This document shows positions 1 to 64,000 of a stretch of DNA of 64,000 bases, piece after piece. Location of the stretch: NCBI RefSeq assembly GCF_046290725.1, contig NZ_JBKBUH010000001.1, positions 697,787 through 761,786 of the forward strand. The letters are read 5' to 3'. The position numbers were made by a program, and so were the translations under genes. The notes beneath the pieces were generated by a model, which had not been told where the DNA came from, searched no databases, and saw nothing but the letters and a program-made list of their open reading frames with translations. This stretch comes from Phenylobacterium sp. (GTDB lineage Bacteria; Pseudomonadota; Alphaproteobacteria; Caulobacterales; Caulobacteraceae). Position 1 is the first letter of the stretch. Each line of letters begins with the position of its first letter.

Positions 1-1287
1 GGGCTTGTCGGACACGCAAAGTAAGGTCCCGTAAGGCACGCGAAAGCGATAGCCTTGAGCTGCGATGGTGGCGCTTTCCATGTCGATGGCGACGGCGCGC
101 GATTGATTGAACCGCAGGGCGCTGGAGGAGAAGCGGAGCTCCCAGTTACGATCGTCGGTGGTGACCACCGTTCCGGTGCGCAGGCGCCGCTTCAGCGGCT
201 CGCCGCTTTCGCCGGTGACGATCTCGGCCGCCCGGCCCAGCGCCACCTGCACCTCGGCGATGGGCGGGATGGGGATCTCCGGCGGCAACACGCCGTCCAG
301 CACGTGATCGTCGCGCAGATAGGCGTGGGCCAGGACGTAGTCGCCGATGGTCTGCGAGCCGCGCAGGCCCCCGCAATGGCCGATCATCAGCCAGGCCTGG
401 GGCCGCATCACCGCCAGGTGGTCGGTGATGGTCTTGGCGTTGGAGGGCCCGACCCCGATGTTGACCAGAGTGATCCCGCGTCGGCCCTCGGCCATCAGGT
501 GGTAGGCCGGCATCTGGTGGCGCCGCCAGGGCCCTTCGGCCACCGCCTGTTCCGGGTCGGGGGTGTCGGGGGTGACCATGACGCGGCCGGCCGCCGACAG
601 CGCCTTATAGGGCCCGCCCGCCTGCAGCTGGCCGCAGGCCCAGCGGACGAACTCGTCCACGTAGCGATGATAGTTGGTGAACAGCACGTACTGCTGCACG
701 TGCTCGGCGGGCGTGCCCATATAGTGGGTCAGCCGCGCCAGCGAGAAGTCGGTGCGCAGGCCGTCGAACAGGGAAAGCGGCCGCGCCGGCTCAAGGCCCG
801 CATTCCACATGCCGTCGGCGATCTCGTCGCCGATGTGGGCCAGTTCGGTGGTGGGGAAGTGCCGGGCGATGTCGGCCGACCCGATGTCGGCCATGGCGAT
901 GTCGACCGCCCCGTCCAGCACATAGGGAAAGGGCATTTCCTGGGCCGAGCGCCCGACCTCGAAGCGGACGTCGAAGTCGCTCATCAGGAGCGCGATCTGC
1001 TCGGTCAGATAGTCGCCGAAGAGGTCCGGGCGGGTCACCGTGGCGGCGTAGGTTCCCGGCTGGGAAAGGCGGGCATAGGCCCGACTGAGGCGCGGATAGC
1101 CCTGGCCCGGCGGCCAGGTCAGGCGGAGCTCCGGATAGACGAAGGCGCCGGCCGCCCGGTCTTCCGGCGTGGGCGCAGGCCCCCCCGCCAGGAAGATCTT
1201 CAGAGCCGAGCGCAGGGCCGCGACGGTGGTCTGGTATTCCTCGTTGAGCCGCCCGACGATGGCGGCCGCTTCCTTCTCGATGGACAT
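1..1287 (-). CDS. amn: AMP nucleosidase (3' end runs off the window; absent from the ORF track)
   Basis: Manual translation from ATG 1287: [11 protein letters not shown]...[12 protein letters not shown]...[26 protein letters not shown]...[11 protein letters not shown]...[28 protein letters not shown]; open to base 1. Confidence 0.95.
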
Positions 1288-1372
1288 GGGTTTCTTTAGC
1301 CCGGTCGCCGCGACGCGCCTAGCGCCGCAGCAGGGCGTGCGGCCCTTGCGCGGCCTGAGGCCCGCATCCCAT

Positions 1373-2320
1373 ATGAGCGCCATGCGCAACCATCTTCGCA
1401 CCTTCATGCTGCTGGCGGCCCTGACCGCCCTCTTCGTCGGCGTCGGCTACATGATCGGCGGCGCCGGCGGCATGGCGATCGCCCTGGCCCTGGCCGTGGC
1501 GATGAACGCCTTCAGCTACTGGAATTCGGACAAGATCGTGCTGCGGATGTACGGCGCGCGCGAGGTGGATCCCACGACCGCCGACCCGCTGCTGCGCAAC
1601 TACGTTTCCGACGTCCATGCCCTGGCCGACCGCGCGGCGCTGCCGCGTCCGAAGGTCTATGTGATCGAGACCGACCAGCCCAACGCCTTCGCCACCGGAC
1701 GCGACCCGGACCATGCGGCGGTCGCCGCCACGGTGGGCCTGCTGCGCATGCTGGATCGGCGCGAGGTGCGGGGCGTGATGGCGCACGAGCTGGCGCACGT
1801 GAAGAACCGCGACACGCTCACCATGACGATCACCGCCACTATCGCGGGCGCGATCTCGGCCCTGGCCAACTTCGCCCTGTTCTTCGGCGGCCGCGACCGG
1901 CCCGGCGGCATCGTGGGGACCATCGCCCTGATGATCCTCGCGCCGATGGCCGCAGCCCTGGTCCAGATGGCCATCAGCCGCGGCCGCGAGTACGAGGCCG
2001 ACCGCATCGGCGCCGAGATCAGCGGCGATCCGGAGGCCCTGGCCTCGGCCCTGGAGAAGATCGAGCGCTTCGCCCGCGGCGGCTATGCCAACGCCCACGC
2101 CGAACGCAATCCGGCCACCGCCCATATGTTCATCATCAATCCGCTGGCCGGGCGCGGCGGCGACAACCTGTTCTCCACCCATCCCGCGACCCAGAACCGG
2201 GTGAAGGCGCTGCTGCAGCTCATCGGCCGGGACGCCCCGGGCCGCCGCGCGGTGGAGCGTGGCCGCTCCGGCACGGCGGTGCCGGTGACCGCGCCGGCGC
2301 GGCGCGGGCCCTGGGAGTAG
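1373..2320 (+). CDS. htpX: Zinc metalloprotease HtpX (M48); start 1373 or 1382
   Basis: [16 protein letters not shown] zinc motif, [16 protein letters not shown]; N-terminal TM helices. Confidence 0.95.
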
Positions 2321-2325
2321 GTCAC

Positions 2326-2931
2326 ATGGGCGAGGGACGCTTCCACGACGCGGCCACCCTCGCCTTCTATGACCGGGAGGCTTCCGCCTACGCCGCTCGG
2401 CGGACCGAGGCGGGACCTCACCTGGCCGAGTTCCTTGGCCGGCTGCCGGCGGGCGGGCGGATTCTTGAGCTGGGCTGCGGCGGCGGGCAGGACGCCGCCG
2501 CGATGATCGCAGCGGGTTTCGACGTCACGCCGACCGACGGCTCGCCGAAACTGGCGCAGGAGGCCGAGCGGCGGATCGGAAGGCGCGTGAGGGTGATGCG
2601 CTTCGAGGAGCTGGACGCCGTCGAAGCCTACGAAGCGGTCTGGGCGAACGCCTGCCTGTTGCATGTGCCGGCGGCGGGGCTTGCAGGCGTCCTGGCTCGA
2701 GTCCGGCGGGCCTTGGCCCCTGGCGGGCTGTTCTATGCCGGCTTCAAGTCGGGCGACGGGGAAGGCCGCGACAGCCTGGGCCGCTACTATAATTTCCCGA
2801 ATGAGGAGACCCTGCGCGCCGCCTACGCCGAAGCGGGTGGTTGGAGCCGCCTCGACATCCGGATCGGAGCGGGCGGAGGCTATGACGGCGTGGCCCGCAC
2901 CTGGCTGCACGTGACGGCGTTGCGGGCCTAA
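2326..2931 (+). CDS. Class I SAM-dependent methyltransferase
   Basis: ILELGCGGG motif I; VWANACLLH; LAPGG. Confidence 0.85.
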   Translation: MGEGRFHDAATLAFYDREASAYAARRTEAGPHLAEFLGRLPAGGRILELGCGGGQDAAAMIAAGFDVTPTDGSPKLAQEAERRIGRRVRVMRFEELDAVEAYEAVWANACLLHVPAAGLAGVLARVRRALAPGGLFYAGFKSGDGEGRDSLGRYYNFPNEETLRAAYAEAGGWSRLDIRIGAGGGYDGVARTWLHVTALRA

Positions 2932-3686
2932 CCGCCGCGAGCCACGAACCAGCCGTTGCGGAAGCCCTCGCGAGCCTTGCCGTAGATCACCGGCTCGCCT
3001 TCCGGCGTGCGCACCGAACCGCCCGCCGCTTCCAGGATCGCGTGGCCGGCGGCGATGTCCCACTCCATGGTCGGCCCGTGGCGCGGATAGATGTCGGCCG
3101 AGCCTTCGGCGATGCGGCAGAACTTGATCGAGGAGTCCATCGGCTCGCGCAGGTCGAAGCCGTACTCGTCGGCGAGCTTGCGGGCGGTCTCCTCCTTCAT
3201 GGTGTGGCTGATCAGCGCCACCGCCGCCCCCGCGGGCCAGGGCCGCGCCCGGATCGGCTCGCCGACGCCGCCCTCCTGCCGCTTCATCGCCCCGCCGGCG
3301 ACGGTGTACCAGGTCTCAGAGGTGGCGGGCGCGGCGATGGCGCCGGCCACCGGCCGGCCGGATTCCACCAGGGCGATGTTGACTGTGAAGTTCGGATCGC
3401 CGCGGACGAAGGCCTTGGTGCCGTCCACCGGGTCGACCAGGAAGAAGCGCGGGCCGATCTGCTCGGGCGCGCCGAATTCGCTGGCGTCCTCCTCCGAGAT
3501 CACCGGCACGCCGGGGAAGAGCTCGGCCAGACGCTCCAGGATCAGGGCCTCGCCCCGGCGGTCGGCCTCCGTCACCGGGCTCTCGTCGGCCTTGGAGAAC
3601 ACCGTCAGCCCCGATTTCCAGAGCGGCAGGATCAGCCGGCTCGCCTGTTCGCACACGTCGGCGAGGATGGGTCCCACGTCGTTCAT
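2928..3686 (-). CDS. cysQ: 3'(2'),5'-bisphosphate nucleotidase CysQ (inositol monophosphatase family)
   Basis: KADESPVTEAD, LVDPVDGTKAF, MEWDIAAGHAIL; start MNDVGP at 3686 within a longer spurious ORF. Confidence 0.92.
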   Translation of the reverse strand: MNDVGPILADVCEQASRLILPLWKSGLTVFSKADESPVTEADRRGEALILERLAELFPGVPVISEEDASEFGAPEQIGPRFFLVDPVDGTKAFVRGDPNFTVNIALVESGRPVAGAIAAPATSETWYTVAGGAMKRQEGGVGEPIRARPWPAGAAVALISHTMKEETARKLADEYGFDLREPMDSSIKFCRIAEGSADIYPRHGPTMEWDIAAGHAILEAAGGSVRTPEGEPVIYGKAREGFRNGWFVARGG

Positions 3687-3880
3687 CGGATCTCCCGGGG
3701 ATCGTCGCCGGCGAACAGCAGCGGAACCACGCCCGCATCGATGGTCCGCTTGCCCGCATGCTCGAAATTGACGGTGACCTTGCGGCCGGCCACCGACTGC
3801 ACCTGCCCCAGGCCCCAGTCGGCGCGCTCGGGGTGGCGCACCAGGACGCCGGGCGCGAGGAAGGGATCGGAAGCGTGCAT
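3683..3880 (-). CDS. DUF3553-family small protein
   Basis: LAPGVLVRHPERADWGLGQVQS...VTVNFEHAGK pattern; 4-bp overlap with cysQ start. Confidence 0.8.
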   Translation of the reverse strand: MHASDPFLAPGVLVRHPERADWGLGQVQSVAGRKVTVNFEHAGKRTIDAGVVPLLFAGDDPREIR

Positions 3881-4061
3881 CGGCCGGTTGTCTAGAGCAC
3901 GATGCGGCCAGGCGGAACCGTCTGACCGTTGAATCGTGCTCTACATTCAAAAAGCTGGAGCGCGTTCTGATCGCAAAACCGGTTTCCACTCTTGCGGAAC
4001 GCGCTCCGGTCGTCCCCGCCCGTTTCCCAAAGCGGCAAATCAGGCCAGTTTCCCAGACGAC

Positions 4062-4727
4062 ATGACCGACGGCGATCAAGATCCGCAAACCGCGCCCAAG
4101 CCGAAGACCGCCGAAGTGGCGGCCTATCTGGCCGCGCGCATGTGCCACGACTTCATCAGTCCGGCGAGCGCCATCGTCTCCGGCCTGGACCTGCTGGACG
4201 ATCCCAGCGCCCAGGACATGAAGGAAGAGGCCATGGGCCTGATCGCGGGCTCGGCCCGCAAACTGGCCGACCTCCTGGCCTTCTCGCGCATCGCCTTCGG
4301 CGCCTCGGCCTCGGCCGAGACCTTCGATCCGCGGGAACTCAGGACCCTGGCCCAGGGCCTCTTCAACCACATGCGCGCCGAACTGGACTGGCAGGTGGAG
4401 GCGCCCTCGCTGGGCAAACCCGCGGCCCGCACCCTGATGAACCTCGTCCAGATGGCTGGCGCCGCCTTGCCGACCGGCGGGACGGCCAAGATCCGCGCGG
4501 TCGAGGAAGGCGCCTTCGTGGCCATTGCGGCCGAGGCGATCGGCCCGCGCGCGCGGCTGAGGCCCGAGGTGCTGGCCGGCCTGCGCGGCGAGGGCCCGGG
4601 CGAGGGCCTGCACGGCCACTGGGTCCAGGCCTATTACCTGCGGCTGGTGGTGGACGACGCCGGCGGCCGGGTCTTCGCCGACGTGACCGAGGAGAAGGTC
4701 ACTTTCGCGGCCACCGTCCCGGCCTGA
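4062..4727 (+). CDS. chpT: Histidine phosphotransferase ChpT
   Basis: LAARMCHDFISPASAIVSGLDLL H-box; RIAFGA; degenerate ATPase-like C-terminal domain. Confidence 0.93.
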   Translation: MTDGDQDPQTAPKPKTAEVAAYLAARMCHDFISPASAIVSGLDLLDDPSAQDMKEEAMGLIAGSARKLADLLAFSRIAFGASASAETFDPRELRTLAQGLFNHMRAELDWQVEAPSLGKPAARTLMNLVQMAGAALPTGGTAKIRAVEEGAFVAIAAEAIGPRARLRPEVLAGLRGEGPGEGLHGHWVQAYYLRLVVDDAGGRVFADVTEEKVTFAATVPA

Positions 4728-4787
4728 GCATTGCCGGGCCGCGCCGCGGCGCCCATCTGAGGCGAAGCTTCAGTTATGGGAGTTCCC

Positions 4788-5165
4788 ATGTTCGATCATC
4801 TCTCCGTAGGCGTGCGGGACCTCGCCGCCGCTCGCGCCTTCTATGACGCCTTCTTCGCGCCCCTCGGCTGCGCCAACGCCTGGGCGGCCGAGCAGGAACT
4901 CGCCTACGGCCCCGGCGGCGAGAGCCGGCTGTTCTGGCTGTATCCCGTCGATGGGAAGCAGGTCGCAGGGCTCGGGACCCACATCGCGTTCACCGCTGGA
5001 AGCCGTTCGGCGGTGGATGAAGCCTGCGCCGCCGCGGAGGCAGCAGGCGCGACCGTTCTCCGCGCCGCGGGCCGGCACCCGGACATCGCCCCGGACTACT
5101 ACGGGGCCGTGCTGCTCGATCCCGACGGCAACAAGCTGGAGATCGTCGCCGGGACCATGCACTAG
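4788..5165 (+). CDS. VOC/glyoxalase family protein
   Basis: MFDHLSVGVRDL..A..FYDA, HIAF, YYGAVLLDPDGNKLE; GGGAG RBS before 4788. Confidence 0.9.
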   Translation: MFDHLSVGVRDLAAARAFYDAFFAPLGCANAWAAEQELAYGPGGESRLFWLYPVDGKQVAGLGTHIAFTAGSRSAVDEACAAAEAAGATVLRAAGRHPDIAPDYYGAVLLDPDGNKLEIVAGTMH

Positions 5166-5187
5166 CTGGCATGCGATCCGCAGGGCT

Positions 5188-5670
5188 CTATCGCTCCACC
5201 TTCACCGCATCCCAGAAGAGCGGCTTCAGGTCGGCGAAGAACTGGTCGATCCCATAGACTTCGCCCAGGACGAACAGGCCGTCCTCCTCGCGGATCAGAT
5301 AGCCGCGCTCGGCCAGGGCCAGCAGCTTGCGCCGCGTGGTCTCGCGCGGGATCTGGGTAATGTCCGACAGGCTGAGCGCGTTCAGCCCCCGCCGGCGGGC
5401 GAAGGTCTGCGGCGCCCGGGCGCTCGCCGCCGCCATGGTCTGCGACAGCTCCGACAGCAGGAACACCAGATAGAGCAGGTACTGGTCGAGGTCGCCGTCG
5501 AAGCGGGCCCGGATGCGGATGAGCGTGGTCGAGAGATGCCCGCCCCAGCGGTAGAAGAAGCGGGTGACGTCCTGGTCCAGGTAGCCAGGCTCCGGCTCCT
5601 CGTCCCGCGCCACCGACCGGCTTTCCGGGGCGACGGTGGAGGCATCCCATTTTGAGATCTGACTGAGCAT
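5188..5670 (-). CDS. Hypothetical protein with C-terminal winged HTH
   Basis: LNALSLSDITQIPRETTRRKLLALAERGYLIRE is a typical wHTH; start uncertain (5670 ATG or 5700 TTG). Confidence 0.7.
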   Translation of the reverse strand: MLSQISKWDASTVAPESRSVARDEEPEPGYLDQDVTRFFYRWGGHLSTTLIRIRARFDGDLDQYLLYLVFLLSELSQTMAAASARAPQTFARRRGLNALSLSDITQIPRETTRRKLLALAERGYLIREEDGLFVLGEVYGIDQFFADLKPLFWDAVKVER

Positions 5671-5943
5671 CGCAGACACCTCCTCCAAGGTTAATTTCAA
5701 TTAACCCAACCAAATTCCGACCCGGAACGCCCTTTTCTCCTATCGATCTGCGCGAGATAGCAGGTCGTTATTCGAACGCTGGTCAGAAATACGCGCTCAC
5801 ATCGAGCTTCGATGGAGCCAAAACTAGATAACTTCTAATATGGCAAGAAGGCGCCACCCGCCCATATCGGGCAGCCGACCCCCGGCGGTTTTCTGTGGAT
5901 GAGCGTTGGGCGCACCACATGCGCGCCGAGCGCCTGCGCCCAA

Positions 5944-6110
5944 TCCCTCCCCTGCGAAGCGGGGGAGGGGGCCATCCGAAGGATGGTGGAGGGGGCGAGA
6001 CTTGGCGCTGCGGATGCAGGTTGACCGTCAGCAAGGACGCGAGGTTAGGCGTCGTGCGGGCGGCCGCCCCCTCCACCACGCTGACGCGCGCCCCCCGTGA
6101 ACGGGAGGAA
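5944..6110. repeat. REP/CIR-like intergenic element: two palindromic arms around a 67-bp core
   Basis: Hairpin CCCTCCCC-TGCGAAGCG-GGGGAGGG (5945-5969); 14-bp perfect IR TGGTGGAGGGGGCG (5984-5997) / CGCCCCCTCCACCA (6065-6078); right arm degenerate. Confidence 0.75.
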
Positions 6111-6153
6111 AAGGAGCGAGAATCCTTCTTCCGATACTCGCCTTCGCCGGCGC

Positions 6154-6986
<833 letters not shown>

Positions 6987-6990
<4 letters not shown>

Positions 6991-7652
6991 CGGGCGGTTT
7001 CCTTCACGCGCGCCCCGTTGAGGAAGGGCGCGAGCTTTTCGGTGCGGTGATGGACGAAGGGGGCGGTGGACGCCGGCGCATGGCGGCCCACCAGCACGGT
7101 GCTCATGCCGAGATCGGCGGCCGGCTTCAGGTTGCGCTCGGAGTCCTCGAAGAAGGCGGTGGCGCGGGGGTCGAGCCCGTGGGCGTCGATCATCCGCTGG
7201 AAGCCGACAGGATCGGGCTTGGGCGCGAAGCCGAAGGAATGGATGTGGAACACGTCGTCGAACAGTTCCGAAAGGCCCAGGTGATCCAGCACGCGCTCGG
7301 CGTGGCGGTCGTCGGCGTTGGTGAAGATGAACCGCCGGCCCGGCAGCTTGGCGAGCGCGATCAGCAGCTCAGGATCCCTTGAGAGCGCATCCAGCGACAG
7401 GTCGTGGAAGAGGGCGTGGAACTCCGCCGGGTCGACGCCGTGATGCAGCATAAGCCCCCGCAGCGTCAGGCCGTGCTCGGCCAGGTACTGCTTCTGCAGG
7501 ACGTAGGCTTGGTCATGCGGCAGGCCCGTGACGCGCGCCACGAAGTCCGTCATCCGCCCCTCGACGGAGCTCATGAAGCCGGACTCCTCGGGATAGAGGG
7601 TGTTGTCCAGGTCGAAGAGCCAAGTGTCGACGTGGGTCAGGTCGGCGGTCAT
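6987..7652 (-). CDS. Pyrimidine 5'-nucleotidase (HAD superfamily)
   Basis: [28 protein letters not shown] motifs; 4-bp overlaps with argB and dapD. Confidence 0.9.
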
Positions 7653-8563
7653 CGGCAGATCAGCGTGCCCGACCCGTGCTCGGTGAAGAGCTCGACCAGC
7701 ATGGCGTGGGGACGGCGGCCGTCGAGGATCACGACCGCCTCTACGCCGGCCTCGACCGCAGCGATGGCGGTCTCCAGCTTGGGGATCATGCCGCCGGTGG
7801 CGACGCCGTCGGCGATGGCCTGGCGGGCCTCGGCGACCGTCATCTGACGGACCAGATCGCCGTTCGCATCCAGCACGCCGGCCACATCGGTCAGCAACAG
7901 CATGCGCTTGGCGCCCAGCGCCCCCGCCAGCGCGCCGGCCACGGTGTCGGCGTTGATGTTGTAGGTCTGGCCTGCCTCGGACACGCCGATCGGGGCGATC
8001 ACCGGGATGTAGTCCGCCTCGGCGTAGATCAGGGCCTCGATCAGCTTGGGGTCGATCGCCGTCGGCTCGCCCACATAGCCAAGATCGATCACCTCCTCGA
8101 TCTTGGAGCCGGGGTCCTTCTTGGTGCGGACGGCCTTCTCCACGGTGATCAGACGGGCGTCCTTGCCGGACAGGCCGACGCCGCGCACATCGGCTTCCGC
8201 CCCGGCCAAGGTGATCCAGTTGGCGATCTCCTTGTTGATGGCGCCTGACAGCACCATCTCGGCGACCTCCATAGTGGCCTCGTCCGTCACCCGCAGGCCG
8301 TCGACGAAGGTCGACTTCACGCCGGCCTTGTCCAGCATCCGCGAGATCTGCGGCCCGCCGCCGTGGACGATCACCGGATGGCAGCCCAGCATCTTCAGCA
8401 GCACGGCGTCGGCGGCGAACAGGCGCGCCACCTGCTCCTCGCCCATGGCGTGGCCGCCATACTTTATGACGACAGTCTCGCGGTCGTAGATCTGGATGAA
8501 GGGCAGGGCTTCGGCCAGGGTCTTGGCTGTGGCCCAGCCTTGTTCTTCGGCGGTGTCGGTCAA
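7649..8563 (-). CDS. argB: Acetylglutamate kinase (probable TTG start)
   Basis: [37 protein letters not shown]. Confidence 0.95.
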
Positions 8564-8649
8564 GGGATGCGCGCTCCGGGTCGGAGCGCTCCGATAGCGG
8601 ACGCAGGCGCGCCTGTCACCGCCTCGGCGCCGGCAAGCGCCCACCGTCT

Positions 8650-9825
8650 TCAGATCGAACGGGCCACCACTTCCTTCATGATCTCGCTGGTGCCGCCATA
8701 GATTCGCTGGACGCGGGCGTCGCGCCACAGGCGGGCGATGGGATATTCGTTCATATAGCCGGCTCCGCCATGCAGCTGCAGGGCCGCGTCACAGGCCTCC
8801 CATTGCAGCTCCGTGTGGAACAGTTTGGCGGCGGAGGCCTCGGCGGCGGTCAGTTCGCCCGCCACGTGGCGCTTGATGGCCCAGTCCAGGTGCGCCCACC
8901 CGGCCTGGAGCTTGGCCTTCAGGGCGCCCAGGGTGAAGCGGGTGTTCTGGAAGTCGAAGATCGACTGACCGAAGGCCTTGCGCTCCTTGGTGAACTTCAC
9001 CGCCTCGTCGAAGGCGCGCTGGGCGCCAGCCTGGCCGGCGATAGCGATCTGCAGCCGCTCCTGCGGAAGCTGGTTCATGAGATAGGCGAAGCCGCGGCCC
9101 TCCTCGCCGAGGCAGTTGGTGATCGGCACGCGAACGTCCTCGAAAAAGAGTTCGGAGGTGTCGGCGGAGTTCTGCCCGATCTTGTCCAGGTTCCGGCCCC
9201 GCTGGAAGCCTTCACGGTCGCGTTCCACCAGGATGAGCGAGATGCCCCTGGCCCCGGCGTTGGGATCGGTCTTGGCGACGACGATCACCACGTCGGCGTT
9301 CTGGCCGTTGGTGATGTAGGTCTTGGACCCGTTCAGCACATAGTGGTTGCCGTCGCGGACGGCGGTGGTCTTCACCCCCTGCAGATCCGAGCCCGTGCCC
9401 GGCTCGGTCATGGCGATGGCGGTGATGATCTCGCCCGACACCATGCCCGGCAGCAGCCGCTTCTTCTGCTCCTCGGAGCCGTAGTTGATGATGTAGTCGA
9501 CGGTGATGTCCGACTGCAGGGTCACGCCCGCCGAGCAGCCGGCGTAGGACAGCTCCTCGCCGATGACGGCGTTGTAGCGGTAGTCGAGGCCCAGGCCGCC
9601 GTACTCCGGCGGGACCTGCGGGCAGAGCAGGCCCGCCTCGCCATAGGCCTTCCAGAAGTCGCGGTCGACGATCCCCTCCTCCTCCCAGCGGTCGAGGTGG
9701 GGATGGAGCGCCTTGTCGAAGAACTTCCGCACCTGGTCGCGGAACAGATCCAGATCGGCGTCGTAAGCCGTGCGGCCGGCGGTGGAGAGCATGGGCGGCG
9801 TCCAAAGATGGCGTTTGGCCATCAT
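8650..9825 (-). CDS. Acyl-CoA dehydrogenase
   Basis: [47 protein letters not shown]; start could be 9822 or 9792. Confidence 0.93.
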
Positions 9826-9880
9826 CTGTCACGGCGCCGCGCCGACGGAAAGACTGACGCCGGGTGAGGCGCCATCCAGG

Positions 9881-9998
9881 TGTCATCCCGGTTTCGTCGC
9901 CAGACGAAGACCGGGATCCATTCGCGCCGGGGCCGAGCCGTTTTCCGAACCGTCGGGTGTTCATGGATCCCGGTCTTGCTCCGCAAACCGGGATGACA
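9881..9998. repeat. REP doublet (TGTC/CGTC-type), 118 bp
   Basis: Terminal 14-bp IR TGTCATCCCGGTTT / AAACCGGGATGACA; inner IR AAGACCGGGATCCAT (9907-9921) / ATGGATCCCGGTCTT (9963-9977); each half folds into its own hairpin. Confidence 0.85.
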
Positions 9999-10004
9999 TG
10001 GGCG

Positions 10005-10655
10005 TCAGGGCGCGACCGCACAGGCGGTCATGATCTCCGCCCGCAGGTCCGGCAGGCCGGTTCCCTTCTCCGAGGAGGTGGCGAGCACGCGGGGGAAGGC
10101 GGCCGGACGTTTGGCGATGGCGGCCTCGGTGCGGCGGAGAACGGCGTCGACCTCCACAGACTTCAGCTTGTCGGCCTTGGTCAGCACGATCTGGTAGGAG
10201 ACGGCCGCGCGGTCGAAGGCGTCCATCGGCTCCTTGTCGACCTCTTTCAGCCCGTGCCGCGCATCGATCAGCAGATAGGCGCGCTTCAGGTTGGGCCGGC
10301 CCCGCAGATAGTCGCGGCCGAGGTTCTGGAACTTCTTCACCTCGGTCTTGGAGGCCTTGGCCCAGCCATAGCCGGGCAGATCCACCAGGCGCAGCTTGTC
10401 ATCGAGGACGAAGAAATTGACTTCGCGCGTGCGCCCCGGCTCGTTGGAGGCCCGCGCCAGGTGCTTGTGGCCGGTGAGGGCGTTGATCAGAGAGGACTTG
10501 CCGACGTTGGAGCGGCCGGCGAAGGCCACCTCCGGCAGGTCCGGAGCCGGCAGGCCGTCGATGGAGACCGCCCCCATCAGGAAGACCGCCGGCCGCGCGA
10601 AAAGCACCCGCGCTGCTTCCAGCTCCTCCTCGGAGAAGGCGGGGTCCCCGCTCAC
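10005..10655 (-). CDS. engB: Ribosome biogenesis GTPase EngB/YihA
   Basis: [32 protein letters not shown]; GTG start overlaps yidC stop. Confidence 0.95.
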
Positions 10656-12460
10656 CCCGCCGCCTTGCCGCTGAACCGGCTGATGATCTTGTCGATCGGA
10701 TTGTCCACCTTGAACCGGCGCATGATCACGTACTGCTGCAGGATCGAAAGCACGTTGTTCCAGGTCCAGTAGATCAGGAGACCGGCGGCGAACGGCGCCA
10801 TGATGAAGGTGAACATGATCGGCATGAACTGGAAGATCTTCTGCTGCACCGGATCCGGCGCCGGCGGGTTCATCGCCATGGAGAGCCACATGGTGAAGCC
10901 GTAGAGGATGGCCAGCGGGCCAAGGTGCAGAAGGTCGGAATTGAGGATTCCACCGATCAACGGCGCGGTGGCGGGGTTCCAGGGGATCAGGCCGAACAGG
11001 TTCCAGATGGTCAGCGGGTCCTTGGCGGAGAGATCCTGAATCCAGCCGAAGAAGGGCGCATGCCGCATCTCGATGGTGACGGTCAGCACCTTGTAGAGGG
11101 CGTAGAAGACCGGGATCTGGATCAGCATGGGAAGGCAGCCGGTCAGAGGATTGATCTTCTCCTTCTGATAGAGCGCCATCAGCTCCTGCTGCATCTTCGG
11201 CGGATCCTCCTTGAACTTGGCGCGCAGCTGCTCGATCTGCGGCTGCACCTTCTTCATCTTGGTGATCGACTCGTAGCTCTTGTTGGCCAGCGGGAAGAAG
11301 ATCAGCTTCACGGCCACGGTGAGCAGCAGGATGGCGATCCCGACGTTGCCGATGTGGCGGTAGATGAAGTCGAGGAAGGAAAAGATCGGCCGGGTGAAGA
11401 ACCAGAAGTTCCCCCAGTCGACGGCGCTGTCCAGACGGGGCACGCCGAGCTGGGCCTCATAGGCGTTCAGCACCGGCACGGTCTTGGCGCCCGCGAACAC
11501 GTGGGTGGTCTCGCTGATCTGGCGGCCGGCCGGGATGATCTTCGGCTGGCCCACATAGACGGCTTCGTAGATGTCCGGCGCGCCCGAGGCGCGGGTGATG
11601 CGGAACTGGTTTTCGATCCGCTGGGACTGCTCGGGGATCACGGCGGTCAGCCAGTACTTGTCGGTGATGCCGGCCCAGCCGCCGGTGGAGGTGAAGCTCT
11701 CGCCGCCCTCCTTACGCCACTTGTCGTACTTCACTTGCCGAAGCTGACCGTTGAGCCAGCCGATCGCGCCCTCGTGGACGATGTGGTTGCGGCCGAGATC
11801 GGCGGGCACGCCCTGGCGTTGGACCGAGGCGTAGGGGGCGAGCGTCACCGGGCCCGCGCCGGTGTTGGCCACGGTGTCGGTCACCGTGAACATGTAGCGG
11901 TCGTCCACCTCGATCCGGCGGGTGAAGGTCAGGCCCTGGCCGTTGGAGGTGCGCAGCACCACGGGCTGGCCGGGCGCCAGCGTCGAACCCTCCACCACCT
12001 GCCAGACCGTGTCGGCGTTCGGCAGGCCGGGGAGGTTGGCGCCGATCCAGCCCACTTCGGCGAAGAAGGCGTGCTGGGCGCCCTCGGGGCGGAGCAGCTC
12101 CACGGGGGGCGCGTCCTTCGCCACCGTCTGGCGATACCGCCGCAGATAGAGGTCGTCGATACGTGCGCCCCGCAGGGAAACCGAACCCGAGAGCGACGGG
12201 GTGGAGACGGGAACCCGCGGGCTGGCCGCCGCCGCCTGCTGGCGCGGCACGGTCACGGCCGCAGCGGGCGCATTGACCCCGCTGGGCGCCTTGCCGGCGG
12301 GGGTGGCGGCCTCCGTCTGCGCGGCCGTCGCCTTCTGGCGCTCCAACTCGGCGCGGCGCTGCTTGGTCATCGGGTCCAGCACGAAGACCTGGTAGAGGAT
12401 CAGGATCAGGACCGCGCTGACCACGAAGACGATCGTGTTGCGGGTGTTGTCGTTCTGCAT
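10652..12460 (-). CDS. yidC: Membrane protein insertase YidC
   Basis: [55 protein letters not shown]. Confidence 0.97.
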
Positions 12461-12472
12461 GGGGACGCGCGC

Positions 12473-12871
12473 TCAGGCGGGAGGAACGGGGGCGCGGGGA
12501 CGTGCGCCGGATGGGCTGTCGCTTTCGGCGGCGAGGCTTATCAGCGCGCTTTTCACGTCGTCAAGCAAACGCGGCCACGGGCGGGTGGGCGCGCCGCCGC
12601 GCGCGATCAAGACGTAGTCATGCCCGGGGCGGCCGAACTGCGGCAAAAGCGCTCGCGCGGCCTCGCGCAGGCGGCGCTTGGCGCGGTTGCGCACCACCGC
12701 CCCGCCGATCTTGCGGGTGGCGGTGAAGCCGACTCGGATCTTGGGGTCGTCGTCGCCCCGTGGGCGGGCCTGAAGCACCACCGCGCCCCGGGCGCAGGAC
12801 GGCGCGCGCGCAGCCGCCAGGAAATCGGCGCGCTTCTTCAGGCGTTCGATGGCAGGTGCGGCGTCCGTCAC
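12473..12871 (-). CDS. rnpA: Ribonuclease P protein component
   Basis: RVGFTATRKIGGAVVRNRAKRRLRE (RNR motif); rpmH-rnpA-yidC order. Confidence 0.95.
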   Translation of the reverse strand: MTDAAPAIERLKKRADFLAAARAPSCARGAVVLQARPRGDDDPKIRVGFTATRKIGGAVVRNRAKRRLREAARALLPQFGRPGHDYVLIARGGAPTRPWPRLLDDVKSALISLAAESDSPSGARPRAPVPPA

Positions 12872-12909
12872 GCGGACACCATAGTCTCGGCGCGCGTCTT
12901 GCGCCGCCC

Positions 12910-13044
12910 TTAGGCGGTCAGGCGCTTGCGGCCCTTGGCGCGGCGACGCGCCACGATCTTCTGGCCGTTCTTGGTCGCCATGCGGCTGCGGAAGCCGTGA
13001 CGGCGCTTGCGCACGAGACGCGAGGGCTGAAAGGTCCGCTTCAC
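12910..13044 (-). CDS. rpmH: 50S ribosomal protein L34 (absent from the ORF track)
   Basis: Manual translation [44 protein letters not shown]. Confidence 0.98.
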
Positions 13045-13134
13045 AGGGCTAACTCCGGCTCGAAAATCGAGCGGCGGTCCTTAAGGGGTTGGGGCGACCC
13101 TGTCAACTGTCCCGTCCCTCCTTGCATCGGGGAT

Positions 13135-13884
13135 TCAGGCCGTGAGGGTGAGGATCACCGGCCCGCGGCGGGTGGCCACCAGGGTGTGCTCGTACTGGAC
13201 GGTCGGCTCGCCGCCGGGCGGGCGGAGGGTCCAGCCGTCACCCATCTCGTCCACCCACTCCGCGCCGAGCGACAGGAAGGGCTCGATGGTGAAGACCAGA
13301 CCCTCGGGAATCCGGCGGCTCTCGCGCGGCTCCCACCAGGTGGGGATCTCGCCCGGCTCGTCGTGCAGCGAACGGCCGACCCCATGCGAGGCGAGGTTCT
13401 TCACCAGGGTGTAGCCGTTCCTGTCGGCGAAGCCCTGGATGGCCCGGCCGATCTCGTTCAGCTTGCCGCCCGCCTTCACCGCCCGGATGCCGGTCCACAT
13501 GGCGCGGCGGCCGTCGCGGCACAGGCGCTCGATGCGCGGCTTGACCGGGGGCACGGCGAAACTGGCCCCCGTGTCGCCGAAGAAGCCGTTCAGCTCCGCC
13601 GAGACGTCGATATTCACCAGGTCCCCGGCGGCGATAGGGCGATCGTCGGGAATCCCATGGGCGCAGTCCGGGCCGACCGAAATGCAGGTGGCGCCCGGAA
13701 AGCTGTAGGTGATTTCGGGCGCCGAGCGGGCGCCTTCCCGCTCCAGCATGGCGCGGCCCAGCCGGTCGAGTTCGCGGGTGGTGATCCCGGGCTCCAGCGC
13801 CTGGCCCATGGCCTCCAGGGTGCGCGCCACCAGCCGTCCTGCGGCCTTCAGCCCCTCGAGCTGGTCTTCATGTTCGATGGTCAT
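13135..13884 (-). CDS. map: Type I methionyl aminopeptidase
   Basis: CAHGIP, GDLVNIDVS, GDTG, SHGVGRSLHDEP, FTIEPFL, QYEHT. Confidence 0.92.
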   Translation of the reverse strand: MTIEHEDQLEGLKAAGRLVARTLEAMGQALEPGITTRELDRLGRAMLEREGARSAPEITYSFPGATCISVGPDCAHGIPDDRPIAAGDLVNIDVSAELNGFFGDTGASFAVPPVKPRIERLCRDGRRAMWTGIRAVKAGGKLNEIGRAIQGFADRNGYTLVKNLASHGVGRSLHDEPGEIPTWWEPRESRRIPEGLVFTIEPFLSLGAEWVDEMGDGWTLRPPGGEPTVQYEHTLVATRRGPVILTLTA

Positions 13885-13887
13885 GTC

Positions 13888-14865
13888 CTACAGATCCGGC
13901 CGGATGATCGTCTTGCCCACCACCTGGCGGCCGGCGAGCGTGTCGAAGGCTTCGCGCCAACGGTCGAGAGGAAACTCGGCATGGACGCGGGGCTTCATCT
14001 TGTCGGCCAAGGCCCAGACCGCCTCGATGTTTTCGCGGCCCTTCTCCGGAAACCGGCGACCATATTCGCCGGCCCGGACGCCCATGACCGAGAAGCCTTT
14101 GATGAGCGCCATGTTCACCGGCAGGGTCGGCAGCCGGCCGGAGGTGAAGCCGATGACCAGCAGCCGCCCGTCGAAGGCGATGCAGCGGGTGCTCTCGTCG
14201 AACACGTCGCCGCCGACGGGGTCATAGATCACGTCCGCCCCGGCGCCGCCGGTGATCTCCTTGACCCGCTCGCGGAAACCGCCGGTCACATTGACGACGG
14301 CGTCGGGCGCGTATTCGCGCTGGATGATCGCCAGCTTTTCGTCGGAGGCGGAGGCGGCGATCACCTTGCAGCCCAGATGCCGGGCGAGGTCCACGCAGGC
14401 CAGGCCGACGCCGCCGGCCGCGCCGTGCACCAGCACCCACTCGCCGGGCCGAACCTGGGCGCGGCGGACCAGGGCCACGTATGCGGTGAGATAGGCGACC
14501 TGATAGCCCGCCGCCTGGGCGAAGGAGAGCGCATCCGGCTTGCGGCGCAGACCGGCGGCGGGGGCGACGGCGAATTCCGAAAAGCCCCCTTCCCGTGCGC
14601 CGCCGACCACGGCGTCGCCCACGGAGAAGCCCCTCACCCCCTCGCCCAGGGCCGCCACCTCGCCCGCCAGCTCCAGGCCTGGAATAAACGGCAAGGGCGG
14701 CTTGTGCTGGTACTCCCCGCGGGTCTGCAGCAGATCGGGGAAGTTGACCGCCGCGGCGCGGGTGCGGATCAGCACCTCCCCCGGCCGAGGCTGGGGCGTG
14801 GGCACATCGCGCACGGCGCAGCCGGCATAGTCTGGCAGCAGTTCCTCGACGATCAGGGCGCGCAT
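13888..14865 (-). CDS. NADPH:quinone oxidoreductase family (MDR)
   Basis: PFIPGLELAGEV, VLVHGAAGGVG, IYDPVGGDVF, VVGKTII. Confidence 0.9.
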   Translation of the reverse strand: MRALIVEELLPDYAGCAVRDVPTPQPRPGEVLIRTRAAAVNFPDLLQTRGEYQHKPPLPFIPGLELAGEVAALGEGVRGFSVGDAVVGGAREGGFSEFAVAPAAGLRRKPDALSFAQAAGYQVAYLTAYVALVRRAQVRPGEWVLVHGAAGGVGLACVDLARHLGCKVIAASASDEKLAIIQREYAPDAVVNVTGGFRERVKEITGGAGADVIYDPVGGDVFDESTRCIAFDGRLLVIGFTSGRLPTLPVNMALIKGFSVMGVRAGEYGRRFPEKGRENIEAVWALADKMKPRVHAEFPLDRWREAFDTLAGRQVVGKTIIRPDL

Positions 14866-15911
14866 TCGGCGATCCGCCCTTCCAGACCTTCCCGCACCAG
14901 GCCCGCGATCTCCCGGCAGGCGACGTCGGCGCACGGGATCGCGCCGGTGAAGGCCGTGAAGCCGTGGGCCAGGCTGTCGTAGCAGCGATAGACGGCGGGG
15001 ACGCCGGCGGCCTGCAGCGCCTTGGCGTAGGCCTCGCCCTGGTCGAGCAGGGGATCAAAGCCCGCGGTCACCACCACGGCCGGCGCCAAGCCCGAAAGGT
15101 CCGGGCTGCGGATCGGGGAGAGCCGCGGATCGGCGGGGTCGTCCTGCGGACCCATATAGTGGCCCATGAACCAGTCCATGGTCGCCCGATCGAGCGGATA
15201 GGCCTCGGCGTAGGTGGTCATGGAAGCGGTCTCGCTGGCCACATCCACGCATGGATAGATGAGCAGCTGCAGGTCGGGCTGCGGCTCGCCGGCGGCCTTC
15301 AGGTCCTGGCAGATCACCGCGGCGAAATTGCCGCCCATGGAGTCGCCGCCGATCACCGCGCGGCCGGCCGGGGCGCCGAACCTGGCCGCATCGTCGCGCA
15401 CATAACGGTAGACGGAGAGCACGTCGTCCAGGCCGGCCGGAAAGCGGTGCTCAGGCGCCAAGCGGTACTCAACCGAGACCACCGGCGCGCGGGCGACCTT
15501 GGCCAGGACGCCGCAAAAGGCGTGACAGGTGTCCAGATCTCCGATCACCCCGCCGCCGAAATGGGCGTAGACGATGACGGGGGCCTCGGGATCCTGCCGA
15601 CCGGGACGATAGACCCGGGCCGGGATCTGCCGGTCGGCGCCTGGAACTGCGAGGGACTCGACCTGGACGCCCGGCTCCGCCCGCCCGCCCAACTGAGCGA
15701 CGGCGGCGGCTGTGGCCCTGCGCGCCTCGGCCGGCGTCATCGCCGTCAGGGGCGGCTGGCGTTTGCCGGCCGCGGCCAGGAACTGGAAGCGCGGGTCGAG
15801 GGTGCGACCGCCCTTGTAGACCACGCCGCCGCCGGCCATCAGCCGCAGGATCGGCGCCGGCAGCGAAAGCAGGGTGCGGGCGAACCAGCGCCGGGCGGAG
15901 GCGTCAGCCAT
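14853..15911 (-). CDS. Alpha/beta hydrolase, HSL-family esterase/lipase
   Basis: HFGGG oxyanion motif, YRLAPEHRFP, GDSMGG nucleophile, GFDPL, HGF. Confidence 0.9.
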   Translation of the reverse strand: MADASARRWFARTLLSLPAPILRLMAGGGVVYKGGRTLDPRFQFLAAAGKRQPPLTAMTPAEARRATAAAVAQLGGRAEPGVQVESLAVPGADRQIPARVYRPGRQDPEAPVIVYAHFGGGVIGDLDTCHAFCGVLAKVARAPVVSVEYRLAPEHRFPAGLDDVLSVYRYVRDDAARFGAPAGRAVIGGDSMGGNFAAVICQDLKAAGEPQPDLQLLIYPCVDVASETASMTTYAEAYPLDRATMDWFMGHYMGPQDDPADPRLSPIRSPDLSGLAPAVVVTAGFDPLLDQGEAYAKALQAAGVPAVYRCYDSLAHGFTAFTGAIPCADVACREIAGLVREGLEGRIAECAP

Positions 15912-16533
15912 GCGCTCCCGCCTGGGGCAGACCCTTCAGGCCCGACTGGATCATGGCCACGGCGAAATCGGTGGCGCCCTTGGTGTCGATCGGGCGGCGC
16001 GCCAGCATCTTCTCCCCCACCTCGCGGGCGACGGCGATGCAGGCGGCGGCCACATAGTCCGGATCGGCGGCCGGGGCGCCGCCGCGGGCGATCTCCTCGA
16101 CGATGGCGCCGCGCACCTCGTCGAACACCGCCTTCATCTCCGGGGTGGAGCCGTGAACGTGAGGCTGGGTCTCGCCCGGAGGCCGACGGGCCAGCCAGGT
16201 CTTGTGGGCGTCGGCGAGGAACAGGAAATAGGCTTCGATGGCGCCGTGCACGAAGGTCTCCCAGTCCGGCGCCTGCGCCCGTTGGGCCTTCAGCAGGGGG
16301 GCGAACTGGCGCGCCCCTTCGGCGGCGAGCGCAACGTACACCTCTTCCTTCGACTTGTAGTAGTTGTAGAAGGTGCCGGCCGCGAGCCCGGTGCGCCGGA
16401 TGATGTCGCGTACGGTGGCGGTCTCGTAACCCAGCTCCCCGAACACTTCCCGCGCGGCGTCCAGTATGGCCTGGCGGTTCTGAACCTTGGTCTGCTCGCG
16501 CTTGCCGGCGGGGAGATAGGCGACTTCTGACAT
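15904..16533 (-). CDS. TetR/AcrR family regulator
   Basis: ILDAAREVFGELGYETATVRDIIRRTGLAAGTFYNYYKSKEE. Confidence 0.9.
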   Translation of the reverse strand: MSEVAYLPAGKREQTKVQNRQAILDAAREVFGELGYETATVRDIIRRTGLAAGTFYNYYKSKEEVYVALAAEGARQFAPLLKAQRAQAPDWETFVHGAIEAYFLFLADAHKTWLARRPPGETQPHVHGSTPEMKAVFDEVRGAIVEEIARGGAPAADPDYVAAACIAVAREVGEKMLARRPIDTKGATDFAVAMIQSGLKGLPQAGAHG

Positions 16534-16623
16534 TGGGTACGGCGACTCAGGGGAAAAGGTGACGCGCGTCATCATAGGCCGACCTGGGCGGCCAAGCCAA
16601 TCTTCTGCGCGCACGGGGCGATT

Positions 16624-16944
16624 TCAGCGGCCGGCGCGCGAGGTCCCGCAGGCGGCACGGCACTGGCCCCAGCTTCCGGGGCAGTCGTCGGAGGCTTCCT
16701 GGGCGATACAGAAATAGTAGGCCGAGGCGCAGGTCATGCGGCAGCGGGCGGGGTCGGCCGGCGCGGCGGCGGGCGCCGGAGCGCGCGGCGGCGCAAGCTC
16801 AGCAGGGGCGGCCTCAGCCTCAGGCGCCGGCGTCGCCTGAACCGGACCGCGCAGGCCCGCCTGGGCGCTCGGCGGCGTCTTCTGGGCAAGCGCCGGCGCT
16901 GCGGCGAGAGCGAGGGCGCAGGCGATGACCGGAAGAAGCCGCAT
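16624..16944 (-). CDS. Secreted Pro/Ala-rich protein with C-terminal 6-Cys motif
   Basis: Signal peptide MRLLPVIACALALAAAPALAQ; C-terminal CRMTCASAYYFCIAQEASDDCPGSWGQCRAAC. Confidence 0.75.
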   Translation of the reverse strand: MRLLPVIACALALAAAPALAQKTPPSAQAGLRGPVQATPAPEAEAAPAELAPPRAPAPAAAPADPARCRMTCASAYYFCIAQEASDDCPGSWGQCRAACGTSRAGR

Positions 16945-16967
16945 GACGCCAGTCTTCGCGTCGCGCC

Positions 16968-16983
16968 TTAAGCTCCGGTTAAC
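16968..16983 (+). promoter_or_regulatory. CtrA binding box (TTAA-N7-TTAAC)
   Basis: TTAA GCTCCGG TTAAC is an exact consensus match, 24 bp upstream of the 16944 start. Confidence 0.75.
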
Positions 16984-17010
16984 CATAAGATCCGGCCGGC
17001 GCCGCAGTCC

Positions 17011-17667
17011 TCAGGCCGTGAGAGGCGGCGCTTGCCGGGTCCGGCGCAGGGTCGCGCCGGCCAGGCCGGCGCCCAGGATCATCAGCGCCCAGGAGGCCGG
17101 CTCGGGTACGGCGCTCGCCGGCGGAACCACGCTGAGATAGCCCTGCAGAGAGGCGCTGTAGCCGCCGTTGAAGTAGAGGCTGAAATAGGGCGTAAGCCCC
17201 GCGAGGCTTTCATAGCTGGCGGGCAGGGCGGTCCCCGCCACCGTGTTCGGCCCCCCGTTGAAGGACAGCGCGAGGTACCAAGGGTCGAAACCGCCGGTCG
17301 TCGGGCCGACGACCGTGGATGAATCGAAAAAGGTGATGGAATCCGTCGTCCAGTCCACCACGCTCAGCGCGCCGGACGGCCCGAAGCCGTAGGCCTGGCC
17401 GCCGATCTGGAACGAGCCGGAAATCGGGCGGTAGTAGGCGTAGGCTCCGTCGCCATAAGGGCCGGTCTGATACGCTGCGCCGGCCGTGTCGAACTGCACC
17501 GTGCCGGCGACCGCCACATCGGGTCCGAAGGTCCCGGCGGTTCCGCCCAGGGCGTTCACGACCCCCGCCACGTCCAATGAAACGATCGCCGCCGAAGCCG
17601 GCCCGCCGGCGAACGCTACGACAGCCGCCGCCGCGGGCGCGGCGAGCGTGCACAGGAATCTGCGCAT
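17011..17667 (-). CDS. PEPxxWA-CTERM sorting-domain surface protein
   Basis: Signal peptide; C-terminal VPEPASWALMILGAGLAGATLRR. Confidence 0.92.
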   Translation of the reverse strand: MRRFLCTLAAPAAAAVVAFAGGPASAAIVSLDVAGVVNALGGTAGTFGPDVAVAGTVQFDTAGAAYQTGPYGDGAYAYYRPISGSFQIGGQAYGFGPSGALSVVDWTTDSITFFDSSTVVGPTTGGFDPWYLALSFNGGPNTVAGTALPASYESLAGLTPYFSLYFNGGYSASLQGYLSVVPPASAVPEPASWALMILGAGLAGATLRRTRQAPPLTA

Positions 17668-17753
17668 CCCGGATCTCCAACCTTGCGTAGAACAGCCGGC
17701 GCATTAACCACGTTTTCGGGTTGAGTGAAAAGGGCTCGTCAGCTCGCCCGCCC

Positions 17754-18350
17754 CTACTCCGTCCCGTCCATCCAGCGCCACAGGTCGCGGATCGCCAGGG
17801 CCCGCATGGCCGCATCGTCGCTGAGCAAGGGCGGAAGTCCCGCCTTCTCCAGACAGTCGTTGAGGGTGAGCGGCTCGCCGCGGGAGAGCCGCACGCCCCG
17901 GCGGCGAGCGACCGCCTGGAACCGGCGCCAGGCGCATTCCGTCCCCGCCGCGACATCCAGCGCCTCGCCGAGCAGGCCGGTCTGCAGCACCCGGTGGAAC
18001 GCCACCAGGGTGGCGCCTGCGCACAGCCGGCGCGCCAGGGCCTCGAAAGCCGCGACCTCCAGCGGCTCGGCGGCCAGGTCCTCGGCGGGCGGCGCGCCGA
18101 ACGGCGCGACCGGGCTTTGCGACCGGACGAAGGCGCTGAAGGCGACATTGCCGCGATCGTCGACGAAGGCGTACTGCATCACATGCTGGCGGCCGTCGGC
18201 GAACACCGAGCGGACCGCGAAATAGAGGTGGTCGCTGGCCGTCGCCTCCCGCCGTGCGGCGCGGGGGGCCGGCGCAGGCGCCAGGCGCAGGGCGGCCTGG
18301 AACCGTTCGGGCGAAACCACGGGCTTGGGCGCGAAGAGGGAGAAGAACAT
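17754..18350 (-). CDS. Hypothetical protein resembling a catalytically dead DEDDh/DnaQ exonuclease
   Basis: Segments QYAFVDDRGNVAFSAFVR, GATLVAFH, ECAW, TLNDCLEKAGLP follow the DnaQ-like pattern but the acidic catalytic residues are missing. Confidence 0.6.
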   Translation of the reverse strand: MFFSLFAPKPVVSPERFQAALRLAPAPAPRAARREATASDHLYFAVRSVFADGRQHVMQYAFVDDRGNVAFSAFVRSQSPVAPFGAPPAEDLAAEPLEVAAFEALARRLCAGATLVAFHRVLQTGLLGEALDVAAGTECAWRRFQAVARRRGVRLSRGEPLTLNDCLEKAGLPPLLSDDAAMRALAIRDLWRWMDGTE

Positions 18351-18519
18351 CGGCGAGGGCTCCAGGATCTGGGCCCATTGTTCGCGGCGACGGCCCTCCG
18401 GTCGACGCCGAGGCTTCCCGTTCCGGGATGGTTGAGGCGCCTTAAGCCTCCCATTCCGGGCGCGGCCCCTTGACGGCGCGGCCATTGCCGGGAGGCCCCC
18501 GTCCCGCTACCAGCAGGCC

Positions 18520-19668
18520 ATGGCCGCCCTCGACCCCGTCGCCCTCACCCAGGACCTGATCCGCCGCCCCTCGGTCACGCCCGCCGACGAGGGCGCCATG
18601 GACCTTGTCCAGGCCACGCTGGAGGATCTGGGCTTTTCCTGCCGCCGGATGAAGTTCGGCGAGATCGAGAACCTCTACGCCCGCTATGGGACGTCGCGCC
18701 CGAACCTCTGCTTCGCCGGCCACACAGACGTGGTGCCGGTGGGCGACGCCCGCGCCTGGAGCCGCGAGGCCTTCGCCGCCGAAATCGTCGACGGGGTGCT
18801 GATCGGCCGCGGCGCGGTCGACATGAAGAGCGCCATCGCCGCCGCTGCGGCGGCGGCCGGCCAGGCCATCGCCCGGGGCGAAGTGGCAGGCTCGCTTTCC
18901 TTCCTGATCACCGGCGACGAAGAGGGCGCAGCCACCCACGGCACCAAGCTGGTGGTCGAGGCGCTGCAGGCCGAGGGCGAGGTCATCGACCACTGCGTGG
19001 TGGGCGAGCCCACCAGCGCCGAGACCTTCGGCGATATGGTCAAGATCGGCCGCCGCGGCTCGATCAACACCTGGATCACCGTCGATGGCCGCCAGGGCCA
19101 CGTGGCCTATCCCCAGCGGGCGGCCAATCCGATCCCGCCGCTGATCGAGCTGCTTCACCGGCTGCAGAGCCACGTGCTGGACGAGGGCTATACCGGCTTT
19201 CAGCCCTCGAACCTGGAAGTGACGACCGTCGACGTCGGCAACGGCGCCACCAACGTCATTCCCGCCCAGGCGCGGGCGCGGCTCAACATCCGCTTCAATC
19301 CGGCCCACACGGGCGCGGAGCTGGCCGCCTGGATCGCCCGCGAGGCCGAGACGGTGGGGCGCGACTTTTCCGGGACGATCACGGTGGAGCCGGTGATCAG
19401 CGGCGAGGCCTTCCTGACCGAGCCCGGCGCCTTCACCGAGGTGGTGGCCGCCGCCGTGGAGGATGTGGCCGGCGCCCCGCCCGAGCTCTCCACCACCGGC
19501 GGCACCTCGGACGCCCGCTTTATCCGCGCGCTCTGCCCCGTGGTGGAGCTGGGCCTTGTGGGCAAGACCATGCACGCCGTCGACGAACGGGCGCCGGTGG
19601 AGGAGATCGTCAAGCTCCAGGCGGTCTATGAACGCCTGATCGCCCGCTACTTCGCGACGTTCGGCTGA
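18520..19668 (+). CDS. dapE: Succinyl-diaminopimelate desuccinylase
   Basis: FAGHTDVVP, GRGAVDMK, TGDEEG, GRRGS, GHVAYP, GGTSDARF. Confidence 0.96.
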   Translation: MAALDPVALTQDLIRRPSVTPADEGAMDLVQATLEDLGFSCRRMKFGEIENLYARYGTSRPNLCFAGHTDVVPVGDARAWSREAFAAEIVDGVLIGRGAVDMKSAIAAAAAAAGQAIARGEVAGSLSFLITGDEEGAATHGTKLVVEALQAEGEVIDHCVVGEPTSAETFGDMVKIGRRGSINTWITVDGRQGHVAYPQRAANPIPPLIELLHRLQSHVLDEGYTGFQPSNLEVTTVDVGNGATNVIPAQARARLNIRFNPAHTGAELAAWIAREAETVGRDFSGTITVEPVISGEAFLTEPGAFTEVVAAAVEDVAGAPPELSTTGGTSDARFIRALCPVVELGLVGKTMHAVDERAPVEEIVKLQAVYERLIARYFATFG

Positions 19669-19671
19669 GCC

Positions 19672-20040
19672 CTACTTCCGGACCCAGGCGCCGGCGGCGT
19701 TCTGGTAATACTCGCCGGGCTTCAGCCGGTCCTGCACCACGGTGTTGAAGGCCGAGGCGCCGGCGGCGGCGGGCGTGACGTTGTTACGCGCCGCAGCCTG
19801 GGCGTAGAGTTGGCGGCGGCCGGCGTTGATCTCGGCCACGGCGGCGTTCAGGGCCGCGTCGCTCGACGGCCGCACGAAGCCCAGGAAGCCGTCATTCTGC
19901 TCGCCGACGGTCCCTTGCGCCTTGGCGGCGTCGACGGCGGCCTTGGCGGCGGCGGGATCGGCGAAGGCCGCGCCGGCCAGGGTGAGCGTCCCGACCGCGA
20001 CGGCCACGGGGGCCAGAAGTCTTTCAAAGGTCATGGTCAT
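19672..20040 (-). CDS. ydbL: YdbL family (DUF1318) periplasmic protein
   Basis: AKAQGTVGEQNDGFLG, INAGRRQLY, GAWVRK; third gene of the operon. Confidence 0.88.
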   Translation of the reverse strand: MTMTFERLLAPVAVAVGTLTLAGAAFADPAAAKAAVDAAKAQGTVGEQNDGFLGFVRPSSDAALNAAVAEINAGRRQLYAQAAARNNVTPAAAGASAFNTVVQDRLKPGEYYQNAAGAWVRK

Positions 20041-20046
20041 CTCGCC

Positions 20047-20229
20047 TTAGAAGAGGTTCGGGTTCTGCCGGATCAGCGCCTTGACGTCCTCGTCCAGGCG
20101 CAGGCGGACATCGGCGTCCAGCTTGGCGTAAATGGTGATCGGCGCCACCTCCACCTTGACCGGAATGGCGCAGGCCGAAAGCAGGACGACGCCGGAAAGC
20201 GCCAGGACTGCGGCGGGGGATCGGGTCAT
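20047..20229 (-). CDS. ynbE: YnbE family lipoprotein
   Basis: Lipobox LSAC; PITIYAKLDADVRLRLDEDVKALI...LF. Confidence 0.9.
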   Translation of the reverse strand: MTRSPAAVLALSGVVLLSACAIPVKVEVAPITIYAKLDADVRLRLDEDVKALIRQNPNLF

Positions 20230-20265
20230 GCGGAGGTCTCCAAGGTCCGGGCTCTTTCTCTATGG

Positions 20266-23200
20266 TCACGGCTGAACGGCTTGTGAACCGCGAAGCGACT
20301 GGAATTCGGCGAAATCGCGCAGCAACTCGTCGAAGTTGACGCTGGTGTCGAGGGTCAGGTCCACCTTGGTGCCCGACGGCAGGGGCAGCACCTTCTCCAG
20401 ATAGGTCCGCCGGATCACCTCCATCAGGCTCAGGCGGATCTGCTGGCGTTGCGGCGGCCGGTGTTCGCCCTGGATGCGGAACAGCACGCCCAGCCGCCCG
20501 CCTTCGAGGCTGTTGATGTCGGCCTCCAGCCGGTCGAAGGACAGGTGCTCCATGGCCTGGTAGGCGAATTCGGTGAAGGTGTTGGGCGGCAGGTCCGGTT
20601 CGGCCGGCGCGCCCGGGGCGCTCGCCGCACCCTCCGCCGAGACGCCGGTCAGGGCCTCGCGCCGGATCGACAGCCGCCCCGGCTCCACCGCATAGAGCCG
20701 CCCGCCCGAGACTCTCAGGCCCTCCGGCGTGACGCGATAGGGGATGCGGCCGGTCAGCCGCGCCTCCAGATCCATGCGGTCGCCAAACGGCGAGGCCTCC
20801 ACCAGGTCGCGCACCTGCACGCCCTGGACGTTGACCACCCCGCTCCAGCTGGGACGGGGGCCGAAGGGGATGGAGAACGGCTCCAGCGTCACCACGCCCT
20901 CGCCCAGTTCGAAGCGGCCGCCCTCGACCTGCAAGGCGCCTTCCGACAGGCCGAAGGTCACCTGGGAGCCGGTCAGCACCGTGGCGGTCTCGATCCGCGC
21001 CGCGCGCAGCACCTGGCCCGGCGCGGCGGTCAGCGGCGAGAGGCTGGTGAAGACGATCTCGCCCGTCAGACCCTCCACGGGCCCGGCGGGGCTGACGAAG
21101 TCGAGCCGATCGATGTCGAGCACCCCGCCGCTCTCCACGCTTTCGGGCGACCAGGCGACCTCGCCGACGAAGCGCAGACGGCCCTCGGCGGGGGAGGCGA
21201 TCGGTTCGGCCAGGGGGGAAAGCTCGGCCGGCTGCAGGCCGCCTTCGGCCAGGATCAGTTCGCCGGTGTCGAAGTCCATCCGGCCGCGGCCGTTGGGTTC
21301 ATGGGACAGCTGCGCGGCGCCCAGCCGCCGGCCTGCCAGGTCGGCGACGGAGAAGTCCGCACGCCAGCGCCCGCCGACCAGCGTCGCCGAGCCCTGGGTG
21401 CTCACCGGATGGAAACGCGTCTCGGCGGCCATGTCCTCGAGCCGGGCGCTGCGGATCTCGGCGTCCACCGAAAGGTCCTCGCCGCGCGCGCCGAACGCCA
21501 CCGGCCCCGCCGCCTGTTCGACGCGAGCCTCCAGGAACGGGACTTCCGCGGAAAGCCCGCGCGCAGTCCCGCGCACCCGCCAGCCGCCGTCGGCCCAAGT
21601 GAACAGCGGCGCCGACCCGGGGCAGATCTCGCCCGCCACCGCCTCGACGTCGTTCTCGCCAAGCTCCAGCCGTCCTACGCGGACGGGGCTGCAGCGCGCA
21701 GCGGAGAAGCGCGCCGCCCCGTCGCGAACCCGCAACTCGCCGGCGGTATCCAGCGCGCCGCCGACGATCGGGCCGAAGGCGCCCTCCGCCTTCAGCGCCA
21801 GGCCGGCCGAAAGCGCGCCATCAGCAAGGCTGTAGCGGTCGACCGCCACGTCCAGGCTGGGGAGACCGCCGCCGCGAGCGGTGAAGGCGAGAGCGCCCAT
21901 TCCGTCGCGGTAAAGCGGCCGGCCGGCCACTGGCGAGAGGACCGCGTCGCCGCCGCTATCGGTTCGCAGGCGGATTGGGGCGTCCAGGGCCGCCGTCACC
22001 GAGCCGCGGGCGAGTGAAAAGCGCAGCGCCGACGCCTCGAAGGCGAAGTCCTGCACCGCACGCTTGAGGGCCGCCGTCTCGGCGGAGTCGCCTCGGGCCG
22101 GCGCGCCCAGCCCCGTCCAGCCCCCGCGCCCGGCCGCCCGGCCGCGCAGGGCCAGGCTGGGGCGGCCCTCTCGCCAGGCCGCCGGGCCCTGGGCCCGCAG
22201 CTCGGTCGAGGCGAGCCGCACCTCGCCGGTGCGCAAGCCGCCGGTCCGGCCATCCACCCAAAGGTGGGCCGCGGCCACGTCGCCGCGCGTGCGCGACCAC
22301 TTCACGTCGGTGGCGTGAGCGCGCAGGGACAGCGCCTCGGCCCGCGCGCCAGCCGCCTGGGCGCCGCGGGCCGAGATCTCCGCGGCGGCGTCACCGGTCA
22401 GGGACAGGGTGTCGATCCAGCCGCCGGCCTCGCCCTCAAAGCTCGCCTGCAGGGCGGCGTCCGACAATCGAGACTCGCCATAGGCCAGGCGCGCGCCGGA
22501 AAGCCGCGCCCGCGCCGTCACGCGGCCCGAGCCGCGCTGGCGCGCGACATCCGGATAGGGGATCTGGGCGTCGGCCTGCAGGGCGGCGCCCTGCGCCTCG
22601 AACGCGCCGGTCTTCAGCCGCGCCACCGGCCCCCGCACCAGCAGATCCAGCCGCCGCCCGGTGGTGGCGGCCAGCACCTGCACCTCGCCCGTCTCGGCGA
22701 CGAGGCCGCGCCCGTCGAGCTTCAGCGGGGCCAAGCGGGCGTCCAGCCGCATGAGCCGCCCGTCCTCCATCCTCAGGGCGCCGCGGGCCGCCACGGGGCC
22801 GTAGTCGGTGGCAAGCGCCAGGCGCCCGTCTTCGACGATCACCACCGGCTGGCGCGCGTCGGGGCGGGGCGGCCGGCGGCGAAGCTCCTCCACCAGCGGA
22901 TCCAGGGAGCCGAGGCTCAGCCGCCCGGCCAGATAACTCGCCTTCAGCCGCGCGCCGCGCAGCCGCACCACCGTCGGCCGCACGCCAAATCCTTCGCCCG
23001 CCCAAGGGCCGACGATGGCGTAGCGGACCTCGGCCACCTCCGCGACCACGTCGGGATCTGTCGCCGGCCCGACCCGCAGTCGTCCGCGCACATCGCCCAC
23101 ATCGAAGGTGTCGAAGGCTATCTCGCTCTCGATTCCACGTTCGGCGAGCCAGCCGGTCAGGGCGTCCCGCGCCAGGGTGCGGCGCGCCTGATAGGCCGCG

Positions 23201-23307
23201 ACCGCGCCGGCCGTGGCGGCCAGGACGATCACCACCACGCCCGCGCGCACATACCGCCGGCTGCGGCGTTTCGCCGGCTGCGGCTCTGCTTTCTCGATTT
23301 CGCTCAA
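20266..23307 (-). CDS. ydbH: YdbH-like AsmA-family intermembrane lipid transport protein
   Basis: About 1013 aa, one N-terminal TM, beta-rich body, C-terminal GRIPY...PGRLSI...AMEHLSFD; followed by ynbE-ydbL. Confidence 0.85.
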   Translation of the reverse strand: MSEIEKAEPQPAKRRSRRYVRAGVVVIVLAATAGAVAAYQARRTLARDALTGWLAERGIESEIAFDTFDVGDVRGRLRVGPATDPDVVAEVAEVRYAIVGPWAGEGFGVRPTVVRLRGARLKASYLAGRLSLGSLDPLVEELRRRPPRPDARQPVVIVEDGRLALATDYGPVAARGALRMEDGRLMRLDARLAPLKLDGRGLVAETGEVQVLAATTGRRLDLLVRGPVARLKTGAFEAQGAALQADAQIPYPDVARQRGSGRVTARARLSGARLAYGESRLSDAALQASFEGEAGGWIDTLSLTGDAAAEISARGAQAAGARAEALSLRAHATDVKWSRTRGDVAAAHLWVDGRTGGLRTGEVRLASTELRAQGPAAWREGRPSLALRGRAAGRGGWTGLGAPARGDSAETAALKRAVQDFAFEASALRFSLARGSVTAALDAPIRLRTDSGGDAVLSPVAGRPLYRDGMGALAFTARGGGLPSLDVAVDRYSLADGALSAGLALKAEGAFGPIVGGALDTAGELRVRDGAARFSAARCSPVRVGRLELGENDVEAVAGEICPGSAPLFTWADGGWRVRGTARGLSAEVPFLEARVEQAAGPVAFGARGEDLSVDAEIRSARLEDMAAETRFHPVSTQGSATLVGGRWRADFSVADLAGRRLGAAQLSHEPNGRGRMDFDTGELILAEGGLQPAELSPLAEPIASPAEGRLRFVGEVAWSPESVESGGVLDIDRLDFVSPAGPVEGLTGEIVFTSLSPLTAAPGQVLRAARIETATVLTGSQVTFGLSEGALQVEGGRFELGEGVVTLEPFSIPFGPRPSWSGVVNVQGVQVRDLVEASPFGDRMDLEARLTGRIPYRVTPEGLRVSGGRLYAVEPGRLSIRREALTGVSAEGAASAPGAPAEPDLPPNTFTEFAYQAMEHLSFDRLEADINSLEGGRLGVLFRIQGEHRPPQRQQIRLSLMEVIRRTYLEKVLPLPSGTKVDLTLDTSVNFDELLRDFAEFQSLRGSQAVQP

Positions 23308-23455
23308 TCCGGACGCCCGTTCACGCTCGCTCCCTCATAACGCAAAACCCGCCGAAAGCGTGACCGCCGACCCGATTTCGCCGCCCTTGCCCCGCCGCCG
23401 CACGACGCCCAACTTACGGCGAAGCCTGCCCGCGCCTGCCGATTCGGAGCCCCCC

Positions 23456-24640
23456 ATGACCCACGAACGCCGCGTGGTGCTGTCTCTCGCCACGGCCCAG
23501 GCCCTGTTCCAGACCGGCGTCGTGCTGCTCATGACGGTGGGCGGGCTGGCCGGGCTGTTGCTGGCGCCGACCAAGGTGCTGGCGACGCTGCCCATCGCCA
23601 CGGTCGCGCTCGGCACCGCGACGGCGACGATCCCAGCCTCGCTGCTGATGGGGCGGATGGGCCGCAAGCCGGGCTTCCTGCTGGGGACGCTGTTCGGCAT
23701 GGCTGGCGGGGCGACGGCGGCCTACGCCATGACCATCGGCAGCTTTCCCTTGCTCTGCCTCGGCACGGCCCTGGTCGGCGCGTATCAGGGCTTTGCGCAG
23801 TTCTACCGCTTCGCCGCGGCGGAGGCGGCGAGCGAGGCCTTCCGCAGCCGCGCCATCTCCTATGTCCTGGCTGGCGGGGTGGTGGCGGCGCTGGCCGGCC
23901 CGCATCTGGGCGCGCTCACCCGCGACCTGGTTCCGCAGGCGGCCTATGCCGGCTCGTTCCTGGTCATCCTAGGGCTCAGCCTGACGGCCTCGGCCGTGCT
24001 GGCGGCCACGCCCCTCCCGGGCGGGGGCGGCCAGGCCCAGGACGGCCCCGCCGCCCGGCCGCTCACCGTCATCGCCCGCCAGCCGCGGTTCCTGGCCGCC
24101 GTAGGCGGCGCGGCCATCGGCTATGTGGTGATGGTCACCGTGATGACCGCCACCCCGATCTCCATGGTGGCGCACGACCACCATGTCGGCGACGCGGCCA
24201 CAGTCATCCAGTGGCATGTGCTGGGCATGTTCGCGCCCTCCTTCTTCACCGGCTGGCTGATCAAGCGGTTCGGGGTGACGCCCCTGATGCTCGCCGGCGT
24301 CGCGGCGCTGACGGCGCACGTGATGATCGCCGTCAGCGGGGTGGCCCTCCTCCATTACCTCTCGGCGCTGATCCTGCTGGGCGTGGGCTGGAACTTCCTG
24401 TTCGTGGGCGGCAGCACCCTGCTGACCGAAACCTACACGCCCGCCGAGCGGGCCAAGGTCCAGGGCTTCAACGACTTCGTCATCGTCGGCGTGGTGGCGG
24501 CCGGCTCCTTCTCCGCCGGGGCGCTCAACGAGGCCTTCGGCTGGCGCGGGCTCAACCTCGCCGTCCTGCCGTTCCTGGCCGCCGCCGCGCTCATCATCCT
24601 TTCGGTCATGCGCGGCCAGCCGCGGACGGCGCAGGCGTAA
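23456..24640 (+). CDS. MFS transporter
   Basis: About 12 TM helices; GRMGRKPGF loop motif; YRFAAAE; QWHVLGMFAPSF. Confidence 0.9.
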   Translation: MTHERRVVLSLATAQALFQTGVVLLMTVGGLAGLLLAPTKVLATLPIATVALGTATATIPASLLMGRMGRKPGFLLGTLFGMAGGATAAYAMTIGSFPLLCLGTALVGAYQGFAQFYRFAAAEAASEAFRSRAISYVLAGGVVAALAGPHLGALTRDLVPQAAYAGSFLVILGLSLTASAVLAATPLPGGGGQAQDGPAARPLTVIARQPRFLAAVGGAAIGYVVMVTVMTATPISMVAHDHHVGDAATVIQWHVLGMFAPSFFTGWLIKRFGVTPLMLAGVAALTAHVMIAVSGVALLHYLSALILLGVGWNFLFVGGSTLLTETYTPAERAKVQGFNDFVIVGVVAAGSFSAGALNEAFGWRGLNLAVLPFLAAAALIILSVMRGQPRTAQA

Positions 24641-24643
24641 GGA

Positions 24644-25447
24644 TCAACCGCCCGGCGCGCGGGCGGTGACGATCCAGACGGCGGCCTTCAGCTTCACCCC
24701 GCCCGGCCCGTCATGGGCGGCCAGCGCCGCCCGCACCGGCGGCGCGGCCGCCTCGCGCAGGTGTGGCGCTTCGCGCAGGATCTTGCCCAGGCCCCCGACC
24801 CGCAAGCAGACCGAGAGCATCGCCTCCAGATCGCCGCTCCCCACCCGCTCATCGTGGGCCGCGATGTCGATCCGCTCGAACCCCGCCGCCGCCAGGACAC
24901 GGCGCACCCGAGCCTCGTCCGCGAAGGCGAAGGGCCCCGGCGCGTCCGGTTCCTCGGCCTCGAGCGGCGGAAGCAGGTGCGCCGCGGCGCGCAACGGCAC
25001 GATGTCGAGGTCGTTCTCCGCCAGAGAGCGCCAGCAGACGAAGGCGAGGCGCCCGCCGGGCCTCAGCGCCCGCCTAAGATTGCCGAACGCCGCCGCCGGA
25101 TCGGCGAAGAACATGACGCCGAAGCGGGAGAACACCGCGTCGAACGCCCCGGGCTGGAAGGCGTAGGCCTGGGCGTCGGCGCAGACCAGACGCACGGCTT
25201 CCAGGCCCGCCGTCGCCGAGGCGGCGGCGCCCAGCATGGCTTCGGAGATGTCGACCCCCAGCACCGCCCCGCCCGGCGCGACGGCGCGGGCCAGGGCCGC
25301 CACCGTCGAGCCCGCCCCGCAGCCGACGTCGATCACCCGCTCGCCCGGCTGCGGCGCCAGGGCGTCCAGCGCCCGCCGGCCGAGCGGCTGAAGCTGCAGC
25401 TCGAGCGGCCCTTGGACTTCGAGCCGCGCCCGATCGGCGGGGCTCAC
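24644..25447 (-). CDS. Class I SAM-dependent methyltransferase
   Basis: VIDVGCGAG, GVDIS, FSRFGVMFF, LRPGGRL; GTG start 25447. Confidence 0.88.
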   Translation of the reverse strand: MSPADRARLEVQGPLELQLQPLGRRALDALAPQPGERVIDVGCGAGSTVAALARAVAPGGAVLGVDISEAMLGAAASATAGLEAVRLVCADAQAYAFQPGAFDAVFSRFGVMFFADPAAAFGNLRRALRPGGRLAFVCWRSLAENDLDIVPLRAAAHLLPPLEAEEPDAPGPFAFADEARVRRVLAAAGFERIDIAAHDERVGSGDLEAMLSVCLRVGGLGKILREAPHLREAAAPPVRAALAAHDGPGGVKLKAAVWIVTARAPGG

Positions 25448-25451
25448 CGCC

Positions 25452-26228
25452 TCACAGGACGCCGGTGGAGGCGAGCGCCACGCCGCCGTCCACGGCGATG
25501 GTCTCGCCCACCACATAGTCCCCGGCGCGGCTGGCCAGATAGATGGCGCAGGCGGCCATGTCCTCGTCACGGCCGATCCGGCGAGACGGAATGCGCTTGG
25601 CGATCTCGTCGCCCTGGTCGCGGGCCACGCGGTTCATCTCCGAGGCGAAGGCGCCGGGCGCGATGCCGGTGACGTTGATGGCGTCCTTGATCAGCTCGGC
25701 CGCCACGCGCCGGGTCAGGTAGATCAGGCCGGCCTTGGAAGCGTGGTAGGAATAGGTCTCCTGCGGATTGAGGCGGATGCCGTCGATCGAGCAGATGTTG
25801 ATCACCTTGGCCGGGCGCTCCCGGCTGGCGGCGGCCTTCAGGGCGCCATGCAGGGCCTGGGTCAGGAAGAAGGGCGACTTCAGGTTCAGGTTCAGCACCT
25901 TGTCCCAGCCGCTCTCCGGGAACTCGTCGAAGGCCGCGCCCCAGGCGGCGCCGGCGTTGTTCACCAGGATGTCCAGCTTCGGCTCGGCCTCGGTGAGCCG
26001 CCGGGCCAGGGCCTGGCAGCCCTCCACCGTCGAGACGTCCTGGGGCATGGAAATGCAGTTCTCCCCCAGCTCCGCGGCGGTCTCGTCGCAGGCGGCGGGC
26101 TTGCGCGAGGAGATGTAGACCTTCGCCCCCTGATCGATGAAGCCCTTGGCGATCATCTTGCCGATGCCGCGCGAGCCGCCGGTGACGAGAGCCACGCGGC
26201 CCTCCAGCGAGAACAGATCCGAACCCAT
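25452..26228 (-). CDS. SDR family oxidoreductase
   Basis: TGGSRGIG, NNAG, YHASK catalytic motif. Confidence 0.92.
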   Translation of the reverse strand: MGSDLFSLEGRVALVTGGSRGIGKMIAKGFIDQGAKVYISSRKPAACDETAAELGENCISMPQDVSTVEGCQALARRLTEAEPKLDILVNNAGAAWGAAFDEFPESGWDKVLNLNLKSPFFLTQALHGALKAAASRERPAKVINICSIDGIRLNPQETYSYHASKAGLIYLTRRVAAELIKDAINVTGIAPGAFASEMNRVARDQGDEIAKRIPSRRIGRDEDMAACAIYLASRAGDYVVGETIAVDGGVALASTGVL

Positions 26229-26359
26229 GTCGTCTTCCCCTTCCATCAGCCGCCGAATTTGACTCGCGCGGGCCAGGCGCGGCCTATAAACAACCGTTTG
26301 AATCCGGGGCGGACAAGCGATTTCAGAAGCCGCCGACCTTTAACTTGCGAGGAACTGCC

Positions 26360-28441
<2,082 letters not shown>

Positions 28442-28450
28442 TCCGCTTCG

Positions 28451-28486
28451 ACCCGCCCGGTCCCACCGATCGGGCGGGTTTCTTTC
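28451..28486 (+). terminator. Intrinsic terminator-like hairpin between hydratase and thiolase genes
   Basis: ACCCGCCCG...CGGGCGGGT followed by TTCTTTC. Confidence 0.6.
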
Positions 28487-28548
28487 GGCCGGAGGCTCAC
28501 CTTGGGTCAGCCGGCTCTTCCTCCCCAGAACGACAGGAAAACGTCCTC

Positions 28549-29754
28549 ATGCGTGAAGCCGTCATCGTCTCCACCGCCCGCACGCCGATCGGCAAGGCCT
28601 ATCGCGGGGCCTTCAACAACACCTATGGCGCGACGCTCGCCGCCCACTCCATCGCCGCGGCCGTCGAGCGGGCCGGGATCGACCCGGCCGAGGTGGACGA
28701 CGTGGTGATGGGCTGCGCGCTGGAGCAGGGCACCACCGGCAACAACATCGCCCGCCAGGCCGCCCTGCGCGCCGGCCTGCCGAACACCGTCTCGGGCATG
28801 ACCCTGGACCGCCAGTGCTCGTCGGGCCTGATGGCGATCGCCACGGCCGCCAAGTACATCATCAACGACGGCGCCCCCATCGCCGTCGGCGGCGGGGTGG
28901 AGAGCATCAGCCTCGTCCAGAACGACAAGATGAACCGCTTCATGGCCACCGACCCGTGGCTGCGCGACCACGTGCCGGAACTGGCCACCTCGATGATCGA
29001 GACCGCCGAGATCGTCGCCGAGCGCTACGGCGTCTCCCGCGAGGCCCAGGACGAATACGCTCTGCAATCCCAGCAGCGCACGGCCCAGGCTCAGAGCGAA
29101 GGGCGCTTCACCGCCGAAATCGCCCCGATCACCACGGTGATGAAGGTGCTGGTCAACAAGGAGACGGGCGAGACCGCCGACAAGGAGATCACTCTGAGCC
29201 TCGACGAGGGCAACCGGCCGCAGACCACGCTCGCCGACCTGCAGAAGCTGAACCCGGTGTTCAAGGGCGGCCGCTATGTGCCGGAAGGCAAGTTCGTCAC
29301 CGCCGGCAACGCCAGCCAACTGTCGGACGGTTCGGCCGCGGTGGTGCTGATGGAGCGCAAGGAAGCCGAACGCCGGGGCCTGACGCCGCTCGGCGCCTAT
29401 CGCGGCATGGCCGTGGCTGGCTGCGGCCCGGAGGAGATGGGCATCGGCCCGGTCTTCGCCATTCCGAAGCTCCTGGAGCGCAACGGCCTCACCATCGACG
29501 ACATCGACCTGTGGGAGCTGAACGAGGCCTTCGCCAGCCAGGTGCTCTACTGCCGCGACAAGCTGGGCATCCCGGACGAGAAGCTGAACGTCTCCGGCGG
29601 CTCGATCTCCATCGGCCACCCCTACGGCATGACCGGCGCCCGCTGCACCGGCCACGTGCTGCACGAGGGCAAGCGCCGCGGCGCCAAGTACGGCGTGGTC
29701 ACCATGTGCGTCGGCGGCGGCATGGGCGCAGCCGGCCTGTTCGAGATCTTCTAA
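28549..29754 (+). CDS. Acetyl-CoA C-acyltransferase (thiolase)
   Basis: [39 protein letters not shown]. Confidence 0.95.
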
Positions 29755-29776
29755 GCCTCGGACATGTTCAAGACCG

Positions 29777-29805
29777 AAGGGCCGTCCGCAAGGGCGGCCC
29801 TTTTT
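29777..29805 (+). terminator. Intrinsic terminator
   Basis: AAGGGCCGTCC-GCAA-GGGCGGCCCTT followed by a T run. Confidence 0.8.
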
Positions 29806-29890
29806 CGTGCGCCCGCTTACCCGGAGCGTAATCGCAGGGCTGGGGCGACGGGATCAGTCTGAGGGCGTCACAAGCCAAGGAGACCTCCCC

Positions 29891-30250
29891 ATGATCGCCC
29901 CCGCCGAGATCGCCCAGACCTACATCGCCGCCTGGAATGAGACCGACCCCACCAAGCGCCGGGCGCTGATCGCCGACACATGGACGGCCGATGCGACCTA
30001 TGTGGATCCGCTCGCCTCGGTGGCCGGGCACGAGGGCGTGGACGCCCTGATCTCAGGCGTGCAGCAGAAGTTTCCGGGATTCCGCTTCGCCTTGCAGGGC
30101 GAGGCTGACGGCCATGGAGACCACGTGCGCTTCACCTGGGGCCTGGGGCCCGAAGGCGTCGAGCCGCCGGTGGTCGGGACCGACGTCGTGCGCGTGGAAG
30201 ACGGCCGGCTGAAGTCGGTGATCGGCTTCCTTGACCGGGTCCCGGGCTGA
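29891..30250 (+). CDS. SnoaL/NTF2-like protein
   Basis: YIAAWNETD..RRALI...ATYVDP...FRF...HVRFTW; AGGAG RBS. Confidence 0.85.
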   Translation: MIAPAEIAQTYIAAWNETDPTKRRALIADTWTADATYVDPLASVAGHEGVDALISGVQQKFPGFRFALQGEADGHGDHVRFTWGLGPEGVEPPVVGTDVVRVEDGRLKSVIGFLDRVPG

Positions 30251-30256
30251 CGGGCA

Positions 30257-30300
30257 GGGCGGAACGGAAGGCTCCTCCCCGCCCCGTTCCGCCCCTTTTT
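30257..30300 (+). terminator. Intrinsic terminator between convergent genes
   Basis: GGGCGGAACGG...CCGTTCCGCCC followed by CTTTTT. Confidence 0.75.
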
Positions 30301-30303
30301 CTT

Positions 30304-31695
30304 TCAATACCCCGAGGGCGGGCGGAAACCGCCGAACTCCTGCTCCAGCAGCCTCGCAAAGGCGATCGTCGCCCGGTCGTGCAGGTAGGGGCCGATGATC
30401 TGAATCCCGATCGGCAGGCCTTCACGATCAAGGCCGACAGGCGCGGCGGTGGCCGGCAGGTTGGCGAGAGTGGCCATGCCCGGCCAGGCGAGCTGGCCGA
30501 AATAGGGGGTGTCCTCACCATTGATCCGGTGCAGGCGCTTGGCGGGGTCGGGTTCCTCTAGATGCCGGAAGGCCACCGTGCCGTAGGCCGGCGCCAGCAC
30601 CAGGTCGAAGGCCTCGAACAGCGCCGCCCACTGGCGGCGGATCGCCAGCTGGGCGTCGAGCAGATCCATCCAGCCGTGGGCGGAGATCAGGTCCGGCGGC
30701 GCCGGCCCGCCCCGGCTCATGATCGCGGTGAGCAGGCCCATATAGACTTCGTGCGAGCGGGCGAGATCGGGAAGCAGGGTGCTGCGCCGCGCCACCTGCG
30801 TCCCCAGCCGCTCCAGCCGACCGGCCAGGTCGTTCAAGGCGTCCCGCACCTCGGCCGAGACCACGGCCAGGGGATGATTGTCGAGGACGAGGATCCGATG
30901 ATCGGCGAGCCTGGCGCGCCGTGGGGCCGGCAGGTCGAGGCGGTAGCCGGCGGCCTCCTCCTCCGCAGGGCCGGCCAGCACCGAAAGCGCCAGGTCGAGA
31001 TCGGCCGCCGTCCGCGCCATGGGCCCGATCACCCCGAGCGGAACATCCAGGCCGTCGATGCCCGGCGGAGAGTGGCCGCGGCCGGGCACGACGCCGTAGC
31101 TCGGCTTGTGCCCGTAGACGCCGCAGAAGGCGGCCGGCACGCGAATCGAACCGCCGATGTCGGAGCCGAACTCCAGCGGAACCATGCCGGCGGCGAGCGC
31201 CGCCGCCGAGCCGCCGGAGGAGCCGCCGCTGGTGCGTTCGAGGGCCCAGGGATTGTTGGTGCGGCCGTAGACGGGATTGACGCTCTGCCAGTCGGCCAGG
31301 CTGACCGGCACGTTGGTCTTGCCGAGGATGACGGCGCCGGCGGCCTTCAGCCGGGCTACCCCGATGGAATCGGCCGGCGCGATCCAGCCCGCGGCTTCGG
31401 AAAAGCCCCAGGTGGTCGGCAGGCCCGCCACATTGTGCGCCTCCTTCACCGTCATGGGCACGCCGAGCAACGGCGCGCGCGCGCCCCGGGCCAGGGCCAC
31501 GTCGGCCTCGCGAGCGGCCTGGCGCGCACGGTCGAAATCGCGGACGACGACGGCGTTCAGCGGCCCGTCACGGGCCTCGATCCGGGCGATGGCGGCCTCG
31601 GCCAGTTCCACGGCGCTGGCGCGGCCGGCGGCCAAGGCGGCGGCGAGTTCGCCGGCTGAGGCCCAGGCCAGATCCTGGGCGAGCACTTCGGACAT
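30304..31695 (-). CDS. Amidase (amidase-signature family)
   Basis: GVPMTVKE, GKTNVP, GGSSGGSAAA, GSDIGGSIRVPA. Confidence 0.93.
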   Translation of the reverse strand: MSEVLAQDLAWASAGELAAALAAGRASAVELAEAAIARIEARDGPLNAVVVRDFDRARQAAREADVALARGARAPLLGVPMTVKEAHNVAGLPTTWGFSEAAGWIAPADSIGVARLKAAGAVILGKTNVPVSLADWQSVNPVYGRTNNPWALERTSGGSSGGSAAALAAGMVPLEFGSDIGGSIRVPAAFCGVYGHKPSYGVVPGRGHSPPGIDGLDVPLGVIGPMARTAADLDLALSVLAGPAEEEAAGYRLDLPAPRRARLADHRILVLDNHPLAVVSAEVRDALNDLAGRLERLGTQVARRSTLLPDLARSHEVYMGLLTAIMSRGGPAPPDLISAHGWMDLLDAQLAIRRQWAALFEAFDLVLAPAYGTVAFRHLEEPDPAKRLHRINGEDTPYFGQLAWPGMATLANLPATAAPVGLDREGLPIGIQIIGPYLHDRATIAFARLLEQEFGGFRPPSGY

Positions 31696-31755
31696 TGGCG
31701 GTCTCCCTCGGTCTTGCGACCAGGGTGGGGCGGGCAAGCTCGCCTGTCCAGGCAT

Positions 31756-31989
31756 TCAGCCGCGGGGCAGGTCGCGCAGCCGCACCTCCGCCAGGCGGGC
31801 GGGCCATCCGGCTGTGAGGGATTCCAGGTGCGCGAGCTGGGGCTCGGTCAGGCAGATGAGCTGCGGCGCTGCAGGAACCCCGCCCTCGGCCGGCGTCGCG
31901 CGAACCGCGGAGCCTGCGAACACCCCCAGGGCCGCGGCGATCAGGGCTCCGCGGAAGACCGGTGTGAAACTGCGTTCCGCATCGAACAT
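31756..31989 (-). CDS. Small hypothetical membrane or secreted protein (77 aa)
   Basis: MFDAERSFTPVFRGALIAAALGVFAGSAVRA hydrophobic stretch; a sigmaT-type promoter lies immediately upstream. Confidence 0.5.
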   Translation of the reverse strand: MFDAERSFTPVFRGALIAAALGVFAGSAVRATPAEGGVPAAPQLICLTEPQLAHLESLTAGWPARLAEVRLRDLPRG

Positions 31990-32001
31990 GGCGGCCTGCG
32001 A

Positions 32002-32026
32002 AACGGCCGCCCCGGGCTTGCGTTCC
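32002..32026 (-). promoter_or_regulatory. sigmaT/EcfG (general stress) promoter, minus strand
   Basis: Minus strand GGAAC (32026-32022)-N16-CGTT (32005-32002). Confidence 0.65.
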
Positions 32027-32032
32027 ACTGTC

Positions 32033-32057
32033 GGAACCGCCCCTGGCCGGCGCCGTT
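32033..32057 (+). promoter_or_regulatory. sigmaT/EcfG (general stress) promoter, plus strand
   Basis: GGAAC (32033-32037)-N16-CGTT (32054-32057), ahead of an AAGGAG RBS and ATG 32091. Confidence 0.75.
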
Positions 32058-32090
32058 TGCATCGCGCCGCGCCGCCCGAGAAGGAGCCTC

Positions 32091-32879
32091 ATGACCTCGG
32101 CCAACCTGCCCATCATGCCGGCCGTCTTCGAGCCGCCTCCGGAGGCCGAGGCCTTCTTCGCCACTTGCCTGGGGCTGCTGGCGGAGTCGCAGATTCCGTT
32201 CCTGCTTTCGGGCACGTACGCCGTCAGCGCCTATACCGGCATCGTGCGCCCGACCAAGGATCTCGACGTCTTCTGCAAGGCCGGAGACTATCCGAAGATC
32301 CTCGCCTACTTCCAGGCGCGCGGCTACGCCACGGAGGTGGAGGACGAACGCTGGATCGCCAAGGTCCGGCAGGACAAGCTGTTCTTCGACGTGATCTTCA
32401 ACATGTCGAACGCCACCATGCCGGTGACCGACGACTGGTTCACCGGCGACGAGAAGATCGAGGTCTATGGCGTGGAGGCCAAGATCACGCCGCCGACCGA
32501 ACTCGTCTGGTCGAAGATGTTCATCCAGGACCGCTATCGCTACGACGGGGCCGATGTCGCGCACGTGATCCTGCGCCAGCGCGACGCCATCGATTGGATC
32601 CGGTTGCTGCGCTACATGGAGCCCTACTGGGAGGTCTTGCTGATCCACCTCCTGAACTTCCGCTTCATCTACCCCACCGAAAGGGACGCGGTGCCGCGCT
32701 GGGTGATGGAGGAGCTGACCGGCCGTCTGGCGGCCCAGGTCTCGTTGCCGCCGGCGCGGGTGAAGGTTTGCCGCGGCCGGCTCTTCAGCCCCCGGGACTA
32801 TGTGATCGACATCACCGAGTGGGGCTTCGCCGATGTGGTCGGCAAGGGCCTGGAGGAGCGCCATGACCCTATCCCCTGA
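32091..32879 (+). CDS. Uncharacterised Pol-beta-superfamily nucleotidyltransferase
   Basis: LLSGTYAV (hG[GS]-like), TKDLDVF (DxD), third Asp in FDVIF, YDGADV. Confidence 0.8.
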   Translation: MTSANLPIMPAVFEPPPEAEAFFATCLGLLAESQIPFLLSGTYAVSAYTGIVRPTKDLDVFCKAGDYPKILAYFQARGYATEVEDERWIAKVRQDKLFFDVIFNMSNATMPVTDDWFTGDEKIEVYGVEAKITPPTELVWSKMFIQDRYRYDGADVAHVILRQRDAIDWIRLLRYMEPYWEVLLIHLLNFRFIYPTERDAVPRWVMEELTGRLAAQVSLPPARVKVCRGRLFSPRDYVIDITEWGFADVVGKGLEERHDPIP

Positions 32880-33621
32880 GGAGACGCAACCCGGAGAGGC
32901 GCGGCCCAAGCCGCTGCGCGTGGCGGCCGTCGGCGACCTGCACGTGGGCGAGGATCACCACCAGCCGTTCCGCGACCTGTTCGCGAGGGTCTCTCGAGAG
33001 GCCGACGTGATGGTGCTGTGCGGCGACCTGACGAATTTCGGCAAGACCAAGGAGGCGGAGGTGCTGGCCGCCGATCTGGCCGCCTGCGCCATTCCGGTGG
33101 TGGGCGTGCTGGGCAACCACGATTATGAATGCGGCCAGCCGCAGGAGGTCGCCCGCATACTGCATGAGGCGGGGCTGAAGATCCTGGACGGCGCGGCCTA
33201 TGAGATCGAGGGTGTGGGCTTCGCCGGCGCCAAGGGTTTCATCGGGGGCTTCGGGCGGCACATGTTGAGCCCGTTCGGGGAGCCGGAGATCAAGCACTTC
33301 GTCCAGGCTTCGGTGGACGAGAACCTGAAGCTGGAATCCTCGCTCCGCATGCTGAAGACCGAACGGACGGTGGTCGTGCTTCACTATTCCCCGGTGCTGG
33401 AAACGGTGCTGGGCGAGCCTCCGGAGATCTTCGCCTTCTTGGGCTCGGCGCGGATGGGCGAGACCATCGACCGGTTCGACGGCGTGAAGGCGGTGTTCCA
33501 TGGCCATGCCCACCGGGGCTCGATCCACGGCCGCACGGCGCGCGGCGCGCCGGTGTACAACGTCGCCCGCCCCCTGCTGATGCGCGAGGCCGAGCGGGAA
33601 TTCTGGGTCGTCGAAATCTAG
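32863..33621 (+). CDS. Calcineurin-like metallophosphoesterase
   Basis: GDLH, GDLT, GNHD, LHY, GHAH; overlaps the upstream gene by 17 bp. Confidence 0.92.
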   Translation: MTLSPEETQPGEARPKPLRVAAVGDLHVGEDHHQPFRDLFARVSREADVMVLCGDLTNFGKTKEAEVLAADLAACAIPVVGVLGNHDYECGQPQEVARILHEAGLKILDGAAYEIEGVGFAGAKGFIGGFGRHMLSPFGEPEIKHFVQASVDENLKLESSLRMLKTERTVVVLHYSPVLETVLGEPPEIFAFLGSARMGETIDRFDGVKAVFHGHAHRGSIHGRTARGAPVYNVARPLLMREAEREFWVVEI

Positions 33622-33633
33622 GTGGAGAGCTTG

Positions 33634-34410
33634 TCAGCCTAGCCGCGCCAAGGCGGAGGCGACCTCCTGCGGCTTCTCCAGGATCACCATGTGACCCGCC
33701 TCGGGAATGGAAACCAGCTCGGCGCCGGCGATCCCTTTCTTGAAGGCGTGGGCGTAGAAGGGCGGGATCAGTCGGTCGGAATCGCCCCAGACGATCACGG
33801 TTCTGGCCTTGATCCGATAAAGGCGCTGCAAAAGCCCCCGCTCCGGGATCGGGAACAGGATCCGGCCGGCCATGCCCAGCTGGCGCGCATTGGCCACCAG
33901 ATAGGTCTGCAGGAAGTTCGGGTCCTCCACATTCCGGCCCGCCGTCAGCATGGCCGCGCCTGCCTCCGCATCGTGGAACAGGAGCTGCGGCATCTCGTAG
34001 GGCATGGCGGCGAAGAGATCGGCGATCGGATGTGCGTCGTCCCACAGCCCCGCCGGGCAGATCAGGGCCAGGCGGCTGACGTCGTTGGGGGCCACGGCCG
34101 CCATCTCCGCGGCGATCATCCCGCCCATCGAGTGGCCGACGAGGATCGGGTCCTTCAGCCCCAGCGCCTCGACCACGTCCCAGCCATGTAGGGTGAAATC
34201 CAGCATGTCGCGGATTTCCGGGCATTCTTCGGAATCGCCATAGCCCGGGATCAGCGGCGCATAGACGTGGTGACGCTGGGCGAGCGCGTTCAGGAACGGA
34301 TCTTCCGCCGTCACCCCGCCCGCGCCGTGCAGGAAGACGAGGTCGGGGCCCGATCCGCCCTCGATGTAGCGGACCGGGACGTGCGGGGTCTGGACGGTCT
34401 TGAGCTGCAT
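33634..34410 (-). CDS. Alpha/beta hydrolase
   Basis: LVFLHGAGG, GHSMGG, WGDSD, GHM. Confidence 0.9.
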   Translation of the reverse strand: MQLKTVQTPHVPVRYIEGGSGPDLVFLHGAGGVTAEDPFLNALAQRHHVYAPLIPGYGDSEECPEIRDMLDFTLHGWDVVEALGLKDPILVGHSMGGMIAAEMAAVAPNDVSRLALICPAGLWDDAHPIADLFAAMPYEMPQLLFHDAEAGAAMLTAGRNVEDPNFLQTYLVANARQLGMAGRILFPIPERGLLQRLYRIKARTVIVWGDSDRLIPPFYAHAFKKGIAGAELVSIPEAGHMVILEKPQEVASALARLG

Positions 34411-34423
34411 GATCCTCCCTCCC

Positions 34424-35689
34424 CTAAAGCGCGGCTTCGACCGGCGCCTTGGCCGGCGCCGGCGGCAGGGAGCCGGAGGTGACGCGCTTTTCCAGCGGCT
34501 TGGCCCAGAACCTGTCGTCGTCGGCGTAGTCGGGGAAGATGTTGCGCAGCTTGGGCATCACCTTCTCGGCGAACAGCTTCGTGGAATACATGCACTTCTC
34601 GGCCGGCATGTTCCCCACGTGCATCAGGCAGAAGATGTTTCCCACCCGCAGACCCTTGATCATGTCCTCCATCCGTTGGCGGACGGTCTCAGGCGAACCT
34701 GCGATGACATGCCCCTGCTCGGTCAGGTCCTTCCAGGTCAGGGTGGAATAGCCGCCGCGCGGCGGCGCGTATTGCGACAGCGCCCCGGTCTGGATGGTCT
34801 TGATCGTCCGGTAGCCCGGCGCGTCGGCGAAGCCCGGATAGACGTGCAGGCAGCGATTGTAGAAGTAGCTGACGTGCTCGGAATAGAGTCGCTCGGCCTC
34901 CTCGTCGGTCTCGGCGACGCAGATGGTCTGGGCGAAGCCGGCGCGATAGGGGCTGTCGTCGGGGGCGCCTCGCGCCGCCACCCGGTCCCAGTAGCCCTGC
35001 ATCAGCGCCTTGGCGCGCAGATAGCCCGAGAAGCTGAGGTAGGAGTACGAATAGGTGTTGTCGATGCAGAAGTCGTAGGTCTCAACCGAGCCGCCGCCCG
35101 GGATATGCACCGGCGGATGCGGCTGCTGGATGGGCCGGGGCCAGATGTTCACGTGCCGCAGCTTGTTGTAGCGGCCGTTGAAGGCGAACGGGTCGCGGGT
35201 GGTCCACGCCTTGATGATCAGGTCGTGGGCCTCCTGGTACTTCTCGCGGGTGAGCGACGGGATCTGGCCGTAGCAGTAGTTGGTGTCCATGGAGGTCCCC
35301 ACCGGGAACCCGGCCACCAGCCGCCCGCCGGAGATGCAGTCGAGCATGGCGAACTCTTCGGCCACCCGGATCGGCGGGTTGTAGAGGGCGATGGAATTGC
35401 CCAGCACCACCAGGGCCGCGTTCGAGGTCCGCCGCGCCAGGCCCGCGGCGATGATGTTGGGGCTGGGCATGATGCCGTAGCCGTTCTGGTGGTGCTCGTT
35501 CACCCCGATCCCGTCGAAGCCGAGGGTGTCGGCGTATTCGAGCAGGTCCATATAGGTGTTGTAGACCTCGTGGCTCTTGGCCGGGTCGAACAGCCGCTGG
35601 TCGATGTCGACCCAGACCGACCGGTGCTTCTCCCGGAAATCGTCCGGCAGATACGGCCAGGGCATCAGGTTGAACCAGGTGAACTTCAT
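34424..35689 (-). CDS. Luciferase-like (LLM) flavin-dependent oxidoreductase
   Basis: GFDGIGVNEHH, PIRVAEEFAMLDCISGGRL, PRPIQQPHPP. Confidence 0.92.
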   Translation of the reverse strand: MKFTWFNLMPWPYLPDDFREKHRSVWVDIDQRLFDPAKSHEVYNTYMDLLEYADTLGFDGIGVNEHHQNGYGIMPSPNIIAAGLARRTSNAALVVLGNSIALYNPPIRVAEEFAMLDCISGGRLVAGFPVGTSMDTNYCYGQIPSLTREKYQEAHDLIIKAWTTRDPFAFNGRYNKLRHVNIWPRPIQQPHPPVHIPGGGSVETYDFCIDNTYSYSYLSFSGYLRAKALMQGYWDRVAARGAPDDSPYRAGFAQTICVAETDEEAERLYSEHVSYFYNRCLHVYPGFADAPGYRTIKTIQTGALSQYAPPRGGYSTLTWKDLTEQGHVIAGSPETVRQRMEDMIKGLRVGNIFCLMHVGNMPAEKCMYSTKLFAEKVMPKLRNIFPDYADDDRFWAKPLEKRVTSGSLPPAPAKAPVEAAL

Positions 35690-35873
35690 GGTCGCGCCTC
35701 CCATGCCGCCTCTGACGGGCGGTCATGTGAACGACGATAACCCAATGCGAGGCGGCGCCAATAAGCAAGCGACGGCTGCTCCGCAGCAATTCTGATGGAT
35801 CCGAGCCTTTCCATCAGAGTTCATGCAGCGTATATAGTTGCAACTCACTCGCAAAAGCGCATCGGAACCCATC

Positions 35874-36095
35874 ATGCGGACCCTGAAGAAGACCATCAGC
35901 TACAGCCTGACCCACCTGACGGTGGCGGTGGCGGTCGCCTATGGACTGACCCAGGACTGGCGGGCGGCCTTGGCCATCGGCCTGATCGAACCCATCTTCC
36001 AAACCGTCGCATTCGCGGTGCATGAACGGGTCTGGGAACGGATCGGACGCGGCAACGGAACCCCGGCGGCCGAGCTCCGTTCCGCGACCGCCTGA
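35874..36095 (+). CDS. DUF2061-family small membrane protein
   Basis: LKKTISY..HLTVA..VAY...ALAIGLIEP...HERVW. Confidence 0.8.
   Translation: MRTLKKTISYSLTHLTVAVAVAYGLTQDWRAALAIGLIEPIFQTVAFAVHERVWERIGRGNGTPAAELRSATA
36057..36081 (+). promoter_or_regulatory. sigmaT/EcfG promoter for dps, inside the DUF2061 3' end
   Basis: GGAAC (36057-36061)-N16-CGTT (36078-36081). Confidence 0.75.
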
Positions 36096-36117
36096 CATGA
36101 CAAGGAGCCTGACAGAC

Positions 36118-36582
36118 ATGCCCAAAGCCGGACTTGACGCCAAAGCCAAGAAGGCGGCCGCCGAAGGACTCTCCAAGCTCCTGGCCGACACCTATGCGGT
36201 CTATCTGAAGACCCACGGCTATCACTGGAACGTGCGGGGGCCGAACTTCGCCCAGCTGCACGGGCTGTTCATGACCCAGTACACCGAGATGTGGACCGCC
36301 ATCGACGAGCTCGCCGAACGCATCCGGGCGCTGGGGGAGCTGGCGCCGCAAGGCTACGGCGCCTTCGGCAACCTCTCGGCCATCAAGGACGGCGACCCCA
36401 ACAAGGACGCCGACGGCATGGTCCGCGACCTGATCGACGGCCACGACGCCCTGATCGCCACCGGCTATGCGGTTCTGGGCCAGGCTCAGGAGGCCGGCGA
36501 CGAGGTGACGGCGGGCCTGGTCACCGACCGGCTGACCGTCCACGAGAAACACCGCTGGATGCTGCAGGCCACCCTGGCCTGA
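36118..36582 (+). CDS. dps: Dps family ferritin-like protein
   Basis: YLKTHGYHWNVRGPNFAQLH, DELAERI, HEKHRWML; AAGGAG RBS. Confidence 0.96.
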   Translation: MPKAGLDAKAKKAAAEGLSKLLADTYAVYLKTHGYHWNVRGPNFAQLHGLFMTQYTEMWTAIDELAERIRALGELAPQGYGAFGNLSAIKDGDPNKDADGMVRDLIDGHDALIATGYAVLGQAQEAGDEVTAGLVTDRLTVHEKHRWMLQATLA

Positions 36583-36594
36583 GCGGGACGAACG

Positions 36595-36969
36595 ATGAGC
36601 GGCGGCTTCATCGGTTGGGAGGTGGACCGGGAGGACCGCGCGCGGCTCCTCGAGCGGTTCCCGGCCGCCTATGCGGAGACGGTCGCCGATCACGTGACGC
36701 TCAAGTTCGGCCTGGAGGCCAAGCCTCAGCTGCCCCACGAGACGGAAGGGCGGATCGTCGGGTTCGCTGACGACGGCGGGGGTGTGCAGGCCGCGGTCGT
36801 GGAGATCGAGGGGACGACGGATCGCCCCGACGGAGGCGTCTATCACATCACCTGGTCGCTGGCGGAGGGGCGGGCGGCCAAGGAAAGCAACGACGTGATC
36901 GCCGAGCGTGGCTGGACGCCGGTGGAGCCCCAGGCGCTGGTGCGCCTGCGGCCGCGCCGCTGGCCCTAA
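36595..36969 (+). CDS. Putative 2H phosphoesterase
   Basis: Two HxT motifs, ADHVTL and YHITW, about 50 aa apart. Confidence 0.65.
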   Translation: MSGGFIGWEVDREDRARLLERFPAAYAETVADHVTLKFGLEAKPQLPHETEGRIVGFADDGGGVQAAVVEIEGTTDRPDGGVYHITWSLAEGRAAKESNDVIAERGWTPVEPQALVRLRPRRWP

Positions 36970-37003
36970 AAGAAAAAGGGCGCTGCGGAGGTCCGCAGCG
37001 CCC
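36968..37003 (-). terminator. Intrinsic terminator (TonB receptor gene; probably bidirectional)
   Basis: GGGCGCTGCGGA/TCCGCAGCGCCC perfect stem with an A run on the plus side (U tract on minus). Confidence 0.8.
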
Positions 37004-37026
37004 GAATTCCTGGAAGGCTTGAGCCG

Positions 37027-39570
37027 TCAGAACCGGTACTGAAGCTCGATCCCGTAGGTGCGGGGGAAGTTCAGCTTGTTGGTCCGGCGGAAGGTGCCGA
37101 GCCCGGTCGCGGAGCTGACCGTGGAGCTCTGATAGGCCACTTCGTCAAAGGCGTTCTTCACATAACCGATGATGGTGTAGCGGCGATCGGCGTCGCGCCA
37201 CAGCGCCCGCAGGTCGACGATCTCGTTCGATTCGGCGGTGTGTCGCGGCGAGGCGAAGATCGTGGTCTGCATGTCGTCGGTATAGGTGTAGGTGGCCCCG
37301 AGTGTCAGGCTGCCGGGCGTGAAGTCCCAGGTGTAGTTGGCGCCGATGTTGAGCTTGTGCTCCGGGGTCATCGGCAGGCGGTTGCCGACCAGCGTCTGGG
37401 GCTGGCTCGTTCCCACCAGCGGCCCGGTCGGGCGGGCGCCCGGCTGCAGGGCGCGCGGGTCGTTGGTGTCGACGTAGCAGCAGCCCTCGGTGATCTCGGC
37501 GTTGATATAGGCGTAGCTGCCGAAGAGCTGCAGGCCGTCGATCGGCGCCCACTGGGTCTCGATCTCCAGACCCCAGTTGCGGGCTTCGAGATTGAGGAAG
37601 GTCGTTCCGGTGGAGCCCGTCGTCGGGTTGAGGATGATGCTGAGCGGCGCCTGGAAGCCCTGATAGTCGGCGTAGAACAAGGCGGTGTTCAGCTGGAAGC
37701 GGCCGCCCCAGGTCTTCTTGAAGCCGAGTTCGTAGTTGTCGACATATTCCGGGTCGGCGTAGGGCGTCGGCGTCAGGCCGTTGGAGGCCAGCCACCCGCC
37801 CGACTTATAGCCGCGGCTGTAGCGGGCGTAGATGTTGGTGTCGCCGTCCGGCTGCCACTGGACGCCCAGGGTGCCGGTCCAGGCGTCGTAATCGGCCGAA
37901 AGGTCGCGGATCAGCCCGCCAGTCGGGACTTCGCGCAGATTGGCGTAGACCGGGTTGGCGTGGCAGGCGGCCAGGTTCGCGCCGCCGCAGACCACGAAGG
38001 TGGTGAAGTCGAGCGCGATGCCCTGGGCGACGGCCCCGGGAAGGCCGACGAACTGCTGCAGCAGGGTCGTGGTGGTGTTGGTCCGCGAGACGTAGCGGGC
38101 GAAGTCGGTGCCGCTCTTCTCGTCCTTGGTCCACCGCAGGCCGGCGGTGACCGTCCAGTTCTCGGCGAACTCGTAGTCGAGCTGGCCGAACACGGCGAAG
38201 GAGTCGACCTCCAGGCTGCCGTCGACGAACAGGTAGTTGCCGTCCGGGTTCGCCGGGGCCGGGCCGCCGGTGGCCAGGCTGAGCGGGTTCCGCACCGCCG
38301 CATCGCCCAGCACCCGCAGGCCCTGAGGCTGCGAATATTCCTGGTGATACTGGTAGACGCCGACGATCCAGTTCAGCGGGCCGTCGCTGTTGGACGACAG
38401 GTTGATTTCGTTCGACCACCACTTCTGCTTCTCCTGATAGAAGAAGCGCTGGTCCGGCGAAACGTTGGTGGCCGTGTAGGCGCCGAACGGCGTGGCCGCC
38501 GGAATATTGATGAGGCCGGTGCGCGAGGAGCGGTCCTCGTCGCCGTTGGTGTTGTAGACGTAGGACTGGATGCCGCCGAGATACTTCAGCGTGGCCCAGC
38601 CGAGATCCCAGGTCAGGTCGAAGTGGAGGCGATGGTGGTCGCTGAGCTTGCCTTCGTTTGTCTGGTTGGTGTCGATCTTGAAGGGGTCGCGCGTGGCCGG
38701 ATTGACGCCGGTGTAGCCGAAGGTCGGGTTGTAATAGAGGGCGGCGTTGCCGAGGCCGGTGATCGAGGCGGTGTCGTAGGGCGTGGTGACCGCCTCATGG
38801 ACGTTGCCGACCCCATAGCTGTCGTCCCAGTCGAACTTGGTATAGCGCAGGCGAGCGACGATGTTCTCCCCAAGGTCGGCCTCGACCTGGGCCTCGAACA
38901 TCCAGCGCTTGACCGCACTGGTGTCGCCGGCCGGCCCGATGTTCTCGATGAAGCCCTCTTCGCGGCGCTGCACCGAGGCGCCGACGAGGAAGCGCAAGCC
39001 ATCGGTCACCGGCCCCGTGACCAGGGCGTCGGTCTGCCAGGTTCCGTAATTGCCGACGGTCGCGCGCACTTCGCCGCTGAAGACGTCCGAGGGCCGCTTG
39101 GAGATGATGTTGAGCGCGCCCCCGATGGAATTGCGGCCATAGAGGGTGCCCTGCGGCCCGCGCAGGACTTCAGTCCGCTCGATGAACAGCGACGGGGTCG
39201 AGGAATCGGCCATCGAATTGGAGAAGATGCCGTCGGAATAGAGCGCCACCGAGGGATCGGTGCCGATGGCGTTGGTCAGGCGCCCGAAGCCGCGAATCGA
39301 GAGGCGGTCGTTGTTGGTGTAAGCGATCGACGGCGTCACCCGGGCCAGATCCTCCACCGTGGCGACGCCCAGCACGTCGCGGCGCTCGGAGGTGTAGGCG
39401 GTGACGGCCACAGGCACGTCCTGCAGGCTCTGCTCCCGCTTCTCGGCCGTGACGACCAGTTCCTCGATGGTGAAGGCCTCCTGCGCCCAGGCGGGCGAGG
39501 CGGCGGCCGACAAGGCGGCCAAGGACGCGCCCGTGACGAAGAGACTGCGCAGACGCAGGGTGTCGATCAT
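37027..39570 (-). CDS. TonB-dependent receptor
   Basis: Signal peptide, IEELVVTAEKREQSLQDVP, EVLRGPQGTLYGRN, C-terminal PRTYGIELQYRF. Confidence 0.96.
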   Translation of the reverse strand: MIDTLRLRSLFVTGASLAALSAAASPAWAQEAFTIEELVVTAEKREQSLQDVPVAVTAYTSERRDVLGVATVEDLARVTPSIAYTNNDRLSIRGFGRLTNAIGTDPSVALYSDGIFSNSMADSSTPSLFIERTEVLRGPQGTLYGRNSIGGALNIISKRPSDVFSGEVRATVGNYGTWQTDALVTGPVTDGLRFLVGASVQRREEGFIENIGPAGDTSAVKRWMFEAQVEADLGENIVARLRYTKFDWDDSYGVGNVHEAVTTPYDTASITGLGNAALYYNPTFGYTGVNPATRDPFKIDTNQTNEGKLSDHHRLHFDLTWDLGWATLKYLGGIQSYVYNTNGDEDRSSRTGLINIPAATPFGAYTATNVSPDQRFFYQEKQKWWSNEINLSSNSDGPLNWIVGVYQYHQEYSQPQGLRVLGDAAVRNPLSLATGGPAPANPDGNYLFVDGSLEVDSFAVFGQLDYEFAENWTVTAGLRWTKDEKSGTDFARYVSRTNTTTTLLQQFVGLPGAVAQGIALDFTTFVVCGGANLAACHANPVYANLREVPTGGLIRDLSADYDAWTGTLGVQWQPDGDTNIYARYSRGYKSGGWLASNGLTPTPYADPEYVDNYELGFKKTWGGRFQLNTALFYADYQGFQAPLSIILNPTTGSTGTTFLNLEARNWGLEIETQWAPIDGLQLFGSYAYINAEITEGCCYVDTNDPRALQPGARPTGPLVGTSQPQTLVGNRLPMTPEHKLNIGANYTWDFTPGSLTLGATYTYTDDMQTTIFASPRHTAESNEIVDLRALWRDADRRYTIIGYVKNAFDEVAYQSSTVSSATGLGTFRRTNKLNFPRTYGIELQYRF

Positions 39571-39704
39571 GTTTACCTCCCAGCCAGACGCGGGCGTTTA
39601 GCCGCCCGTCGCGTGTGCTTGTGGACAAGGCTGGGGGTCTCGAACGGCGTTCGAATAGAGGGAAAAGCGCCAAGGCGACGCTTTCCCGCGACAGGTGTGT
39701 CCTT

Positions 39705-40295
39705 TCACCTACGGGTGATGAGCGCTTCCAGCCCGCGGACGGCCGATTCCACCGCCGCCTCGCAGCCCTCGCCGCCGGCGAACCGGATGGCGGCGATGCC
39801 TCGGCCCCAGGCCCAGATGGCGTCCGCCGCCTGGCGCGCCATCTCCACCGGGAAGATGTCGGCGTAGTCGGCCATGATGGCGGCGCGGGAAACCGCCAGG
39901 GCCTCGGCTTCGGCCTCGGCCACCTCGGGGCGACGGCCGGCGTCGCGAGCTTCGTACATCAGCTGGTAGAGGGCCGGTTTCTCGCGCAGGAAGTCGAGAT
40001 AGGCCGCGCCGGTGGATCGCAGCCCCCCCTCTCCGCCCTTCACGGCGTAGGCTTGGCGCATGGCCTCGGCCAGTTGCCGGAAACCGTCGACGGCGAGCGC
40101 CCCGAGCAAGGCGCCCTTGTCGACATAATGATAATAGACGGTCCCCGGCGCCACGCCCGCCCGCTCGGCGATGGCCCGCAGCGAAAGCGCGTCCTTGCCT
40201 TGGGTCTCCAGGATCTCCCGGGCAGCGGCCAGCAACTGGCCGCGCACATTGCCGACGTGGTAGCTGCGTCGGCGGGCCAGCGTAGCCGGGCTCAC
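39705..40295 (-). CDS. TetR/AcrR family regulator (start uncertain)
   Basis: SYHVGNVRGQLLAAAREIL...LSLRAIAERAGVAPGTVYYHYVDKGALL. Confidence 0.88.
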   Translation of the reverse strand: MSPATLARRRSYHVGNVRGQLLAAAREILETQGKDALSLRAIAERAGVAPGTVYYHYVDKGALLGALAVDGFRQLAEAMRQAYAVKGGEGGLRSTGAAYLDFLREKPALYQLMYEARDAGRRPEVAEAEAEALAVSRAAIMADYADIFPVEMARQAADAIWAWGRGIAAIRFAGGEGCEAAVESAVRGLEALITRR

Positions 40296-40423
40296 GACGC
40301 GCGTTCCTGGCGTGGTCCGATATCCAATCCGCACCTGCGATCGGCCCGCCGCACAGCCCTGCGGCGCAGCCTTGTTATCAGCGGTAAGTTAATGCCCGTT
40401 CCCGCCCGCCGGTCAATGGCCCC

Positions 40424-40894
40424 TCAGGCGAGCTCGGCGACCCTGGCCTCGAGCGCGGCGACCAGGTCCGCAGGCGAGAGCTCCATCTGCAGGCCCCGCT
40501 GGCCGCCGTTGACGAAGACCCTGGCGTGGGCGAGCGCGGCGCGGTCGACCACCACCGGGCTGCGCCGCTTCTGCCCGAACGGGCTGACGCCGCCGACGCG
40601 ATAGCCGGTGATGCGTTCGGCGTCGGCGGGTTTCATCATCTGGGCCGACTTTCCGCCCATGGCGGCGGCGAGCTTCTTCATGGCCACCTCCCTGTCGGAG
40701 GCGAGGACGGCGCAGACCGCCTTGCCGTCCACCTGGGCCATCAGGGTCTTCAGCACACGCTCGGCCGGAACGCCCAGGCTCTCGGCCGCCTGCAGCCCCA
40801 CGCGCGGGGCGTCGGGATCGTAGTCGTAGCTGTGCAGCGCATAGGCGAAGCCCGCCTTGTCGAGGGCGAGCGTCGCGGGCGTGGTCCTGGCCAT
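40424..40894 (-). CDS. ybaK: Cys-tRNA(Pro) deacylase
   Basis: TPAT, VLKTL, TGYRVGGVSPFGQK, NGGQRGL. Confidence 0.93.
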   Translation of the reverse strand: MARTTPATLALDKAGFAYALHSYDYDPDAPRVGLQAAESLGVPAERVLKTLMAQVDGKAVCAVLASDREVAMKKLAAAMGGKSAQMMKPADAERITGYRVGGVSPFGQKRRSPVVVDRAALAHARVFVNGGQRGLQMELSPADLVAALEARVAELA

Positions 40895-40930
40895 GGCCGG
40901 GCTTTAGCGTGGGTGCGGAAACTCGGCCAG

Positions 40931-40969
40931 TCCCTCTTCCTCCCCGGCGAAGCGGGGTAGGAAGAGGGA
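40931..40969. repeat. REP-like palindrome / bidirectional hairpin
   Basis: TCCCTCTTCCT-CCCCGGCGAAGCGGGGT-AGGAAGAGGGA; shares the GCGAAGCGGGG core with the 5944 and 57127 copies. Confidence 0.65.
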
Positions 40970-40986
40970 GGAAAAGAGGATCGCGC

Positions 40987-43900
40987 TCAGTCTTCCTGGT
41001 GGCTGACCGCGGCGGTGGAGCCCGGGCCCCAGGCCTGGGCGCCTTCGCCCTCGAACCAGAAGGGCTTGCGGGGCTTGCCGCCCAGTTCGTCCATCGTCGT
41101 GGCGTCGAACACACGCCCGCCGGCCACCGTGTAGCGGATGGCGGCGGAGTTGCGGATGTCCTCCAGAGGATTGGCGTCGAGCACCACGAGATCGGCCAGC
41201 TTGCCCGGCTCCAGGGAGCCCAGGTCCCGGTCCAGGCCCAGATAGCGGGCGCCGGAGAGGGTGCCGGCGCGCAGGGCCTGCAGCGGCGTCATGCCCCCCT
41301 GCGCGAACATCCAGAGCTCCCAGTGGGCGGCCAGGCCCTCACGCTGGCCGTGGGCGCCGAGCTGGACCGAGACGCCGAGGTCGTTCAGCTCCTTGGCCGC
41401 CCTGGAGATGTCGATGTGGTTGTACTCCTCGAGCGGCATCTTGACCCGCCGGCGGGCGCGGGCGTCGAGGATGCGGCGCGGGACGAATTTCGAGAGCCGA
41501 GGGTCGGCCCAGACGTCGGTGGTCTCGTACCAGTAGTTCTCGCCGAAAGATCCGCCATAGGCCACCACCAGGGTCGGCGTGTAGCCCACCCCCGTGGCCG
41601 GCCAGAGCTGGCGCACGTCGTCGTAGATCTTCGCCACCGGGACGGAGTGCTCCACCCCGGTGTGGCCGTCGACCACCATGGTCATGTTGTGCTGGAAGAG
41701 CGAACCGCCCTCCGGCACCACCATCATGCCAAGCTCCCGGGCGGCGGCCAGAATCTGCTGGCGCTGGTCGCGCCGGGGCTGGTTGTAGCTCTTCACGCTG
41801 AAGGCGCCGATGGCCTTCATCCGGCGCAGGGTGGAGCGGGCGTCCTCCAGGCTGTCCACCTGGGCGGTGAAGGGCGCGGTCGCTCCGTAGAGGATGGTGC
41901 CGGTGGAGAAGATCCGGGGGGCCACGACCTCGCCGGCCCTGGCCATTTCCGAGTGGGCGAAGATCTCCGCGGAGTCATTGGACGGGTCGTGGATGGTGGT
42001 CACCCCGAAGGCCAGAGAGGCGTAGTTCACCCAGCTCTGCTGCGGGATGATCTGCTCGCTGCCCATCGACCCATGCCAATGCACGTCGATCAGGCCGGGG
42101 ACGATGGTCTTGCCGGCCGCATCGATGGTGCGGGCGCCGGCGGGAACCGCGACCTGGCCGCGTGGCCCCACCGCCTCGATGCGATCGCCGTTCAGTACGA
42201 TCACCCCGTCCTCGATCACCTCGTCGCCCTTCATGGTGACGATGCGTGCGCCGACGAAGGCGGTGCGGCCCGTCGGGGCGGCGGCCTTCTGGACGAAGGA
42301 GATGTCGATCCCCTGCTCGGCCGGCTTGGGCAGTTCCTTCGGCGCGCCCTCCACGAAAGCGAAGACGTCCTTCAGCTCCCGCGAATAGAGTTCCGGCCCC
42401 AGCGACCACCAGAGCCGCCGCCCGTCCCCCGACCAGTGCAGGTATTCGCCGGCGTCGCGGGAGACGCGGGTCACCGGGATCGAGGCGGTCTTGGGCGAGA
42501 GGTCCACGGCCTTCCCGGTGCGGACGAAGGGCGCGACATAGGCGTTGAACCGCTCGGTCCAGGCCACGTAGCGCTCGTCGGGCGACAGGGAGAATTCGGT
42601 GGCGAACTCGCTGGTCAGGTGGGTGCGTTCGTCCGAGCCGTCGAGCTCGATGGATTTCAGCGCCCGCTTGTCGCCCTCTCCCGTCGCCAGGAAATAGACC
42701 CTGTCGGGCGCGGCGCCGAACTGGGGCTGGCGGCCTTCCTTCGACAGGCGCACAGCCTCGCCCCCGCGGGCCGAGACGGCGTAGAGGCCGGTCTCGCGGC
42801 CCCAGACCGCCGGATTCAGAAAGCCGTCGGAGGTGGCCCGATAGACGATGGTCGCGCCGTTAGGGCTGAAGGCCGGCTCCACATAGTGGCCGGGCCGGCG
42901 CGTCACCACGCGGCCTTCTCCACCGGAGGCGGGGACTACGCGGACCGAGCCGTATTCGGCGTCGCTCCAGGTGGTGTAGACGATGGAGCGGCCGTCGCGG
43001 GACCAGGCGGGATAGAACTCGTGGTGGGTGGCCTGGCGGGTCAGGCGCCGCGGCGCGGCGTTGGACTTCAGGTCCTTGATCCAGAGATAGCCGAGCGCCT
43101 GGTAGACCACCTTGTCGCCCTGGGGGCTGACCTCCGGCCAGCGCAGCATCCGCACCTTGAACTCGGGCGGTGCGACCTGGACGGGGAAGCGCACCGCTTC
43201 CTGTACGGCGCGGGTCGTCCGTACACGGAACGGAATCTCGTAGACCGCCTTGTTGGCCGCATCGATGCGCTTGATCTTGCCGCCGGCCCAGACGACCAGG
43301 GACTTCGAATCCGGCGTCCAGGCGATCGCCGGATAGACGCCGTGGACGGCCCAGGTCTCCTGCATGTCGCGGTCGAGGCCGTCGAAGACCGGCGTCTCGC
43401 GGCCCGAGGCCAGGTCCATCACATAGAGCACGGACTTGTACCGGACCCGGCGGATGAAGGCCAAGGACTTGCCGTCCGGCGAGGGGGTCGGGCGGATGGA
43501 GCCGCCGGGGCCGGTGACATAGGGCTCCACCTCGCCCGTCTCGCGATCCAGGCGCTGGATCACATAGATCTGGCCGTTGACGTCGCGCGAGTACTCGAAC
43601 ACGCCGCCCGGCGTGGTGTCGTCGCTGAAATAGAGATAGCGGCCGTCGGGGCTGAAGGCCGGCTCGCCGGTGTCCTTCTGCTCCGTGCGCTTGGTGGTGA
43701 GCTGCAGGCCTTCGCCGCCGGAGCGGTGATAGAGCCACATCTCGCCGGCGCCCAGGGAGCGGCGCGAGGTGAAGTGCTTGCGCGCGACGATGAACTCCGA
43801 ATCCGGCGTCCAGGCCGGCTGGTTCAGCAGGCGGAAGGTTTCCTTGGTGACCTGGCGCGGGTTCGACCCGTCGCGGTCGATGATCCAGATATTGTCCCCG

Positions 43901-44382
43901 CCGCCGCGGTCCGAGGTGAAGGCGATCCAGCGGCCGTTGGGTGAATAGCGGGGCTGCATGTCCCAGGCGACGCCGGCGGTCAGCGCCCGGGCCTCGCCCC
44001 CCGAGATCGGCATGACATAGAGGTCGCCCAGCAGGTCGAAGACGATCTCGCGCCCGTCGGGGCTGACGTCGACGCTCATCCAGGTGCCGCTGGTCACGTC
44101 GATCGCGACCTCGCGCGACCCGCCCGGCGGGTTGGAGACGTCCCACTTCGGCGCCTCCTCGGCCCTGGGGGGCGCGGCGGCGCCCGTCTGGAGCGCCTGC
44201 ATCTGCAGTTCCTGCTCCACCGGCCGCGGCTCCTGCTCGGCTTTGGTCGGATTGACCGGATCGGCCTTCTTGTCGCCGGTCGGCGGAGGCGGAGCCGGCG
44301 GCGGGACGGGCTGGGTCTGGGCGTAGGCAGGGGCCGCCAGCACGAGGGCGAGGGCGGCGGAAAGCAGGCGGCGAGACGTCAT
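40987..44382 (-). CDS. Secreted PD40/TolB-like beta-propeller fused to an amidohydrolase domain
   Basis: Signal peptide MTSRRLLSAALALVLAAPAYAQ; repeated SPDGR/PxxSP; PGLIDVHWH; GSLEPGKLADLVVLDANPL. Confidence 0.9.
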   Translation of the reverse strand: MTSRRLLSAALALVLAAPAYAQTQPVPPPAPPPPTGDKKADPVNPTKAEQEPRPVEQELQMQALQTGAAAPPRAEEAPKWDVSNPPGGSREVAIDVTSGTWMSVDVSPDGREIVFDLLGDLYVMPISGGEARALTAGVAWDMQPRYSPNGRWIAFTSDRGGGDNIWIIDRDGSNPRQVTKETFRLLNQPAWTPDSEFIVARKHFTSRRSLGAGEMWLYHRSGGEGLQLTTKRTEQKDTGEPAFSPDGRYLYFSDDTTPGGVFEYSRDVNGQIYVIQRLDRETGEVEPYVTGPGGSIRPTPSPDGKSLAFIRRVRYKSVLYVMDLASGRETPVFDGLDRDMQETWAVHGVYPAIAWTPDSKSLVVWAGGKIKRIDAANKAVYEIPFRVRTTRAVQEAVRFPVQVAPPEFKVRMLRWPEVSPQGDKVVYQALGYLWIKDLKSNAAPRRLTRQATHHEFYPAWSRDGRSIVYTTWSDAEYGSVRVVPASGGEGRVVTRRPGHYVEPAFSPNGATIVYRATSDGFLNPAVWGRETGLYAVSARGGEAVRLSKEGRQPQFGAAPDRVYFLATGEGDKRALKSIELDGSDERTHLTSEFATEFSLSPDERYVAWTERFNAYVAPFVRTGKAVDLSPKTASIPVTRVSRDAGEYLHWSGDGRRLWWSLGPELYSRELKDVFAFVEGAPKELPKPAEQGIDISFVQKAAAPTGRTAFVGARIVTMKGDEVIEDGVIVLNGDRIEAVGPRGQVAVPAGARTIDAAGKTIVPGLIDVHWHGSMGSEQIIPQQSWVNYASLAFGVTTIHDPSNDSAEIFAHSEMARAGEVVAPRIFSTGTILYGATAPFTAQVDSLEDARSTLRRMKAIGAFSVKSYNQPRRDQRQQILAAARELGMMVVPEGGSLFQHNMTMVVDGHTGVEHSVPVAKIYDDVRQLWPATGVGYTPTLVVAYGGSFGENYWYETTDVWADPRLSKFVPRRILDARARRRVKMPLEEYNHIDISRAAKELNDLGVSVQLGAHGQREGLAAHWELWMFAQGGMTPLQALRAGTLSGARYLGLDRDLGSLEPGKLADLVVLDANPLEDIRNSAAIRYTVAGGRVFDATTMDELGGKPRKPFWFEGEGAQAWGPGSTAAVSHQED

Positions 44383-44597
44383 GGGCACCCCGGACTTGAA
44401 ACCGGGCGCACCTTCGTCCCCGAAAGCCCGGCTTGTCGAGAGGCCAGGTTCGATTTCGCGCTGCAGCATCGGGAGAACGCAGTTCCGGCGCTCCCCAAAC
44501 CGGGTTAGAGGGGAAAATCTGCCATTTTCCGGACCGAACGGCGCGGAAACCGTCCCTGCAGCGTTTCCCCGTTCGTCCACCTGGAGTCCCGAGCCTC

Positions 44598-45986
44598 ATG
44601 ACGAGCGATCCCGCACCGCCGCCGGCGAAATCCGCCCTGGACCTGATCGGCCACACTCCGATGGTGGAGCTGCAAGGCTTCGACACCGGACCCTGCCGCC
44701 TCTTCGTGAAGCTGGAGAGCGCTAATCCCGGCGGCTCCATCAAGGACCGTATCGCCCGTTCGATGATCGAGGCCGCCGAGGCGGACGGTTCGCTGAAGCC
44801 CGGCGGGACCATCGTGGAGGCCACAGCGGGCAATACCGGCCTGGGCCTGGCCCAAGTGGGCGTGCTGAAGGGCTACCGCATCCTGCTGGTGGTGCCCGAC
44901 AAGATGAGCCGGGAAAAGATCCAGCACCTGCGGGCCATGGGCGTCGACGTGCGCATCACCCGGTCCGATGTGGGCAAGGGCCATCCGGACTACTATCAGG
45001 ACATGGCTGAGCGCCTGGCGCGCGACATTCCCGGCGCAGTCTACATCAACCAGTTTTCGAACCCGGCCAATCCCGCGGCGCACGCGGCGACGACCGGGCC
45101 GGAGATCCTGGAGCAAATGGGCGGCGACGTGGACGCGGTGGTGGTGGGAGTCGGTTCCGGCGGCACCCTGACGGGCCTTGGCCGCTTCTTCGCCCAGGCC
45201 TCGCCGAAAACGAAGATGGTGCTGGCCGACCCTGAAGGCTCGATCCTGGCGCCCCTGATCAACACCGGAAAGATGATCCAGCCGGGTTCGTGGATCGTGG
45301 AGGGGATCGGCGAGGACTTCATCCCCGACAACTGCGACCTGTCCTTCGTCGCCAAGGCCTATTCGATCCCCGACGCCGAGAGCGTGGCGGCCGCCCGCGA
45401 GCTCCTGACCAAGGCCGGCGTGCTGGGCGGATCCTCCACCGGCTGTCTGCTGGCCGCAGCCCTGCGCTATTGCCGGGAGCAGACGGAACCTCAGCGCGTG
45501 GTGACTCTGGTCTGCGATACGGGCGCCAAGTACCTGTCCAAGGTCTATAACGACAGCTGGCTGGCCGAGCAGGGCCTGACCAAGCGCGAGCTGCACGGCG
45601 ACCTGCGCGACCTGATCGCCCGTTCGGCATCGGAAGGGGGCGCCGTCACCGTGGGGCCCGACGACACCCTGCTCACCGCCTACAACCGCATGCGCCAGGC
45701 CGATGTGAGCCAGCTGCCGGTGATGGACGACGGGCGCTTGATCGGACTGATCGACGAAAGCGATCTCCTGGAGGCGGTAGAGGATTCCAAGCCCGACAAG
45801 CGCTTCGCCCAGAAGGTCAGCGCCGCCATGACCGCCAAGCTCGAGACCCTGCAGGCGGATGCGCCGCTGGACGCCCTGCTGCCGGTCTTCGAGAAGGACC
45901 AGGTGGCGATCGTACTGGACGGCAAGGAGTTCCTGGGCCTGATCACCCGGATTGATCTCATCAACTATCTGAGGCGCGCAGCGTGA
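44598..45986 (+). CDS. Cystathionine beta-synthase (PLP domain plus CBS pair)
   Basis: KLESANPGGSIKDR, EATAGNTG, GVGSGGT, CDTGAKYLSK; C-terminal CBS domains. Confidence 0.9.
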   Translation: MTSDPAPPPAKSALDLIGHTPMVELQGFDTGPCRLFVKLESANPGGSIKDRIARSMIEAAEADGSLKPGGTIVEATAGNTGLGLAQVGVLKGYRILLVVPDKMSREKIQHLRAMGVDVRITRSDVGKGHPDYYQDMAERLARDIPGAVYINQFSNPANPAAHAATTGPEILEQMGGDVDAVVVGVGSGGTLTGLGRFFAQASPKTKMVLADPEGSILAPLINTGKMIQPGSWIVEGIGEDFIPDNCDLSFVAKAYSIPDAESVAAARELLTKAGVLGGSSTGCLLAAALRYCREQTEPQRVVTLVCDTGAKYLSKVYNDSWLAEQGLTKRELHGDLRDLIARSASEGGAVTVGPDDTLLTAYNRMRQADVSQLPVMDDGRLIGLIDESDLLEAVEDSKPDKRFAQKVSAAMTAKLETLQADAPLDALLPVFEKDQVAIVLDGKEFLGLITRIDLINYLRRAA

Positions 45987-47164
45987 GCGACGGAAACCCC
46001 GCCATGGGCAAGAACCGCCTGGAATTCGCCACCCGCGCCATCCACGGCGGCCAGAGCCACGACCCCACCACGGGGGCGGTGATGCCGCCGATCTACGCCA
46101 CCTCCACCTACGCCCAGACGAGCCCCGGCGAGCACAAGGGCTTTGAATATTCCCGCAGCCAGAACCCCACCCGCTTCGCCTTCGAGCGGGCGGTCGCGGA
46201 CCTGGAAAGCGGGACGCGCGGCTACGCCTTCGCCTCCGGCCTGGCGGCCATCTCGACCTTTCTGGAGGTGCTGGACTCAGGCGCCCATGTGATCGCCAGC
46301 GAAGACCTCTATGGCGGCTCGTTCCGGCTGTTCGACAAGGTGCGCCGGCGCTCGGCGGGCCTTGAGTTCAGCTTCGTGGACCTGGCCGACATCGCCGCGG
46401 TGGAGGCGGCCATCCGGCCCAACACGCGGATGATCTGGGTGGAGACCCCCACCAATCCGCTGCTACGCCTGGCAGACCTGGAGGCGCTGGCCGATCTCGC
46501 CCGGCGGCGCGGCCTGATCGCGGCGGCGGACAACACCTTCGCCAGCCCCTATTGCCAGCGGCCGCTGGAACTGGGCTTCGACCTCGTCATGCATTCCACC
46601 ACCAAGTACCTGTCGGGCCACTCCGACATCGTCGGCGGAGCCCTGGTGGTGGGCGATAACAAGGAGCTCGCCGATCAGGTGGCGTTCCTGCAGAACGCCG
46701 TGGGAGCCGTGGCTTCGCCCTTTGACTCCTTCCTGGCCCTGCGTGGGGTGAAGACGCTCGCCCTGCGCATGCAGCGGCATTGCGAGAACGGCTTGAGGAT
46801 CGCCCAGTGGCTGGAGAACCGCCCCGACGTGGCGCGGGTGATCTATCCGGGGCTCCCCAGCCATCCGCAGCATGAGTTGGCCAGGCGCCAGATGACCGGC
46901 GGCTTCGGCGGCATGATCACCGCGGTGCTGGACCGCGATCTGGCCGGAACCAAGCGGATGCTGGAGCGCACGCGTCTGTTTACGCTGGCCGAGAGCCTGG
47001 GCGGGGTGGAAAGCCTGATCGAACATCCGGCGATCATGACCCACGCCTCGATCCCGGCGGAGACGCGGGCGCGGATCGGCATCGCCGATGGCCTGATCCG
47101 CCTCTCGGTGGGGGTGGAGGACGCAGGCGACCTGATCGCCGACCTGGAGCAGGCGCTGGGGTGA
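45983..47164 (+). CDS. Cystathionine gamma-lyase/synthase
   Basis: [52 protein letters not shown]. Confidence 0.93.
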
Positions 47165-47190
47165 GGATGGGGAGCGAGGCGCTCGACTCG

Positions 47191-47209
47191 CCCTCTCCCT
47201 CGGGAGAGG
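47191..47209. repeat. Degenerate REP-like palindrome
   Basis: CCTCTCCC-TC-GGGAGAGG, 27 bp after the lyase stop. Confidence 0.5.
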
Positions 47210-47267
47210 TGGAGCGCGGAAGGGCCGCCCTCATTTTTAACTAATCTGTCAAAACTTTTGTCGGCCA

Positions 47268-47392
47268 AAAATTTGGCCCGCTGCGGGGGATATTCGCAGC
47301 GGGCCTCATTTTGAGCAGTCGCTCTTGTTGAGCGGGCGTTTCCTCCCCGAAACGCCGGAGACTGTCGGACTTGGTGGCCGTCATGTCTCTCG
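47268..47392 (-). ncRNA. Candidate small RNA with four consecutive hairpins
   Basis: Stems at about 47358-47389, 47335-47356 (8 bp perfect), 47320-47334 and 47275-47305 (11 bp perfect, followed by AAAUUUUU on minus); strand inferred. Confidence 0.55.
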
Positions 47393-47414
47393 CCAGATGA
47401 GAAAACGGTAATTT

Positions 47415-47428
47415 TTGACCCGAGTCAA
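47415..47428. promoter_or_regulatory. FNR/FixK-type palindrome TTGAC-N4-GTCAA containing a GANTC site
   Basis: TTGACCCGAGTCAA perfect dyad. Confidence 0.5.
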
Positions 47429-47501
47429 CGGGCCGAATTGGGCGTACAGGGTAAATTCTGATCAGATTTCCGCGATCTTCGCGTTTCGCGTGTGAAACAG
47501 C

Positions 47502-48479
47502 CTAGGTTTTGACGCTTCTGTCAAAATTCAGCCGCCCCGCAAGGGCGGCCGAGGGCGCGCAGGCGGTCTCATAGACGAAATCCGGACGCGAGACGGTCAC
47601 CGGCCCCAGGCCGGCCGCCGCCAAGGCCATGGAGGCCTCGGCGATTCGGTGTGCGGGCACCAGCAGGCCGTTGGGGCGGCGGATGGCGCCTTCGGAGATC
47701 AGCCGCTCCACCACCGGCTCCTCCCGCGGATCGGGCGGCCAGGCCAGGGTGGCGGTCTCGTGAGCGGCGGCGCGGGCCTCGACGATGCGCAGGAACCGGT
47801 CGGCGGCGGCGAACTGGGCCGCCGACCAGCCGGCGCGCAGGGCGGCCGCCAGCTGGGCCTGGCTGCGCAGGATCGTCCCGTCGGAGATCACCTTCAGGCC
47901 GTTGGCGGCCAAGGTCGCGCCCGTGGTGGTGATATCGACCACGATCTCGGCCATGCCGGCGGCCGGCGCGCCCTCCGTGGCGCCGCCGGACTCGGCGATG
48001 CGGTAGTCGGAAAGCCCGTGCCGGGCGAAGAAGTCCCGCGTCTGGACCACATATTTGGTGGCGACCCGCATCCGGCGGCCGGTCCGCGCGAGCATGTCGT
48101 GCGCCACCTCTTCCAGGTCGGCCATGGCGTCGACATCGATCCAGCTGCGCGGAGCGGCGACCACCAGGTCGGCGCGGCCGAAGCCGAGCGCGCGCAGCAG
48201 CAGCACGCGCGCCTCCAGGTCCCCGCCACGCTCGCGCAGCAGGTCTTCGCCGGTGACGCCCAGATGCGCTTCTCCGGCGTCCAGGGCCTCGGCGATGTCG
48301 CCGGCCGACAACAGGCGCACCTGCACGCCCGTCACGCCCTTCAGCTCGGCCATGTAGCCGCGGGCGCCGCCGGCCACGGAGAGCTTCAATCCGCAGTCGG
48401 AGAGCCAAGCCTCCACCTGTTCCTTCAACCTGCCCTTCGAAGGGACGGCGAGGATGAGAGGCGCGTCGGAACCGGTCAT
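47502..48479 (-). CDS. hisG: ATP phosphoribosyltransferase catalytic subunit
   Basis: AVPSKGRL, GVTGEDLL, VATKY, GATEGAP, DITTTGATLAANGLK. Confidence 0.95.
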   Translation of the reverse strand: MTGSDAPLILAVPSKGRLKEQVEAWLSDCGLKLSVAGGARGYMAELKGVTGVQVRLLSAGDIAEALDAGEAHLGVTGEDLLRERGGDLEARVLLLRALGFGRADLVVAAPRSWIDVDAMADLEEVAHDMLARTGRRMRVATKYVVQTRDFFARHGLSDYRIAESGGATEGAPAAGMAEIVVDITTTGATLAANGLKVISDGTILRSQAQLAAALRAGWSAAQFAAADRFLRIVEARAAAHETATLAWPPDPREEPVVERLISEGAIRRPNGLLVPAHRIAEASMALAAAGLGPVTVSRPDFVYETACAPSAALAGRLNFDRSVKT

Positions 48480-49612
48480 GCTTCGCCTCCCGCCCAGGCC
48501 CGCCAGGGCCGGACCATGCAACCCACCGCCCGCGCGCCGGTCGGGCCGCCCAGGCGCGCCGGCAAACCGTCATAGCGGCCGCCCACGGCCACCGGCCGCA
48601 GGGAGCCGAGCGCTTCGGAGCGGATCTCGAAGGTCAGGCCGTCGTAGTAATCGAAGGCGTGGCCGAGGGCTGTGGCGAACCGCAGGGCGCTTTCCGCAAC
48701 CCCCGCCTTCGCCAGGGCTTCGAGGCGGAGCTCCCAACCGGCCAGCGCGGCCTGCAGGGCCGGCGCCGCGCCAGCCATGCCGCGGATCCGGACGAAGGCC
48801 GCGGCCGGCGCATCCTCCACCGCCAGGAAGGTGCGGATCGCTTCGGCCTGTTCCCGCGTGAGCGCTGGCGCACGCGCGGCCTCGGCCCGACGGATCAGCC
48901 GCCCGGCGATGGCGGCGGGTCCCCGGCCGCCCACCGGCTCCACCCCGGCCAGAGCCCAGACTTCCGAAAGCACCTCGGCGGCCTCGCCCTCCGGCAGGCC
49001 CGCCAGCAGCTCCGCCAAGCGCCCGCCGCCCGCGGGCTCGGCGACGGCCTCGCCGGCGCGCGCCAGCTCCTCGGCCAGCAGGCGGGGACGCCCCGCCACC
49101 CGCTTCAGGCGCGCGGCCAGGGGCTCGGAGAGCTCCAGCGCGTCCACGAAGGCCCCAAACAGCGCCACGTCCCCCAGCCATAGAGCCAGGTCCTTGCGCC
49201 CGCCCGCCGCGGCCGAAGCCCAGGCCAGCGCCGCGATCTCAGCGTCGGCGTCGATGATCGAGGCGCCGGGCGCATCGAACCGTTCCAGCCCCAGCTGGCG
49301 GAACTCGTCGGGGAGATCCGCGCCGAGGGCCGCGCGGAACGCCTTGCCTTCGTAGAGATAGCGCCCGTCGGCCCGGCCGGCCTCCAGGTGCTGGCGCACG
49401 ATCGGCACGGTGAAGTCGGGCCGCAGGCAGGCCTCCTCCTCGCCCTGGGACTGGACCACGAACAGGCGCGACCGCACCGCCTCGCCGGCGAGTTCGAGCA
49501 GCAGGCCGAGCGGCTGCAGGATCGGGGCGTCCACGGCCTCCGCGCCTGCGGCCAGGAACGGCGCGCGAATGGCGGCCATAGGATCAGGCGGGACGAGCGG
49601 CTCGGCGCGCAT
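48476..49612 (-). CDS. hisZ: ATP phosphoribosyltransferase regulatory subunit
   Basis: LRPDFTVP, YLYEGKAFR, EFRQLGLE, DYYDGLTFE, GGRYD; lies between hisS and hisG. Confidence 0.9.
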   Translation of the reverse strand: MRAEPLVPPDPMAAIRAPFLAAGAEAVDAPILQPLGLLLELAGEAVRSRLFVVQSQGEEEACLRPDFTVPIVRQHLEAGRADGRYLYEGKAFRAALGADLPDEFRQLGLERFDAPGASIIDADAEIAALAWASAAAGGRKDLALWLGDVALFGAFVDALELSEPLAARLKRVAGRPRLLAEELARAGEAVAEPAGGGRLAELLAGLPEGEAAEVLSEVWALAGVEPVGGRGPAAIAGRLIRRAEAARAPALTREQAEAIRTFLAVEDAPAAAFVRIRGMAGAAPALQAALAGWELRLEALAKAGVAESALRFATALGHAFDYYDGLTFEIRSEALGSLRPVAVGGRYDGLPARLGGPTGARAVGCMVRPWRAWAGGEA

Positions 49613-49614
49613 GC

Positions 49615-51087
49615 TCAGGCCTCCAGGATCCGGCGGATGGCCGGCACGAGTTCGCTCCGATCGACGGTCTGCTGGCCCGGCCGCTGGGCGCGCCAGGCCT
49701 CGTTGTCGGCCACCTGGGCGGAGAGTTCGCGGCCGAGGTCGAGGTCCTTGATCGTCACCTTGCCGGCGGCGATCTCGTCGCCGCCCAGGATCACCGCGGC
49801 GGGCGACAGGCGGCGGTCGGCATATTTCATCTGAGCCTTCATGCCCGAGGCGCCGAGATAGACTTCGGCTGGAATGCCGGCCGTCCGCAGCTCCGCTGCG
49901 ACCGCGAAGTACTGGGCCATGTCGTCCTGGCTGAAGGCGATCACCACCACCGGGCCGCGCGCCTGGCCCCCAAGATCCCGACCCGCCGCCCGCAAGGCCG
50001 AAACCAGGCGAGAGACGCCGAAGGAGAAGCCGGTGGCCGGAACCGGCTGACCGGTGAACCGGGCCACCAGATCGTCGTATCGGCCGCCGCCGCCGATGGA
50101 GCCGAAGCGGACCGGCTGGCCCCTGTCGTCGGCCGTCTGCAGCAGCAGCTCGGCTTCGAAGACCGCGCCGGTATAGTATTCCAGGCCCCGGACGATGGCC
50201 GGGTCGAACATCGCCCGATCCGAGGCGACCCCAAGGCTGTCGAGGGCGCGATGAATGGCGGCGAGTTCCGTCAGGCCCGCATCGCCCTCGGCCGATCCGC
50301 CGACGATGTTGGAAAGCCGGTCGAGGGTGTCGGCGCGACCGCCCGCGCCCCCCGCAGCCGTGAAGGCGAGCACGGCGTCGGCCCCCGCCGAGGAGAGCCC
50401 CGCGCCTTTGGTGAAGGCGCCGGATTCGTCCAGGCGGCCCTCACCCAGCAGCAGGCGGACGCCCTCAGGTCCGAGCCGGTCGAGCTTGTCGACCGCCCGC
50501 AGCACCGCGAGCTTCTGCCCCTCGTCGGAAACGCCGGCGGCGGCGAGCAGACCGTTCAGGAGCTTGCGGTTGTTGATCTTGATCACCGCGGTCCCCGCCG
50601 GCAGACCGGCCGCTTCCAGCCCCTCGACGGCCATGGCGATGACTTCGGCGTCGGCCTCGGGACGGGACGAGCCCACCGTGTCGGCGTCGCATTGCACGAA
50701 CTCACGGAACCGGCCGGGGCCGGGCTTCTCGTTGCGCCAGACCGGGCCGTAGGCGTAGCGGCGGAACGGCTTGGGCAGGGTCTCCCAGTTCTGGGCGGCG
50801 AAACGGGCCAGCGGCGCAGTCAGGTCGTAGCGCAGCGCCATCCACTGGTCGTCATCGTCCTGCAGGGCGAAGACGCCTTCGTTGGGACGGTCGGCGTCGG
50901 GCAGGAACTTGCCGAGCGCATCGGCATATTCGAAGGCGCCGGTGTCCAGCGCCTCGAACCCATAGCGTTCGTAGACGGCCGAGACCTTGGCCAGGATGGC
51001 GCGCTCGGCCGCAAGGTCACGGGCGCGGCGATCGATGAAGCCGCGGGGATTGCGGGCCTCGGGACGGGCGGTGGCGTCGTTCGTCAT
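49615..51087 (-). CDS. hisS: Histidine--tRNA ligase
   Basis: PRGFID, LRYDLTAPLAR, GRFREFVQCDAD, RGLEYYTG, GGGGRYD. Confidence 0.97.
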   Translation of the reverse strand: MTNDATARPEARNPRGFIDRRARDLAAERAILAKVSAVYERYGFEALDTGAFEYADALGKFLPDADRPNEGVFALQDDDDQWMALRYDLTAPLARFAAQNWETLPKPFRRYAYGPVWRNEKPGPGRFREFVQCDADTVGSSRPEADAEVIAMAVEGLEAAGLPAGTAVIKINNRKLLNGLLAAAGVSDEGQKLAVLRAVDKLDRLGPEGVRLLLGEGRLDESGAFTKGAGLSSAGADAVLAFTAAGGAGGRADTLDRLSNIVGGSAEGDAGLTELAAIHRALDSLGVASDRAMFDPAIVRGLEYYTGAVFEAELLLQTADDRGQPVRFGSIGGGGRYDDLVARFTGQPVPATGFSFGVSRLVSALRAAGRDLGGQARGPVVVIAFSQDDMAQYFAVAAELRTAGIPAEVYLGASGMKAQMKYADRRLSPAAVILGGDEIAAGKVTIKDLDLGRELSAQVADNEAWRAQRPGQQTVDRSELVPAIRRILEA

Positions 51088-51097
51088 GGCCGTCCGC

Positions 51098-51160
51098 CTA
51101 AAGCCTACGCCCGCGCGCGGCAAGGCGCGGCGCGGTCGATGCAGAAAGGGTGATGTCCAT
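51098..51160 (-). other. Second short uORF (20 aa) between the His leader and hisS
   Basis: ATG 51160: MDITLSASTAPRLAARGRRL*, preceded by AAGGA; stop is 10 nt before the hisS ATG. Confidence 0.3.
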
Positions 51161-51246
51161 CGTCAGGTCCTTGGGTGGAGGTCGACGGATGGAGCTTTCG
51201 CCTTGGAGAGCCCCATCCGCGGTGCGGGAGGCTCGGAGGGGTCGCG

Positions 51247-51324
51247 TCAGGCCATGCGATCCCGGCCGATGCCGCCGCGGGCGGTCGGATGGTGATGGCC
51301 GTGATGGTACGACAGGCGCGTCAT
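51247..51324 (-). CDS. hisL: Histidine operon leader peptide (attenuator uORF; absent from the ORF track)
   Basis: Manual translation MTRLSYHHGHHHPTARGGIGRDRMA*; five His codons in six positions, 160 nt upstream of hisS. Confidence 0.8.
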   Translation of the reverse strand: MTRLSYHHGHHHPTARGGIGRDRMA

Positions 51325-51366
51325 GACGGGCGGCTTCTAGCCGAGAGACATGAAGAAAGCGAGTCT

Positions 51367-52977
51367 TCAGCCCCTGAGCCGCGCGATCAGGGCGGCGGTG
51401 GAGGGGTCGTGCGCGCCGGCAGGGCCGCCTTCCAGTTCCTTGAGAATCCGTCCGGCCAGGGTCTTGCCGAGTTCCACGCCCCATTGGTCGAAGGAATTCA
51501 CGCCCCAGAGCGCGCCTTCCACGAAGGTCTTGTGTTCATAAAGCGCGATCAAGGCGCCCAGCGAGGCGGGGTCGAGCCGTTCCAGCAGAATGAAGCTGGA
51601 CGGCCGGTTTCCATGAAAGGTCTTCTGCGGGGCCAGTTCATCGACGCGGTCCTGCGGCAGGCCCTGGGCTGCGAGCTCGGCGCGAACCTCGCTCTCGGGT
51701 TTGCCGATCATCAGGGCTTCGGCCTGGGCCACCGCGTTGGCCAGCAGCTTGCGTTGAGAGGCCGCCTCGCCCTCCGCGGCCTCGCGCACCGCCACGATGT
51801 CGAGCGGGATGACCTCCGTCCCCTGGTGCATGAGCTGGAAGAAGGCGTGCTGCACGTTGGTCCCGGCGTCGCCGAAGACCGCGGCCGCCGAGGATCGGGC
51901 CAGCGGGCGGCCGAAGGCGTCCACCTGCTTGCCGTTGGACTCCATCTCCTGCTGCTGGAGATAGTTGGGCAGGAGACGCAGGCGCTGCGCGTAGGGCACG
52001 ACAGCGCGCACATGGCGGCCCAGGCCGTTGTTGTTGAAGACGTGGGCGAGGGCCAGCAGGACCGGGGCGTTACTTTCGAGCGGGGTCTCGCGGAAATGCG
52101 CGTCCATGGCCGCCGCGCCGGCGAGGAAAGCCTCGAACGCGGCCCAGCCCAGCGCCACGGCGCAGGAGAGGCCGACGGCCGACCACACCGAGTAGCGGCC
52201 GCCCACCCAGTCGCCGAAACCGAAGATCTGGTCGGCCGGCACGCCGAAGGCCTGGGCGACGTCCGGCGCTGCGGAGACGGCGATCATCTGGGCGTCGGCG
52301 GCCGGCCCCAGCGCCCCGCGCAACCAGGCCCGGGCGATCTGCGCATTGGCCATGGTCTCCTGGGTGGTGAAGGTCTTGGAGACGACGACCACCAGGGTCT
52401 CCGCCGGATCCAGGCCCGCCAGGGCCAGCGCGATGGCGGCCGGATCGACATTGGCGGCGAAGCGCAGGTCGATCTGAGGTTTGAGCGGGCGCAGCGCCTC
52501 CCAGACGAGCTGAGGCCCGAAGTCGGAGCCGCCGATGCCGATATGGACGATGGCGCGAATGGGTTTCCCGCCGGCCCCCGCCTTGGCGCCGGACCGCACC
52601 GCATCGGCGAAGGCGCGCATCTGCGCCCGGCTCGCCTCCACCTCGCGGGAGACGGGCTCGCCCTTGGCGCGGAAATCGGCGCCGATCGGCGCGCGCAGGG
52701 CCATGTGCAAGGCGGCGCGATCCTCCGACCGGTTGATCGCCTCGCCGGCGAACTGGCGCTCGCGGGCGGCCTCCACCTCTGCGGCGCGGGCGAGGGCCAG
52801 GCATGTGTCCAGGTCGGCCAGGGACCAGGGCTGCTTGGAGAGATCCAACCGCAGATGCGGAGCCTCGACGCAGAGCCTCGCCAGACGGTCCGGCTCGGCG
52901 GCGAGGAGGTCGGCGATACGGCGCGACTCTGCGGCGCGGGCGGCGGTCTCCAGCTGGATCCAGGCGTCTTGCGGCAT
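51367..52977 (-). CDS. pgi: Glucose-6-phosphate isomerase
   Basis: EDRAALH, IGIGGSDFGP, SKTFTTQET, WVGGRYSVWS, MESNGK, QHAFFQ, FDQWGVELGK. Confidence 0.97.
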   Translation of the reverse strand: MPQDAWIQLETAARAAESRRIADLLAAEPDRLARLCVEAPHLRLDLSKQPWSLADLDTCLALARAAEVEAARERQFAGEAINRSEDRAALHMALRAPIGADFRAKGEPVSREVEASRAQMRAFADAVRSGAKAGAGGKPIRAIVHIGIGGSDFGPQLVWEALRPLKPQIDLRFAANVDPAAIALALAGLDPAETLVVVVSKTFTTQETMANAQIARAWLRGALGPAADAQMIAVSAAPDVAQAFGVPADQIFGFGDWVGGRYSVWSAVGLSCAVALGWAAFEAFLAGAAAMDAHFRETPLESNAPVLLALAHVFNNNGLGRHVRAVVPYAQRLRLLPNYLQQQEMESNGKQVDAFGRPLARSSAAAVFGDAGTNVQHAFFQLMHQGTEVIPLDIVAVREAAEGEAASQRKLLANAVAQAEALMIGKPESEVRAELAAQGLPQDRVDELAPQKTFHGNRPSSFILLERLDPASLGALIALYEHKTFVEGALWGVNSFDQWGVELGKTLAGRILKELEGGPAGAHDPSTAALIARLRG

Positions 52978-53067
52978 GCGGTCTCCGGCGCGAACGTAGG
53001 GGGGCGTTTACCTTACGGCGGTTAGCAAATGCCCCAGCTTCTGTCTTGTTCTCCCCAAAGGGCCGCC

Positions 53068-53493
53068 ATGCTCCGCGCCGCCACCCTCGCCCTCTGCCTC
53101 GTCGCCACGCCGGTCCTGGCCGCAAGCCCGCCTGAGCCGCCGCCGGCGATGGCGCACGAGCCGCTCTTCGCCGACATCGTCTCGCGCGCTAAGGCCCTGC
53201 ATGCGCAGGTGGAGGCCGTGCGCGGCGGCGCGCCTCTCGGCGGCGACTTCAAGCGCCAGATCGGCGAACTCGCCGAACTCGACATGCAGGCCCATCGGAC
53301 GCTGGCCGAGCGGGACCTCGACGGCGACCTGAAGTGCATCCTGCGCGGCATCGCCGAAGATCTGCCGGAGAAGCTGGCGGCGCTGGAGGCGGCGACCGAC
53401 GCGAAGGGCCGCGACATGGCCCTGCGCGACATGGCCTACCTGCTGAAGGACAATGTCGAGGTGATCCTCGCTCCGCCTCAAGCGCCGGTCTAG
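53068..53493 (+). CDS. Secreted hypothetical helical protein
   Basis: Signal peptide MLRAATLALCLVATPVLAA; DLKCILRGIAEDL; typical codon usage. Confidence 0.7.
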   Translation: MLRAATLALCLVATPVLAASPPEPPPAMAHEPLFADIVSRAKALHAQVEAVRGGAPLGGDFKRQIGELAELDMQAHRTLAERDLDGDLKCILRGIAEDLPEKLAALEAATDAKGRDMALRDMAYLLKDNVEVILAPPQAPV

Positions 53494-53502
53494 GCTTCCG
53501 GC

Positions 53503-54117
53503 TTACTCCGCATACTTGACGCTGCAGCCGTAGGGCCGCGAGACCGGGGTCGCCACAGCACGGCCGGCCTTCAGGTCCGACAGGGCGGCCGTCACATAGT
53601 TCGTGGCGCCCTGGAGGCTGGCGGGATCGGCGCTCGGCTTGTCGTCGATGCCGCCCATGTAGACCAGCTTGCCCGAGCCATCGACCACGTACATGTGCGG
53701 CGTGGTGCGGGCGTCGTAGGCCTTGCCGACCTGGCCGGCGGGATCGAGCAGCAGGGCGCTGGAGCCGGCGCCGTGCTGAGCCTTCCATCCCTTGGCCTCG
53801 GTCTCGGAGAGATGGCCCTGCTTGCCCGGCGCCGACGACACCAGCGTCAGCCAGACCACGCCGTCCTTGGCGGCGTCCTTCTGCAGCTTCTGCATGGCGC
53901 CGGCCTTGTAGTGCTTCTGCACATAAGGGCAGCCGTCATTGGTCCATTCCAGGACCACGGTCTTGCCGGCGAATTCCGAGAGCGAGCGGGTGCGGCCGTC
54001 GGCGTCCTTGGCGGTGAAGGCCGGCGCGGACTGGCCGACAACGGGAGCCGCCGCGGCCGGCGCGGCGACCGCGAATGCGGCGAGGGCGGATATGGCAAGA
54101 CGGCGGGAGGGAAGCAT
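53503..54117 (-). CDS. Exported redoxin (AhpC/TSA, peroxiredoxin-like)
   Basis: APAFTAKD, VVLEWTNDGCPYV, ARTTPHMYV, YMGGID, PYGCSVKY. Confidence 0.88.
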   Translation of the reverse strand: MLPSRRLAISALAAFAVAAPAAAAPVVGQSAPAFTAKDADGRTRSLSEFAGKTVVLEWTNDGCPYVQKHYKAGAMQKLQKDAAKDGVVWLTLVSSAPGKQGHLSETEAKGWKAQHGAGSSALLLDPAGQVGKAYDARTTPHMYVVDGSGKLVYMGGIDDKPSADPASLQGATNYVTAALSDLKAGRAVATPVSRPYGCSVKYAE

Positions 54118-54137
54118 GGGGCGTTCCTTTCTCGGGG

Positions 54138-56267
54138 TCAGCTGGCGGTCGCGTCCTCAAGGGCCCTGATCACCAGGCCCTCGGTGAGCACCTGGGGAAG
54201 GATAACGGCCTCTCCCCCGCCGGGGCCATAAACAAGATAGAGAGGAACCCCGGCGCGGCCGTAGCGGGCAAGCTCGGCCTCGATAACGGCGTCCTTCCGG
54301 GTCCAGTCGGCCTTCAGATAGACAGCGCCGGTGCGGTCGAAAGCATCGGCGACGGCCTGGCGGGACAGGGCTATGCGCTCGTTCACCTGGCAGGTCACGC
54401 ACCAGGCGGCGGTGAAATTGACGAAGACCGTCTTGCCTTCCGAACGCAGCGCGGCCACGCGTTCAGGGGAATAGGCCTCGTAAGGCACGGCGGCCGAGGC
54501 TGCGCCTGAATCGTCGGCGGCGTCGGCCGCATCGTAGGCGGGCCAGAGAACCGCGGCCGCGGCGGCGACGGCGAGCAGGCTTCCGGCGCCGGCGAGCGCC
54601 AGGGGGCGGCCGCCCGAGGCCCGGCGCCGCTGCGCCACGCCCAGCATCCAGACCGCCAGCGCCAGCACCACGGCGGCGACGAAGAGGCGTGCGAGCGCCA
54701 TCGGCCCCGACTGGACGGTGAGCACCCAGGCGAGCCAGGCCGCGGCCCCGAACATCGGGAAGGCGAGAAGCGTCTTGAAGCCGGACATCCAGGGGCCGGG
54801 CCGGGGCAGGCGGGCCAGCAGGCGCGGCGCGAAGGCTGCGGCGGTGAACGGCAGGGCGAAGCCCAGACCCAGGGCCAGGAACACGGCCAGAGCCGCCGGC
54901 GCGCTTTGGGTGAGGGCCCAGCCGAGGGCGGGCGCCATGAGCGGCGCGGTGCAGGGGGCGGCCACCACCACGGCGAGCGCGCCGGTGAAGAAGGCGCCGG
55001 CAAGGCCGCTCCGGCCGGCCAGACCGGATCCGGCGCCCTGCAGCGAGGTCCCGACCTCGAAAACGCCGGCGAGGTTCAGCGCCACCACCAGCATCAAAAG
55101 GGAGAGGCCGGCCACCACCGGCGGCGACTGCAGCTGAAAGCCCCATCCCACCGCCTCGCCGCCGGCGCGCAGGGCGATCAGTCCCCCTGCCAGCAGGAGG
55201 AAGGTGGCGAGAACCCCGGCGAGAAAGGCCAGGCCCTGGCGACGCGCCGCCGCGGCCTCGTGGGCGTGGCCGGCGAGCGAGGCGGCCTTCATGGCCAGCA
55301 CCGGAAAGACGCAGGGCATCAGATTGAGGATCAGCCCGCCCAGGAAGGCGAAGCCGGCAGCGGCGAGCAGGCCGAGCCCAGGCCCGCCCGCCCCGCCGGC
55401 GCGGGCCGGCGGCGGGCCGAGCCCAGCCGCGGCGGGCGGCAGCGGTCCCTGCGCGGCCGAGATCTCATAGGCGGCGTCGCCGACCTTCAGCACGCCGGCC
55501 AGTACGGTCGGCGCATCCGGCGCCTGGAAGGCGTAGCCAGGGGCGAGGGCGAGGGTCAGTCCCTCCGCCCCCCGCTCGATCGCCTGCGGCTTGGCGTGGT
55601 CGAGGACGGTGGTTTCGAAGGGAAAGAAATAGGCGTCGGCGAAATCGGCGCCCTTCAAGGGTTCGCCGACGACGGCCAGGCGAAGGGTCTCGCCCTCGCG
55701 CCCGAAAGCGGCGGTCAGGCCGGCCGGCCGCGGCGCCTGCGCCAGAGTGCGGGCCACCGCCTGGCCCCAGCGCGGGGCAGGTTCGGGCAGGCCGTCGCCG
55801 ACAGGAAGGGCCAGGGCGAGTTGCGCCTCCTCTGGAATGCAGATCTCCTCGCAGACCAGGAAGGTGGCGTGGGCGCGGAGCGTCACGGTCTCGCCGACCT
55901 GAGCCGACGCCGGGATCGTGATCGGTACGGGCAGCAGCACCTCGCCGGAATAGCCGTAATTGACCAGCGGCCCGACCGGCTGCCGCTCGGGCGTCGGCCA
56001 GACGATCTCGCCGGCGCTCCAGCCTTCCGGCAGGGTCCACCGGACGCTGGTCGCCTCCCCGGAATCGCCGGGATTGCGCCAGTAGGTGTGCCAGCCCTTG
56101 TCGATCTTCTGGCGCACGGCGACATAGGTGGTGGCGCCGGGCGTGACGAACCGGTCGCGAGCGACGAGCTCGGCTTCGATGTGGCCGGTGTTGACGGCCT
56201 GGGCCGCCGCCGGCGCGGCGACGAGCAGGGCGAGCAACGACAGGGCTTGGGCGATCAGGCGCTTCAT
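54138..56267 (-). CDS. DsbD/ScsB-like membrane protein-disulfide reductase
   Basis: N-terminal WHTYWRNPGDSG and CEEIC; TM core LMPCVFP and APCTAP; C-terminal thioredoxin WCVTC. Confidence 0.92.
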   Translation of the reverse strand: MKRLIAQALSLLALLVAAPAAAQAVNTGHIEAELVARDRFVTPGATTYVAVRQKIDKGWHTYWRNPGDSGEATSVRWTLPEGWSAGEIVWPTPERQPVGPLVNYGYSGEVLLPVPITIPASAQVGETVTLRAHATFLVCEEICIPEEAQLALALPVGDGLPEPAPRWGQAVARTLAQAPRPAGLTAAFGREGETLRLAVVGEPLKGADFADAYFFPFETTVLDHAKPQAIERGAEGLTLALAPGYAFQAPDAPTVLAGVLKVGDAAYEISAAQGPLPPAAAGLGPPPARAGGAGGPGLGLLAAAGFAFLGGLILNLMPCVFPVLAMKAASLAGHAHEAAAARRQGLAFLAGVLATFLLLAGGLIALRAGGEAVGWGFQLQSPPVVAGLSLLMLVVALNLAGVFEVGTSLQGAGSGLAGRSGLAGAFFTGALAVVVAAPCTAPLMAPALGWALTQSAPAALAVFLALGLGFALPFTAAAFAPRLLARLPRPGPWMSGFKTLLAFPMFGAAAWLAWVLTVQSGPMALARLFVAAVVLALAVWMLGVAQRRRASGGRPLALAGAGSLLAVAAAAAVLWPAYDAADAADDSGAASAAVPYEAYSPERVAALRSEGKTVFVNFTAAWCVTCQVNERIALSRQAVADAFDRTGAVYLKADWTRKDAVIEAELARYGRAGVPLYLVYGPGGGEAVILPQVLTEGLVIRALEDATAS

Positions 56268-56350
56268 TCGTCCTTCCGACCTGAGACGGGTCCGACCTAT
56301 ATGGCCTGCCACGGCGGCTCGCGCAAAGCGACGCAGCGCCTCGGAGCCGC

Positions 56351-56635
56351 TCAGCCGCCCAACCAGCGCCGCGGCCGCTTCCAACCGAAGGCCTGCACCT
56401 GCCCGGGCTTCAGTCCCATGGACTTGACGATGGCGGGCGTCAGCTCCGCGATGGCGTGGACCGGCTCCAGCCCGCCCACTGGGCTTGCCGCCACCGGCCC
56501 AATGGAGAAGGCGTGGTCCACCGCCACCCACTCGGCCTTGGCGCGATCTTCCCACCCCACGGCGAAGTAGTGACGCAGGGGCGCGGGCTCGCCCGGAACC
56601 TCCACCATCACGCCGATCATCCAACCCGCCGCCAC
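56351..56635 (-). CDS. Hypothetical protein
   Basis: Compact ORF with coding-like composition (HYFAVG...AEW...GLKPGQV), same strand as and upstream of the DsbD-like gene. Confidence 0.6.
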   Translation of the reverse strand: MAAGWMIGVMVEVPGEPAPLRHYFAVGWEDRAKAEWVAVDHAFSIGPVAASPVGGLEPVHAIAELTPAIVKSMGLKPGQVQAFGWKRPRRWLGG

Positions 56636-56718
56636 GCGCCTTCTTAGCCCCTCGACTTGTCGCGCGTCAGGTCCATGATCGGCGAATCGGCGTTTTCCAT
56701 CTGGGGGAGTGCGTTTTC

Positions 56719-57111
56719 GTGCCTGCGTCGTTCGACGATATCGAGATGGGTCAGGTGGTCTCGCTGGGCGAGCACCCCGTGGAGCCCGAGGCGCTGGCCG
56801 CCTTCGTCGAGGCCTTCGCCCCGGGCTGGCCGCAGGAGCGCGGCGCGCCCGACGCCATGGTCTATGCGATCTGGTGCCGGCTGGATGCGGCCGCGGCGCT
56901 CGGCTGGCCTCAGACCAAGCGGCTGGGGGTCGACGCCCTGCGCTGGGCGCGCAACCCGCCGGCGGGCGAGACCCTGAGGGGCCGCATGACGGTGATGGGC
57001 AAGGACCCGGTGGGCGACGGCAAGGGCATCGTCATCGCCCAGCACGACCTGTTGGACGAGGCGGGCCGGCTGGTCTTCTCCTGCCTGACCCGCAGCGTGT
57101 TCGCGCGGTAG
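56719..57111 (+). CDS. MaoC-like hotdog-fold protein lacking the hydratase motif
   Basis: FDDIEMGQ..LG, LGVDALRW, GETLRGRMTV, GIV; GGGGAG RBS before GTG 56719. Confidence 0.7.
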   Translation: MPASFDDIEMGQVVSLGEHPVEPEALAAFVEAFAPGWPQERGAPDAMVYAIWCRLDAAAALGWPQTKRLGVDALRWARNPPAGETLRGRMTVMGKDPVGDGKGIVIAQHDLLDEAGRLVFSCLTRSVFAR

Positions 57112-57126
57112 GGCGTAGCTGACATT

Positions 57127-57152
57127 TCCCTCCCCTGCGAAGCGGGGGAGGG
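57127..57152. repeat. REP-like palindrome, identical to 5944-5969
   Basis: TCCCTCCCCTGCGAAGCGGGGGAGGG; lies between convergent genes. Confidence 0.85.
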
Positions 57153-57172
57153 AAAGAAGGCTCTTGCCGTCC

Positions 57173-57970
57173 TCAGGCGTTTGCGGCCTGGGGCTGGTTG
57201 GCCGAGCGGGCGAGCGCCAGGGCGACGAGGCGATCCCAGCCCACCAGCGAGGTGAGGTGGGCGTAGATCTGGGCGAGCGCGCCGTTGTCGCGCAGCTCGA
57301 TGAACTTGTCGGTCGGCACCGCCTTCAGCTTCTCTTCCGAGACGGCGAAGTATTCGGCGATCACCTGAGGCTCGCCCTGGCTTCCGTCCGGGTTGGTGGG
57401 GGTGAAGGTCGCCTGGCGGGTCTCGAACAGGTCGAGGTCCTTGAGCAGCTGCACGAAGGCCAGGGTGCGCTGACGCTCGTTCTCGTAGTCGTTGCAGAAA
57501 TTGATGCAGTTCTGCGTGTACTCGGTCGGCTTGCCCTCGGCGTCGAAGAACGGCATCTCGCCGCCTTCCACCACGAACTCCGCGGCGCGGTCGATGCACA
57601 GGATCATACGGCCCGCGGCCGAGTCGTTGGCGAAGACGAACGGATAGCGGCGGATATAGGCGGGCACGTAGACGCCCGGCTCGAACATGCCGTTGTCCTG
57701 CAGGAACATGTTCTGGCCGGCGTTCAGGCCCATCACCGCCAGCGGGACCTTGTCGTCGCCGACGAAGATGATCGGGCCGCAGACAGCGGCCAGGCCGAAT
57801 TCGGCGACGGTCAGGGGCACGGCATGGCCTTCGCGGGCGAAGCCGAAGGGGCCGTCCATGCGCTTGACGCCCAGGTTCTTGTGCAGCTCGGGCGCGAGGG
57901 GTTCCGGCTTGGAATAGAACAGCACGCTGCCGGTGATCTGACCCATGCCTTGGTCGTTTGCGGTCGCCAT
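57173..57970 (-). CDS. SapC family protein
   Basis: LFYSKPEPL, HAVPLTVAEF, PLAVMGL, YVPAYIRRYPF, LAQIYAHLTSL. Confidence 0.85.
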   Translation of the reverse strand: MATANDQGMGQITGSVLFYSKPEPLAPELHKNLGVKRMDGPFGFAREGHAVPLTVAEFGLAAVCGPIIFVGDDKVPLAVMGLNAGQNMFLQDNGMFEPGVYVPAYIRRYPFVFANDSAAGRMILCIDRAAEFVVEGGEMPFFDAEGKPTEYTQNCINFCNDYENERQRTLAFVQLLKDLDLFETRQATFTPTNPDGSQGEPQVIAEYFAVSEEKLKAVPTDKFIELRDNGALAQIYAHLTSLVGWDRLVALALARSANQPQAANA

Positions 57971-58174
57971 GAAAAGCCTTCGAAGTCCTGGGCGCTGATG
58001 AGGGTGCGACGGGGCGTGCGAGCCGCCGTTGCGCGAAGTCCGGGCTTCTAGCCCATCGTAGCGAGGGCGGCAAACCTCCTCGCCTTCCGCTTGCCTAGCT
58101 TGTCGCGAGCCGCTTCAATCCGCCGCCATAGTCGACACGCTCAATAATGGCTGCTTTTCGGAGGAAACGATTTC

Positions 58175-59056
58175 ATGCCGATCTATTATCCCGACATCCT
58201 CGACCAGAAGACCGCGCCGCGCACCTTCAGCTACGGCGACAAGGACGTGATGCTCTACGCGCTCGGCATCGGCATGGGCGCCGATCCGATGAACGCCGAG
58301 GAACTGCCCTTCGTCTATGAGAAGAACCTCAAGGTCGTGCCGACCGCCGCCACGGTGCTTGCCGCGGCCCTGCGCGGCCAGGCCGGCCCGGCGCCGGAAA
58401 TGCCGGCCGGCCACCGGCCCAGCCAGATCAACTTCCTGATGGTGGTTCATGGGGAGCAGAAGGTGGAGCTGCACAAGCCCCTGCCCGCCTCCGGAACCTT
58501 CACCGCCCAGGGCCGAACGGTCGGCGCCTACGACAAGGGCAAGGACAAGGGCGCCGTCATCGTCAACGAGACCGTCTGGACCGACGAGAAGGGTGAGAAG
58601 GTCGCCACCCTGACCGGCTCCACCTTCGCCCGCGGCGACGGCGGTTTCGGCGGCCCTTCGGAAGGGGCGCCCGAACCGCACGTGGTCCCCACGCGCAGCC
58701 CGGACCTCTCGGTGGACTTCGCCACCCGGCCCGACCAGGCCCTGCTCTACCGGCTGAACGGCGACCGCAACCCGCTGCATTCCGATCCGGACGTGGCCAA
58801 GCGCGCCGGCTTCGAGCGGCCGATCCTCCACGGGCTCTGCACCTACGGCATCACCTGCCGGGCCGTGCTGCAGGCGATCACCGGCTTCGATCCCGACCAG
58901 ATCTATTCGCACCAGGCCCGCTTCTCGGCGCCGGTCTTCCCGGGCGACACCGTCACGGTGGACCTGTGGAAGGACGGCAAGAACATCTCGTTCGAAGCCC
59001 GCGTGAAGGCCCGCAACGCCACTGTCATCAAGAACGGCCTGGCGGTCCTGCGGTAG
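58175..59056 (+). CDS. MaoC-family (R)-enoyl-CoA hydratase (double hotdog)
   Basis: LYALGIG, VHGEQ, YRLNGDRNPLHSDP hydratase-2 motif, PILHGLCTYG. Confidence 0.92.
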   Translation: MPIYYPDILDQKTAPRTFSYGDKDVMLYALGIGMGADPMNAEELPFVYEKNLKVVPTAATVLAAALRGQAGPAPEMPAGHRPSQINFLMVVHGEQKVELHKPLPASGTFTAQGRTVGAYDKGKDKGAVIVNETVWTDEKGEKVATLTGSTFARGDGGFGGPSEGAPEPHVVPTRSPDLSVDFATRPDQALLYRLNGDRNPLHSDPDVAKRAGFERPILHGLCTYGITCRAVLQAITGFDPDQIYSHQARFSAPVFPGDTVTVDLWKDGKNISFEARVKARNATVIKNGLAVLR

Positions 59057-59066
59057 GAAGTTCTGG

Positions 59067-59098
59067 GGCGTTCCCGTTCGTAGCGGAGCGGGAACGCC
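59067..59098. terminator. Hairpin between convergent genes
   Basis: GGCGTTCCCG / CGGGAACGCC 10-bp perfect stem; no U tract. Confidence 0.55.
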
Positions 59099-59100
59099 GT

Positions 59101-60192
59101 CTAGAGGGGCCCGCGCAGTCGGTTCACATGCCCCATCTTGCGGCCGGGCTTGGCCTCGCGCTTGCCGTAGAGGTGGACGCGGGTTTCCGGTTCGGCGGCG
59201 TATTTTGGCCAGGTCTCGACCTCCTCGCCGAGGAGGTTGAGCATCTCCACCTGGGCTCGCGCATGCGTGGGGCCGAGCGGCCAGCCGGCGACGGCGCGGA
59301 TATGCTGCTCGAACTGGTCGACCTCGCAGCCGTCCTGGGTCCAGTGGCCGGTGTTGTGCACCCGGGGCGCGATCTCGTTCACGAGCAGCTTGCCGCCGGC
59401 CATCTCGAAGAGCTCGATCCCGATCACGCCCACATAGTCGAGCGCGTTCAGCACCCGCGCGGCGATGCGCTCGGCCTGGGCCGCCGTCTCGGGCGCCACG
59501 CGCGCCGGCGCCACGCTGCGGCGCAGGACCCCCTTTTCGTGGTGGTTTTCCGCCAGGGGATAGACCGCCACCGCCCCGTCGCGGCCACGGGCGGCGATCA
59601 CCGAAAGCTCGCGAACGAAGTCGGCCGGAGCTTCGAGGATCACCGGGCGGCCGCCGAGCGCTTCGAAAACGGCGGGGGCGTCGGCGGCGTGCTCCACCCA
59701 GCGCTGCCCCTTGCCGTCATAGCCTTCGCGCCGGGTCTTCATCAGGCAAGGCGCGCCGAGCTTCAAGGCGGCCGCGGCGGCGGCTTCAGGCGTGTCGGCG
59801 GGCTCGAAGGCCACGGTGGGGGCGCCGGCCTCGTTCAGAAACCGCTTCTCGGCGGCCCGATCCTGGGCCACGGCGAGCGCCAGGGCGCCCGGCGCCACTT
59901 CGACGCCGAGGCCTACGAGCCGCTCGACGGCGACGGCGGGCACGTTCTCGAACTCGTATGTGACCACCGGGCACAGCTCGGCCAGGGCCTTCAGCGCCTT
60001 CGGATCGTCATAGGCGCCGACGATGCAATGGGCGGCGACCCGCGCCGCCGGAGAGTCCGCCTCGGGCTCCAGGATCGCCACGTCGAAGCCGAGCCTGGCC
60101 GCGGCCTGGGCCAGCATGCGGCCGAGCTGCCCGCCGCCGAGGATCCCGAGGGTGGAGCCCGGCGGCAGCGGAAACCTGGCGGTCGCGCTCAA
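59101..60192 (-). CDS. purK: N5-CAIR synthetase (TTG start overlapping the purE stop)
   Basis: [59 protein letters not shown]. Confidence 0.96.
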
Positions 60193-60683
60193 GCGTCTTC
60201 CACCGTCTCGGCCACGCTTTCGGTCTGGCGGGCGCGGTGGCGGGCCAGTCGCTCGGCGAGCGCGGGGTCGGAAAGGGCGAGAATCTGAGCGGCCAGGAGG
60301 CCTGCGTTGCGGGCGCCGGCCTCGCCGATGGCCAGCGTCCCCACCGGCACGCCGGCGGGCATCTGGGCGATGGAGAGCAGGCTGTCCATGCCTTTCAGCG
60401 CCTTGGATTCGATCGGCACGCCGAGAACCGGGAGCTCGGTCATGGAGGCGGTCATGCCCGGCAGATGGGCGGCCCCGCCGGCGCCGGCGATGATCACCTT
60501 GACGCCGCGCTCGCGGGCCGTGCGGGCGAAATCGTACATCCGCTGCGGCGTGCGGTGGGCGGAGACCACCTTGGCCTCGTAAGCCACGCCCAGGGCCTCC
60601 AGGCTCTCGGCCGCCCCTTTCATCGTCGGCCAGTCGGAGCGGCTGCCCATGATGATGGCGACCGGCGCGGAGGTGGCGCTCAT
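60189..60683 (-). CDS. purE: N5-CAIR mutase
   Basis: [35 protein letters not shown]. Confidence 0.97.
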
Positions 60684-60805
60684 GTTCGGTAAGGCCCCGT
60701 TCGGAAAGGCGCGGAGTATAGGCGCCGGCTTTGCGCCCGCAACCGAGGACGGCTAGATTCTTAACGCTGTCGGCCAGACGCCGATTCGAGACCCCGCGAG
60801 GGCCC

Positions 60806-61540
60806 ATGAAGATCACCGGCGCGCGCCCCGAATTCTTCTCGGCGATCCGCAAACGCGCCCTGACCCGCGCGGCGGCCGCGCAGGTCCCGGGCGGCGCGCC
60901 GGCCGACGCCACCGCGTTCCTGGGCCTTTCGGAAGCCGACCTCACGCCCGCCGTGCAGGGGGCGCTGAAGACCCTGCTGGCCGAGATCGACGACCTGCGC
61001 GCCGAAGTCGGCCGGCTGAAGGGGCGGCTTTCGGAGGCCGAGGGCCTGGCCGACCGCGACGCCTTGACCCCGCTCCTCAACCGGCGGGCCTTCGTGCGGG
61101 AACTGTCGCGGGTGCGCACCTTCGGCCAACGCTACGGCGGTCGAGCCAGCATCGTCTATTTCGATATCGACGGCTTCAAGGCGGTCAACGACCGCTACGG
61201 TCACGCCGCCGGCGACGCGGCCCTGGTCGCCGTGGCCGAACGGCTTCTGTCGCAGGTGCGCGAGAGCGACGTGGTGGCGCGGATGGGCGGCGACGAGTTC
61301 GCGGTGATCCTGGTCCAGGCCGATGCGGCCGTCGCCGAAGCCAAGGCCGAAGCCCTGGCCGCTGCGATCGAGCGGGCGCCGATCCGGTTCGGGGAATGGA
61401 GCGCGCCGCTGCACGTCTCCCACGGCGTGCGGGAAGTCTCCGCCGAACTCGAGCCCGAGGCCCTGATCGCCGAGGCCGACGCGGCGATGTTCGCCCGCAA
61501 GCGCGCGCGGCGGATCGCCGTGCGGACGGCGCTTCCCTGA
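60806..61540 (+). CDS. Diguanylate cyclase (coiled coil plus GGDEF)
   Basis: DALTPLLNRR, DIDGFKAVNDRYGHAAGD, RESD I-site, RMGGDEF. Confidence 0.93.
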   Translation: MKITGARPEFFSAIRKRALTRAAAAQVPGGAPADATAFLGLSEADLTPAVQGALKTLLAEIDDLRAEVGRLKGRLSEAEGLADRDALTPLLNRRAFVRELSRVRTFGQRYGGRASIVYFDIDGFKAVNDRYGHAAGDAALVAVAERLLSQVRESDVVARMGGDEFAVILVQADAAVAEAKAEALAAAIERAPIRFGEWSAPLHVSHGVREVSAELEPEALIAEADAAMFARKRARRIAVRTALP

Positions 61541-61589
61541 CGCGCGCGTCAAGCCGCTAGAATGGCTCCTCCATACGGGAGGGAAAGCC

Positions 61590-61958
61590 ATGATCGGCTA
61601 CGTCACCATCGGCAGCAACGACCTTGAAAAGGCCAAGGCCTTCTACGACGCCGTCCTGGCGCCGCTGGGCGCGGCGCGCGGCTTCGATCTGGGGCGGATG
61701 CAGCTCTACAACGCCGGCGGCGGCCCGGCGCTCGCCGTCTGCACCCCCTATGACGAGCAGGACGCGCAGCCCGGCAACGGGACCATGGTCGCCCTGCAGG
61801 CGCCCTCCCATGAGGTGATCGGCGAGGTGCACGCTGCGGCGCTCGCCAACGGCGGGACATGCGAAGGCCCGCCCGGACCGCGCGGCGTGCCCGGCTTCTA
61901 CGGCGCCTATTTCCGCGATCTGGACGGCAACAAGCTCTGCGTCTTCAAGATGGGCTGA
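61590..61958 (+). CDS. VOC/glyoxalase family protein
   Basis: MIGYVTIGSNDL, GNGTMVAL, FYGAYFRDLDGNKL. Confidence 0.9.
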   Translation: MIGYVTIGSNDLEKAKAFYDAVLAPLGAARGFDLGRMQLYNAGGGPALAVCTPYDEQDAQPGNGTMVALQAPSHEVIGEVHAAALANGGTCEGPPGPRGVPGFYGAYFRDLDGNKLCVFKMG

Positions 61959-61968
61959 GGCCGCCGCC

Positions 61969-62190
61969 TCAGGCGATGATGTCGGGCAGCAGGGAATCCT
62001 TCAGCCGCTCGATCTCGTCCTTGAGCGCCAGCTTCTTCCGTTTCAGCCGGGCGATGACCATCATGTCCGGCAAGGGCGCCAGGGCGAGCGCCTGGACGGC
62101 GGCGTCGAGGTCGGAATGCTCCTGGGCGAGCTGGTTGAGCCTGGCTCGGATCGCCGCCTCGTCCGTATCCTGCGGCCCTAGATCGTTCAT
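61969..62190 (-). CDS. YdcH/DUF465 family protein
   Basis: LAQEHSDLDAAV...RLKRKKLALKDEI. Confidence 0.88.
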   Translation of the reverse strand: MNDLGPQDTDEAAIRARLNQLAQEHSDLDAAVQALALAPLPDMMVIARLKRKKLALKDEIERLKDSLLPDIIA

Positions 62191-62247
62191 GCGGCTTCAG
62201 CCCTACGCGCCCAACGGCCGAAGAATGCGCGCGCTTAGGGCCGGCGT

Positions 62248-62694
62248 CTAGCTCAAGGCGGCGGCGAGGCGGGCCAGGCCGGCGGCCGGCGGTGGATCGC
62301 CCCAGGCCTCCGCGGCGGCGGTCAGGGCGGCGAGCGGCGGCGCCCGCCCGCCCGGCCCCGAGACCAGCGCTTCGAGCGCCTCCAGCAGCACCCTCTCGGC
62401 CTGGAGCTCGACCACCTTGACCTGTTCGCGCAGGGTCAGGCGGGCCGCAGCGTCGATGGGCGGCAGGTCGGACTTCAGGGCGCGGCGGGTCCGCCGGAGC
62501 GGTTGCAGGGCGGCCGTTTCCCAGGACCGCGCCGCCCGCGCGCCTTTCGTCAGGTCCTGTGGCGTCGCGCCGCCGGCCCAAACCGCCCAGAGCAGATAGG
62601 CGACGCTCTGGCCGTGCTCGTCCTGCAATGAAAGCGCCGCCTCGGCGACGCCCGGCCGCGCATACGCCTCGACCGCCCAATCCCAGAGCCGCAC
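62248..62694 (-). CDS. TIGR02444-family protein
   Basis: LWDWAVEAYARPGV..A.L.LQD, LRRTRRALK, REQVKVVELQAER; follows ubiX. Confidence 0.85.
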   Translation of the reverse strand: MRLWDWAVEAYARPGVAEAALSLQDEHGQSVAYLLWAVWAGGATPQDLTKGARAARSWETAALQPLRRTRRALKSDLPPIDAAARLTLREQVKVVELQAERVLLEALEALVSGPGGRAPPLAALTAAAEAWGDPPPAAGLARLAAALS

Positions 62695-62698
62695 CGGC

Positions 62699-63298
62699 TC
62701 AGTCGCCCCCGGAGAGGGGGCCGATGTCGCGGCCCCAGCGGCGCACCGGCTTCCACGAAAGGCCGAAGAGGTCGAGGGCGCGGCCCACCGACTGGTCGAC
62801 CATCTCCTCCAGGGTGGCCGGTTTGGCGTAGAAGGCCGGCAGGGGCGGGGCGATCACCGCTCCCATTTCGGCCAGGCGCACCATGGTGCGCAGGTGGCCC
62901 AGGTGCAGGGGCGTCTCGCGCACCATCAGCACCAGCGGACGGCGCTCCTTGAGGGTTACGTCGGCGGCGCGGGTGAGCAGCGAGGAGGTCACGCCGGTGG
63001 CGATCTCGCTCATGGTGCGAACCGAACAGGGGGCGACGATCATGCCCAGCGTCGGGAAGGATCCCGAAGCCACGGACGCCCCCACGTCGCCCGGCCGATG
63101 CGCCACCTCGGCCTTGGCGTGGACGTCGGCGACGGAGAGATCGGTCTCCTGGGAAAGCGTCAGGGCCGCGGCCCGGGAGAGGATCAGGTGGCTCTCCACG
63201 CCCAGCTCGCGGCAGGCGTCCAGCACCCGCAGGCCATAGGCGATCCCGCTCGCGCCCGAGACGCCAACCACCAGCCGCGCCCGCTCCTCAACGCCCAT
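62699..63298 (-). CDS. ubiX: Flavin prenyltransferase
   Basis: VGVSGASG, ASGS, APCS, RAADVTLKERRPLVLMVRETP, PAFY. Confidence 0.95.
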   Translation of the reverse strand: MGVEERARLVVGVSGASGIAYGLRVLDACRELGVESHLILSRAAALTLSQETDLSVADVHAKAEVAHRPGDVGASVASGSFPTLGMIVAPCSVRTMSEIATGVTSSLLTRAADVTLKERRPLVLMVRETPLHLGHLRTMVRLAEMGAVIAPPLPAFYAKPATLEEMVDQSVGRALDLFGLSWKPVRRWGRDIGPLSGGD

Positions 63299-63427
63299 CC
63301 CTTAGGTCCCCTCGCCCGATTTCAAGGCGCCGGATCTTAATCCGGGTCTGCAAACATATGTGATCTGACACGTCAGGCCAGCGGGTGTTCACTCTGGCCG
63401 TTGGTTCAATCAAGGAGACGAAGCGAC

Positions 63428-63604
63428 ATGGCCGTTGATGCCCGGATCCGTGAACTTGGATCTCGTCACCAGAACCTCGAGCGAATGATTCAGGAAGAGG
63501 TGAGCCGACCGGTCGCAGACGACGTCAAGCTGAAGGAACTGAAGCGAAAGAAGCTCAAGCTCAAGGAAGAGATGGAGGCCCTGCGCGCGCAAGCCGCGCA
63601 CTAG
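63428..63604 (+). CDS. YdcH/DUF465 family protein
   Basis: RIRELGSRHQNLE...LKRKKLKLKEEM; AGGAG RBS. Confidence 0.88.
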   Translation: MAVDARIRELGSRHQNLERMIQEEVSRPVADDVKLKELKRKKLKLKEEMEALRAQAAH

Positions 63605-63758
63605 GCTCCCCCTCTCCGTCCGGCGCCGCGAAGGCGGAGGCCGGACGCCAGGCGGCCCTGAACGACGTCCTCACCTGGTCCCGGGGACGGTCGGCGGGGT
63701 CGTCTGAGCTGGCTGAAGGGGAGCCGCCGAAAGCCGGAGCTCCCCTCGGACGTGGCCT

Positions 63759-64000
63759 TCAGACCGCGTCGTCTTCATCCTCTTCCTGATAGGCGAAGTC
63801 GGCGGCGGGCTGCTCGTCGTCCTCCGGCAACAGGCCGGTCTCCGAGGCGGGCGCCAGGGTCGGGCCTTCCGGTTCGACGACGCCGCGCTTGGCGTCGTCC
63901 TTGGCCTTCTTGTCCGCGGCCTTCCGGACCACCGCATCCAGCTCGAGCTGGGTGGCGAGGCCCAGCGTCACCGGATCCACCGGCTTGATGTTCGCCGAGT
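63759..64000 (-). CDS. trcR: 3' end of DUF1013 protein, cell-cycle transcription regulator TrcR (5' part outside the window)
   Basis: SANIKPVDPVTLGLATQLELDAVVRKA matches the conserved DUF1013 C-terminal block; acidic tail. Confidence 0.8.
   Translation of the reverse strand, partial: SANIKPVDPVTLGLATQLELDAVVRKAADKKAKDDAKRGVVEPEGPTLAPASETGLLPEDDEQPAADFAYQEEDEDDAV

Follow-up and report, generated by a model that had tools for sequence, protein, structure and literature searches.

The intergenic region downstream of hisG in the Phenylobacterium genome analyzed here carries four closely spaced hairpins, and the question that this locus raises is whether these hairpins belong to a functional RNA, from which strand such an RNA would be transcribed, and what it may do in the cell. 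An initial annotation, which was made from the sequence alone, had proposed a small RNA candidate at this position. In the present study, we examined the window, by which we mean the whole 64-kb stretch of DNA that was analyzed, together with the 4.1-Mb assembly from which it was taken and the genomes of related bacteria. The genes that surround the hairpins, and the putative sRNA gene itself, are as follows.

51123-49615, minus strand: hisS, upstream of hisZ
49612-48476, minus strand: hisZ, between hisS and hisG
48521-47502, minus strand: hisG, encoding ATP phosphoribosyltransferase (TIGR00070, E 3e-49)
47267..47393, minus strand: putative crfA sRNA gene, approximately 127 nt, placed by the Rfam RF01527 match and alignment
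45983-47164, plus strand: Cys/Met PLP enzyme gene, convergent toward crfA
44433-45986, plus strand: cystathionine beta-synthase-like gene, convergent toward crfA

The position downstream of hisG that the initial annotation had given was borne out by the TIGR00070 match. The hisG gene is the last gene of hisS-hisZ-hisG and precedes crfA in the same orientation, with the hairpins following approximately 110 nt downstream. The nearest hisG loci among GTDB genomes were those of Phenylobacterium isolates and MAGs, with protein identities of up to 79%.

Identification of the RNA as CrfA

In a cmscan search against Rfam 15, the Caulobacter sRNA CrfA (RF01527) matched positions 47391-47264 on the minus strand with 64.6 bits (E 2.5e-10), well above the gathering score (GA) of 38 bits for this family. 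The match was full length, covering model positions 1-136 of 136, and CrfA was the sole Rfam family that reached its gathering score anywhere in the window; one copy was found in the 4.1-Mb assembly. Considering this match, the minus-strand segment 47393-47267 is very probably the Phenylobacterium ortholog of CrfA and, by homology, an Hfq-dependent sponge sRNA. The feature is already known as an sRNA, which is now seen in a new host genus, and its sponge mechanism has been published (October 2025). The transcript and its ends are projected from the experiments in C. crescentus: an alignment with the 5' end in that species gives the putative start, and the putative 3' end lies within the U-tract.

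The initial annotation had suspected an ortholog of a known Caulobacter sRNA and had named a cmscan search against Rfam as the way to find out, and the full-length match above the threshold answers this in the affirmative. The two families that it had named, CC3510 and CC3513, gave no match at E <= 10 within positions 46000-49000, nor at the gathering score across the window, and its description of the RNA as poorly characterized is outdated because CrfA has now been characterized (PMC12559287). A 47-aa ORF on the minus strand (47241-47384) was rejected as a coding sequence since it had no Pfam match and the indels among its homologs were not multiples of three, a pattern that is incompatible with coding.

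Secondary structure and transcribed strand

The structural elements of the RNA, read on the minus strand, are listed below.

47358..47389, minus strand: stem-loop 1, with GAGAC (47385-47389) and GUCUC (47358-47362) as the outer pairing and CGG/CCG as the inner pairing, within 47366-47380
47335..47356, minus strand: stem-loop 2, GGCGUUUC-GGGGAG-GAAACGCC
47334-47348, minus strand: putative sponge site GGGGAGGAAACGCCC, carried by stem-loop 2
47313..47334, minus strand: variable stem-loop 3 region, with two mutually exclusive hairpins
47320-47334, minus strand: hairpin 3 in the version of the initial annotation, CGCUC-AACAA-GAGCG
47313-47324, minus strand: hairpin 3 in the Rfam version, GAGC-GACU-GCUC
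47267..47305, minus strand: putative Rho-independent terminator, an 11-bp GC stem (47275-47305) followed by AAAUUUUU (47274-47267)

All four hairpins of the initial annotation were recovered in place on the minus strand. The minimum free energy (MFE) fold of this strand reproduced each of them at -65 kcal/mol, compared with -43.9 +/- 3.7 kcal/mol for 200 dinucleotide shuffles, none of which was as good (z = -5.8). The terminator stem-loop reads GGCCCGCUGCG-AAUAUCCCC-CGCAGCGGGCC (47305-47275, minus strand), with AAUAUCCCC as the loop. The third hairpin was present as it had been described; as the sole reading of this region, it did not stand, because it competes with the Rfam version, and the two alternatives, CGCUC/GAGCG and GAGC/GCUC, were about equally supported, each being paired in approximately 82% of cases across homologs.

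The structure was further examined in an alignment of 109 crfA homologs (alignment A1). Standard pairs occupied 94.5% of the pair cells, against 47% or less in slid-partner controls, and 225 compensatory cells were observed versus 69 +/- 7 in shuffles. Covariation across Caulobacteraceae, which the initial annotation had proposed to look for, was evident in stems 1 and 4, where 14 of the 19 pairs carried compensatory changes (16 of 32 over the whole structure). In stem 1, these changes affected four of the five outer pairs and all three inner pairs; in the terminator stem, 100% of the cells were paired, and compensatory changes were found at 7 of the 11 pairs.

The plus strand had been considered in the initial annotation as an alternative, in which a functional RNA would expose CUCCCC as an anti-Shine-Dalgarno loop and use it in the manner of an alphaR8- or cuckoo-like seed. 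This strand also folds well (-72 kcal/mol, z = -4.6), which is expected of any set of hairpins. However, RF01527 matched the minus strand only, and the conserved promoter block and the U-tract both lie on that strand. Stems 1 and 4 also contain many G-U pairs, each of which would turn into a C-A mismatch if the plus strand were the RNA. Moreover, CUCCCC on the plus strand occurs only within a hairpin loop, whereas the alphaR8 seed UUUCCUCCCU is single-stranded, and the alphaR8/MmgR family (RF00519) gave no match at the crfA locus even at E <= 10. The Rfam match, the promoter block, the U-tract, and the G-U pairs exclude the idea of a plus-strand anti-Shine-Dalgarno seed, and we assign a negligible probability to a functional RNA on this strand. 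Transcription is assigned to the minus strand on account of how often G-U pairs occur, of the U-tract, and of the conserved block upstream.

The hairpin of the crfA terminator (47275-47305) likewise scores as a terminator when read on the plus strand, where TCATTTTGAG follows 13 pairs; this hairpin may be bidirectional and also serve the convergent Cys/Met PLP enzyme gene.

Conservation and distribution

RF01527 was present as a single copy in 110 of 121 Caulobacteraceae genomes, representing 26 of 27 genera. Outside Caulobacteraceae, the same order yielded only four sub-threshold matches, all of which came from one genus, and the CrfA family is essentially restricted to Caulobacteraceae. We further compared 80 hisG loci from Phenylobacterium and its allies. 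The 22-nt core (GGCGUUUCGGGGAGGAAACGCC; also given as GGCGTTTCGGGGAGGAAACGCC) followed hisG on the hisG strand in 78 of them with two mismatches or fewer, and it was exact in 77; one of the two loci without the core was cut by a contig end. The locus of the culturable P. haematophilum DSM 21793 (L043) is almost identical to that of the window. The core lay 100-200 nt downstream of hisG in these Phenylobacterium-type loci. The hisG-crfA order was also found in Caulobacter (loci L002-L005) and several other genera, though not in every genus of Caulobacteraceae.

Conservation also extends beyond the terminator hairpin, a point on which the initial annotation had made the candidate depend. Stem-loop 2 is near-invariant, with single-base changes in only 2 of the 109 homologs. 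The loops of terminators are usually free to vary, and the AUCCCC loop of the crfA terminator was retained in 102 of the 109. This loop may engage in a kissing or self-masking contact, or it may act as a second site of pairing. In our calculations, 5 bp are possible between the AUCCCC loop (47286-47294, minus strand) and GGGGA in the loop of stem-loop 2 (-9.7 kcal/mol).

These patterns bear on an alternative explanation, namely, that the hairpins have no function of their own and are merely the 3'UTR and terminator of hisS-hisZ-hisG, or a terminator that works in both directions and also serves the Cys/Met PLP enzyme gene. The hairpins do stand on the hisG strand, approximately 110 nt downstream of the gene without a strong intervening terminator, and their terminator scores on both strands. 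However, an invariant hairpin of 22 nt upstream is more than a mere terminator requires, crfA and its own conserved promoter block are kept in genera in which hisG does not adjoin, and transcripts have been mapped and phenotypes described for the family to which the element belongs (RF01527; PMC12559287). We therefore consider this explanation to be extremely unlikely and retain the reading as CrfA, according to which crfA would be transcribed independently, from its own putative promoter to its own Rho-independent terminator. Since no obvious terminator was recognized between hisG and crfA, part of CrfA could stem from read-through of hisSZG.

Pairing site and potential partner RNAs

Recent work has been reported on CrfA in C. 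crescentus, in which it acts as an Hfq-dependent sponge of four alphaR8-family sRNAs, SisA-D, and not directly on mRNAs (Vogt et al., 2025, Nat Commun, PMC12559287). Sponging runs via the G/A-rich stem-loop 2 during carbon starvation, and structure probing showed that G49-C63 of CrfA is protected by SisA-D; further evidence came from RIL-seq, compensatory mutations, Hfq dependence, and starvation phenotypes (PMC12559287). Upon carbon depletion, CrfA increased approximately six-fold within 10 min, SisA fell approximately 50-fold in a CrfA-dependent manner, and TonB-dependent receptor targets were de-repressed; the deletion of crfA resulted in poor growth under a fluctuating carbon supply (PMC12559287).

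Stem-loop 2 of the window is letter-for-letter identical to the G49-C63 site of C. crescentus, and GGGGAGGAAA, the complement of the alphaR8 10-mer UUUCCUCCCU, lies within the invariant GGCGUUUCGGGGAGGAAACGCC. The initial annotation had suggested that the GGGGAG loop on the minus strand may sponge CCUCC-type or alpha-r8 sRNAs, and the same stem-loop is the one that has been shown experimentally to act as the sponge in C. crescentus (PMC12559287). The Phenylobacterium genome contains hfq. It also contains a canonical alphaR8/MmgR gene (G000:C6:1313728-1313801; RF00519, 54.9 bits), in which UUUCCUCCCU is accompanied by a terminator and, upstream, by a weak hairpin; several weaker alphaR8-like candidates were found elsewhere in the genome. 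The canonical gene provides a 14-nt perfect complement to stem-loop 2, and the predicted local duplex of CrfA and alphaR8 reached -34.9 kcal/mol versus -18.8 +/- 3.0 kcal/mol for shuffled controls. These energies were calculated with local segments and shuffled controls because full-length RNAduplex gave meaningless long duplexes. Members of the alphaR8 family typically adjoin a gene for N-formylglutamate amidohydrolase. Caulobacter sisA adjoins the FGase gene, whereas the canonical alphaR8 gene of the present genome does not, being located between typA/bipA and a gene for an AMP-binding enzyme (locus L124).

The longest complement of stem-loop 2 in the genome, apart from the antisense of crfA itself, was a 16-nt stretch, GGCGUUUCCUCCCCGA, in a terminator-bearing element (G000:C6:110885-110968, minus strand; locus L125) that stands directly behind the stop codon of a gene for a TonB-dependent receptor. 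This element scored 35 bits against RF00519, and its predicted duplex with CrfA was -43.4 kcal/mol versus approximately -19 +/- 3-4 kcal/mol for shuffled partners. It is a candidate either for an alphaR8-like sRNA derived from a 3'UTR or for a CrfA target. A 15-nt complement at G000:C6:835564-835578 had no terminator and a coding-like context.

The older view of CrfA is that of a classical trans-acting sRNA, which would pair with the 5'UTRs of mRNAs for TonB receptors and activate them. It derives from the 2010 direct-activator model for C. crescentus CrfA, as cited in PMC12559287, and the near-invariant, C-rich AUCCCC loop of the terminator could in principle pair with G-rich sites in mRNAs. 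However, RIL-seq in C. crescentus detected zero CrfA-mRNA chimeras, the reporter did not respond to CrfA in E. coli or when sisA-D were deleted, and M1, the diagnostic mutation, falls within the SisA-pairing site (PMC12559287). In the present genome, two complements of stem-loop 2 have an sRNA-like context, in that a terminator follows shortly after them, namely, the alphaR8 gene and the element in the 3'UTR of the TonB receptor gene. Direct activation of mRNAs by CrfA is, in our judgment, very unlikely here.

We take the sponge as the working explanation because of the RF01527 match, the identical site, and the presence of both Hfq and a candidate alphaR8 partner; family membership, a covarying structure, an invariant pairing site, and the occurrence of Hfq and complementary partner RNAs in this genome are shown by the present analysis. 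From the experiments in C. crescentus, we infer the induction by starvation, the Hfq dependence, and the sponge activity of the Phenylobacterium RNA. By this analogy, the exhaustion of carbon would induce crfA, and stem-loop 2 (GGGGAGGAAACGCCC) would then open and pair with the anti-Shine-Dalgarno seed (GGGCGUUUCCUCCCU) of alphaR8/MmgR-type sRNAs, which are represented by SisA-D in C. crescentus. The pairing, which would take place on Hfq, may lead to the decay of these alphaR8-type sRNAs, and this decay would de-repress their targets, such as TonB-dependent receptors, transporters, and metabolic genes.

As a separate observation, an exact alphaR8-type 10-mer, TTTCCTCCCT, occurs in the window at 40965-40974 (minus strand), right after the stop codon of a 1197-aa ORF (44580-40987, minus strand), in a hairpin, UCCCUCUUCC...GGAAGAGGGA, without a U-tract. 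Hairpins of a similar kind, CCCUCUCCC...GGGAGAGG, are found repeatedly, one of them at 47185-47210 after the Cys/Met PLP enzyme gene (~47190), and they may represent a dispersed repeat.

Putative promoter and flanking palindromes

Regarding the transcriptional regulation of crfA, which was left "to be determined" by Vogt et al. (2025; PMC12559287), three further elements were found around the gene.

47400..47429, minus strand: conserved, putative crfA promoter region, with GTTGACT (47423-47429) as the putative -35 box and TTACCGTTTTCT (47400-47411) in the -10 region
47507..47526, no strand assigned: upstream palindrome TTTTGAC-AGAAGC-GTCAAAA, within the last 8 hisG codons, centered approximately 124 bp upstream of the putative transcription start site (TSS)
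47235..47254, no strand assigned: downstream palindrome TTTTGAC-AGATTA-GTTAAAA, shortly beyond the 3' side of the terminator; the two copies are 272 bp apart

In 170 nt upstream of the core at 109 loci, the promoter consensus was GTTGAC(T/A)-N12-TTG(C/A)CGTTT, i.e., TTGAC-N16-CGTT, in which TTGAC was conserved at no less than 95% and TTG(C/A)CGTTT at 80-95%. A scan for sigma-70 promoters returned no match, and the -10 region of crfA is not canonical for sigma-70. The CGT of this region is reminiscent of ECF-type promoters. A palindrome over the -35 box, TTGACTCGGGTCAA, was rejected as a separate element as it was not conserved beyond close relatives.

When at least 9 of 10 half-site matches were demanded, the palindrome was found upstream at 92 and downstream at 77 of the 109 crfA loci (L002-L031 and L041-L119), including loci in Caulobacter and in genera without hisG synteny. 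A position weight matrix (PWM) built from the sites of other genomes ranked the two crfA sites first and second in the 4.1-Mb genome, with 33.7 bits for the upstream copy and 32.5 bits for the downstream copy; sites of 14 bits or more numbered 10 in the real genome versus 2 in a composition-preserving shuffle. The spacing between the two copies took only the values 230, 252-255, 260-263, 270-273, 279-283, 293, 302-304, and 313-315 bp, for which the best period was 10.4 bp (R = 0.67 for 23 unique values). For the interval between TTGAC of the -35 box and the upstream copy, the period was 10.7 bp (R = 0.70); in each case, none of 5000 random sets was as periodic.

The palindromes are conserved in sequence, rather than by covariation, and are phased with the DNA helix, and this combination points to the binding of a protein on one face of the DNA. 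A DNA loop that encloses the whole crfA gene is quite possible. The fuller proposal, in which a regulator would bind two TTTTGAC-N6-GTCAAAA operators, one approximately 85-155 bp upstream of the start and the other past the terminator, and would loop out crfA over a gene span of 250-315 bp, appears to us to be a reasonable possibility that falls slightly short of probable. The palindromes around crfA are the one new observation of the present study, and we regard them as a candidate looping operator. A full-text literature search did not find variants of TTGAC-N6-GTCAA; Landt 2008 and 2010 were outside its scope, and the 2010 paper may describe the repeats.

Perfect TTGAC-N6-GTCAA cores were no more common genome-wide than those of a reversed control, which suggests that any regulon is small; apart from the pair at crfA, no sites are conspicuous in the genome-wide counts of palindromes. 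The next-best sites in the genome form a cluster of three (27.3, 21.0, and 12.5 bits), which precedes a gene for a TonB-dependent receptor (G000:C12:65251-68175, minus strand; locus L121, 65187-68405), the 3'UTR of which contains a hairpin, CUAGAGG-UCCUCCC-CCUCUAG, with an anti-Shine-Dalgarno loop and a terminator. This arrangement hints that the receptor gene and crfA may form a small carbon-starvation regulon.

In another genus, a cluster of three palindromes (35.3, 23.7, and 14.3 bits; G060:C1:3224757-3225030, locus L122 4758-5030) precedes a gene for a 49-aa predicted membrane peptide (MSQTHPPGVSLGPHLVENIVLIGLGVVVGG...). When ORF translations were judged by eye, no transcription factor gene was recognized beside the lower-scoring PWM sites or beside crfA in the genera without hisG synteny, and no regulator gene was found beside the palindromes of the second locus in two other genomes. 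Two PWM sites with suggestive neighbors were set aside. One lies within an apparent nepR coding sequence, between ORFs that resemble phyR and an ECF sigma factor by their translations, and was treated as a chance match; the other, near a gene that looked like Crp/Fnr by eye, is a TTGAC-N4-GTCAA box of the FNR/FixK type with a different spacing.

If true, looping between two operators would supply the transcriptional control of crfA that Vogt et al. (2025) left open. The conserved non-sigma-70 promoter and the two phased palindromes offer a modest and testable lead on the way in which crfA senses carbon starvation.

Comparison with known systems

The RutR box of E. coli, which is recognized by the TetR-family protein RutR, is TTGACCAnnTGGTCAA. 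It is the nearest look-alike of the crfA palindromes that is known to us, and it shares with them the 5-N6-5 arrangement and the TTGAC/GTCAA outer half-sites; however, the inner positions differ (here TTGACG-N4-CGTCAA, flanked by A/T-rich positions), and no RutR-like gene was linked to the crfA palindromes. We know of no RutR counterpart for paired and phased sites around an sRNA gene.

With respect to the mode of action, QrrX of Vibrio is an sRNA sponge of its sibling Qrr sRNAs (as cited in PMC12559287) and resembles CrfA as a dedicated sponge that inactivates sibling sRNAs via a shared seed, whereas the sequences and organisms are unrelated and the signal is quorum sensing for QrrX and carbon starvation for CrfA. 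The family that comprises alphaR8, MmgR, and SisA-D (RF00519 'suhB') is the partner family of CrfA; CrfA is not a member of it and bears the G/A-rich complement of its seed.

The closest relationship is that with CrfA of C. crescentus (RF01527; Landt et al., 2010; PMC12559287), with which the Phenylobacterium RNA shares the four-hairpin architecture, an identical 22-nt stem-loop 2, the AUCCCC loop of the terminator, the position downstream of hisG, and the single copy, as well as the promoter motif and the flanking palindromes. Stem-loops 1 and 3 differ in sequence from those of Caulobacter, with covarying stems, and this difference accounts for the lower model score (64.6 bits versus approximately 160 bits in Caulobacter). 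The RNA is approximately 127 nt long in Phenylobacterium and approximately 136 nt in Caulobacter, and the upstream palindrome is 20 bp, or two helical turns, nearer to the promoter in the former. This comparison shows which parts of CrfA are constrained in sequence, namely, the 22-nt stem-loop 2 and the AUCCCC loop of the terminator; in the other stems, it is only the structure that is constrained.

Follow-up and report, generated by a model that had tools for sequence, protein, structure and literature searches.

The stretch of DNA analysed here, referred to as the window, comprises 64,000 nucleotides from a Phenylobacterium sp. Its minus strand carries three histidine genes in the order hisS-hisZ-hisG. 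The first of them, hisS (49615..51087), codes for a histidine--tRNA ligase of 490 amino acids (TIGR00442, 382 bits) and contains a single His codon. It is followed, 2 nt past its stop codon, by the start of hisZ (48476..49612; NF008949, 519 bits), and the ATG of hisG (47502..48479; PF01634) in turn overlaps the hisZ stop codon as ATGA. Such tight junctions, a 2-nt gap and an ATGA overlap, would permit translational coupling along the operon. The three proteins are also poor in histidine, with only 8 His among 1193 residues (0.67%, against 1.61% for the long ORFs of the window), and this low content fits genes that need to be synthesized under histidine shortage. Upstream of the leader region lies pgi (52977..51367).

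Between pgi and hisS, a short upstream open reading frame (uORF), MTRLSYHHGHHHPTARGGIGRDRMA*, is found on the minus strand at 51324..51247, both by reading of the sequence and in the ORF list. It has 25 codons and runs ATG ACG CGC CTG TCG TAC CAT CAC GGC CAT CAC CAT CCG ACC and so on up to ATG GCC TGA. The codons CAT CAC GGC CAT CAC CAT (51289..51306) form the putative sensor, with five His in six codons. A search of all six frames of the 64-kb window gave a single run with at least five His among six codons, against 0.02 in shuffled sequences. A single substitution would turn the Tyr codon before this run into a His codon, and CAC is found there in a near-identical metagenomic variant. The choice between CAT and CAC in the leader shows no significant bias (41% vs 36%). 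A preliminary description of this DNA had proposed a His-codon leader peptide on the strand of hisS-hisZ-hisG, with no Shine-Dalgarno (SD) sequence and a -10-like element 9 nt upstream of its start. All of this has been borne out: the His run is the sole one of its kind in the window, the uORF is conserved in front of hisS, and a GGAG-like SD was not found before its ATG.

The -10-like box, GCTAGAAG (51334..51341, minus strand), is predicted to belong to a promoter termed P1 and lies 9 nt before the uORF ATG. A G(C/T)TA box is present in all 38 of the leaders aligned in this study, and its end is 7-10 nt (mode 9) from the uORF ATG. This spacing between the GCTA box and the ATG is the same whatever gene lies upstream. 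The RpoD consensus has been given as TTGaCgS for the -35 and GCtANAWC for the -10 region (PMC8144410), and GCTAGAAG fits the latter. Further upstream, 18 nt from the GCTA box and 1 nt past the pgi stop, there is a GACTCG motif (51360..51365, minus strand), which may be a -35-like element or some other motif. In loci of the Phenylobacterium type, (T)GACTCG is located 18 nt upstream of this box, and TGAC(A/T)(G/C)G is seen 13-14 nt before it in other lineages; the -35-like role is putative. A scan for E. coli-type promoters gave no site on the relevant strand.

The short distance between the box and the ATG suggests that translation of the uORF probably starts on a leaderless or near-leaderless transcript. 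Initiation without an SD and on leaderless mRNAs is common in C. crescentus, in which 24.6% of the starts have an SD and several hundred mRNAs are leaderless (PMC4117421). In two RNA-seq runs, however, there are contigs that continue past the GCTA box in the upstream direction, a point against the leaderless start in the model proposed below. Thus, not every transcript is leaderless, and read-through from upstream genes is likely too.

In order to judge how widely the leader is distributed, 80 Caulobacterales loci obtained from a genome scan with HisS were used. Judged by its HisS, the organism of the window groups with Phenylobacterium. A homologous uORF is located 140-260 nt upstream of hisS in 41 of the 80 loci, which belong to Phenylobacterium, Caulobacter and Caulobacteraceae MAGs. 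It is missing in every Brevundimonas and Asticcacaulis locus of the set. The His run, for which an alignment of Caulobacterales hisS leaders had been suggested earlier as a check, is therefore not universal to Caulobacterales. The RNA motifs S2, S3 and S4, which are described below, are present together with the uORF in 41/41 of these loci and absent together with it in 39/39. As both occur in the identical 41 loci, the uORF and the RNA form one unit. This unit accompanies hisS whether pgi or another gene is upstream.

The 38 aligned leaders consist of 37 loci and the window. Their uORFs are 24-26 codons long with 4-7 His codons per leader, of which 138 are CAC and 96 are CAT. The start codon is ATG (GTG once), and the stop codon varies between TAA, TGA and TAG. 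The first two positions of the His codons hardly vary, the entropy being concentrated at position 3, and all the indels within the uORF are multiples of 3 nt. The wobble pattern, the 3-nt indels, the fixed length, the conserved start and the variable stop are the marks of a sequence that appears to be under selection as a reading frame. The consensus of the encoded peptide is M-T-R-x-A-HHHGHHH(H)-P-T.

Downstream of the His codons, five pairing segments can be arranged into four helices (P0, A, B and C) that exclude one another, each sharing a strand with the next. The first one, P0 (51230..51273, minus strand), pairs the 3' half of the uORF, GGC-AUCGG-GGG-UCGC, with S2, GCGA-CCC-CCGA-GCC, and holds the UGA stop codon in its apical loop. 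Its predicted stability in the window is -19.9 kcal/mol with a modest z-score of -1.7. Nevertheless, P0 is the minimum free energy (MFE) fold of its segment in 38/38 leaders, and in 37/38 the apical loop contains the stop codon or directly adjoins it. When pairs were counted on the MAFFT alignment, 51% were paired for P0, no better than in the shuffles; variable gaps put the 3' strand out of register there, and per-sequence folds and a strand-swap test were used instead. In the swap tests, the cognate strands were more stable than the swapped ones for P0 (-30.1 vs -28.0 kcal/mol; 0/2000 permutations) as well as for helix C (-11.7 vs -9.8 kcal/mol; 0/2000 permutations), these permutation counts not being probabilities since the sequences are related.

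The overlap of P0 with the reading frame bears on another explanation of the uORF, namely that it serves to produce a functional micropeptide rich in His (one that binds metal, for example) and is not a sensor. The N-terminal M-T-R-x-A-HHHGHHH-P-T is indeed well conserved as a peptide. Against this, the C-terminal half is free in its amino acids and keeps the P0 pairing, the His runs are broken by single-nucleotide changes to R, C, L or Y in several lineages, the peptide has no NCBIfam family match, and the uORF always stands before histidine genes. A functional micropeptide is, for these reasons, extremely improbable.

Helix A (51208..51234, minus strand) is formed by S2, GAGCCUCCCGC, and S3, GCGG-AU-GGGGCUC, and both covariation and energetics point to it (-15.7 kcal/mol, z = -3.2 in the window). 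In the alignment, which is poor in the outer part of this helix, 81% of the cells are paired, as compared to 25-55% when the strands are slid. Helix B (51183..51221, minus strand) pairs S3, CGCGGAUGGGGCU, with S4, AGCUCCAUCCG-U-CG. Its core is a 9-bp stem, GATGGGGCT/AGCTCCATC (51217..51209 / 51196..51188), that was already recognized in the preliminary description and is here extended to 13 bp. Its predicted stability in the window is -22.5 kcal/mol (z = -4.5), with 87% of the cells paired and compensatory U-A/C-G exchanges at two positions (25/11 and 21/6 sequences). RNAalifold on the leader alignment predicts helix B only.

The last of the four, helix C (51156..51193, minus strand), brings S4, UCCAUC-C-GUCG (UCCAUCCGUCG), together with UGAC-GAUGGA (UGACGAUGGA). 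The AUG at 51160 lies in this stem, and an SD sequence, AAGGA (51172..51168), lies inside its loop. Helix C is weak (-13.2 kcal/mol, z = -2.9 in the window); 72% of its cells are paired, against 15-56% in the slid registers, and its core CAU:AUG pairs are invariant and thus neutral as evidence. In the L006-type lineage, S4 pairs with the SD and not with the AUG. The element had earlier been bounded at 51170-51345; these limits do contain the uORF and the 9-bp stem, but half of helix C falls outside them.

A three-way covariation links the segments S2, S3 and S4. The S3 nucleotide that follows GGGGC tracks both of its proposed partners, in the combinations A-U-A (n=14), G-C-G (n=6) and C-G-C (n=2), as expected of an S3 strand that has two alternative partners. 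Pairing of the His codons themselves (CACCAUCC, S1) with S3 as a conserved helix was also considered and has been ruled out: in the 10 leaders with a GGACGG S3, S4 co-varies (the natural GGACGG/CCGUCC variant) and the His codons do not.

None of these helices resembles a classical terminator. A consensus scan of the minus strand over 50800..51700 did not find any terminator-like site, and none of the 38 leaders has a U tract behind helix A, B or C. The absence of a classical U-tailed terminator, as stated in the preliminary description, is thus upheld, and the defining terminator feature of the classical trp/his transcription attenuator is lacking at this locus.

The behaviour of the alternative helices was explored by thermodynamic modelling. 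In the window, P0 and B together amount to -44.7 kcal/mol and A and C to -31.0 kcal/mol, and the full constrained folds are level (-68.1 for P0+B vs -68.0 for A+C). When the nucleotides covered by a ribosome stalled on the His codons are masked, helix B has a probability of 0.92 and the AUG at 51160 is unpaired with a probability of 0.34. With the mask moved to 12 nt beyond the uORF stop, helix A reaches 1.0 and the same AUG is unpaired with a probability of 0.0. Averaged over 36 leaders, helix A has a probability of 0.46 under the stall mask and of 0.88 with the ribosome at the stop. Clean switching at equilibrium is seen in the window and its near relatives, and helix A is still favoured under the stall mask in about one third of the leaders. 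As these do not flip at equilibrium, kinetic, co-transcriptional folding must be assumed, with P0 complete before S3 is made.

These models bring together two properties. One of the mutually exclusive helices overlaps the uORF in such a manner that the position of the ribosome could select among them, and another is predicted to pair with the SD or start codon in competition with the helix favoured by stalling, as in translational attenuation. It appears reasonably probable, though well short of certain, that a ribosome-mediated leader sensing histidyl-tRNA controls hisS-hisZ-hisG, mainly at translation initiation, through a relay of the four exclusive helices. When His-tRNA(His) is scarce, the ribosome would stall on the His codons, upstream of S1b (the 3' half of the uORF). 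P0 would then form and tie up S2, which would leave S3 to pair with S4 as helix B, and the downstream SD and AUG would be free (the ON state). With ample His-tRNA(His), the ribosome would reach the stop codon, melt P0 and cover its apex. S2 would now pair with S3 as helix A, and S4 would be available for the start-codon region in helix C (the OFF state). The start buried in the OFF state would be that of hisS in Caulobacter and that of a 20-codon relay ORF in the window. hisZ and hisG would follow hisS through tight coupling, and, as the signal would be charged tRNA(His), HisRS would also regulate itself.

This reading changes the role of the 9-bp stem. It would not be a terminator-like output; as helix B, it would be an anti-sequestor of the ON state that competes with helices A and C, neither of which figured in the preliminary description. 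Of the two outputs envisaged for the leader, Rho-dependent termination or translational control, the latter finds support in the pairing of S4 with the start codon and SD, and Rho is not the option backed by the anatomy.

The start codon that helix C would bury differs among the lineages. It is the hisS start itself in 17 leaders, mainly from Caulobacter. In 19 leaders, the window included, 50-90 nt are inserted. A separate-frame ORF (ORF2) is found in 12 (11 loci and the window), where it ends 0-12 nt before the hisS ATG or overlaps it as ATGA, and in the other 7 leaders the AUG of helix C shares the frame of hisS and would extend its N-terminus. In the window, ORF2, MDITLSASTAPRLAARGRRL* (51098..51160, minus strand), is a relay ORF of 20 codons. 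Its AUG corresponds by homology to the one that starts hisS in Caulobacter, and 10 nt separate its stop from the hisS ATG. This distance suggests termination-reinitiation coupling. hisS as the target of sequestration thus holds for Caulobacter, and the AUG at 51160 in the window belongs to the relay ORF and not to hisS. ORF2 has been ruled out as a conserved peptide, since CCTTCCTTGAGC and GCTAAGCG are kept in different reading frames, and this marks them as a DNA or RNA element.

A second promoter-like pattern, P2, is predicted within the inserted segment at 51097..51123 (minus strand). It reads TTGCCGC, 12 nt, GCTTTAGG (the P2 box, 51104..51097), 9 nt and the hisS ATG. All the long-type loci have the pattern TTG(C/A)(C/G)NG - N11-14 - G(C/G)TAAGCG - 6-9 nt - hisS ATG, and it is kept regardless of the frame of ORF2. 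P2 resembles the Caulobacter RpoD consensus TTGaCgS / GCtANAWC (PMC8144410), and the geometry between its box and the ATG is the same as in P1. On these grounds, P2 is predicted to be a second promoter that yields a leaderless hisS mRNA, and it probably supplies hisS independently of the sensor. Since P2 stands 9 nt before the hisS ATG, the leader probably accounts for only part of the control of hisS in the window. For hisS itself, the idea that one sensor controls both the synthetase and the first biosynthetic step has to be weakened accordingly.

The RNA evidence comes from assembled contigs that carry no strand information, and the informative runs are X28 and X41 only; no contig covers the leader of the window's own organism. 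Contigs from X28 that are identical to the locus L016 stop at L016:2437 and 2446, which is 2 and 11 nt past helix A, and then run into A-rich heteropolymeric tails on the sense strand. A contig from X41 ends at the same place, and the runs on another locus, L053, gave long flat contigs. Short sense RNAs thus end just 3' of helix A, and such an RNA shows that helix A forms in cells. Such ends could arise when decay stops at a stable hairpin or when transcription terminates at this place.

The second of these possibilities is part of an explanation that keeps the sensor and makes premature termination of transcription the main output. Helix A would then act as a U-poor terminator, or the untranslated downstream RNA would be a substrate for Rho, with helix C being secondary. 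The logic of such a scheme is correct, as helix A forms at histidine sufficiency. It would account for the tailed sense 3' ends 2 and 11 nt past helix A in X28 and the X41 contig that stops at the same place, and the Rfam family RF01528 (CC3513), discussed below, also ends within helix A, as for a discrete short RNA. The interval between S4 and S5, moreover, is C-rich and G-poor and in this respect rut-like. However, helix A is without a U tract in any lineage, and heteropolymeric A-rich tails are typical of decay intermediates trimmed to a stable hairpin. Pure termination would also make the complementarity of S4 to the start codon or SD needless, yet this complementarity is kept, by different pairings in different lineages. 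Termination as the main output is thus possible but rather unlikely; it is compatible with the translational model and not exclusive of it.

The leader DNA also coincides with a known Rfam entry. RF01528 (CC3513), a Caulobacter sRNA, matches it on the strand antisense to hisS. CC3513 reportedly comes from the Caulobacter tiling-array screen of Landt et al. 2008, and a literature search on it found nothing related. In the window, the match covers the full model length at 38.1 bits (E = 7.6e-5; the gathering score is 40). Homologous leaders score higher, 46-48 bits for L001 and L007 and 100-136 bits for Caulobacter loci. The model spans the -10 box, the uORF, P0 and the 5' half of helix A. By sequence, the RF01528 element is homologous to the hisS leader, which, on this comparison, already has a database entry under a different name and strand.

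It has to be considered, then, whether the conserved block is a trans-acting sRNA gene on the opposite strand, with the His run being incidental. The antisense matches themselves, from 38.1 bits in the window through 46-48 bits in L001 and L007 to 100-136 bits in Caulobacter, are in its favour. So are the slightly better z-score of P0 on the antisense strand and a GCTTAAGC palindrome about 7 nt upstream of the 5' end of the model, seen in C. crescentus-like loci only. Read in the sense direction, on the other hand, helices B, C and A have better z-scores, and helix B shows 37 G-U against 8 A-C cells, which favours the hisS-sense strand. A raw comparison of sense and antisense MFE was set aside in favour of z-scores, because it is distorted by the high C content of the sense strand. 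An antisense gene is further opposed by the codon-phase signature of the uORF (third-position variation, 3-nt indels and fixed length), by the A-tailed sense-strand 3' ends that lie beyond the 5' boundary of the Rfam model, by the constancy with which the element stays with hisS whatever gene is upstream, and by the candidate antisense promoter, which is not conserved. The sequence signatures and the A-tailed RNA ends together favour transcription in the hisS-sense direction, and a trans-acting antisense sRNA is very unlikely.

There is a further way in which CC3513 may be related to the sense leader. In Sinorhizobium, the trp attenuator RNA rnTrpL acts in trans. By analogy, the CC3513 sRNA could be the short leader RNA ending past helix A, a dual-function attenuation product that starts from the leaderless uORF, is released at histidine sufficiency and acts on further genes of histidine or translation in trans, whether as an RNA, a His-rich peptide or both. 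Phenylobacterium would, in that case, have uncoupled its essential hisS by a second leaderless promoter. This extension is speculative and, on present evidence, improbable.

If the histidine-sensing relay is true, it would provide Caulobacter and its relatives with a testable mechanism of histidine control, none having been described in the literature searched. The synthetase and the first biosynthetic enzyme would be coupled to one sensor of tRNA charging, and an orphan Rfam sRNA would be re-read as a cis-acting leader on the other strand. Sensing by a leader peptide would take place without a terminator, through a four-helix relay that hides a start codon and from a uORF that is probably leaderless, so that the classical need for coupling of transcription and translation at the terminator may not apply. 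The Phenylobacterium version would represent an essential gene partly freed from the switch by a relay ORF and an internal promoter.

Several known systems may be compared with this leader. The enterobacterial hisL leader (RF00514) is alike in having a His-codon uORF before genes that include hisG, alternative helices read by the position of the ribosome, and charged tRNA(His) as the signal. No match to RF00514 was obtained over 50500..52000 at E <= 10 with permissive filters, nor at the gathering score in the window or in 12 loci, and no other Rfam cis-regulatory family matched the leader. In contrast to hisL, the Caulobacterales leader has no homology to it in sequence or structure and has no GC hairpin followed by a U tract. 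It is composed of five segments and four helices, and its predicted output helix covers a start codon. Its uORF is without an SD and lies 9 nt from a -10-like box, and the first gene it precedes is the synthetase.

Leaders in front of synthetase genes form a second group. In E. coli, pheST is controlled by the pheM leader peptide. In the Bacillus cereus group, His leaders are located before a hisS paralogue and hisZ (PMC2965389, PMC9413887). These share with the present case a leader of cognate codons before an aminoacyl-tRNA synthetase gene or hisZ, and the autoregulation of a synthetase through tRNA charging. They are, however, of the terminator/antiterminator type, described or predicted, they are unrelated in sequence, and none of them joins hisS, hisZ and hisG behind one leader. 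No description of a His leader for an alphaproteobacterial hisS was found in the literature searched, the coverage of which is incomplete. In C. crescentus, an ilvBN leader and a trpS leader CDS were found by ribosome profiling (PMC4117421). The ilvBN leader is described there as having a Rho-independent terminator hairpin, which the hisS leader does not, and a hisS or histidine leader is not mentioned in its main text. RF01528 (CC3513) stands for the same DNA; it is filed antisense, without the uORF, helices B and C, a link to histidine, or a function.

Finally, translational attenuation is known from the ermC and cat leaders, and amino-acid leaders that sequester a ribosome-binding site (RBS) have been predicted in Actinobacteria. 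In some attenuators, an RBS sequestor replaces the terminator (PMC9413887). As in ermC and cat, a stalled leader ribosome would remodel the RNA and thereby free a sequestered RBS or start codon. The trigger here, unlike there, would be codon starvation and not a drug, there would be an extra inversion stage (P0 -> A -> B -> C), and the start freed in the window would belong to the relay ORF. By analogy, therefore, the proposed function seems closest to ermC-type translational attenuation driven by codon starvation, and stands near the leader-controlled synthetase genes as well.

Close to the hisS start, a second RpoD-type promoter-like element, TTGCCGC-N12-GCTTTAGG, is present at 51097..51123 on the minus strand. 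It lies within the 20-codon relay ORF, ORF2, and is separated from the hisS ATG by 9 nt. The element is kept in all long-type (Phenylobacterium) leaders, those with a 50-90 nt insert before hisS, and this is independent of the frame of ORF2. Judged from its sequence, it would yield a leaderless hisS mRNA that is independent of the sensor. Another conserved motif, (T)GACTCG/TGACAG, is located upstream of the GCTA box, the -10-like sequence just before the ATG of the His-rich leader ORF (uORF). In the window, it is found at 51360..51365 (minus strand), beginning 1 nt past the pgi stop codon, and it is also present in the Caulobacterales hisS loci L004, L011, L017, L034 and others. It stands either 13-14 nt or 18 nt from the GCTA box, so that the loci form two classes by spacing. 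The motif could act as a -35 element, or it could be a site for a binding factor.

Codon 6 of the uORF is TAC (Tyr) in the window, whereas a near-identical bioreactor-sludge metagenome sequence (run X2) carries CAC (His), the difference being A>G on the plus strand at 51309; with CAC, the family consensus HHHGHHH is regained. The enzymes encoded downstream (47502..51087, minus strand) are His-depleted, with one His codon in HisS, two in HisZ and five in HisG, or 0.67%, compared with 1.61% for a set of 27 long ORFs from the window (p ~0.006, binomial).

The loop of the leader hairpin, helix B, is the palindrome GCTTAAGC in the C. crescentus-like loci (L038, L053). Read on the antisense strand, this palindrome precedes the 5' end of the CC3513 model of Rfam by ~7 nt. 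It could be a lineage-specific antisense promoter, a candidate that might explain the strand chosen by Rfam for CC3513. Leader RNA fragments in run X28 carry A-rich heteropolymeric 3' tails, such as GAAAAAAAAAGAAAATAAAATAAAA (L016, 2437 and 2446, plus strand), as expected of bacterial decay intermediates; the library was probably poly(A)-primed.

At the other end of the operon, a PLP-dependent enzyme gene of Cys/Met metabolism (PF01053; 45983..47164, plus strand) is convergent with the hisG/CrfA end. A short way 3' of hisG is a homologue of CrfA, the Caulobacter sRNA (RF01527; 47264..47391, minus strand; 64.6 bits). This position relative to hisG is shared by Caulobacter and Phenylobacterium loci, with RF01527 scores of 80-160 bits in the Caulobacter loci and 59-63 bits in L001 and L007.
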